From an uncultured Prevotella sp. (lineage in GTDB: Bacteria; Bacteroidota; Bacteroidia; Bacteroidales; Bacteroidaceae): DNA of 36,992 bases. A model generated the notes under the pieces. The model had not been told where the DNA came from. It was given only the letters and a program-made list of their open reading frames with translations, and made no database searches. The translations under genes were made by a program, and so were the position numbers. Positions 1 to 36,992 of the stretch are shown here, piece by piece (position 1 is the first letter of the stretch; the number at the start of each line of letters is the position of its first letter). The DNA lies in the NCBI GenBank assembly GCA_947095945.1, contig CAMUQM010000001.1, forward strand, positions 1 through 36,992. Direction: 5' to 3'.

Positions 1-2
1 CT

Positions 3-719
3 AAGGAAATCAATCGCTTGGTGATTGATGGTCTTTCAGACATACTCTTTACAGCTGGATTTAGCAACAACAGCATTGCAAATAAGGAAGGTGCAGAACT
101 CTCGAAGGTTTATATGGTGGGTAATATCCTCATTGATAATATTCGCTATGACCGTGAACGAATTGAAGGAATGAAACTTTCTGATATCGACGAGTTGGCT
201 GGCTTACCTTTGAAGGAGGGTAACTATCTTGTCTTTACATTGAATCGTAAGGCGTTGTTAGCTGACCAAGATAATCTTGAGCGAATGTTACACGTATTGA
301 GTGAGACTGCTGGTGACATGCCAATCATTGCTCCTCTTCGTGACTCAGCTGTACAAGTTATCATGGCACTTAGCTTGAAGAAGAATATCAAACTGCATAA
401 CCTTCACGTCGTGAAGCCATTGGGTTATCTTGAGTTTGCTTATCTTACGGCTCATGCTAAGGGTATTATTACAGACTCTGGTAATGTTGCTGAGGAAGCA
501 ACATTCAATGGTGTGCCATGTATCACGCTCAATAGCTATACCGAGCATATTGAAACAGCAAAGGTTGGTTCTAATGTTCTGGTTGGTGAAGACCCAGAAC
601 TACTCCGTTCGGCGTTGTCTGATATGGTATCAGGAACTTGGAAGAAGTGTGGTGTTCCAGAGCGTTGGGATGGTCGTTCAGCAGAACGTATTGTTCAAAT
701 TCTACTCGAACGTCATTAA
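3..719 (+). CDS. UDP-N-acetylglucosamine 2-epimerase (WecB)-like protein, 5'-truncated by window edge, divergent motifs
   Basis: Frame is open from base 3 (KEINRLVIDGLSD). Has VGNILID, PLGYLEF, ITDSGNVAEEA..GVPCITL and WDGRSAERIV, matching the non-hydrolysing epimerase C-terminal pattern. Confidence 0.8.
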   Translation, partial: KEINRLVIDGLSDILFTAGFSNNSIANKEGAELSKVYMVGNILIDNIRYDRERIEGMKLSDIDELAGLPLKEGNYLVFTLNRKALLADQDNLERMLHVLSETAGDMPIIAPLRDSAVQVIMALSLKKNIKLHNLHVVKPLGYLEFAYLTAHAKGIITDSGNVAEEATFNGVPCITLNSYTEHIETAKVGSNVLVGEDPELLRSALSDMVSGTWKKCGVPERWDGRSAERIVQILLERH

Positions 720-933
720 TTAGATAATATACTGGGAGCGTTTTTACGCTTTTAAAGCAGGGATAGATAAGCTTCTTGTTCGGCATAAATATGTTTTGTC
801 GGACACTGGGGAATATCTATCCCTGTAAAATTCTAATTCTTGTACTCAGCAAAATGACTTGACTAAAATCATAAATCTGGGCTTTGAACGATGGTTTGTG
901 ATTGAAGACGAATTTGAATCTGAATTATTTATT

Positions 934-941
934 TATCTTTG
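934..941 (+). promoter_or_regulatory. Bacteroidota sigma-A -7 element (TATCTTTG) for the MATE-araC operon
   Basis: Matches TAnnTTTG about 20 nt before ATG 962; TTTG at 913-916. Confidence 0.55.
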
Positions 942-961
942 TATTAAGGAAAAAGAATGAA

Positions 962-2332
962 ATGCTTATGCATGGACATACAGATAACTATACTTTTCTG
1001 ACACAAGCTCCGGTTCATCGTGTGATTGTCACAATGGCTATACCGACGATTATATCAATGCTTGTAACGGGATTATACAATATTGCCGATACGTTCTTTG
1101 TTGGCAAGATTGATACACAAGCAACTGCAGCTGTGGGAATAGTATTCTCTCTAATGTTTTTCGTGCAGGCAATGGGCTTTTTCTTTGGGCATGGTTCGGG
1201 TAATTATATCTCTCGTGAGTTGGGAGCACGTCGCCATGAGAATGCTGTAAAAATGGCTTCCACAGGCTTTTTTAGCTCTTTCTTTTTTGGATTAGTCATT
1301 CTTATTCTTGGTGAAATATTCCTTACACCACTTTCGTTGATGCTTGGAAGTACGCCTACTATTCTTCCTTACACGGAAGACTATATGCAGGTTATTCTCC
1401 TTGGTGCACCTTTCTTGACTTCTTCACTTACCTTAAACAATCAGATGCGTTTACAAGGAAATGCTAACTTTGCGATGTATGGTATTGTGATAGGTGCTGT
1501 ATTGAATGTGCTCCTTGACCCTTTCTTTATCTTTACTTGTGGTTTGGGGGTCAGTGGTGCAGCTTGGGCAACAGTTGTAGGTCAGATTGTTTCTTTTGTT
1601 ATACTTTTCTTCATGGCACGTAGGGGAGAGAATATTGCTATCAAGTTTCGCAATTTTTCGCCTTCAATACAGATGTATAAGGAGATTTTCTATGGAGGTA
1701 GTCCTTCTTTTATGAGGCAAGGTTTAGCTTGTATTGCCACTATGTCCTTAAACTTAGCAGCTGGTGCTTATGGCGATTCTGCTATTGCTGCAATGAGTAT
1801 TGTCGGACGTATAGCAATGCTTTCTTTTGCTGTTGTCATCGGATTGGGACAAGGCTTTCAGCCTGTCTGTGGCTTTTGTTATGGTGCAGGCTTATATGAT
1901 CGTTTGAAGGAGGCCTATAAGTTCACGGTTACTATCGGTACTATTTTCCTTATTGTGTTGGCTATTGTTGGCTGGATGATAAGTGATTCGCTTATAGGTG
2001 TCTTCCGTGATGACCCTGAAGTGATAGCAATAGGTGTCGTTGCATTGCGCTGGCAACTTTGTGTTTTCCCTGTTAATGCACTTATTTTGGCAAGTAATAT
2101 GCTTGCTCAGACCTGTCGTAAGCCGTGGCGAGCTAATATCTTGGCTGCTGCTCGACAAGGTTTGTTCTTTATTCCGCTTATCTTTATTCTCCCATCTTAT
2201 TTTGGACTGTTAGGTGTAGAGATGTGTCAGGCAGTCAGTGACTTGCTTTCCTTTGTGCTTACAGTACCAATCGTTATTTACACTTTTCGTGAGTTTACAC
2301 GCGAAGCAGCAGAAAGGAAAGCATCCGTATGA
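962..2332 (+). CDS. MATE family efflux transporter
   Basis: About 12 hydrophobic helices; YNIADTFFVG, NVLLDPFFIF..GVSGAAWAT and GQGFQPVCGFCYGAG motifs. ATG 962 or 968 preferred over TTG 902 because the promoter lies at 934-941. Confidence 0.93.
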   Translation: MLMHGHTDNYTFLTQAPVHRVIVTMAIPTIISMLVTGLYNIADTFFVGKIDTQATAAVGIVFSLMFFVQAMGFFFGHGSGNYISRELGARRHENAVKMASTGFFSSFFFGLVILILGEIFLTPLSLMLGSTPTILPYTEDYMQVILLGAPFLTSSLTLNNQMRLQGNANFAMYGIVIGAVLNVLLDPFFIFTCGLGVSGAAWATVVGQIVSFVILFFMARRGENIAIKFRNFSPSIQMYKEIFYGGSPSFMRQGLACIATMSLNLAAGAYGDSAIAAMSIVGRIAMLSFAVVIGLGQGFQPVCGFCYGAGLYDRLKEAYKFTVTIGTIFLIVLAIVGWMISDSLIGVFRDDPEVIAIGVVALRWQLCVFPVNALILASNMLAQTCRKPWRANILAAARQGLFFIPLIFILPSYFGLLGVEMCQAVSDLLSFVLTVPIVIYTFREFTREAAERKASV

Positions 2333-2892
2333 GTACACTTTATATTAAAAATATGGTTTGTGACCGCTGTAAAATGGCTGTTAGCCAAACTTTGCAGCAG
2401 CTTGATTTACACCCAACAAAGGTGGAATTAGGTGAGGTTAGTATTGAAGAAGTCCCATCTTCATCCCAATTAGCTACCCTTCGGATAGTCCTTAAAGAGC
2501 TTGGTTTCGAACTTCTTGACGACCGTCGTCAGCAAACTATCGATCACATCAAGTCTGCTTTAATCAGACTTGTACATTACCATGATAATCAAAGTTCAAG
2601 CAATCTTAGTGATTACCTATCTTCTGAACTTCGTCAAGACTATAGTGCGCTTTCAAAGCTCTTTTCAGAAGTTGAGGGAAAGACCATAGAACGTTATTAT
2701 ATAGAATTGCGTATTGAGCGCGTGAAAGAACTTATCCGATATGACGAGTTGACTCTGACACAGATAGCCCTTCGTATGAATTATTCTTCTGTGGGCTATC
2801 TTTCCAGCCAGTTTAAGTCAGTAACGGGCATGACTCCAAGTCAATTCAAGTCGACGAAAAATATTCTTCGTACACCATTAGATAAACTTTAA
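2329..2892 (+). CDS. AraC family regulator with N-terminal HMA-like CxxC domain
   Basis: N-terminal IKNMVCDRC; C-terminal double HTH (LTLTQIALRMNYSSVGYLSSQFKSVTGMTPSQFK); ATGA overlap with the MATE stop. Confidence 0.9.
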   Translation: MSTLYIKNMVCDRCKMAVSQTLQQLDLHPTKVELGEVSIEEVPSSSQLATLRIVLKELGFELLDDRRQQTIDHIKSALIRLVHYHDNQSSSNLSDYLSSELRQDYSALSKLFSEVEGKTIERYYIELRIERVKELIRYDELTLTQIALRMNYSSVGYLSSQFKSVTGMTPSQFKSTKNILRTPLDKL

Positions 2893-3072
2893 GCTGTTCT
2901 TGCTAACGATAATCTTATAGTCTATAGATGAGCATAAGGTTTCTTCTTATGGTCATGGTGCGATAGAGAAGTGTATAAAGAGGCATTAGACGAGAGTTTT
3001 AATAGCGTAATACCGTACTGTTTGTAATAATATTTTACCCTTTGTTTTTTATTTAAGCGTTAATAACAGTTC

Positions 3073-3160
3073 AATTAAGCCTTAATTGGCTTCTAAAAGG
3101 GCATCTTTTCGAAGCTAACTAACGCCCTTTTGAACTCTAATTAAGCACCTTTTCTTGCGC
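3073..3160. repeat. 22-bp-period array of 15-bp quasi-palindromes (family A), 4 units
   Basis: Units at 3073, 3095, 3117, 3139: aattaagccttaatt-ggcttct / aaaagggcatctttt-cgaagct / aactaacgccctttt-gaactct / aattaagcacctttt-cttgcgc. Confidence 0.7.
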
Positions 3161-3385
3161 TATTTTATAAGTAATTGATAACTAGTTGGTTGCGAGGGCG
3201 GTTTTTAAGGGCTTTTTTTATATTTAAATGCAGAATGAGTTGTAGTCTTTGTAAATATATTTCGCAGTGTTCGTTTTGTGAAATCGCATACTTTTAAGAT
3301 GTGATGGTTGTTTTATTTATGTGCTAATACGATAAGTTATAATCTTTATCCATAATTTTATAAGGCTTCATATATAATATATGTT

Positions 3386-3393
3386 TAACTTTG
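3386..3393 (+). promoter_or_regulatory. -7 promoter element (TAACTTTG) for copZ-copA
   Basis: TAnnTTTG match about 50 nt before ATG 3446. Confidence 0.6.
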
Positions 3394-3445
3394 CAAGCAT
3401 CAAGTAAAGATAAACTTGTAGGGTATAATATTAATAGAAAGACTT

Positions 3446-3658
3446 ATGAAGAAGAATGTTTTTGCTGTAAGCGGTATGAAGTGTGTTCATTGTAAAACAA
3501 CAGTGGAGAATGCCTTAAGCGCTGTTGCAGGTGTTGAATCTGCTGAGGTTAATCTTGAAGATGCTAATGTTACAGTCGCGTATGATGATAGTAAGGTTAC
3601 TCCTTCTCAACTTAAGGAAGCTGTAGATAACAGTGGACGTTTTGAGATGAGTCTATAA
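3446..3658 (+). CDS. copZ: Copper chaperone (single HMA domain)
   Basis: 70 aa, GMKCVHC metal-binding motif, directly upstream of a Cu-ATPase. Confidence 0.9.
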   Translation: MKKNVFAVSGMKCVHCKTTVENALSAVAGVESAEVNLEDANVTVAYDDSKVTPSQLKEAVDNSGRFEMSL

Positions 3659-3669
3659 TTGTTTATACT

Positions 3670-5589
3670 ATGAAGCAAACAATTCCTGTTATTGGCATGG
3701 CTTGTTCGGCCTGCTCTGCTAATGTCGAAAGGAGGTTGAACGAACTTGAAGGCATTAATTCTGCATCTGTTTCTCTACCAGCCCGTTCGGCTTTGGTAGA
3801 TTATGATCCTAATGTGGTATCGTTGGAGAAGATGAAGGCTGAAATCAATGCACTTGGCTATGACTTAGTGATTGATAAGGAGACGTCTGTAGAGGAGATT
3901 GAGAAACGTGAGTATGTTCAGTTGAAGCGTAAGACACTATTATCATGGTTGTTTGCAATCGCCGTGATGTGTGTGTCTATGAGGTGGATAGAGTTGGGCT
4001 CTCGCGATGTTGCCAATCAAATCTCATTATTGATAGCTTTGGCAAACATGCTTTATTGTGGTCGTCAGTTTTATGTTTCTTCGTTTAAGCAGTTGCTTCA
4101 TGGTTCTGCTAACATGGATACATTAGTGGCTTTGTCTACTGGTATTGCTTTCCTATTCAGTATGTTTAATACGTTTTGGGGCGATATTGTTTGGTCGAGT
4201 AGGGGAATTGTTTGGCACACATATTTCGATGCTTCGGTAATGATTATCACCTTCGTCTTGACAGGTCGGTTATTGGAAGAGAAAGCAAAAGACGGTACTG
4301 CATCTTCTATTCGTCAGATGATGGGAATGGCACCAAAGACTGCACACGTTGTTGATGGTGATAAGATAGAGGAAGTTCCGCTCTCAACGATTGAGGTAGG
4401 GGATGTCTTGGAGGTTCGACCCGGTGAGAAGGTGCCTGTAGATGGTGAGGTAATATGGGCAGAAAGCTTTATGACAGCTGATGCAGCATACGTTGATGAG
4501 AGTATGATAACGGGTGAACCGACCCCTGTAGAGAAGAAGAAAGGAGCAAAAGTGTTGGCTGGTACGATTCCCAGTCAAGGTAAGTTTCGTATGCGTGCTC
4601 GACAAGTTGGGGAAGATACAGCCTTAGCGCATATTATAAGAATGGTGCAGGAGGCACAAGGTTCTAAAGCTCCTGTACAGCGAATTGTTGATAAGGCGGC
4701 GTTGATTTTTGTCCCAGTTGTTGTTTGTATTGCTTTTACAACCTTTCTGTTGTGGTGGTTGATAGGAGGAAATAGTAATCTACCTCAGGCTATTATGTCA
4801 GCTGTTGCGGTCTTGGTTATTGCTTGTCCATGCGCAATGGGGCTTGCAACGCCAACAGCTCTTATGGTTGGTATAGGCAAAGCGGCTCAGAAGCAGATTC
4901 TTATTAAGGATGCTGCAGCCTTAGAGAGTTTGCGTAAGGTCAATGTGTTAGTGACAGATAAGACGGGAACTTTAACCATTCCTAATAAGAATATAAATTT
5001 TACGAAGGCTGATAATCTCCCTTTTGAGGAGCGAGAAACGTTAAAACCCAATGCGCAGGAGGCTATGGAAGCTTTGCAGAAACGAGGAATAGAAGTCTAT
5101 ATGATGAGTGGTGATAAGGAAGATGCAGCTTGCTATTGGGCGAAAAAGGCTGGAATTAAACACTATCATAGTAAGGTGTTGCCACAAGATAAGGAGAATC
5201 TTGTTAGGCAGTTACAGACTGAAGGAAAGCGTGTTGCAATGGTTGGTGATGGTATTAACGATACACAAGCTTTGGCTTTGGCTGATGTTAGTATTGCTAT
5301 TGGCAAGGGTACGGATGTTGCAATGGATGTTGCGCAGGTTACACTGATGGGAGATGACCTTGCGGCTATCCCCGATGCAATACAATTGAGCCGTAATACG
5401 GTGCGAATGATTTGGGAAAACCTTTTCTGGGCATTCATTTATAATATCGTCTGCATACCTTTAGCCGCTGGTTTACTTTATGTTTTCGGTATTGATTGGC
5501 AGATAACTCCGTCGTGGGCAAGTGCTTTAATGGCATTCTCCAGTGTCAGTGTTGTACTCAATAGTCTTCGGTTACGATGGATGAAGTAA
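3670..5589 (+). CDS. copA: Cu(I)-type P1B ATPase lacking the N (nucleotide-binding) domain
   Basis: HMA GMACSAC, actuator TGE, CPC, DKTGTLT, SGD, GDGIND, YN and MAFSS motifs all present; only 19 aa between DKTGTLT and ETLKP. Confidence 0.9.
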   Translation: MKQTIPVIGMACSACSANVERRLNELEGINSASVSLPARSALVDYDPNVVSLEKMKAEINALGYDLVIDKETSVEEIEKREYVQLKRKTLLSWLFAIAVMCVSMRWIELGSRDVANQISLLIALANMLYCGRQFYVSSFKQLLHGSANMDTLVALSTGIAFLFSMFNTFWGDIVWSSRGIVWHTYFDASVMIITFVLTGRLLEEKAKDGTASSIRQMMGMAPKTAHVVDGDKIEEVPLSTIEVGDVLEVRPGEKVPVDGEVIWAESFMTADAAYVDESMITGEPTPVEKKKGAKVLAGTIPSQGKFRMRARQVGEDTALAHIIRMVQEAQGSKAPVQRIVDKAALIFVPVVVCIAFTTFLLWWLIGGNSNLPQAIMSAVAVLVIACPCAMGLATPTALMVGIGKAAQKQILIKDAAALESLRKVNVLVTDKTGTLTIPNKNINFTKADNLPFEERETLKPNAQEAMEALQKRGIEVYMMSGDKEDAACYWAKKAGIKHYHSKVLPQDKENLVRQLQTEGKRVAMVGDGINDTQALALADVSIAIGKGTDVAMDVAQVTLMGDDLAAIPDAIQLSRNTVRMIWENLFWAFIYNIVCIPLAAGLLYVFGIDWQITPSWASALMAFSSVSVVLNSLRLRWMK

Positions 5590-5606
5590 AATGTTTTTAG
5601 CCTTAT

Positions 5607-5678
5607 ATAAAACAAATAGAGTTTACTAATTACCTGTTCAGCAATGCACTGTGGTAATAGTAAACTCTATTGTTTTAT
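5607..5678. terminator. Long hairpin, probable bidirectional terminator between convergent genes
   Basis: ataaaacaaatagagtttactaattacc ... ggtaatagtaaactctattgttttat. Confidence 0.7.
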
Positions 5679-5701
5679 GTGAACGAAAAGTTAGTATCTC
5701 T

Positions 5702-6571
5702 TTATCTCACTGGATAATCATACCGATTAGAATTGTAGAAACCATTGTGTTGTGTAGGGACATGGTCAAACTCTACGCTAACAGATATAGAATTCTGGTT
5801 CTTAGAGCCCCATTGATAGGTCACACCACCACCGATTCTATCCATATAGCGACTAACTCCAGCCCCATATGCCCATCCCATCGGACCATATCCGTATCCC
5901 ATTGAAGCATAACCATAGTCGAAAGGAGAATAACCCCAGCCACCATAGCCAGCCCAATAAGGTGATGCATAACCTCCATAGCCAAAGACTTGTCCGAAAT
6001 TGTTGGATGTAAAGGCTTTCTGTACGAAAGCGTATGCACTCCAATGTTCATTAAACTGATATCCAAGAACAGCATTGACACCTCCTACGAAGTAGTTATC
6101 TCCACGATAGGTAAGATGGTTTACATATCCACCAACAGCCAATGTAGCCTTCTTAGATAGGTTTGTTACATACATCAATGATACATCCTGAGAGAAGCCA
6201 GCACCATGATTGTTTCCGTGTCCAAAGCTTGCAAAGGCTGAAGCACTAAGGTTGATGTTCAATCCCTTATGTAATCTCCATGCTCCAACACCATAACCCC
6301 AAGCGGGATAATAGAAATCATTTGGTGTAACGGTTTGTCCGTTCTCTGTAATGAGAGGCAGGTTATTGTCAATCTGTGCCTGTTGTGCACGGTCTTCAGC
6401 CATACGTCTGGCATACTCCTTCTCTGCCTCTGTGGCTTCGCGTGGACCTTGTAGACGTGCTGACTCTATAGGCTCCACATTGGAAGTGTCCCCATTGTGG
6501 TTCCCTTTCGTATTCTGTGCATACAATGGTACACAGAGAATAGCTGCTATTATGAAACTATATTTCCTCAT
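5702..6571 (-). CDS. Exported hypothetical protein, probable beta-rich/outer-membrane protein with Gly/Tyr-rich segment
   Basis: Signal peptide MRKYSFIIAAILCVPLYA; alternating amphipathic strands (GVNAVLGYQFNEHWSAYAFVQK, IGGGVTYQW). Confidence 0.75.
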   Translation of the reverse strand: MRKYSFIIAAILCVPLYAQNTKGNHNGDTSNVEPIESARLQGPREATEAEKEYARRMAEDRAQQAQIDNNLPLITENGQTVTPNDFYYPAWGYGVGAWRLHKGLNINLSASAFASFGHGNNHGAGFSQDVSLMYVTNLSKKATLAVGGYVNHLTYRGDNYFVGGVNAVLGYQFNEHWSAYAFVQKAFTSNNFGQVFGYGGYASPYWAGYGGWGYSPFDYGYASMGYGYGPMGWAYGAGVSRYMDRIGGGVTYQWGSKNQNSISVSVEFDHVPTQHNGFYNSNRYDYPVR

Positions 6572-6689
6572 TTACTTGCAAATATAAATATTTGGCAGCC
6601 AACTGCCAAGGATTTTAAAGATAATTAGTGCTTTTTCAAACTGGGCATATTCGCTTTCGAGTAATACTGAAGTTCTTTATTCTTTCGTA

Positions 6690-7640
6690 TTATTTCGTGC
6701 GCATAATCAGTGGAGGATCAGTTGTGAAGAAGAAAACCGTGGCACTATGGAATACCTGTCCTGGGTGTAATTCGTTACTTACCTTCTCCATACCACTGTT
6801 ATATCCAGCGTGAATTGGCTGTAATGAAATACTGCAACTCTCCTTACCATAAGTGTTGATGTTAAGTGTTGGCTCGCTTGAATAGACCGTCATAGCACGT
6901 CCACTCTGTGCATCAAAGAGAATTGCTGCCGCCTTCTGCATGTTGTCTGGATGTCGCAACTGATAGGCATTGTCATATCCCTTACTCGTACTCTTGATAC
7001 GCTCACCAATCTCTCTTGGTTTGGTAAAGTCGAATGGAGTGTTTTTTATACGTTGAAGCACACCTGTCAACTGTCTTTGAGCGTTATAAGTATTAATCTG
7101 AACAGCATCAACCCAAAGGTGTTGTTTGAGGATAGAGCGGTGCATCTCTCCTGATAAGTTAAAGCAGATACCATTTGTAACTTCCAACTTTGTATCAGCT
7201 GTCGTTGCAACACGGTAGTCTACATCAAGCGCATTTTGGTCAGATAGAGTATAGGTAACCGTAACGTTTAACTTCCCATCTAATCCATTCTCTCCCTCTG
7301 AAGTCACATATCGTAAAGTAACCGATTGGTTGTCAGAACTAACAAGCTCCCACATCTTTCCAGACAGTGTCTCCTCGTTATTCTTACCAAAGTAGATGAG
7401 GGTAGCCCCCAAAGTTCTTTCTTTCGAATATTCCTCCTTATTAGTATATCCCTTTACGACAGGTTCCAATCTACCATTCCAGTTGTGGGCAGTAAGCGAA
7501 ACAAGGCGTGCGCCATAGTTGCTGATAACCGCTTCCATACCATTTCCATTCACGAGTCGGAATTGTTTCTGCTCCTGTGCGTATGAACAGAGAACAACGC
7601 TAAGCATTGTCGCTGTCAGTATTGCATATAACTGCTTCAT
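6690..7640 (-). CDS. Exported aldose 1-epimerase (GalM)-like protein with degenerate catalytic site
   Basis: ISNYGARLVSL, VTYTL, FNLSG, TPFDFTKPREIG, GYD and SGRAMTVYSSEP match the mutarotase fold; signal peptide present; catalytic His/Glu motifs altered. Confidence 0.85.
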   Translation of the reverse strand: MKQLYAILTATMLSVVLCSYAQEQKQFRLVNGNGMEAVISNYGARLVSLTAHNWNGRLEPVVKGYTNKEEYSKERTLGATLIYFGKNNEETLSGKMWELVSSDNQSVTLRYVTSEGENGLDGKLNVTVTYTLSDQNALDVDYRVATTADTKLEVTNGICFNLSGEMHRSILKQHLWVDAVQINTYNAQRQLTGVLQRIKNTPFDFTKPREIGERIKSTSKGYDNAYQLRHPDNMQKAAAILFDAQSGRAMTVYSSEPTLNINTYGKESCSISLQPIHAGYNSGMEKVSNELHPGQVFHSATVFFFTTDPPLIMRTK

Positions 7641-7660
7641 AGCTCTTTGTTTTGTTCTTA

Positions 7661-7805
7661 ATGCAAAGATAGTGCCAGCAAGTGCAATGAAAGTTTACTT
7701 TCTTATTGTCGAGCGCAGCCTATCTTATGCAAAGATAGTGCCAGCAAGTGCAATGAAAGTTTACTTTCTTATTGCCGAGCGCAGCCTATCTTATGCAAAG
7801 ATAGT
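7661..7805. repeat. 66-bp tandem duplication (2 units plus 13 bp) containing three minus-strand TATCTTTG promoter motifs
   Basis: 7661-7726 and 7727-7792 differ at one base; atgcaaagatagt recurs at 7661, 7727, 7793. Confidence 0.95.
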
Positions 7806-7953
7806 AAAAAAGTTTATATGTTACTCAGAATTTCCTTTTTTAATAGAAAGATATAATGCATTTAGTGCTAAACATTTCCGCATAAGTCAGATATAAGGGT
7901 TTAATGAGGTCTTGCTTATCAATAACATAGGGTCTTTCTTCTCTTTTTAATGA

Positions 7954-8013
7954 ATGTGTTGATGCCCAGCACGTGTTGTGTTGATGGTGAGCACCAATGG
8001 TGCTGAGCGCTAA
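7954..8013 (+). repeat. Interspersed modular palindrome element (family B), 2 modules
   Basis: atgtgtt-gatgccc-agcacgtgttgtgtt-gatggtg-agcaccaatggtgct-gagcgctaa; homologous to 19277-19380 and 36023-36104. Confidence 0.85.
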
Positions 8014-8179
8014 TTACTTTGTATTATGGCGTAAGTTATCAGTGTTGATTTAGTTAGTTCGATTTAAACAGCAGTTAAATGTAATTATGTCTATTATCTT
8101 TTAATAAGGTGGTAGTGGATTTTTATGCAAGTAAAGGCGTAGAAAATGAATAAAAAAGAATTATTTTCTGTTTAATTTA

Positions 8180-8211
8180 TTTGGTTATAAAAAATAAAAG
8201 TAATACATTTG
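8180..8211 (+). promoter_or_regulatory. Promoter of the Phe/Tyr operon leader (-33 TTTG, -7 TACATTTG)
   Basis: TTTG at 8180-8183, 20-nt spacer, TAnnTTTG at 8204-8211: canonical Bacteroidota geometry. Confidence 0.75.
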
Positions 8212-8224
8212 TATCCGAATACAA

Positions 8225-8317
8225 ATGAATTTGAAGAATATGAGCATGTCTTATGTATCTTTCCGTTACTTTTATTTTTACTTTGCAAATAATTGTAAAG
8301 CGGGAGGTTGCGTGTAG
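8225..8317 (+). CDS. Phe/Tyr-rich attenuator leader peptide MNLKNMSMSYVSFRYFYFYFANNCKAGGCV
   Basis: Hand translation; 7 of 8 consecutive codons are Phe/Tyr (8261-8284); lies between the promoter and pheA. Alternative starts at 8240 and 8246. Confidence 0.85.
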   Translation: MNLKNMSMSYVSFRYFYFYFANNCKAGGCV

Positions 8318-8400
8318 ATTTCAACTTATGAGAATCATATAATTATAGAAAAATAAAACGAAACGGTCCCGCTCAAAAATGAGTTGGACCGTTTTCGTTT
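8299..8400 (+). promoter_or_regulatory. Attenuator: antiterminator (8299-8305 with 8367-8373) competing with terminator hairpin 8356-8400
   Basis: agcggga pairs with tcccgct; terminator aaacgaaacggtcccgctc-aaaaat-gagttggaccgttttcgttt uses the same 5' arm. Confidence 0.8.
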
Positions 8401-8440
8401 AGTAACCTTTGGAGATGTAACTATAAAGCAAACAAAGCGG

Positions 8441-9271
8441 ATGAAACGAATAGCTATACAAGGAGAAAGGGGCAGTTTTCACGATATTGCCGCCCATACA
8501 TTTTTTGCCGATGAACAGGTACAACTCACTTGTTGCACCACCTTTGAAGAGGTGTTTGAGAAAGTGGGTGCAGACCCTACTGCCATTGCCATGCTTGCAA
8601 TTGAGAATACGATAGCAGGGAGTCTGTTACATAATTATGACCTTCTTCGTAAGTCAGGCACAACGGTTGTTGGTGAACAGCGTCTGCACATCAAACATTG
8701 TATCTGCTGTCTGCCAAATGACGACTGGTCAGCCATTACGGAGGTTCACTCTCACCCTGTTGCGCTCATGCAATGTCGTTTGTTTCTTAGCAATCACCCT
8801 ACAATAAAAGCGGTAGAAAAGGAAGATACGGCTGGTTCAGCAGCTTATATTGTAGAGAATCACTGTCGTGGTTGTGCTGCTATCTGTTCTGCTGATGCTG
8901 CAAGACTCTATGGAATGAAGATATTGGAAGACTCTATAGAAGATAATAAACATAACTTTACTCGTTTCCTTGTGGCTTGTCATCCACAGAAAGCCGACTT
9001 CCTTCGCCCATTGACAGAGGTTGATAAAGCAAGTATAGTATTTTCTCTTCCTCACGAAGAGGGGTCTTTAAGTAAGGTGTTGACAATTCTTTCTTTCTAT
9101 GACATTAACCTTACGAAGATTCAATCGCTCCCAGTTATTGGTCATGAGTGGGAATATCTCTTCTATGTAGATTTGACCTTTGATAATCTCACTCGCTATC
9201 GCCAGTCGATAAATGCCATTACTCCTTTGGTAAAGAGCATCAAGATATTAGGGGAGTATAAGGAGAATTAG
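8441..9271 (+). CDS. pheA: Prephenate dehydratase with ACT domain
   Basis: IAIQGERGSFH, IENTIAGS, SHPVALMQC, NFTRF, LTKIQSLP; start set at ATG 8441 (MKRIAIQG), after the attenuator. Confidence 0.95.
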   Translation: MKRIAIQGERGSFHDIAAHTFFADEQVQLTCCTTFEEVFEKVGADPTAIAMLAIENTIAGSLLHNYDLLRKSGTTVVGEQRLHIKHCICCLPNDDWSAITEVHSHPVALMQCRLFLSNHPTIKAVEKEDTAGSAAYIVENHCRGCAAICSADAARLYGMKILEDSIEDNKHNFTRFLVACHPQKADFLRPLTEVDKASIVFSLPHEEGSLSKVLTILSFYDINLTKIQSLPVIGHEWEYLFYVDLTFDNLTRYRQSINAITPLVKSIKILGEYKEN

Positions 9272-9338
9272 GTGTTAGGTGTACTGAGGCAATGTCTCTG
9301 TAGGCGGAATAAAGTAAATGAAAACAAAAGAATAGCTT

Positions 9339-10508
9339 ATGATACAGCCAGCAAATCGCGTGAATGAAGTGCAAGAATACTACTTCTCACGTAAACTGAA
9401 GGAAGTGGCAAAGATGGATGCAGATGGGAAAGACATTATCTCCTTGGCAATAGGAAGCCCAGATATGCCACCTTCAAAGCAAACTGTTGATAAACTTTGT
9501 GAGGTAGCCAGTCAAGCAACAGAGCATGGTTATCAGCCCACAATCGGAATCACAGAACTCCGTTCGGCTATGGCTAGGTTTTATAAACGATGGTATGGAG
9601 TTGATGTTGATGTAGCTACAGAGGTTCAACCGCTTATCGGTTCTAAGGAAGGTATCCTACATGTAACCTTAGCTTTCGTCAATCCTGGTGAGCAGGTGTT
9701 GGTACCTAACCCCGGTTATCCAACTTACACCGCTCTTTCTCGACTACTTAGAGCAGAGGTTATCAACTATGATTTGAGGGAAGATAATGATTGGCAGCCA
9801 GATTTTGAAGCTTTGGAGAGAATGGATTTGAGCCGTGTTCGCCTAATGTGGACTAACTATCCGAATATGCCCACAGGTGGAAATGCTCGTCGTGAAACCT
9901 ATCAACGCTTAGTTGACTTTGCTCGTCGCCATGATATCGTTGTGGTAAACGACAACCCTTATTCGTTTATTCTCAATGAAGGGGAGAAGTTGAGCCTTTT
10001 ACAAGTGTCTGGCGCAAAGGATTGTTGTATAGAGTTTAACTCCCTTTCAAAGTCTTATAATATGTCGGGTTGGCGTGTAGGAATGTGCGTAACTAATCCA
10101 ACGTTCATCTCTTGGATACTAAAAGTGAAGAGTAATATAGACTCTGGGACATTCCGTGGAATCCAGTTAGCTGCAGCAGAAGCCATGAACACGAATACAG
10201 ATGAATGGCATCAGCAAAATAACATTGAGGTTTATCGTCGCCGTCGTGTTATAGCAGAAGAAATCATGACATTGTTAGGTTGCACCTTTGATAAGTCTCA
10301 AGTCGGAATGTTTTTATGGGGTAAAATACCAGAGAAGTATGCTGATGTAGAACAACTGACAGAGCGTGTGCTACATGAAGCGCGTGTGTTCATAACGCCC
10401 GGTTTTATCTTTGGAAGTAATGGACATCGTTATGTGCGCATCTCGCTATGTGCAAAAGACGAGGTGATGATGAAAGCACGTGACCGTATTGCAGCTTTGA
10501 AATGGTAA
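9339..10508 (+). CDS. PLP-dependent class I/II aminotransferase, probably aromatic amino acid biosynthesis
   Basis: NYPNMPTG, NDNPY, SLSKSYNMSGWRVG (PLP lysine), YVRISL; operon context. Confidence 0.9.
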   Translation: MIQPANRVNEVQEYYFSRKLKEVAKMDADGKDIISLAIGSPDMPPSKQTVDKLCEVASQATEHGYQPTIGITELRSAMARFYKRWYGVDVDVATEVQPLIGSKEGILHVTLAFVNPGEQVLVPNPGYPTYTALSRLLRAEVINYDLREDNDWQPDFEALERMDLSRVRLMWTNYPNMPTGGNARRETYQRLVDFARRHDIVVVNDNPYSFILNEGEKLSLLQVSGAKDCCIEFNSLSKSYNMSGWRVGMCVTNPTFISWILKVKSNIDSGTFRGIQLAAAEAMNTNTDEWHQQNNIEVYRRRRVIAEEIMTLLGCTFDKSQVGMFLWGKIPEKYADVEQLTERVLHEARVFITPGFIFGSNGHRYVRISLCAKDEVMMKARDRIAALKW

Positions 10509-10510
10509 AA

Positions 10511-10542
10511 TATGGTTTTTTACATCATTTATATTACCTTTG
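10511..10542 (+). promoter_or_regulatory. Candidate internal promoter for DAHPS-CM and tyrA
   Basis: TACCTTTG at 10535-10542 with TATG 20 nt upstream, in the gap before ATG 10577. Confidence 0.5.
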
Positions 10543-10576
10543 GGGAACAATTAAGTATATAAAAAATAAAAGATAT

Positions 10577-11647
10577 ATGATTATGGAGTTAGAATTAGAG
10601 CCTTTGCGACTTCCGAGCGATAAGGAGCGCCCGATAGTCATTGCAGGTCCTTGTTCGGCTGAAACAGAAGAACAAGTGATGTGTACGGCACGTAATCTTG
10701 CTGCTAAAGGATGCCATATTTTTCGTGCTGGTATATGGAAACCACGTACAAAACCCGGTGGTTTTGAGGGTAATGGCGAGATGGCTTTGCCATGGATGAA
10801 GCGTGTGAAGGAAGAAACTGGTATGATGATTTCAACAGAAGTGGCGACACCTGAACACGTTGAAGTGGCTTTGAAATATGGTATGGACATCCTTTGGGTA
10901 GGTGCAAGAACGTCTGCCAATCCTTTTGCCATGCAGGCTTTGGCTGATTCTTTACAGGGAGTAGACATCCCTGTGTTGGTGAAGAATCCTGTAAATCCAG
11001 ACCTTGAACTGTGGGTCGGAGCGCTTCAGCGCCTTAATCAAGCCGGTTTGAAGCGTTTGGGAGTTATTCATCGTGGCTTCTCAAGCTATGATAAGAAAAT
11101 CTATCGGAATGCTCCTATGTGGCAGATTCCTATTGAGTTACGCCGAAGGATACCGGGACTTCCTATTATCTGTGACCCAAGTCATATCGGTGGTCGTCGT
11201 GATTTGATTGCACCACTTTGTCAACAAGCAATGGACTTAGACTTTGATGGTCTGATTGTTGAGAGCCACTGTACGCCAGAGAAGGCGTGGAGTGATGCAG
11301 AACAGCAGGTGACCCCTGATATTCTTGATTATATTCTTTCTCTCTTAGTAGTGCGTGATCACACCTCTACAACCGAAGAACTTAGATTCCTTCGTGCACA
11401 AATAGACGAGCTTGATAACTCTTTAATGGGACTTCTGGCTAAGCGTTTTCGCATTTGTCGTGAGATAGGAACCTTTAAGAAAGAGCATAATATGACTATT
11501 CTTCAGGCTGGTAGATATAATGAAATACTCGAAAAGCGTGGCGCACAGGCAAGTCTTTGCGGTATGGATGCCAACTTTGCTGCTCAAGTTTTTGAGCTAA
11601 TACATGAGGAAAGTGTACGTCAACAGTTGGAAATTGTGAATAAGTAG
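10577..11647 (+). CDS. Bifunctional DAHP synthase (type I-beta-like) / C-terminal chorismate mutase
   Basis: IAGPCSAE, WKPRT, VGART, DPSH, IVESH motifs; C-terminal LRAQIDELDNSLMGLLAKR..EIGTFK AroQ domain. Start 10577 or 10583. Confidence 0.95.
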   Translation: MIMELELEPLRLPSDKERPIVIAGPCSAETEEQVMCTARNLAAKGCHIFRAGIWKPRTKPGGFEGNGEMALPWMKRVKEETGMMISTEVATPEHVEVALKYGMDILWVGARTSANPFAMQALADSLQGVDIPVLVKNPVNPDLELWVGALQRLNQAGLKRLGVIHRGFSSYDKKIYRNAPMWQIPIELRRRIPGLPIICDPSHIGGRRDLIAPLCQQAMDLDFDGLIVESHCTPEKAWSDAEQQVTPDILDYILSLLVVRDHTSTTEELRFLRAQIDELDNSLMGLLAKRFRICREIGTFKKEHNMTILQAGRYNEILEKRGAQASLCGMDANFAAQVFELIHEESVRQQLEIVNK

Positions 11648-11777
11648 GGTGATGGGTGGTGAATGATGGGTGTTGAGGAATTGAGTCGAAGATGTTGTTA
11701 CAGCTTTAAGTAGAACATCTTGAATGTAACTTTTCAAAACTTAGTATTTGTTTGCTATTACCCAGCAACGCAAACCC

Positions 11778-12072
11778 TCATCACCTAACATCTGTCATTC
11801 ACTATCCATCAATTCAAATCATCATCACCTAATACCTATCATTCACTATCCTTCGATGCAAATCGTCATCACCTAACACTTATCATTCACTATCCATTAA
11901 TGCAAATCATTATTACCCAACACCTATCATTCACTATCCATCAATGCAAATCATTATCATCCAACACTTATCATTCACTATCCATCAATGCAAATCATCA
12001 TCACCCAACACTTATCATTCACTACCTACTAATACAATTCATCATCACCCAACACCCAACACTCATCACCCA
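11778..12072 (+). repeat. 44-bp tandem array (6 units plus partial) in the DAHPS-CM/tyrA intercistronic region
   Basis: Units start at 11778, 11822, 11866, 11910, 11954, 11998, 12042; consensus tcatcacccaacacttatcattcactatccatcaatgcaaatca. Confidence 0.95.
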
Positions 12073-12078
12073 AAAAAC

Positions 12079-12876
12079 ATGAAAATACTAATAATGGGTG
12101 CAGGTAAGATGGGAAGTTTCTTCATCGACCTGCTTAGTTTCGACCATGAAGTAGCGGCATACGAGAAAGATGTACGCCGACTTCGCTTTACATATAATTG
12201 CCAGCGTTTTACAAGTTTAGAGGAGGTAAAAGACTTTCAGCCAGAGCTTGTCATTAATGCAGTAACGGTGAAATATACGATACCTGCTTTTGAAGAGTTG
12301 CTCCCAGTCTTACCCAAAGATTGTATTCTTTCAGATATTAGTTCGGTGAAGACGGGCTTGAAAGAATGGTACGATCGTTGCGGACACCCTTATGCCTCTA
12401 CCCATCCGATGTTTGGTCCTACCTTTGCTAATCTTAATCAGCTGAGTGAAGAGAATGCTATCATCATCAGTGAAGGTGATTATATGGGACGAATCTTCTT
12501 TAAGGACCTCTATCAGAGACTGGGGCTGAACATCTATGAGTATAGCTTTGAAGAGCATGATAAGACGGTGGCTTATTCATTGAGTATTCCGTTCGTTTCA
12601 ACCTTTGTTTTTGCTGCTGTGATGAAGCATCAAGATGCACCCGGAACAACCTTTAAACGACATATGCGTATTGCTAAGGGGGTTCTGAATGAAGACGATT
12701 ATTTGCTTCAAGAGATTCTCTTTAATCCTTATACCTATGATCAGGTGGCACAGATTCGTACAGAGTTGAAAGAGTTGATGCAGATTATTGACGATAAAGA
12801 TGCTGTGGGAATGAAAGCCTATCTGAGTAAAATACGTAATCATGTGGCACGTGATATTGAGATAAAGAAACAATAA
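12079..12876 (+). CDS. tyrA: Prephenate dehydrogenase
   Basis: MKILIMGAGKMG Rossmann motif, DISSVK, THPMFGP, EEHD; the upstream ORF extension is repeat read-through. Confidence 0.93.
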   Translation: MKILIMGAGKMGSFFIDLLSFDHEVAAYEKDVRRLRFTYNCQRFTSLEEVKDFQPELVINAVTVKYTIPAFEELLPVLPKDCILSDISSVKTGLKEWYDRCGHPYASTHPMFGPTFANLNQLSEENAIIISEGDYMGRIFFKDLYQRLGLNIYEYSFEEHDKTVAYSLSIPFVSTFVFAAVMKHQDAPGTTFKRHMRIAKGVLNEDDYLLQEILFNPYTYDQVAQIRTELKELMQIIDDKDAVGMKAYLSKIRNHVARDIEIKKQ

Positions 12877-12900
12877 AACTTTTCTACATCCCTGAAATTT

Positions 12901-13875
12901 ATGCGCATCTGGTTAACCTTTTTGCTTCTGTTGAGTTCTTACTTGTCAATGGCTCAAACTCGTTTGACGATAGTTGAACTCAATGCTGAGAACTTGTTTG
13001 ATACTCGGCATGATACGTTAAAGAATGATTATGAGTTTCTGCCAGACTCTCCTCGCCATTGGACACGTACTAAGTACTGGCAGAAACTAAATAGGATAGG
13101 GCAGACAATTATTTCTTGTGGTGAGGATAGTAGCGGTTGGACACTGCCTGATATAGTGGGTTTATGTGAGGTTGAGAATGACAGCGTGCTCTTTGATCTG
13201 ACTCGTCGTTCCTTGTTACGTAAGGCTCGCTATGAATATGTAATGACTGCTTCCGATGATGTTCGTGGTATTGATGTAGCGTTATTGTATTCTCCTTTCT
13301 CTTTCCGATTGATAAAAGCAGATACAATTCGTGTACTACCTCTAAGTGAGATGCGCCCAACACGAGATATCCTACACGTAGAAGGGGAAATAGAAAATGG
13401 CGATACGTTACACATCTTTCTGCTCCATGCACCGAGCCGTATGGGTGGTGAACTTTATTCTCGTCCCTTTAGGAAACATGTGATGGAGCGGTTGTGTAGT
13501 GCAATAGATTCTCTTCGTAGTCAGTATGCTAATCCTAAGCTATTGGTAATGGGCGATTTTAATGATTATGCAGATAGCCCTTCGTTACAACTTGCTTATG
13601 AACATGGGTTGTTCAATGTAGCTACGGGAGCACATGGGCGCAATGGAGCAAAGGGTACTTATCGTTACCATGGAGAATGGGGGAGTCTGGACCAAATACT
13701 TGTAAGTGAGAATCTTCGCTCATGGGTAAAGGATTGCCGTATTAATGATGCTCCGTTCTTATTAGAAAAAGATACAAAATACGGCGGAGTAAAGCCTCGC
13801 CGTAATTATAATGGTATGCGTTTTAATAATGGATTTAGCGACCATTTACCACTTGTTTTACATCTTCAGCATTGA
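12901..13875 (+). CDS. Exported endonuclease/exonuclease/phosphatase (EEP) family protein
   Basis: Signal peptide; NAENLFD, GLCEVEN, GDFND, LDQI, SDHLP motifs. Confidence 0.92.
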   Translation: MRIWLTFLLLLSSYLSMAQTRLTIVELNAENLFDTRHDTLKNDYEFLPDSPRHWTRTKYWQKLNRIGQTIISCGEDSSGWTLPDIVGLCEVENDSVLFDLTRRSLLRKARYEYVMTASDDVRGIDVALLYSPFSFRLIKADTIRVLPLSEMRPTRDILHVEGEIENGDTLHIFLLHAPSRMGGELYSRPFRKHVMERLCSAIDSLRSQYANPKLLVMGDFNDYADSPSLQLAYEHGLFNVATGAHGRNGAKGTYRYHGEWGSLDQILVSENLRSWVKDCRINDAPFLLEKDTKYGGVKPRRNYNGMRFNNGFSDHLPLVLHLQH

Positions 13876-13889
13876 TATTTGCGCTCTCT

Positions 13890-13974
13890 TCCGAATTATT
13901 TTCATGAAAAAAAATATTTTTCTTCATGAAAATAAATATTTACTTTCATGAAAATAAAAATTTATCTTCGTGAA
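13890..13974 (+). repeat. 22-bp-period TTCATGAA array (family C), copy 1
   Basis: TTCRTGAA at 13901, 13923, 13945, 13967; leader tccgaattattttcatgaaaa matches 27597-27617 at 20/21. Confidence 0.85.
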
Positions 13975-13984
13975 TAAAAAAAGA

Positions 13985-14019
13985 AAACACTACCCTTCTC
14001 GGTGAAAAAGGTAGTGTTT
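13985..14019 (-). terminator. Intrinsic terminator hairpin
   Basis: aaacactacc...ggtagtgttt with an A-run on its left (U-tract on the minus strand). Confidence 0.7.
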
Positions 14020-14049
14020 GAACTTATGATTTAATACTGTCTTCGGCTA

Positions 14050-14466
14050 TTAGTTATTAACAAACTTGATTCGTTTGTTTGAATCATCAATCTTAGCCTG
14101 AAGTTTAGCAATCTTCTTTTCCAACTTCGTTAAGGTCTTCTGACTCTTAGCTAACTTCTTATTGATAGCCTTAGCATCCTTCAGTTTCTTGATAGTACTC
14201 TTAGCATCCTTAACAGTACTTGATGCATTTGTTGTATTGAATTCTGTTGTTGCTACATTCGCTTCAACATTAACATCAGCTGCTTTTTTGCTGAGTTCGA
14301 CATTATTTGCCTTTTCTTTTTCGTAATCCAACTGTAGTTTGTTCAACTCTGTGGTCATTTTGAGCACCTTCTGCTGCTCCTTTAAAGTGTCAATTCTTGC
14401 ATCGCTTTGAGCAAAGCCAGCAACAGCTGACAATACCATTACCCCAATTAAAAATAATCTTTTCAT
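14050..14466 (-). CDS. Exported Lys/Ala-rich coiled-coil hypothetical protein
   Basis: Signal peptide MKRLFLIGVMVLSAVAGFA; heptad-like helical sequence; -7 motif at 14496-14503. Confidence 0.8.
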   Translation of the reverse strand: MKRLFLIGVMVLSAVAGFAQSDARIDTLKEQQKVLKMTTELNKLQLDYEKEKANNVELSKKAADVNVEANVATTEFNTTNASSTVKDAKSTIKKLKDAKAINKKLAKSQKTLTKLEKKIAKLQAKIDDSNKRIKFVNN

Positions 14467-14641
14467 ATCTTATAAGTCAATTTAATTTAATGGTGCAAAT
14501 GTATATAAATTATTGTTTATATGCAAAAGATAATATGTAAAACTTTTAATTTCGTGTTAAATTCTTGATAATTAATAACTATCTCTTAAGTTTTTACAAA
14601 ATAGCATAGTCATTTTGAAAGCAAAATCCTAATCTTTCCAC

Positions 14642-15508
14642 TTAGATAGAGTCAGCCTCCAGATATCTATCTCTATTTGACTTCGATGGCTGAGAACCTA
14701 AGTCTATGTCATCAAATAGTCCGTCCAACGCACTGCCTAAGAGTCCTTCAATGGCTGAGGCTGCAGGTGCGATAATATTTTCCTGCAACATTTTCTGTGC
14801 TTTCTTTCTAAGCTGTTCTTTCATATTTATTTCCTCCTTCTTGTAATAACACTCTGCAGCTTCCTCAAGGTCATCTTCATCTACAGTAAAGATATGTCCG
14901 AAGATGCCTAAAGATACGATATGATCCTTTCCATCGTAGTGTACTTTACCCAATGAACATACAACGTAGTTGTCGACAGTGACGAGGTTATCAACTGCAG
15001 CCTCAATCACCTTTCCTGCAAAGGCATTGCTGATTGTTCTAAAAGCATTATCGATGAAGTTGTTGCCTGTAATGTTATCATTGTCATTTACAGCATCGTT
15101 CACAGTAGTGGTGATAACGGTAGAGAGAACTTCCTTGTGTTGTTCTGTCTTTGGACAAGTAACAATCATTACTGCAACCAAGGCAATGATTGTAAGCAGA
15201 ATACCAATGAGGCAGCCCGTATGGCTCTTCTTCTTTGGTGTTGGTTGAGGCTGCTGGGTTGCCTCTTGTGGTGTAGCTTGTATAATGGGTCTTGCTTCAA
15301 CAAAAGGTATGTCTTCTGTTTTTTCAGGGTTGTTGGTAGTATCTTTATCCGTAAAGAGTGTGCGAAGCTCTTCTATCTGATTGGCAGGAATCCACTCTAC
15401 GCCGTCTGTTGGCATCACTAACGTTGTCGCATCCAGTTTTCGTTCAGCTAATTCGTTGAGGCTATATGGACCTCTCTTTTCTTCATTAATCTTGATATAG
15501 TATTCCAT
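14642..15508 (-). CDS. Membrane-anchored protein with N-terminal GYF_2 (DUF4339)-like domain
   Basis: YYIKINEEKRGPYSLNEL...TLV...EWIPA pattern; Pro/Gln linker; single TM helix. Confidence 0.8.
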   Translation of the reverse strand: MEYYIKINEEKRGPYSLNELAERKLDATTLVMPTDGVEWIPANQIEELRTLFTDKDTTNNPEKTEDIPFVEARPIIQATPQEATQQPQPTPKKKSHTGCLIGILLTIIALVAVMIVTCPKTEQHKEVLSTVITTTVNDAVNDNDNITGNNFIDNAFRTISNAFAGKVIEAAVDNLVTVDNYVVCSLGKVHYDGKDHIVSLGIFGHIFTVDEDDLEEAAECYYKKEEINMKEQLRKKAQKMLQENIIAPAASAIEGLLGSALDGLFDDIDLGSQPSKSNRDRYLEADSI

Positions 15509-15832
15509 TCTTGTCTTATTTATGGCAAAGGGGAAAAATCCAAATTGTCAGATATCTGCTTACAATATTTGCCCAGTTTGTTCGGTGCGAAGTTATATAT
15601 TATTTCTGAACTGACAAAAGAGTTGCATTCTTTTTTATTTAATGCAATGGTTTTGTAGTTGTTATAAAGCTTTTTGCTGTATGTCAGTAAACATAAATAT
15701 TGATTTGATAGATATTTTCTTCTAAAGTAATTAGGATTAAGTCGTAAAAAGTGTAATTTTGCAGTATCAAGACAAATGTAAATTCAATTTAGAATAGAGT
15801 TTTTAGTTTAGAACTTAATGAGATGATAAAAT

Positions 15833-16384
15833 ATGAATAAACTATTGTTAATAGTCGATCCGCAAGTTGACTTTATCACAGGTTCACTTCCTGTGGATGG
15901 TGCAGCCAAGGCAATGGATGCACTGGCAACGTATGTAAAGGAGCAAGGAGATGGATATACAGTGAAGATTGTAACTTCAGATTGGCATCCTTACCATCAT
16001 AGTTCTTTTGTAAACGAGGGAGGATTGTGGCCACGTCATTGTGTACAACATTCTGTTGGTGCAGCTATCTGGGAATCGTTATTGGTTGCTCTTAATGAGT
16101 CAAAGGGTGGTTTTACCTTATTATATAAGGGTGATAGTATAGAAAAGGACGAGTATTCTATTATGCAAAATGAATCTTCTGCGAGTATTCTTCGACATTT
16201 GATTAAGGCACTAAAGATAGATCAGGTTGACCTGTGTGGCTTGGCTGGAGATATCTGTGTACTGAATACTGCAAAGGATTTAAAGGATGCAGTAGGAAGT
16301 GCAAGTCTCAATATACTTGAAGATTATTCGCCTTCTTTGGATGGTGGAACGGCTTTAAGCGCCTTTGTTGAAAGTTTGAAATAA
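15833..16384 (+). CDS. pncA: Nicotinamidase/pyrazinamidase (isochorismatase family)
   Basis: VDPQVDF, DWHP, WPRHCVQ, KG..YS, GLAGDICV; -7 motif TAATTTTG at 15754-15761. Confidence 0.88.
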   Translation: MNKLLLIVDPQVDFITGSLPVDGAAKAMDALATYVKEQGDGYTVKIVTSDWHPYHHSSFVNEGGLWPRHCVQHSVGAAIWESLLVALNESKGGFTLLYKGDSIEKDEYSIMQNESSASILRHLIKALKIDQVDLCGLAGDICVLNTAKDLKDAVGSASLNILEDYSPSLDGGTALSAFVESLK

Positions 16385-16437
16385 ACGAGAAGAAGAATAG
16401 AAAGCTCAGCTTCATTGGAAGTAAAAAGAGGTATAAG

Positions 16438-16525
16438 AAATTAGAAAGAGTTAAGTCCATACCAGTCTCCGCTACTATCTATAGATTGTTAGCATGAGAA
16501 GAATGGATTTAACTCCTTCTAATTT
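16438..16525. terminator. Long imperfect hairpin between convergent pncA and aroC
   Basis: aaattagaaagagttaagtccat ... atggatttaactccttctaattt with inner pairing. Confidence 0.65.
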
Positions 16526-16574
16526 TGTTTTATAAATTGCTTTTGGAATACAAGTTCTAACGAAAAAGAACTGT

Positions 16575-17663
16575 TTAAAGTCTGTTCGTCTTACTTATCA
16601 ACAATGCATCAAGTATTGTCATTGCAGCCATTGCTTCGACAATAGGGACTGCACGAGGTAAAACACAAGGGTCATGTCGTCCACGTACGTCCATTGTAGT
16701 TGCTTCACCTTCCATGTTTACAGTCTGCTGTTCCATAAGCAAGGTAGCAACAGGTTTGAATGCAACACGGAAGTAAATGTCCTCGCCATTGCTGATACCA
16801 CCCTGTATACCACCGCTATGGTTGGTTTCTATATTGCATATTGGGTGTTGCAGACAGTCACCAGCAGGTAGGAATGTGTCATTCTGTTGGCTACCTCTCC
16901 ATGAGGAACCAGCAAAGCCTTCGCCGTATTCAAAGCCTTTTACGGCATTGATGCTAAGCATAGCAGCACCTAATTGAGCATGAAGTTTCCCAAATTCTGG
17001 TTCGCCTAAGCCTACGGGACAGCCTTTGATAATACAAGATATAACCCCACCGATAGTATCACCTTCACGCTTCACCTGCGCAATGAGCTCCTCCATCTCT
17101 TTTGCTTTTAATGGGTCGGGGCAGCGGACAAGGTTAGACTCAATGAGACTTAAATCATATTTTCGGTAATCTCTTTCAAGCTGAATGTCGCCCACCTGCT
17201 CTGTATAAGCTATGATACTGATGCCCTGCTGATGCAATACGAGCTTTGCTAAGGCGCCAGCTACGACACGTGAAAGTGTAATGCGAGCTGATGAACGACC
17301 ACCTCCACGATGGTCACGAATGCCATACTTACTATAATAAGTATAATCGGCATGCGATGGACGAAAGAGGTCACGGATATTATCATAGTCCTTTGAGTGT
17401 TGATTGGTATTACGGACAAGGAAGCCAATAGGTGCACCAGTTGACTTTCCCTCAAACACACCGCTCAGCAGTTCTACTTGATCTGCTTCCTTTCTATCCG
17501 TTGTGATGTGGCTTTGTCCCGGTCGGCGACGTGCCAGTTCACGCTGAATAAAGTCTATGTCAATGGTTATACCAGCTGGCATACCATCGACTATACCGCC
17601 TACGGCTGCTCCGTGACTTTCGCCGAAAGTGGTTAGTGTGAAGAGTTTTCCGAATATATTCAT
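16575..17663 (-). CDS. aroC: Chorismate synthase
   Basis: [36 protein letters not shown]. Confidence 0.98.
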
Positions 17664-17774
17664 AACAAAGTGTCTATGAATGAATATCGTGATGAGTGGT
17701 AAGAAAAGCTTATTGTTTATCTTACCTCGTTCTTAATATTCCATTGTTGTAAGATGGGAGATGACGAAGCTGTC

Positions 17775-18377
17775 TTAATGACAGCCACAGCAGCCTTCTT
17801 CGCCCTCCTCATGACCTCCGCAACTACAGTCACCTTCACAGTCGCTACCGCAGCTTCCGCCACATCCACCATTACAGTGGTGCTGATTCATCTGCTCGAA
17901 GAAATCTTTTACTTCCTCTTCGTTTGCCTCACGGTTTTCGAAAACATGACCATGGAAAATAAGGTCCTTACCTGCAAGAGGGTGATTGAGATCGATGGTT
18001 ACCTTATCGTCTGATACTTCCAAAACCTTACCTAAGAAGCGCTGACCTTCTTCGTTCTGCAAAGGAACGACAGCATCCTTGTAGATATTCTCAGCATCAA
18101 AGACTCCGTTAGGAAAGAATGTAGCCTTGTCGAGTGCCAAAACACTGTTGTCATCATGCTCACCATAAGCCTGCTCCTTTGTAAGAGAGAACTTAAAGTC
18201 TGTATCTTTCTCAAACTTAATGATTTCCTGTTCAAAGGCTGGTAATGCCATGTCACAGCCTGTATAGAGTTGCATAGGCTGCATGTCATCTGTCTTTTCG
18301 AGGAGTAGCTCCTCACCATTTTCTATACTGTATAGTTCGTAACTGACTACAATGAGTCGATGTGTATTATTCTCCAT
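17775..18377 (-). CDS. slyD: FKBP-type peptidyl-prolyl isomerase with Cys/His-rich tail
   Basis: QAYGE, IDLNHPLAGKDL; C-terminal HHCNGGCGGSC...CCGCH; -7 motif at 18416-18423. Confidence 0.92.
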   Translation of the reverse strand: MENNTHRLIVVSYELYSIENGEELLLEKTDDMQPMQLYTGCDMALPAFEQEIIKFEKDTDFKFSLTKEQAYGEHDDNSVLALDKATFFPNGVFDAENIYKDAVVPLQNEEGQRFLGKVLEVSDDKVTIDLNHPLAGKDLIFHGHVFENREANEEEVKDFFEQMNQHHCNGGCGGSCGSDCEGDCSCGGHEEGEEGCCGCH

Positions 18378-18721
18378 TGTTATTTTTATTAATCTATAGT
18401 TATTATACGTATTTGCAAAGGTAATGATTTAAAACGGAATAAAATCTGCTTAGTTACTGTTTTTTCCTTTTTACGGTGCTATTATACGTGGTCTATTAGG
18501 AAAGATAGGGTTAAACCTATGGTTTTGTTACTGATATAAATCAAATGTATTGATGTGCATCAAAAATATAATCAAAAGTTAATGATAAGTAACGAATAAT
18601 TATATTATACGTGGGTAATATTGTAACTTTGCACTCGTAATAAGGAAATTAATTACAGAATATAAGATAAATGGTAAGTCTTTTAATAAGACTTTAAATA
18701 ATTAAGAAAGGATAATAAATT

Positions 18722-19090
18722 ATGAAGAAGATTGTATTGACAGTAGCAGCGGTAATGAGTATGACTATGGCTTTCGCAGCAGGTGAGAACGATAACAACA
18801 ACACAACTACAAACGCAAATGCATACAAGTTTAATGTAAGCACATATGCTCTGAGCCGTGCACTGAATCTCAATTATGATCAGGTTGATGTTGTTGAGGA
18901 TATTAACCGTACTTTTGCTACAGAGATGATGAATGCTTCTGTTGCTGATAGTTCAGAACGTGAGGCTAAGGTACAGAGTGCTATTAAGAAAGATCTTTCT
19001 TATATGCGTTATGTTTTGAATGATCGTCAGTATCGTGAGTATGTAAAGATTCTCAACGTTACATTGAACAATCGTGGTTTGAACAAATAA
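18722..19090 (+). CDS. Small exported helical hypothetical protein
   Basis: Signal peptide MKKIVLTVAAVMSMTMAFA; own promoter motif (18624-18631) and terminator. Confidence 0.85.
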   Translation: MKKIVLTVAAVMSMTMAFAAGENDNNNTTTNANAYKFNVSTYALSRALNLNYDQVDVVEDINRTFATEMMNASVADSSEREAKVQSAIKKDLSYMRYVLNDRQYREYVKILNVTLNNRGLNK

Positions 19091-19137
19091 GAAATCATCA
19101 TATTCTCATATAGAGAAGGTTTCATATATGTAAATGG

Positions 19138-19174
19138 AAGGCTATGAGTCAGTAATTGACTTGTAGCCTTTTTT
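19138..19174 (+). terminator. Intrinsic terminator
   Basis: aaggctatgagtca-gtaat-tgacttgtagcctt-tttt. Confidence 0.85.
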
Positions 19175-19276
19175 GTGTGTTATGGGTGTTGTCAGGTAAA
19201 CATTTCCTATTACAAGTTCATGTTTTATCATATCTTATTAACAATGAAAATGAATCCTTCTAACCATTTACAGCCT

Positions 19277-19380
19277 ATGTGTTGTTGCTCAACACATGTT
19301 GTGTTAGTGCTTAGCACATATTGTGTTGTACCTCCGCACGTCTCGTGCTGTTGGTAAGCACCAATGGTATTGAGTGCTAA
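19277..19380 (+). repeat. Interspersed modular palindrome element (family B), 4 modules
   Basis: atgtgtt-N7-aacacatgttgtgtt-N7-agcacatattgtgtt-N7-cgcacgtctcgtgct-N7-agcaccaatggtatt-gagtgctaa. Confidence 0.85.
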
Positions 19381-19469
19381 GAAGACTTGCAGAAGTCGTT
19401 TTTTTTTCGTTCCTTTGTAGCTGAATATACGACTTATAACATTTTATTTGCAATTAGCCCGATAAAGAA

Positions 19470-21557
19470 ATGAATCGTTTATTAGTTTATATACTATTTA
19501 TATTTACCTCTTTCAATATTAGTGCTCAGCGCCCTCGTTATGAGAAGATGTCACCCTTTGTTCGTGAGGCAATGGCTTCTGCGCTGGTTTCTAAGCAGCT
19601 TACTCGTAGTCAGAGTGACAATAGGTTGCTGACTGCTTTTGTGCGGATTGAGGGTAATGCGGGAGAAGTTCTTAGACAATATGGCTGTAAGGAGTTGGCA
19701 CGTATTGGGGATATTAGCATTGCTGCTATTCCTCTTAATAAACTCGGAGCCTTGTCATGTGGTAGACAAGTGAAACGGATTGAAACTGGTAGACGGTGCA
19801 GTGTGCAGATGGATACGACACGACTGGTTGTAAATGCTGAGACTCTTTATACTGGGGAGGGATTGTCACAAAGTTATACTGGGCGTGGTGTCGTTGTTGG
19901 TGTACAAGACATTGGTTTTGACTTGACACATCCTAACTTTTATTCAGCAGATATGAGTCGTTATCGTATTCAAGCAATGTGGGATCAGCTGTCGCGTGAT
20001 ACGATAGGTTCTACATTATATGTAGGGCGTGATTATGTGGGAAAGGATGCTTTGTTACAATTGGGTCATCCTGTTGATGGTGAAACACAAACACACGGAA
20101 CACATACCGCTGGTATTGCTGCTGGTAGTGGGGCAGAAGGTAACGGAGTGGTTTCTCCTTATCGTGGTGTGGCCTGTGATGCTGACTTGGTGTTGGTTGA
20201 TAATGCTGCTGATAATGCTTCGCTGATTGATCCGAAGGATTATTATAAATATACTTATGCGACAGATGCACTTGGATTTAAGTATATATTCGATTATGCG
20301 GAGCGTACGTATCAGCCTTGTGTCATTAATTTTAGTGAGGGTAGTTCGCAGGATTTTCATGGATATGATCAGTTGTATTACGAATTACTGGCAAAACTGA
20401 TAGGACCCGGTCGTATCATTGTTTCTTCTGCTGGTAATGATGGAGCAAGGAATACGTACATACATAAGGGGGTTGGACAGGAAAGAGCTGGAGCTTTTAT
20501 CATGAGCAGAGAGAAACGCTTTAGTTGTACGGCTAAATCCAAGCAGGCGTTTACTTTTCGTGTAAGTATATATGATAATGTTGAGTCACCTACAAGGATT
20601 GATGTCTTAACGGCTGATGTTTGTAGTGCTCGTGACTCACTTCTTACTGATTCCTTATTAGTAGGTGGAAAGAAATATATATGGCGAGTGCTGGCTTATC
20701 CTAATAGTTATGATGCGAGTGAGACGGCTTATGACTTTCAACTTAGTAGTCCTTCAAAAGTAGGAGATAGCCCGCAGGTTTCACTCCAAGTTATGGGTAG
20801 AGGGGCTGATGTAGAGCTCTATCGTATGTCGGGATATATGTTTCCTCACACACTTGACCCAGTGTTGGATGCAGGTGATTGCACTTATACTATCTTTTCG
20901 CCATCCAGTTCGCCTGATGTGATATGTGTTGGTTCAACAAGCTATCGTACACAGTTTATCAATTATTTAGGTGAAAAGAAAGTGTATGACAGTGGGCGGA
21001 ATGGCATACGCTCTCCATTCTCAGCTATGGGACCAACATTAGGCGGACGTATAAAGCCAGATGTAATGGCACCGGGACAGAATATCGTTTCATCTTATAG
21101 TACCTTTTTTATCAACAATCCAAAGAATGTAAATGGTTCTGTGCAGAGTGATGTTCGTCATTTTGATTATAATGGTCGTATCTATGCATGGAACTCTAAT
21201 GCAGGAACGTCTATGTCTGCGCCTGTGGTGGCTGGTGCGATTGCACTTTGGTTACAAGCAGATCCAACGTTAACCCCAGCAGATTGCTTAGATATCTTCT
21301 CTAAGACTTGTACTCGTTATGATGCATCACTCACTTATCCTAATAATCTTTATGGATATGGACAGATTGATGTTGCAGCAGGTCTGAGAGAAGTGTTACG
21401 TAGAAAAGCTTTGGGTATCGATACAATTGATGATAAGAGGAAGCAGGAGCGATATGATAATCGAATTTATCTCTTAGATGGTCGTTATGTAGGTACTTCT
21501 GATGTGAACCTACCTAAAGGTATCTATATAAGAAATGGTAAGAAGTTTATAAAGTAA
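19470..21557 (+). CDS. S8 (subtilisin-like) serine protease with probable T9SS C-terminal signal
   Basis: Triad motifs VGVQDIG, HGTHTAG, GTSMSAP; SAGN oxyanion motif; signal peptide; C-terminus IYLLDGR...LPKGIYIRNGKKFIK. Confidence 0.93.
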   Translation: MNRLLVYILFIFTSFNISAQRPRYEKMSPFVREAMASALVSKQLTRSQSDNRLLTAFVRIEGNAGEVLRQYGCKELARIGDISIAAIPLNKLGALSCGRQVKRIETGRRCSVQMDTTRLVVNAETLYTGEGLSQSYTGRGVVVGVQDIGFDLTHPNFYSADMSRYRIQAMWDQLSRDTIGSTLYVGRDYVGKDALLQLGHPVDGETQTHGTHTAGIAAGSGAEGNGVVSPYRGVACDADLVLVDNAADNASLIDPKDYYKYTYATDALGFKYIFDYAERTYQPCVINFSEGSSQDFHGYDQLYYELLAKLIGPGRIIVSSAGNDGARNTYIHKGVGQERAGAFIMSREKRFSCTAKSKQAFTFRVSIYDNVESPTRIDVLTADVCSARDSLLTDSLLVGGKKYIWRVLAYPNSYDASETAYDFQLSSPSKVGDSPQVSLQVMGRGADVELYRMSGYMFPHTLDPVLDAGDCTYTIFSPSSSPDVICVGSTSYRTQFINYLGEKKVYDSGRNGIRSPFSAMGPTLGGRIKPDVMAPGQNIVSSYSTFFINNPKNVNGSVQSDVRHFDYNGRIYAWNSNAGTSMSAPVVAGAIALWLQADPTLTPADCLDIFSKTCTRYDASLTYPNNLYGYGQIDVAAGLREVLRRKALGIDTIDDKRKQERYDNRIYLLDGRYVGTSDVNLPKGIYIRNGKKFIK

Positions 21558-21609
21558 AACAAACGACTCCCTAAAAGTAGGTATTTTGCACAAACCATCA
21601 TTTTTAGGT

Positions 21610-21641
21610 ATTGCAGGTAATAGTTTTTCATCGTATCTTTG
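21610..21641 (+). promoter_or_regulatory. Promoter for flavodoxin-DUF2023
   Basis: TATCTTTG at 21634-21641, ATTG 20 nt upstream. Confidence 0.65.
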
Positions 21642-21687
21642 CAACCGTAAAGATTAATAGAATCAGAAATTAAATCAGTAACAAAAT

Positions 21688-22176
21688 ATGAAGAAGACTA
21701 TTGTTGTTTACGGTTCATCAACCGGTACATGCGAAAGCATTGCAAATACCATCGCTGAGAAGCTCGGCGTTGAAGCTATTAACGTGTCAGATTTCTCTGC
21801 AGATGTAGTAGCAGAGAATGATAACCTTATCCTCGGTTCTTCTACTTGGGGCGCAGGTGAGTTGCAGGACGATTGGTATGATGGTATTAGCGTACTGAAG
21901 GGTGCTGACCTCTCTGGTAAGACTGTTGCGATCTTTGGTTGTGGCGATAGCGAGAGTTATTCAGATACTTTCTGCAGTGCAATGAAGGAGATTTATGATG
22001 CAGCTGAGGGCGCAAACATCCTTCCGGGTGTATCAACAGACGGCTATACTTTTGATGATAGCGAAGCTGTTGTTGATGGTCAGTTTGTAGGTCTTGCTTT
22101 GGACGATGTAAACGAGGACGATCAGACAGAAGGTCGTATTGATGCATGGTTGGCAGCTATTAAGCCTTCATTGTAA
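21688..22176 (+). CDS. fldA: Flavodoxin
   Basis: YGSSTGTCE, STWGAGELQDDW, FGCGD, FVGLALD. Confidence 0.93.
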   Translation: MKKTIVVYGSSTGTCESIANTIAEKLGVEAINVSDFSADVVAENDNLILGSSTWGAGELQDDWYDGISVLKGADLSGKTVAIFGCGDSESYSDTFCSAMKEIYDAAEGANILPGVSTDGYTFDDSEAVVDGQFVGLALDDVNEDDQTEGRIDAWLAAIKPSL

Positions 22177-22227
22177 GATAAATAAACTTAGTGCTTACAT
22201 TATAACTATTCACACGAAGGGATAACT

Positions 22228-22590
22228 ATGATGACAGATATGATGACCGCCGATATGAAGGTGTTGATGAATCACATCTACGAGTTCCAGAAGGGTGTTC
22301 GACAGATGGTTTTGTACACTTGTAATAAGAAGTACGAATCATTTGCTACGCTCCGTCTCGAACGTCAGAATATCCCATATATTATCCAGCCAGTGGGTCG
22401 TGACCGTATGAACCTGTTCTTTGGTCGTCAGGAGTGTCTTGATGCCATCCGGCTGATGATAACTAAACCACTCAACCAACTGTCACCCGAAGAGGATTTT
22501 ATTCTTGGTGCAATGTTGGGTTATGATATTCGCGTGCAGTGCGAGCGGTACTGCGAGCGCAAGTGCCGCACTTGTAAATGTGCGACATAA
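22228..22590 (+). CDS. DUF2023-like protein with Cys-rich C-terminus
   Basis: HIYEFQKGVR, NLFFG, EEDFILGAMLGYD motifs; 51 nt downstream of flavodoxin. Confidence 0.8.
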   Translation: MMTDMMTADMKVLMNHIYEFQKGVRQMVLYTCNKKYESFATLRLERQNIPYIIQPVGRDRMNLFFGRQECLDAIRLMITKPLNQLSPEEDFILGAMLGYDIRVQCERYCERKCRTCKCAT

Positions 22591-22658
22591 GCCATAATTA
22601 TTAAATGATAATCTTGTTCGCGAAATAAATTATTTCATAATGTTTTTGTATTATAAAT

Positions 22659-22684
22659 AGGTTTGTCGGGAGACAAGCCTTTTT
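22659..22684 (+). terminator. Intrinsic terminator
   Basis: aggtttgtc-ggga-gacaagcct-tttt. Confidence 0.8.
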
Positions 22685-22874
22685 ATCTTTTATGTGGTTC
22701 TTACTTACTGAAGCATAAAGCAAAAGCACCAATTGAATGCTCAAATGGTGCTTAATGTATAGCTATTTTAGCTTTTATATGCTTTGTTATCTATAAAATT
22801 AGTAATTCCTCCTTACATTTTTAAAGGGGGAACAATGCTTATTCCTTTTTCCTTTAGAAAAGAAATAAGATTGA

Positions 22875-24134
22875 TTAATCCCTTCTAAATATATCTCTTG
22901 TATATACTTTCTCCTTCACATCATCAAGGCTCTTATCGTAGCGGTTGGCAATGATGGCATGACATCGTTGTTTGAAGTCAGTAAGGTTGTTGACAACAAG
23001 GCTACCGAAGAAGGTTGCACCATCCTCGAGTGTTGGCTCATAGATAATGACTTGCGCACCTTTTGCTTTAATACGCTTCATCACTCCTTGAATAGAACTT
23101 TGACGGAAGTTGTCGCTGTTAGACTTCATTGTTAAGCGATAGACACCGATGATGCACTCTTTTTCGTCTTCAGGACTATAATCGCCACGATCGTAGTAGT
23201 CATAATAACCTGCTTTATGCAACACTTGGTCAGCGATGAAATCTTTACGAGTACGGTTACTCTCAACGATTGCCTGAATAAGATTCTCTGGTACATCGGC
23301 ATAGTTGGCAAGCAACTGCTTGGTGTCCTTAGGCAGACAATATCCGCCATAACCAAAGGAAGGATTGTTGTAGAAGGAACCAATACGTGGATCAAGACAT
23401 ACACCTTGAATGATATTTGATGTGTCCAGACCTTTCACCTCTGCATAAGTGTCTAACTCGTTGAAGTAGCTTACACGTAGTGCAAGGTAGGTATTGGCAA
23501 AGAGTTTAACAGCTTCTGCCTCTGTTAATCCCATAAATAGGGTAGGGATGTTTTCCTCAATAGCCCCTTCTTGCAATAATTGAGCAAAGAGGTGGGCAGC
23601 ACGGTCAAGTCGTTCGTTACCTTCTGGACGACCGACGATAATGCGGCTTGGATAAAGATTGTCGTAAAGTGCCTTACTTTCACGCAGGAATTCTGGTGCA
23701 AAGAGAATATTATTACAATTATATTTTGCTCTAATATTTTCTGTATATCCAACTGGAATCGTAGACTTAATCACCATAATAGCCTCAGGGTTCACCTTCA
23801 TTACGATTTTGATAACCTCCTCAACATGTCGTGTATCAAAGTAGTTCTTTACCGGGTCGTAATTAGTTGGCGTAGCGATGACAACAAAGTCAGCATCTCT
23901 ATAAGCTACCTCTGCATCCATTGTGGCAGTGAGTTTTAATTCTTTCTCTGCTAAATACTGTTCTATATAGTCATCTTGAATAGGTGAACGATGGTTATTA
24001 ATCAGTTCAACCTTTTCTTTTACTACGTCAACAGCCGTTACAGGATGATGTTGACTCAGCAGCGTAGCAATGCTGAGGCCCACGTAGCCAGTTCCAGCTA
24101 CAGCTATCTTTATGTCTTTAATATCCTTATCCAT
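22875..24134 (-). CDS. ugd: UDP-glucose 6-dehydrogenase
   Basis: [33 protein letters not shown]; -7 motif at 24155-24162. Confidence 0.95.
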
Positions 24135-24290
24135 TGTCTTGTTCAGATTGTTTGCAAAGATACGTATTTCTATTTGAATAAGACAAAGGATAAGAACAAA
24201 ATCCTTACTAAAATCTTTCTTATCTTTTTTTTACTTTCTATCTCCTTTTCCTATTGCTTGTTTAGTAAGGATTATTTACCTAAATTGGGC

Positions 24291-25016
24291 TTACACCAAG
24301 TGATAAGTTTCTTCAAATGGGCGGCGATATCGGTCTCCCCAAACACCATCTGGCATACGAATACCACAGGTAATAACCATGTTTATTTCTGTATTGTACG
24401 GCAGGTTCAAAGCTTTTTTAACCAATCGACTATCAAAGCCTTCAAGTGGACAGGTATCGTAGCCAGCCTCACTCATTGCCAACATAAAAGTTTGAACAGC
24501 CAAAGCACAACTCTTATGTACATTAACTCGTATATCACCTTCGCTCACCTGACGCATCATTGGGCGGAAAACTCCAATTGTTTGTGCTAACGCCTTACGA
24601 ACAAGTCCCCATAAGCCAAAGCAACGCGAATAGATAAATGGTATCATTTTCGCATAATATAGTTCCAGCTCTTTAATACGCTTATCTATTTTCTCTGTTG
24701 GACTATAGTTCTTGATGTTCTCTTTTTCAAATTCAAGTGTTGCCAGTGCATGTTTCTTGTAGAGGTCTTGTCGGGTCACAAACACGACTATTTGTTGTGC
24801 AGAACGTGCTGTCAACTGATCTAAGCATGCAGGTGCTAACTTCTCCAAAACCTTTTTGTCAGTTACATGATAAGCCTCCCAAAGTTGTAAGTTAGAACTT
24901 GTTGGAGCTAATGTCGCTTGTTCAATACATTTCTTTACAACAGCGTTATCGAGTGGTTTGTTAGAGTCGAAATGTCTAACAGCCCTTCTATGGTCTAATA
25001 TTTCTTGTAAACTCAT
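24291..25016 (-). CDS. Nitroreductase family protein
   Basis: RRAVRHF, APTSSNLQLW, GYDTCPLEGFD. Confidence 0.92.
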   Translation of the reverse strand: MSLQEILDHRRAVRHFDSNKPLDNAVVKKCIEQATLAPTSSNLQLWEAYHVTDKKVLEKLAPACLDQLTARSAQQIVVFVTRQDLYKKHALATLEFEKENIKNYSPTEKIDKRIKELELYYAKMIPFIYSRCFGLWGLVRKALAQTIGVFRPMMRQVSEGDIRVNVHKSCALAVQTFMLAMSEAGYDTCPLEGFDSRLVKKALNLPYNTEINMVITCGIRMPDGVWGDRYRRPFEETYHLV

Positions 25017-25158
25017 AATTTCCTAATTTTTAATAGATGTAAAAGTAGCAAAGTGTGTGCCATTGTTCCTTTTCCGGTAGGTCTTACTTTGTATGCTTGT
25101 AACGATATGTTAAAGCAAAAGTCTGATATGCAATGACAAATAAAAGATGATGTTTGTA

Positions 25159-25194
25159 AAAATCCCAGACAACCTTTCTTTTGTCTGGGATTTT
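25159..25194 (-). terminator. Intrinsic terminator after glnA
   Basis: aaaatcccagacaa...ttgtctgggatttt, perfect 14-bp stem. Confidence 0.85.
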
Positions 25195-25238
25195 ATATTT
25201 GGGCTAACATTAGTCACCCTTTAGAATGGTATTTCGCT

Positions 25239-26744
25239 TTATCCACAGTGGAAATACTGGCGAACAAGTTTCTCCATCATCATCTCCTTGCTCTCTATCT
25301 CTTGGCGTAGAGTTCGGTCATTGTATGAACGGAGTTGCTTGATAATACCATCAATCATAGCAGGAGAGAAGACACCATGTTCTTCATAAACTTTGCGCTG
25401 ACGTTCCAAACAATCGGCAGAAGCAGCACAGCTATCAGGCAGTTGAGCCAATGTGGCATAGCGCTCAGCATTCTTTGGGTCGTGGATATCGCCGTCTGCG
25501 AAGGTTCTTTCTGCTTCTGCTTCAGCATTCTCCATCTCAAAGCCATGACGGCAAGCCACGCAAAGACCAGCTAAAAGCTGATAGATATCAGCCGAAGCAT
25601 CTGGAGAACGCATCTCAACTGTCTGCTTGATAGAGTAGTCACGTGCTGTGAGTGGCTCAATATCATTAGCTTTATGGCACATATCTTCACCAGAAGTCCA
25701 GCCTAATGGTACGCGAACAAGTACAGAGCGATTGCTCATACCCCAGCATACATTTGTAGGAGCTTCTTGATGCGGAACGAGACGGAAATAAGAAGTTGGG
25801 TTCTTGTTGCCAAAGGCTGTGATACTTTCTGCCAAGTCCATCATACCTGCAATTGCACGGCGGGCATCCTTAGATAGCTTTCCGCCATTGAGCATCATAT
25901 TCTTTCCATCCTTCATTATACGCATATGGATATGCATACCAGAACCAGCCTTGCCCACGGTAATCTTTGGAGCAAAAGTAACATCAAGTCCTTCCTCATA
26001 ACCTAAGCTGCGGATAACCCATTTCGCAATGAGTAACTGTTCTGCACATTCATTTGCAGGAACAGGCAGGAACTCAATTTCGTTCTGCTCATAGCAGCGT
26101 CCATTCTCAATAAAATTACCCACTTCAGAATGTCCATACTTAATCTTTCCGCCACACTCAGCAATCAACTGCATAGAGCGCATACGGAAGTCATTGCCTT
26201 TAGAGAAAGGAGAACTCTCGTGATAACCATGCTGGTCGTCAGCAGGGAACACTCCTTCATCTTCTCGGATAACGTAGTACTCTAACTCACCCATAGCATG
26301 AAATTCCATACCAGTCACCTTCTTAAAGGCATTCATAGCCTTTTGGAGAGTATATTCAGGAGATGAAGCTAACGGATTACCATCTCGGTCGAAGAAAGAG
26401 CAGAGCATACAAAGCGTTGGAATCTCTGAGAAAGGATCAATAAATGCTGTAGAGAAACGTGGCATGACGTAGAGATCACTGCTTGCTGCAGCAATAAAGC
26501 TGAAGAGCGAAGAGCCGTCAACACGCTCACCACTTGTAAGTATAGTTTCCAAGTAGTCAGGTGTGTGAAGCATGAAGTTCAGTGTTTTTAAACGTCCGTC
26601 ACCAGCAGGATACATGAAGTTTACCATTCTGATGTTCAAGTCGCTGATAGCTTGCTTGATATCATCTTTTGTAAACTCATGTGAATCTTTGCCTAAGTGT
26701 GCTTCCAGCCTATTGGCAGAATGTTTAAAAAGGTTATTCTCCAT
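25239..26744 (-). CDS. glnA: Glutamine synthetase (type I-like)
   Basis: DGSS, ELEYY, HSEV, NEIE, FAPK...GSGMHIH, RLVPHQEAP, NRS..VRVP, EMRSPD. Start at MENN (26744); -7 motif at 26782-26789. Confidence 0.92.
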   Translation of the reverse strand: MENNLFKHSANRLEAHLGKDSHEFTKDDIKQAISDLNIRMVNFMYPAGDGRLKTLNFMLHTPDYLETILTSGERVDGSSLFSFIAAASSDLYVMPRFSTAFIDPFSEIPTLCMLCSFFDRDGNPLASSPEYTLQKAMNAFKKVTGMEFHAMGELEYYVIREDEGVFPADDQHGYHESSPFSKGNDFRMRSMQLIAECGGKIKYGHSEVGNFIENGRCYEQNEIEFLPVPANECAEQLLIAKWVIRSLGYEEGLDVTFAPKITVGKAGSGMHIHMRIMKDGKNMMLNGGKLSKDARRAIAGMMDLAESITAFGNKNPTSYFRLVPHQEAPTNVCWGMSNRSVLVRVPLGWTSGEDMCHKANDIEPLTARDYSIKQTVEMRSPDASADIYQLLAGLCVACRHGFEMENAEAEAERTFADGDIHDPKNAERYATLAQLPDSCAASADCLERQRKVYEEHGVFSPAMIDGIIKQLRSYNDRTLRQEIESKEMMMEKLVRQYFHCG

Positions 26745-26958
26745 TGTTTTATTTTTAAAAGTTAGTATTCGATTATGATGACAAAAATACATATTATATT
26801 TTTAATTCGCAATTATTTTTTCTACTATTTTACTTTACCTCATTATCAATGAGATACCCATTGTTTTTCTTTTTGCACAATTTTCTTTTATATCAATAAC
26901 TTGATGTTAGGTTTTCTTTGTATTTTTGCATCGTAGGAAAAACAAAAGTAGGAATCTT

Positions 26959-27480
26959 ATGACAAAGAAGAAAACAATAAATCTGTCAGATGGTCGTATT
27001 GTCTGTAAAGCTTCAATAGATGATTTATCTATTGTTATGGGACTTATAGAGCAAGGGAAATCAAAGATGATAAAGGCTGGTAATCCTAATCAATGGTCGG
27101 TAAACTACCCAGCTGTGGATACAGTAGAGTGTGATATCTCTCAGGGCGATTGTTATCTACTTTATGAGAGTGGTAAGCCCATTGCAACATTTGTGTTCAA
27201 AGCGGGACCAGAACCTAATTATCTACGTATTGATAATGGTAGTTGGCTTGATGACCAACCTTATTATGTCATTCATCGTGTAGCTTCTGTGGAAGGTGTA
27301 CATGGTGTGATGGCTGATATTATCAAGTATTGTTCGGCACTAACCTCATCTATTCGTATAGATACTCATGCAGATAATCGTCCAATGCAAGCTTCTTTGG
27401 CTCGTTTAGGTTTTACTTATTGCGGTATTATTTACGTTGAGAGTGGAGATAGTCGACAGGCTTATCAACGTGTCTTTTAG
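26959..27480 (+). CDS. GNAT family N-acetyltransferase
   Basis: QW...YP, VIHRVAS, IRIDTHADNRPMQ..L.RLGFTYCG; -7 motif at 26921-26928. Confidence 0.88.
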   Translation: MTKKKTINLSDGRIVCKASIDDLSIVMGLIEQGKSKMIKAGNPNQWSVNYPAVDTVECDISQGDCYLLYESGKPIATFVFKAGPEPNYLRIDNGSWLDDQPYYVIHRVASVEGVHGVMADIIKYCSALTSSIRIDTHADNRPMQASLARLGFTYCGIIYVESGDSRQAYQRVF

Positions 27481-27540
27481 TTGTTTTTCATCGTATAACC
27501 TTGTTTTTATTTTATAATAAAGTGCTTATTTTGTCTTTGA

Positions 27541-27731
27541 TCGTATAACTTTTTATCCTTCATTGTGGACTCTTTTATATGGACCTAAGTTTTACGTCCG
27601 AATTATTTTCGTGAAAAGAAGAATTTATTTACGTGAAGAAAAATATTTTTCTTCATGAACAAAAATATTTTTTTTCATGAAAATAATTTGTAGTTAGTAG
27701 TCGGAATGGTCATATATAATTGGTTATACGA
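27541..27731. repeat. MITE-like nested inverted-repeat element enclosing a 22-bp-period array (family C, copy 2)
   Basis: Cores at 27608, 27630, 27652, 27674; nested IRs tcgtataac/gttatacga, tccga/tcgga, aattattttcgtgaa/ttcatgaaaataatt. Confidence 0.75.
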
Positions 27732-27842
27732 GTCTTATATAGCTATTCTCCTATAGCTTAAAAGCATGCTTTAGGAGTATAATAAGTTATGCTTAATAAA
27801 ACACTAAATTTATCCTTTGCCTTTATCAAAATGTAAGGAAGC

Positions 27843-27914
27843 AATAAGGGCACACGTTTCATACTTCTGTGTTAAGAGTTTGTTTACAGATGTGTGAAAG
27901 GTGTGCCCCTTATT
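27843..27914. terminator. Long hairpin downstream of the mgtC-like gene
   Basis: aataagggcacacgtttcatac ... gtgtgaaaggtgtgccccttatt. Confidence 0.65.
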
Positions 27915-27927
27915 ATGATGCTTGTAT

Positions 27928-28602
27928 TTACTCCATTGTTTCGACCGTTACGTTTTCAAATTCAGCCATAAAGTTGAGGAGGTGGTTTTTGTAACGTTTC
28001 CGTTTGAACTTCATTTCCATAGTCACAACATAGTAATAGCCTGAAGATGTGTCTTTGCGCTTCATCTCGTAGGAATCAATGATAATTTCTTTGTCACGTA
28101 ACCTTTGCAAAACAAGCTGAATATTTTCTTCTTTTGGTGTGCTGAAAGTAACAGTTATATTGCGTGCGCCAAAGTGTTGAAAGATGAAATAGAGTGCTTC
28201 CAGACATAGAAGAACGAGAACTGTTGCTGCAAAAGATAGCACATACATACCCGCACCTGCAGTCATACCGATAGCAGATGTAACCCATAGACCAGCTGCA
28301 GTAGTCAGTCCACGCACCACATGTTTTTGAAAAATAATAGTTCCTGCACCAATGAAACCGATACCCGTTACTACTTGTGAGGCAATACGGCTGGGGTCAA
28401 GTGATACCTGCTCGTAATTTCCGAGCACACCATCAAAGCCGAACTGTGATAGAATCATAAAGAGACCGCTACCTAATGCCACGAGGAAGTGTGTTCGGAA
28501 ACCTGCTTCCTTAGCACGGTATTCACGTTCCAGACCAATCATACCACCAAGTATTGCAGCAACAAAAAGTCTCAATACAAATTCGTATGTTATCATGTTC
28601 AT
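27928..28602 (-). CDS. MgtC/SapB family membrane protein
   Basis: IGLERE, AGFRTH, DPSRIASQVVTGIGFIGAG, GLTTAA. Confidence 0.93.
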   Translation of the reverse strand: MNMITYEFVLRLFVAAILGGMIGLEREYRAKEAGFRTHFLVALGSGLFMILSQFGFDGVLGNYEQVSLDPSRIASQVVTGIGFIGAGTIIFQKHVVRGLTTAAGLWVTSAIGMTAGAGMYVLSFAATVLVLLCLEALYFIFQHFGARNITVTFSTPKEENIQLVLQRLRDKEIIIDSYEMKRKDTSSGYYYVVTMEMKFKRKRYKNHLLNFMAEFENVTVETME

Positions 28603-28767
28603 GTTGTTTCCTTATTAATTTATTAATAGATTACAATCGCAAAAATACAAAAAACTTCACTTATCTTCCCTTTTTCTCCCATAAAAATATCTTTTTCGTG
28701 AATGAAATTAGCTGTTTCTTAGAAATTGATTTGTAACTTTGTGAGCATAAACGTTAAAGTCAAGATT

Positions 28768-29325
28768 ATGACAGAGAAGGAAAAACAGCAGAAAGGGATG
28801 CTTTATCAGGCAAATGACCCAGAGGTTTTGAAAGATCTATACTACTGTGAGAATGAATGTTATGAAATCAATCAGATTCCACCATCACGTAGGGAAGAAC
28901 GTATGGAGCGGCTGAGAAACTTGTTTGGTAAGGCTGGTGATGGAATGTTTATTGTTGCTCCTTTCTTTTGTGACTATGGTTATAATATTGAAGTGGGTGA
29001 GAACTTCTTTGCCAACACTAATTGTGTGATTCTTGATGAGGCTAAGGTGACATTCGGTGATAATGTTTTTATTGCACCTAATTGCTCTTTCTATACTGCT
29101 GGTCATCCACTTGATATCGAGCAACGTAATAAGAAAATTGAATATGCGTTGCCTATTCATGTGGGAAATAATGTGTGGATTGGTGGTAATGTTGTCGTTG
29201 TGCCGGGTGTGACAATTGGTGATAATACTACGATAGGTGCAGGTTCTGTCGTGACACATGATATTCCATGTGGTGTTTTGGCTGCTGGTAATCCCTGTAA
29301 AGTAATTCGGAAATTGGAAGAGTAG
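28768..29325 (+). CDS. Sugar (maltose/galactoside) O-acetyltransferase
   Basis: PFFCDYGYNI, hexapeptide repeats, YTAGHP, GNNVWIGG, AGNPCKVI; -7 motif at 28734-28741 supports ATG 28768. Confidence 0.92.
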   Translation: MTEKEKQQKGMLYQANDPEVLKDLYYCENECYEINQIPPSRREERMERLRNLFGKAGDGMFIVAPFFCDYGYNIEVGENFFANTNCVILDEAKVTFGDNVFIAPNCSFYTAGHPLDIEQRNKKIEYALPIHVGNNVWIGGNVVVVPGVTIGDNTTIGAGSVVTHDIPCGVLAAGNPCKVIRKLEE

Positions 29326-29364
29326 AGAGATGATTTTTAAGAGCAAGTGTATAATGATGATGAT

Positions 29365-30294
29365 ATGAAAGAATTTTATAGTACTTATGTCATTAAGGTT
29401 TTGTTGCTTTCATTGCTACTCTTTATGGCGATAGCCTCGGTGGCACAGAACCGTCTTTCCCCTTGTAGTAAGCAGGATTATGAACTCTATGCGCCTGTAC
29501 TTAAGGAGTTGTATAATCCCCTCGCCTCACAACAGTATATTGTTGTAGACGGGGAGTCTGAGAAGTACGCCTTGCAAGTAATCAAGGGTTCGCTCTTCTC
29601 AGAACGAACATATATACTTGCTTACAAGGACTTAAAAGGCAATAAGAAAGAAATCACTGATAGTCTTTGTCAAATGAAAATAGCATCATTGCTGCGTTAT
29701 GCTGTGTTTTCTTCTACAACCTTTGTACGTAAGAAGCTTGGTATTCAACTGAAGACTTGTTTTTTCTTTGACTTGCAAGATGGGGCTGAATACTCTTCAC
29801 GTAAGGTGGATGTTGGGCGAGGAAGTCTGATTGATATTTTAGAAATATCATGTAATGCTGTGAAGAATAATAAGCCAGAAGTTATTCAACAGCTCATCCC
29901 TCAAATTGATTCTTTGACACAACACTTTAAGTCATTTGAATTAGCGGAGAGTTGGAATGTCGCTACGTCAGAGAATTATACGTATAGTTTTCCATGTACG
30001 CAATTATATACACACTATGGTGGATTTAATATATGTTTCCAACGACCAGAGTTGACGTCAAGTGAACTCAGTAATAAATATGGGAACTTGACACAAACAG
30101 TTGCAAAGTGGTTGTTCCTAAATTCAAATATATTAGACTTCACGAGGAGTGTATATATCAATGTATGCTGTGATAAACCTGATAAGAACAAAAGATTTTC
30201 ATATAGTTATGGGCATTACTATATAAATGTAACAGAGGATGAACTGACGGAAGAAACTCTGATAGCTCTATTTAAGTTATATTTATTAAAATAG
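29365..30294 (+). CDS. Exported hypothetical protein
   Basis: Long ORF with hydrophobic signal (VLLLSLLLFMAIASVA-Q); start uncertain (29347 or 29365); no family recognised. Confidence 0.75.
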   Translation: MKEFYSTYVIKVLLLSLLLFMAIASVAQNRLSPCSKQDYELYAPVLKELYNPLASQQYIVVDGESEKYALQVIKGSLFSERTYILAYKDLKGNKKEITDSLCQMKIASLLRYAVFSSTTFVRKKLGIQLKTCFFFDLQDGAEYSSRKVDVGRGSLIDILEISCNAVKNNKPEVIQQLIPQIDSLTQHFKSFELAESWNVATSENYTYSFPCTQLYTHYGGFNICFQRPELTSSELSNKYGNLTQTVAKWLFLNSNILDFTRSVYINVCCDKPDKNKRFSYSYGHYYINVTEDELTEETLIALFKLYLLK

Positions 30295-30563
30295 CTCCAT
30301 ATGGTTGTGAAAAGCATCTTTGTCTATTAATTAATGTATAATCTTGATAGTAGTAGAATCAGCTTCTTTTTATTCGGTTGATCTTCCTTTGTTGAATAGC
30401 ATGTTATCCATGTGCCTGAGAGAGTCGCTGTCAGGTGTTGTTTAATGCAGAAAATTGCAAAAGAATGTGTGATTAGTATTTGTTTTTTTTACAATAAACT
30501 AAATAAAACATGTGTTTAACTTTTTTTACCATTACTATTGTAGGGTGGACGTTTAAAATGCTT

Positions 30564-30571
30564 TAACTTTG
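30564..30571 (+). promoter_or_regulatory. -7 promoter element for susC-susD
   Basis: TAACTTTG about 47 nt before ATG 30619. Confidence 0.65.
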
Positions 30572-30618
30572 CGATAAATAAACCTAAAATATTTTTAACC
30601 TAAGTATATTAAAAGCCT

Positions 30619-33600
30619 ATGTACCTAAAAAGAAAAAGGACTACGAGCTTGTTAATGGTGGCTTTGTTCAGTACGAGTTTACTGCATGCTAACATTACTT
30701 ATGAAGCTAATGCAGCTGTTGTTCAACAGCAGTCTGTATGTAAGGGAACAGTTGTCGACAATAATGGAGAGCCAGTCGTTGGTGCCTCTGTTTTTGTCGT
30801 AAGTAATGGACAGAAAAAGGGAAGTGTAACTGACCTTGATGGTAAGTTTGAGATTGCAGGTGTTGCTTCTGGCTCTTCACTTACCATATCTTATGTTGGT
30901 TATAAGACCCAGCAGGTGACCTGGAGTGGTAAGGACCTAAAGGTAACACTACAAGAGAGCAGTGAGATGCTCGACAATGTTGTTGTTGTCGGTTACGGTA
31001 CTCAGAAGAAGGTCAACCTTACGGGTGCTGTTTCTGTTGTGTCTTCAAAGGCATTGGAGTCACGTCCAGTAACAAGTGTTGCTCAGGCATTGCAGGGTGA
31101 GGTTCCCGGTTTGAACTTCAGCGTTGGCAATGCGGGTGGTTCGCTCAACAGCCGTATGAGCATGAACATCCGTGGTATCGGTACCATCGGTGAAGGTTCA
31201 AACGCTGCTCCTCTCGTTCTTATCGATGGTTCTGAGGGTGATTTGTATTCAATTTCTCCGAACGATATTGAGAGTATCTCTGTATTGAAGGATGCTTCTT
31301 CAAGTGCTATCTACGGTTCACGTGCAGCCTTCGGTGTAATCCTCGTTACCACAAAGAGTGGTAAGGATTCACGTATGAACGTGTCTTATAATGGTAATGT
31401 ACGTTTCTCAACAGCTACTCAGATTCCAGAGATGCCAAACTCATACGACTTTGCACGTTACTGGAACGATGCTGCTGCCAACAGTGGTGCACCTGCTCCT
31501 TTCAGTCAGGCAATTCTGGAGAAAATCAAGAACCATATAAACGGTACTCCGAAACCTGGTGATGAGGTGACAACTACATGGGCTGGTTATGATGCTAATG
31601 AGCCTTGGAGTATGTACACAGGGTCTTGGGACAATACCGACTGGTTCAAGGAGATGTATAAATCAAATGTTCCTTCCACCGAGCATAATGTTGCCCTCAG
31701 TGGTGGCGGTGGCAAGGTGAACTATTACCTTAGCGGTGCTGTCCTCAACCAGCGTGGTCTTATCCGTCATGGAAAGGACGAACTCACACGTTACAACTTC
31801 TCTGGTAAGATTACTGCCAACCTGAAGGATTGGTTCACAGTTACCTATAATACGAAGTGGGTACGTGAGGACTACAGCCGTCCTTCTTATATGACAGGAC
31901 TTTTCTTCCATAATATTGCTCGTCGTTGGCCAACTAACCCTGTTTACGATCCAAACGGACATTATGTTCATGGTAATGAGATTCTTCAGATGGAGAACGG
32001 TGGACTTGATGCCACACAACAAGACAAGCTCTATCAGCAGTTAGCTCTCGAATTCCGTCCACTCAAGGGTTGGAAGATTCGTTTGGAGGGTAACTATAAT
32101 ACCGTTCACTACTACAACCATTGGGATGTATTGCCAATCTATTATTATGACCCAGATCAAAAATTAATACCTGCGGCATGGAGCGGTGGCTATGCAGCTG
32201 GTAAGTCTGATGTTGGTGATAGTATGTCAAGAAACAACTATTATAATGGTCGTTTCTTCACAGAGTATATGTTCACATTGAACGATAAGCATGACTTTAA
32301 GTTCTTGGCTGGTCTGGATATGGAATCTAACCGTTATACCTCTCTTGGTGCAGCACGTGCAGACTTGATATCCCCATTAGTTCCATCACTCAACAATGCT
32401 ACTCATAAGGATGTGAGACCAAGTTTCTCAAATACTCAGTGGGCAACGATGGGTGTATTCGGTCGTATCAATTACGCATACGATTCACGTTACCTTGCAG
32501 AGTTCTCTATCCGTCGTGATGGTTCTTCACGCTTTATTGGTGATAAGACATGGAGTACATTCCCATCATTCGCATTGGGTTGGAATATTGCTAATGAGCA
32601 GTTCTTCAAGCCATTGACAAAGACTGTTAATACACTTAAACTTCGTGCTACCTATGGTGCCTTGGGTAACACTAATATTAAAGCACTCTATCCTTGGTTC
32701 TTGAGTCAGCCAGCAAACGCATCTGCATCTTCATGGCTTGTTAATGGGCAGCGTGTGAATATCTCTAATGCTCCAGGTTTGGTATCAGCTTCTCTTACAT
32801 GGGAGAGTGTTCGCTCATGGAATATTGGTCTTGACTTTGGTATGTTCAACAATAGATTGCAAGGAACTTTCGACTACTATGTCCGTACAACAAAGGATAT
32901 GGTTGGTCCTGCACCAGCTCATCCTTCTATTCTGGGTGTAGAGCTACCAAAAGAGAATAATAGCGATATGCGTTCTAATGGTTGGGATTTGGAAGTTAGA
33001 TGGCGTGATAGAATTGGTCAGGTTGGCTACGGCATCAAGCTCGTTCTCTCTGATGACTACCAAACTATTACTCGATTCCATAATCCGAATCGTCTGCTTT
33101 CAAAGTGGTGCGAAGGAAAGCGCATGGGTGATATCTACGGATACTTAGTAGAGGGTATTGCACAGACAAATGAACAGATGAACGAATGGTTGACAAATAA
33201 TAAGCCATCATGGGGTTCTAACTGGGCAGCTGGTGACGTTATGTATAAGGATTTGAATGGTGATAAGAAGGTTAATAGTGGTAAGGGTACTTATGACGAT
33301 ATGGGTGACTTGACCAAGATTGGTAACTCTTTGCCACGTTATCGTTTCGGTATTACTTTGGATGCTAATTGGAATGGATTTGACTTCCTTATCTTTATGC
33401 AGGGTGTTGGTAAGCGTGACTTCTGGGATGATTCTCCTTACAGCGTAGGTGCAAATACTGGTATGTGGCAGGCTGCTGCTTTCAAGGATCACTTAGATTA
33501 CTGGCGTCCAGCAACAGACACCAACTTAGGTCCTAACCCTAACGGCTTCTACCCACGTCCTCTCTTTGGTCAGGGTTCTAAAAACTTCCAGACAAGTGAC

Positions 33601-33846
33601 CGCTACTTGCAGAATGCAGCTTACATGAGAATCAAGAATATCCAGCTTGGTTATACACTTCCTACTGCTATCGCAAGCAAGATTGGTGCAAATCGCATTC
33701 GTTTCTACTTCTCTGCTGAGAATCTCGCAACATTCACAAAGATGAACAAGATCTTTGACCCAGAGGCTACTGGTGGAGATTGGGGACCAGGTAAAATCTA
33801 TCCACTCCAGAGAACAGTTTCTTTCGGTTTAAATCTTAATTTTTAA
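30619..33846 (+). CDS. SusC/RagA family TonB-dependent transporter
   Basis: N-terminal extension, VVVVGYGTQKK, DIESISVLKDASSSAIYGSRAAFGVILVTTK plug motif, terminal FGLNLNF. Confidence 0.97.
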   Translation: MYLKRKRTTSLLMVALFSTSLLHANITYEANAAVVQQQSVCKGTVVDNNGEPVVGASVFVVSNGQKKGSVTDLDGKFEIAGVASGSSLTISYVGYKTQQVTWSGKDLKVTLQESSEMLDNVVVVGYGTQKKVNLTGAVSVVSSKALESRPVTSVAQALQGEVPGLNFSVGNAGGSLNSRMSMNIRGIGTIGEGSNAAPLVLIDGSEGDLYSISPNDIESISVLKDASSSAIYGSRAAFGVILVTTKSGKDSRMNVSYNGNVRFSTATQIPEMPNSYDFARYWNDAAANSGAPAPFSQAILEKIKNHINGTPKPGDEVTTTWAGYDANEPWSMYTGSWDNTDWFKEMYKSNVPSTEHNVALSGGGGKVNYYLSGAVLNQRGLIRHGKDELTRYNFSGKITANLKDWFTVTYNTKWVREDYSRPSYMTGLFFHNIARRWPTNPVYDPNGHYVHGNEILQMENGGLDATQQDKLYQQLALEFRPLKGWKIRLEGNYNTVHYYNHWDVLPIYYYDPDQKLIPAAWSGGYAAGKSDVGDSMSRNNYYNGRFFTEYMFTLNDKHDFKFLAGLDMESNRYTSLGAARADLISPLVPSLNNATHKDVRPSFSNTQWATMGVFGRINYAYDSRYLAEFSIRRDGSSRFIGDKTWSTFPSFALGWNIANEQFFKPLTKTVNTLKLRATYGALGNTNIKALYPWFLSQPANASASSWLVNGQRVNISNAPGLVSASLTWESVRSWNIGLDFGMFNNRLQGTFDYYVRTTKDMVGPAPAHPSILGVELPKENNSDMRSNGWDLEVRWRDRIGQVGYGIKLVLSDDYQTITRFHNPNRLLSKWCEGKRMGDIYGYLVEGIAQTNEQMNEWLTNNKPSWGSNWAAGDVMYKDLNGDKKVNSGKGTYDDMGDLTKIGNSLPRYRFGITLDANWNGFDFLIFMQGVGKRDFWDDSPYSVGANTGMWQAAAFKDHLDYWRPATDTNLGPNPNGFYPRPLFGQGSKNFQTSDRYLQNAAYMRIKNIQLGYTLPTAIASKIGANRIRFYFSAENLATFTKMNKIFDPEATGGDWGPGKIYPLQRTVSFGLNLNF

Positions 33847-33858
33847 TTCGTAGCAATT

Positions 33859-35922
33859 ATGAAACATATTATATCAAATATATTGAAGGGAGGATTGCCT
33901 ATTCTTTGCTTAGGCATGACGGTTACGTCATGTAACGATTTCCTTGACAGACCACCACTTGATCAAGTACCTCCCACTTCTTATTATCTGACAGCAGATC
34001 AGTTAGGTACATTCCCTATCAACTACTATACAACTATCTTCCGTAACAATAGTGGATGGTGGGCAGGTGTAGCAACATTTGATGATGGAACAGACAATCA
34101 GGCTGCAAGAGGTGGTAACACAGCAATGTTCTTACAGGATCAGTGGAAGGTTCCTACATCTGGCGGTATTGGTATGAACAACATTCGTAACGTCAATAAG
34201 TTTATTAATGAGAACGAACCAAAGATTGCTGAAGGCAAGGTGTCTGGTGATGCGAATCTTATCAACCAGTATATGGGTGAGGCATATTTCATCAGAGCAA
34301 TGCTCTACTATGGTAAGCTCCAAACTTATGGTGATTTTCCTATCCAGTTGACAGAACTAAAGCCTGAAGATGACCTTGTTTCGCCAAATAAGCGTCAACC
34401 TCGTAATCTCGTTGCGCGTCAAATTCTTTCTGATATGGATAAGGCGATTGATAAGTTGCAGGTGAATTTTGCGAATAAGGTACGTATTAATAAGTATGCA
34501 GCTTTGGCAATGAAGTCAAGAATCGCGCTTTATGAGGCAACCTTTGAGAAGTATCACAGAGGTTCTGGTCGTGTGCCGGGTGATGCTAACTGGCCGGGCA
34601 AGAACAAGGAGTGGAACAAGAACTTTACTATCAATCAGGATGATGAGGTGAACTATTTCCTTGATCAGGCTATTGATGCTGCCAAGAAAGTTTGCGATGC
34701 AGTTCCATTGAAAACTAAGAACAGTCATGTAATGAATCCAAGTATCGTTGGACTGTACAATGGATGGAATGCATACTACGATATGTTTGCCAGCCCAGAC
34801 CTGTCTAAGTATCCGGAGGTGTTGTTGTGGCGTCAGTTCAATTCAGATATTAACGTGGCTCACCTCACATCAAACAAACTTCGTGGCGGTGCTGCAACAG
34901 GTTGGACACGCGGTCTCGTTGAGTCATTCCTTATGAAGAACGGTCTGCCAATCTATGCTGCCAGCTCTGGTTATAATGGTGACACCACCATTGATATGGT
35001 TAAGAAAGATCGTGACGAGCGTCTGCAACTCTTCCTCTTTGGTGAGTCTGATATACTCGGTATTGACCAAAAGAGCATTGACCTCGTGAACGAGAAGCGT
35101 CCTGCCGGTACTGCACCTATTGACAAAATCAAGTTCAATGTTGCTGGTCTCTTTGCAACTGATCAGGCATGTAGGGATGTCACCGGCTATCGTCAGCGTA
35201 AGTTCTATAACTATGATCCTGCAATGCAGTTAGGTCAGACCTTCTCAGATGTTGACGGTCAGATTATCATCCGTGTAGAGGAAGCTATGCTCAATTACAT
35301 CGAGGCTTCTTATCTCCGTAAAGGTTCATTAGATGCAACTGCAACAGGTTATTGGACAGCTTTGCGTGAACGTGCTGGTATTACTGCTCCTATCTCAACA
35401 ACTATTGCTGCAACTGATATGACCAAGGAGGCTGATGTTAATCGTCCTTCTTACGACTGGGCAGCATTCTCTGCGGGTAAGCCTGTTGATGCTACGCTCT
35501 ATTCTATCCGTCGTGAACGTCGTAGCGAGTTTGCTGGTGAAGGTCTTCGTAATGATGACTTGATTCGTTGGGCATCTTTGGATCAGGTGAAGAACTATCA
35601 GGTTGAGGGTATCAACTTCTGGGATCAGACCTATCAGAATGCTTCTTTCGTAAATGATAAGGGTGTGAGTCTGATTATTGCTGATGGTAGTGCTAAGGCT
35701 ACAATGTCAGCTAAGGAGCTTACAAAGTATATCCGTCCTTACCAGATTCAGAAGACTAACAACATTCTCTATAATGGTTATACCTTCTATCAGGCTCACT
35801 ACCTCTATCCATTCTCTTATCAGGAGATGCAGCTCTGTTCACCAGATGGCACAGCAGAGAACTCTAACTTGTACCAGAATATCTACTGGCCAGTTGAGGC
35901 AAATGGTGAAGCTATCAAGTAA
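33859..35922 (+). CDS. SusD/RagB family surface lipoprotein
   Basis: Lipobox VTS-C followed by NDFLD; GEAYFIRA, IRRERRSEFAGEGLR, QNIYW. Confidence 0.96.
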   Translation: MKHIISNILKGGLPILCLGMTVTSCNDFLDRPPLDQVPPTSYYLTADQLGTFPINYYTTIFRNNSGWWAGVATFDDGTDNQAARGGNTAMFLQDQWKVPTSGGIGMNNIRNVNKFINENEPKIAEGKVSGDANLINQYMGEAYFIRAMLYYGKLQTYGDFPIQLTELKPEDDLVSPNKRQPRNLVARQILSDMDKAIDKLQVNFANKVRINKYAALAMKSRIALYEATFEKYHRGSGRVPGDANWPGKNKEWNKNFTINQDDEVNYFLDQAIDAAKKVCDAVPLKTKNSHVMNPSIVGLYNGWNAYYDMFASPDLSKYPEVLLWRQFNSDINVAHLTSNKLRGGAATGWTRGLVESFLMKNGLPIYAASSGYNGDTTIDMVKKDRDERLQLFLFGESDILGIDQKSIDLVNEKRPAGTAPIDKIKFNVAGLFATDQACRDVTGYRQRKFYNYDPAMQLGQTFSDVDGQIIIRVEEAMLNYIEASYLRKGSLDATATGYWTALRERAGITAPISTTIAATDMTKEADVNRPSYDWAAFSAGKPVDATLYSIRRERRSEFAGEGLRNDDLIRWASLDQVKNYQVEGINFWDQTYQNASFVNDKGVSLIIADGSAKATMSAKELTKYIRPYQIQKTNNILYNGYTFYQAHYLYPFSYQEMQLCSPDGTAENSNLYQNIYWPVEANGEAIK

Positions 35923-35967
35923 GTTTAGACTGAACGAAGTATAATCAATTAGATTATAAATAATGTC

Positions 35968-36002
35968 AGAGGGTGTATCAAGCGATTGATACACCCTCTT
36001 TT
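35968..36002 (+). terminator. Intrinsic terminator of susCD
   Basis: agagggtgtatcaa-gcga-ttgatacaccctct-ttt. Confidence 0.9.
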
Positions 36003-36022
36003 GGTAATATATTGCAAGGTGT

Positions 36023-36104
36023 TTAGCACTCAACACCATTGGTGCTTACCATTAACACCATTGGTGTTTACTACCAGCACGACATGTGTTGAGTAGCAAC
36101 ACAT
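36023..36104 (-). repeat. Interspersed modular palindrome element (family B), 3 modules, reverse orientation
   Basis: Reverse complement: atgtgtt-N7-aacacatgtcgtgct-N7-aacaccaatggtgtt-N7-agcaccaatggtgtt-gagtgctaa. Confidence 0.85.
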
Positions 36105-36246
36105 ATTTTATAAAGCTGCTTTGTAGGAAGTCTAAGTCTGTTGTTTGTAGTTGATTCTCTTGCATATGTGAGTACGAAAGGATATCTTTGCAATAGATTT
36201 TTCTTGTTATTTATAGGGTAGAGTTTTCTGCCATAATTAATTAACT

Positions 36247-36674
36247 ATGTTTGCATTTACTATCATTATACTAATTTGTATTCTTGCTCTTGGTATATCA
36301 CTATTAGTGAGTCATTGGAGTAATGGTGCGAAGAGTGGGGAAGCGGAGAGACACTTTACAAAAAGAACTGGCTCTCCTTTTTTTGGATATCCCTACGTGT
36401 GTTGTCGTTTGCTTTGGTTACTGCTTTTTTGTTTTTAATGTTACTTGCTTCGTTTGCAGGTGATGATGCAGGTGAATGTTGCTTTTGGATTATGATATTT
36501 GTTGTTGGAAGTTGGTTTATTTCAATACCTCTTATTATAATTTATATTTGCTCGCTGGTTCAAGCTATTCGAAATCGTGATTATACGAATAAAGTTTTTC
36601 TTGGCTTTCATTGTTTCAACGTCCTCCAGCTACTTTGTTTTGTGTTTTTTGGAGGTTTACCTATTTCTTCTTAA
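36247..36674 (+). pseudogene. Probable frameshifted membrane protein gene (two overlapping hydrophobic ORFs)
   Basis: The frame of the 36399 ORF is open back to 36324 and reads ETLYKKNWLSFFWISLRVLSF; promoter motif TATCTTTG at 36183-36190 precedes ATG 36247. Confidence 0.5.
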
Positions 36675-36992
36675 ATCCGATAGGCAATTCTTTAAATCAA
36701 TTTTCCTGTCACTGCTGTCATTCTTTGTGGAGAGGTAATAGGCTGTTATACAGTGAGTTCTCTTTAAATGTTAAAATGACAGCAACTTGAATATAAAGAT
36801 CTAAGATGGTAATGTGTAATAAATGGCTTCTAAGTTAAGTGGGGTTTAGCCGTTTTATTAATGAAAATGTTTTAGTTGTTCTCTTGTAATATTGTCAAAG
36901 TAGTGGGATGTAAAGATGCATACATGGTTTATAGTGCGTTGTTACTTATAGAGAAAGCCTTCATCCTTTTACAAAAGCTATAGCTCTGTAGA

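Follow-up and report, generated by a model that had tools for sequence, protein, structure and literature searches.

P-type ATPases are four-part machines, made up of a membrane part and the A-, P- and N-domains, the last of which delivers ATP to the catalytic aspartate. The CopA-type P1B-1 ATPases of solved structure that come closest to the protein described here are A. fulgidus CopA (3j09), L. pneumophila CopA (3rfu/4bbj), 7r0g and human ATP7B (7xuk). HAD proteins are reportedly classified by their caps in a scheme of Burroughs and colleagues from 2006, with C1 designating an insertion site and C0 the lack of a cap domain. A second set of relevant structures comprises the capless (C0) HAD phosphatases of the KDO-8-P/KDN-9-P family (4um5, 4hgn and 3e81), which are soluble chains of 160-170 residues. 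In the literature searched, from which most subscription journals and supplements were absent, no description of a P-type ATPase without an N-domain was found, nor any experiment on a member of the N-less group described here. The nearest functional parallel is SERCA, for which de Meis 2012 (PMC3366780) gives acetyl phosphate as a substrate for Ca2+ uptake, i.e. a P-type pump phosphorylated and transporting in vitro without ATP. SERCA-like pumps nonetheless have their N-domain and run on ATP in living cells, whereas acetyl phosphate use by the Prevotella pump is something we infer.

The copA-like gene and its missing N-domain

The window examined in the present study is a stretch of 36,992 nucleotides from contig CAMUQM010000001.1 of an uncultured Prevotella sp. 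(GCA_947095945.1), and contains a copA-like gene next to genes for a copper chaperone and a regulator (Table 1). A sequence-only reading of the window had reported several motifs of a copper pump to be intact in this frame, and the translation confirms them: HMA (CxxC), TGE, CPC, SGD, GDGIND, IYN and MAFSS (MxxSS). The CPC/YN/MxxSS membrane metal-site signature is one that we take to mark subgroup 1B-1. The protein scores 510.9 bits against NCBIfam TIGR01511, passing the cut-off of 397 though split over two stretches, and falls below threshold for the CopA equivalog NF007952 (478 versus a cut-off of 1316). Based on these motifs and the family model, the ORF is a predicted CopA-type P1B-1 copper pump.

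Table 1 Features of the pump gene and its neighbours, by position in the window
Feature	Position	Strand	Basis or remark
AraC-family regulator, HMA-like N-terminus (MVCDRC)	2329..2892	+	Pfam HTH_18, E 5.7e-17
copZ-like copper chaperone, 70 aa	3446..3658	+	Pfam HMA, E 7.7e-18
copA-like gene, predicted P1B-1 copper pump without N-domain	3670..5589	+	ORF, 639 aa, open frame
N-terminal HMA metal-binding domain (residues 4-65, GMACSAC)	3679..3864	+	Pfam PF00403, E 2e-14
A-domain 7-residue insertion (267-273, FMTADAA), directly before TGE loop	4468..4488	+	clade-specific
TGE dephosphorylation motif (T281-E283)	4510..4518	+	TGEP 74/80, SGEP 6/80
CPC metal site in membrane (C386-C388)	4825..4833	+	CPC 80/80
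DKTGTLT phosphorylation motif (D430; gat aag acg gga act tta acc)	4957..4977	+	DKTGT[L/I]T 80/80
Linker in place of N-domain, 19 residues (I437-R455), IPNKNINFTKADNLPFEER	4978..5034	+	conserved in 80 loci
ETLKPNA, P-domain restart; hinge Asp to Glu (E456)	5035..5055	+	row comparison
SGD motif (HAD motif II; mostly TGD in relatives)	5107..5115	+	MSGD 80/80
GDGIND Mg/phosphate site	5245..5262	+	GDG[IV]ND 80/80

With the four kinds of CopA-type structure named above the pump has 38-43% identity over the aligned parts, and it shares their HMA, the CPC/YN/MxxSS helices, the TGE of the A-domain and the DKTGT, S/TGD and GDGxND motifs of the P-domain. It differs from them in having seven additional residues before TGE, Glu in place of the hinge Asp, Pro in place of the Gly after DKTGTLTx and, above all, a conserved 19-residue linker where they have an N-domain of ~96-105 residues with HP and GxG motifs. 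Only these 19 residues lie between DKTGTLT and ETLKPNA, a position at which relatives hold an N-domain of ~100-120 residues. When aligned by phmmer to solved structures, pump residues 1-459 correspond to A. fulgidus CopA 2-437 and residues 455-636 to 533-712; because of these two blocks, ~96 A. fulgidus CopA residues are left unmatched. Pfam PF00702 covers just profile positions 93-191 of 191, and the spacing from DKTGT to GDGxND is 96 residues, compared with 181-219 in full-length P1B ATPases from relatives and the source genome (n=16). The N-domain with HP and GxG motifs that follows DKTGT in P1B-1 members is thus absent from the pump, and the [S/E]xHP motif is absent between DKTGT and GDGxND in all 80 species-level loci. 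Reading frame, CopA alignment, PF00702 coverage and spacing all uphold the earlier proposal that the N-domain has been replaced by a 19-aa linker.

Retention of both chaperone and regulator had also been claimed. Across the 80 loci the former generalises, with a CopZ-like ORF ending no more than ~200 nt from the pump frame in 66, while the latter does not (AraC-type regulator adjoining the pump in 28/80); neighbours other than CopZ are common to just 6-31 loci. The AraC-family regulator in the window has a weak HMA match over residues 3-26 (E 0.025), and a promoter and terminator scan of positions 2800-5800 gave results at chance level.

Distribution, ancestry and selective constraint

At least 120 clusters, including that of the query itself, consist of 639-aa proteins with 92-100% identity that originate from many contigs. 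A search of the ESM Atlas returned nothing beyond these 639-aa clusters and ordinary CopA clusters. In a screen of sequencing runs, no run matched more than 0.12 of the sampled words, and no RNA run was among those listed. The N-domain gap is present in all 80 species-level loci of Prevotella, Segatella, Hallella and Hoylesella, type strains included, with a DKTGT-GDGxND distance of 96-97 and an open frame in every case. Both the expectation of N-less orthologues with a conserved linker across Prevotella and the exclusion of a deletion unique to one assembly or strain are thereby settled in favour of the sequence-only reading. Within the GTDB family, 43 of 401 genomes matched the junction peptide, as did 18 of the 24 genomes of the source's genus. 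The remaining 6/24 had no match, and in 9/24 same-genus genomes every match was weaker, of the Zn/Cd type or to another P-type protein; many species can therefore dispense with the gene.

Where present, the gene is under purifying selection, as had been anticipated, and shows no decay: dN/dS ranged from 0.016 to 0.163 across 26 independent pairs, and DKTGT[L/I]T, [T/S]GEP, MSGD, GDG[IV]ND and CPC were each found in 80/80 aligned sequences. The alignment and the dN/dS set both consist of the window sequence and 79 of the 80 loci, one (L102) having been left out. Residues D430, K431, T432, G433, T434 and K508 never vary over 126 N-less and full-length rows, and neither do the G, D, G, N and D of GDGxND. 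The linker is constrained like the whole gene (pooled pN/pS of 0.092 versus 0.108) and follows the consensus [ILV]PNxx[IV]DFT[KQR]...L..E.R over 80 loci, which bears out the view that it is a conserved element and no raw deletion junction.

Phylogenetically, the N-less proteins form a monophyletic clade (support 100, stem 0.33) placed among full-length Bacteroidales CopA proteins. The 7-residue A-domain insertion occurs in 56 clade rows and is a gap in 68/68 full-length rows, as it is in the phmmer CopA alignment. The hinge position is E in 56/56 clade rows versus D in 68/68 full-length rows, and the first position of SGD is S in 56/58 N-less rows, full-length rows having T in 46/68 and S in 22/68. 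G264A, G438P and D456E are fixed in the clade, and R455 is invariant. We count the insertion, the fixed changes and the well-supported clade as signs of probable remodelling, not decay.

The N-less gene also appears to be the only copper pump of its host, as judged from gene content in the source genome (77% complete) and in five relatives of ~99% completeness each (G009, G012, G002, G023 and G022). The only other P-type ATPase found in the source genome is a 625-aa SCPC/STHP pump of the Zn/Cd type. Each of the five relatives has, besides the N-less gene, a single gene of the Zn/Cd type and a single longer P-type gene (875-974 aa), and a second CopA was absent from all five.

Predicted P-domain structure and phosphate donor

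An AF2 model of the pump (pLDDT 87.8) matched 7r0g with Z 33.3 and an rmsd of 3.2 over 548 aligned residues, and the CopA-type structures as a group gave Z 26-34 against the whole model. The linker is modelled as a short strand (436-438) and two helices (444-449 and 452-455) at pLDDT 76-88. A model of the P-domain plus linker only (residues 405-565, 161 residues; pLDDT 90) found, as its best whole-chain matches after P-type pumps, the capless KDO-8-P phosphatases 4um5 (Z 16.3, rmsd 2.6, 143/172 residues) and 4hgn (Z 16.0, 143/165 residues); 3e81, of the KDO-8-P/KDN-9-P family, aligned with Z 14.9 over 137 residues. The phosphatase chains align nearly in full, and they share with the pump P-domain a Rossmann-like core in which motif I is followed by a minimal insert only. 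With the HAD motifs D430xT432, S480, K508 and GDGIND and a fold of the capless (C0) type, the remaining P-domain is predicted to have the size and fold of a capless HAD phosphatase. In contrast to these soluble enzymes, with which identity is 15-18%, the pump P-domain adjoins an A-domain in a membrane protein, and the likeness implies no phosphatase substrate for the pump.

Another mode of nucleotide binding, a small phosphodonor and a non-pump role had all been named by the sequence-only reading, with no preference among them. Since a short conserved loop stands in for the entire ATP-binding domain, this "ATPase" probably acquires its phosphate by a route for which its class offers no described example. 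We see about an even chance that the protein is a working CopA-derived Cu(I) transporter which arose by one ancestral in-frame deletion of the N-domain and is phosphorylated on D430 without an adenine pocket; transport, phosphorylation and donor are what we infer. Under such a scheme, the two hinge segments remaining after the deletion would form a small conserved cap over the capless HAD-type P-domain. Copper would pass from CopZ and the HMA domain to the CPC/YN/MxxSS site, and the aspartyl-phosphate cycle would be kept, with D430 phosphorylated and then dephosphorylated by the TGE loop of the A-domain. As the adenine pocket is absent, the phosphoryl group would therefore have to be taken directly at the P-domain. 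The best candidates for the donor would be small acyl phosphates, acetyl phosphate among them, or else ATP or PPi that is weakly bound and offers its phosphate tail; in these fermenters acetyl phosphate could be supplied by Pta-AckA, whose genes are adjacent in 4/4 complete relatives. This donor argument does not single out the clade, since Pta-AckA is also present in the control Bacteroides thetaiotaomicron, and the named Phocaeicola and Parabacteroides CopA proteins are full-length at 736-737 aa. The narrower proposal, that the Prevotella-group CopA runs without any nucleotide binding, its capless P-domain receiving phosphate straight from acetyl phosphate or some other donor that lacks adenine, we put forward tentatively as possible though doubtful. 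If true, copper export would be tied to the fermentative acetyl-phosphate pool, and the P-type transport cycle would be able to run without an N-domain.

Loss of the adenine pocket would also be in keeping with a protein that is conserved but no longer energised and that serves to sense copper, to store it at the membrane or to let Cu(I) through as a gated carrier. Its P-domain would then either be reversibly phosphorylated by inorganic phosphate only or be a copper-controlled phosphatase of a small phosphoester, like capless HAD enzymes. Taken jointly, we judge these roles unlikely. The capless phosphatase size and fold of the P-domain plus linker and the absence of the gene from many same-genus species would be in keeping with them, and the fixed D456E, the change of TGD to SGD and the invariant R455 could mark a new substrate. 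Yet the TGE loop, CPC, YN, MxxSS and all phosphoryl-transfer residues are retained as in pumps, CopZ adjoins the gene at most loci, and a mere carrier or store would have no need of an invariant A-domain dephosphorylation loop. ATP could alternatively still be the fuel if an N-domain were provided in trans, either by hetero-oligomer formation with the co-resident Zn/Cd-type ATPase or by an unrelated nucleotide-binding partner. Capless HAD enzymes of the KdsC family offer a parallel in that they borrow a cap from a neighbouring subunit, and a Zn/Cd-type P1B ATPase with a full N-domain is present in 5/5 genomes. Recruitment in trans had been raised by the sequence-only reading, but our searches did not bear it out. 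A profile of 14 N-domains, applied at E values up to 1 to the source genome (G000) and four 99%-complete relatives, detected no free N-domain and matched solely the Zn/Cd-type ATPase's own N-domain in all five genomes, although an unrelated fold would escape this search. A single N-domain query against the source genome gave a chance-level match inside the pump itself (E 0.165). Nor is any candidate partner gene conserved beside the pump, and we therefore regard a trans N-domain as highly improbable.

The idea that the locus represents a pseudogene in decay, an artefact of assembly or a deletion confined to one strain is refuted. Sporadic N-domain deletions do occur elsewhere in Bacteroidales, in CopA proteins that stand singly or in tiny clusters (P0336, P0132, P0213), which lends this idea some precedent. 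It is contradicted by the number of 639-aa clusters at 92-100% identity on many independent contigs, by the gap and open frames at every species-level locus, type strains among them, and by a dN/dS of about 0.1 for gene and linker alike.

A large, old and selectively maintained clade that lacks the N-domain while keeping all phosphoryl-transfer and transport residues is a natural experiment on the need for that domain. Should the protein pump, a P-type cycle would be driven without an adenine pocket and a minimal pump of ~640 residues would be available for structural work; should it not, the clade would show the P-type scaffold put to a new use other than pumping. Prevotella and Segatella copri are dominant in the human mouth, gut and rumen. 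Surveys score the N-less gene as an ordinary copA copper-resistance determinant (e.g. PMC13207848), an assumption of ordinary copper resistance that may be invalid for this gene.

Other N-less CopA variants in Bacteroidales

Further Bacteroidales CopA proteins (the P0186 cluster, P0163/P0406, P0132 and P0336) have likewise lost the N-domain in frame, between DKTGTLT and the hinge D/E-x-x-K. Unlike the Prevotella clade, these have differing linkers (~3-40 residues) and no A-domain insertion. Four changes are needed to account for N-less variants in the tree, at least three of them forced by well-supported branches, and the other variants have origins separate from the Prevotella clade. If the non-nucleotide reading of the Prevotella pump were correct, these repeated losses would reflect a shared permissive physiology. 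P0336, with its N-domain deleted, lies within 0.0014 of full-length Phocaeicola proteins; losing the N-domain in frame can thus be no more than a variation between strains, and strain-level losses of this kind may represent loss of function. P0163 was rejected as a family, being a two-member oddity among 737-aa proteins. Most of the other variants are singletons, and only the P0186 cluster, with 40 members from many contigs, looks established.

Gene structure and the missing N-domain

The sequence-only reading had proposed a copper ATPase whose N-domain is replaced by a 19-residue linker after DKTGTLT, and the DNA itself, alignment with CopA and the spacing of motifs show this to be correct as written. 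The pump carries an HMA domain (residues 4-65) and an E1-E2_ATPase domain (220-408) in Pfam; the HAD 'Hydrolase' profile is matched in its latter half alone (positions 93-191 of 191; pump residues 452-539). In alignments with solved structures, residues 1-459 correspond to A. fulgidus CopA 2-437 and residues 455-636 to CopA 533-712, leaving ~96 CopA residues, equivalent to the N-domain, unmatched. DKTGT and GDGxND lie 96 residues apart, versus 181-219 in 16 full-length P1B ATPases from relatives and the window's genome.

Features of the pump locus and its surroundings
Feature	Position	Strand	Basis
AraC-family regulator	2329..2892	+	ORF in window
CopZ-like chaperone, 70 aa	3446..3658	+	ORF in window
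P-type pump, 639 aa	3670..5589	+	ORF in window
A-domain insertion, pump residues 267-273	4468-4488	+	
DKTGTLT	4957-4977	+	read from DNA
Linker IPNKNINFTKADNLPFEER	4978-5034	+	read from DNA
ETLKPNA	5035-5055	+	read from DNA
289-aa protein	5702-6571	-	
66-bp tandem repeat	7656-7805		

The pump exceeds the TIGR01511 cut-off, in two stretches, and is far from reaching the CopA equivalog model. It shares descent with CopA but is missing CopA's N-domain, and because the N-domain is one defining feature of P-type ATPases, its sequence places it as a CopA-derived N-domain-less (N-less) variant, not a canonical CopA member.

An AlphaFold2 model from a 126-row alignment (pLDDT 87.8, pTM 0.82) folds the linker into a short strand (436-438) and a pair of short helices (444-449 and 452-455) at pLDDT 76-88, and aligns as a whole with the copper pumps 7xuk (Z 34.5, rmsd 3.9, 627 residues) and 7r0g (Z 33.3, rmsd 3.2, 548 residues). 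Its P-domain superposes on 160 of the 252 residues of CopB-B (2yj4) at 1.3 Å, the remainder of that chain being its N-domain. Residues 405-565 modelled alone (pLDDT 90) and searched against 48,161 representative chains best matched the P-domains of P-type pumps (Z 17-22) and next, over the whole chain, capless KDO-8-P/KDN-9-P phosphatases; scores were Z 16.3 for 4um5 (143/172 residues), 16.0 for 4hgn (143/165) and 14.9 for 3e81 (137/164). As modelled, the catalytic module is in effect a capless HAD domain.

Distribution, constraint and origin

All 120 protein clusters among the matches listed by a word-indexed search, the query's own included, are 639 aa long with identities of 92-100%, and represent many independent contigs, some labelled as Prevotella jejuni or as uncultured Prevotella. 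Scanning a single genome for each species gave 316 related stretches, the best 80 of which were taken as loci. These 80 belong to Prevotella (denticola, histicola, multiformis, pallens, corporis, disiens and others), Segatella (copri, bryantii, salivae, baroniae and paludivivens), Hallella and Hoylesella; the DKTGT-GDGxND distance is 96 in 74 and 97 in six, the HP motif is absent from all, and the consensus of the linker reads [ILV]PNxx[IV]DFT[KQR]...L..E.RE.LKP. A 62-residue junction-spanning peptide had full-length matches in 43 of 401 GTDB-family genomes, representing 10 of 35 genera, with 18/24 genomes positive in the genus of the window and 0 of 23-24 in each of several others. Orthologues that keep the linker, a possibility raised earlier, are found across Prevotella species. 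A same-genus relative (L016, G020:C229) has a 31-residue insertion within the linker, past the conserved PNxxIDFTK segment, giving a distance of 127. Two related loci (L088 and L102) encode, in the 4 kb flanking the N-less CopA, a Zn/Cd-type P1B ATPase with a 683-aa frame, an S[ST]HP motif and a full N-domain.

When the window was aligned with 79 of the 80 loci (L102 left out), DKTGT[L/I]T, [T/S]GEP, MSGD, GDG[IV]ND and CPC were each present in 80/80 sequences, and mean column conservation was 0.82 for the linker and 0.83 for the whole protein. Nei-Gojobori dN/dS was 0.016-0.163 over 26 non-overlapping pairs (dS 0.02-1.4), with pooled pN/pS of 0.092 over the 19 linker codons and 0.108 over the gene. 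This selection signature indicates that protein and linker are both functional; the earlier arguments against decay, and against a raw deletion junction, are both upheld. An assembly artefact or strain oddity is ruled out by the many independent contigs and the 80/80 loci.

A FastTree phylogeny of 126 rows, from which the columns of N-domain and linker were left out, places the 56 Prevotella-type rows in a single clade (support 100, stem length 0.33) inside full-length Bacteroidales CopA proteins, consistent with a quick IQ-TREE of 51 rows, in which the N-less state needs four changes, at least three forced by well-supported branches. Other N-less forms are P0186/P0390 (the P0186 cluster having 706 aa and 40 members on many contigs), P0163/P0406 (linker of ~3 residues, two members) and P0132 (one member); P0336, a partial deletion, is a very recent variant since no more than 0.0014 separates it from full-length proteins of Phocaeicola sartorii. 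Their junctions differ from the Prevotella type, which together with their separate placement indicates from sequence that in-frame N-domain loss is recurrent among Bacteroidales CopA proteins; only the Prevotella type appears here as an old, constrained N-less lineage. P0213, another Bacteroidales CopA without an N-domain, is also missing DKTGT.

Changes were scored as fixed when present in at least 95% of the 56 clade rows and rare in 68 full-length rows. They include G264A with a seven-residue A-domain insertion just ahead of the TGE loop (absent in 68/68 full-length proteins), G438P and D456E, at a Gly and a hinge Asp invariant among full-length proteins, linker residues N439, D443 and T445, and Y489 and W490; R455 is invariant in the clade. 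Motif II has S in 56/58 N-less rows, and T in 46/68 and S in 22/68 full-length rows. The insertion may compensate for the lost N-domain, and taken together the changes suggest fixation, compensatory or adaptive, at the A/P interface and active-site mouth, followed by stasis.

Possible phosphorylation without an N-domain

The phosphoryl-transfer residues, dephosphorylation loop, membrane copper site and HMA domain are invariant in N-less pumps, and a CopZ-like gene adjoins the pump in 66/80 loci, which speaks for a retained aspartyl-phosphate cycle and copper translocation. That the protein works as a transporter and is phosphorylated without an N-domain we judge from its sequence to be about an even call. 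A conserved non-pump, acting as a carrier, sensor or copper-gated phosphatase, is an unlikely though credible reading. Decay or artefact is scarcely believable, given the purifying constraint on gene and linker and the same gap in 80/80 loci.

A nucleotide-binding partner acting in trans is quite improbable. A profile of 14 N-domains, run in six frames at E up to 1 against the window's genome and four complete relatives, found no free N-domain, its sole match being that inside the Zn/Cd-type pump; a partner of unrelated fold would lie beyond such a P1B-type profile. The earlier interpretation is partly supported: its argument against decay stands, and an N-domain recruited in trans is unsupported. 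Besides the N-less pump, the window's genome (77% complete) encodes one P-type ATPase, of 625 aa and Zn/Cd type (SCPC/STHP), whose N-domain is complete. Five 99%-complete relatives (G009, G012, G002, G023 and G022) have, alongside the N-less gene, a Zn/Cd-type gene and a longer P-type gene, with no second CopA. The remaining probability is kept for explanations outside those listed.

The usual high-affinity ATP binding is impossible in a P-type ATPase without an adenine pocket. For a transporter phosphorylated without an N-domain, direct phosphorylation of the P-domain by a small donor would be the simplest way round this, and Arg455, together with the linker's polar residues, might hold an anionic donor, or ATP or PPi by the phosphate tail. 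Ca2+ uptake by SERCA can run on acetyl phosphate (de Meis 2012, PMC3366780). Adjacent pta-ackA genes occur in 4/4 complete relatives; they show the availability of acetyl phosphate rather than its use, because Pta-AckA is not specific to the N-less clade. Were the protein a working transporter, acetyl phosphate or a similar donor would rank somewhat ahead of weak ATP use. A full-text search, mostly outside subscription journals, found no published description of N-less P-type pumps, and a recent survey lists the CopA of Prevotella among ordinary resistance determinants (PMC13207848). The N-less pump is of high interest for P-type ATPase research and directly testable.

Neighbouring features

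Retention of chaperone and regulator, noted earlier, holds for the chaperone, but the AraC-family regulator is present in only 28/80 related loci. Lying upstream of copZ-copA, the regulator could be a copper sensor. Its N-terminal segment of ~70 residues contains MVCDRC, and residues 3-26 match HMA weakly (E 0.025). The 289-aa protein downstream of the pump matches nothing in Pfam at E up to 1, begins with a signal-peptide-like stretch, is Gly/Tyr-rich and is found in 31/80 related loci. The tandem repeat, 2.3 copies with 97% matching, lies between genes.
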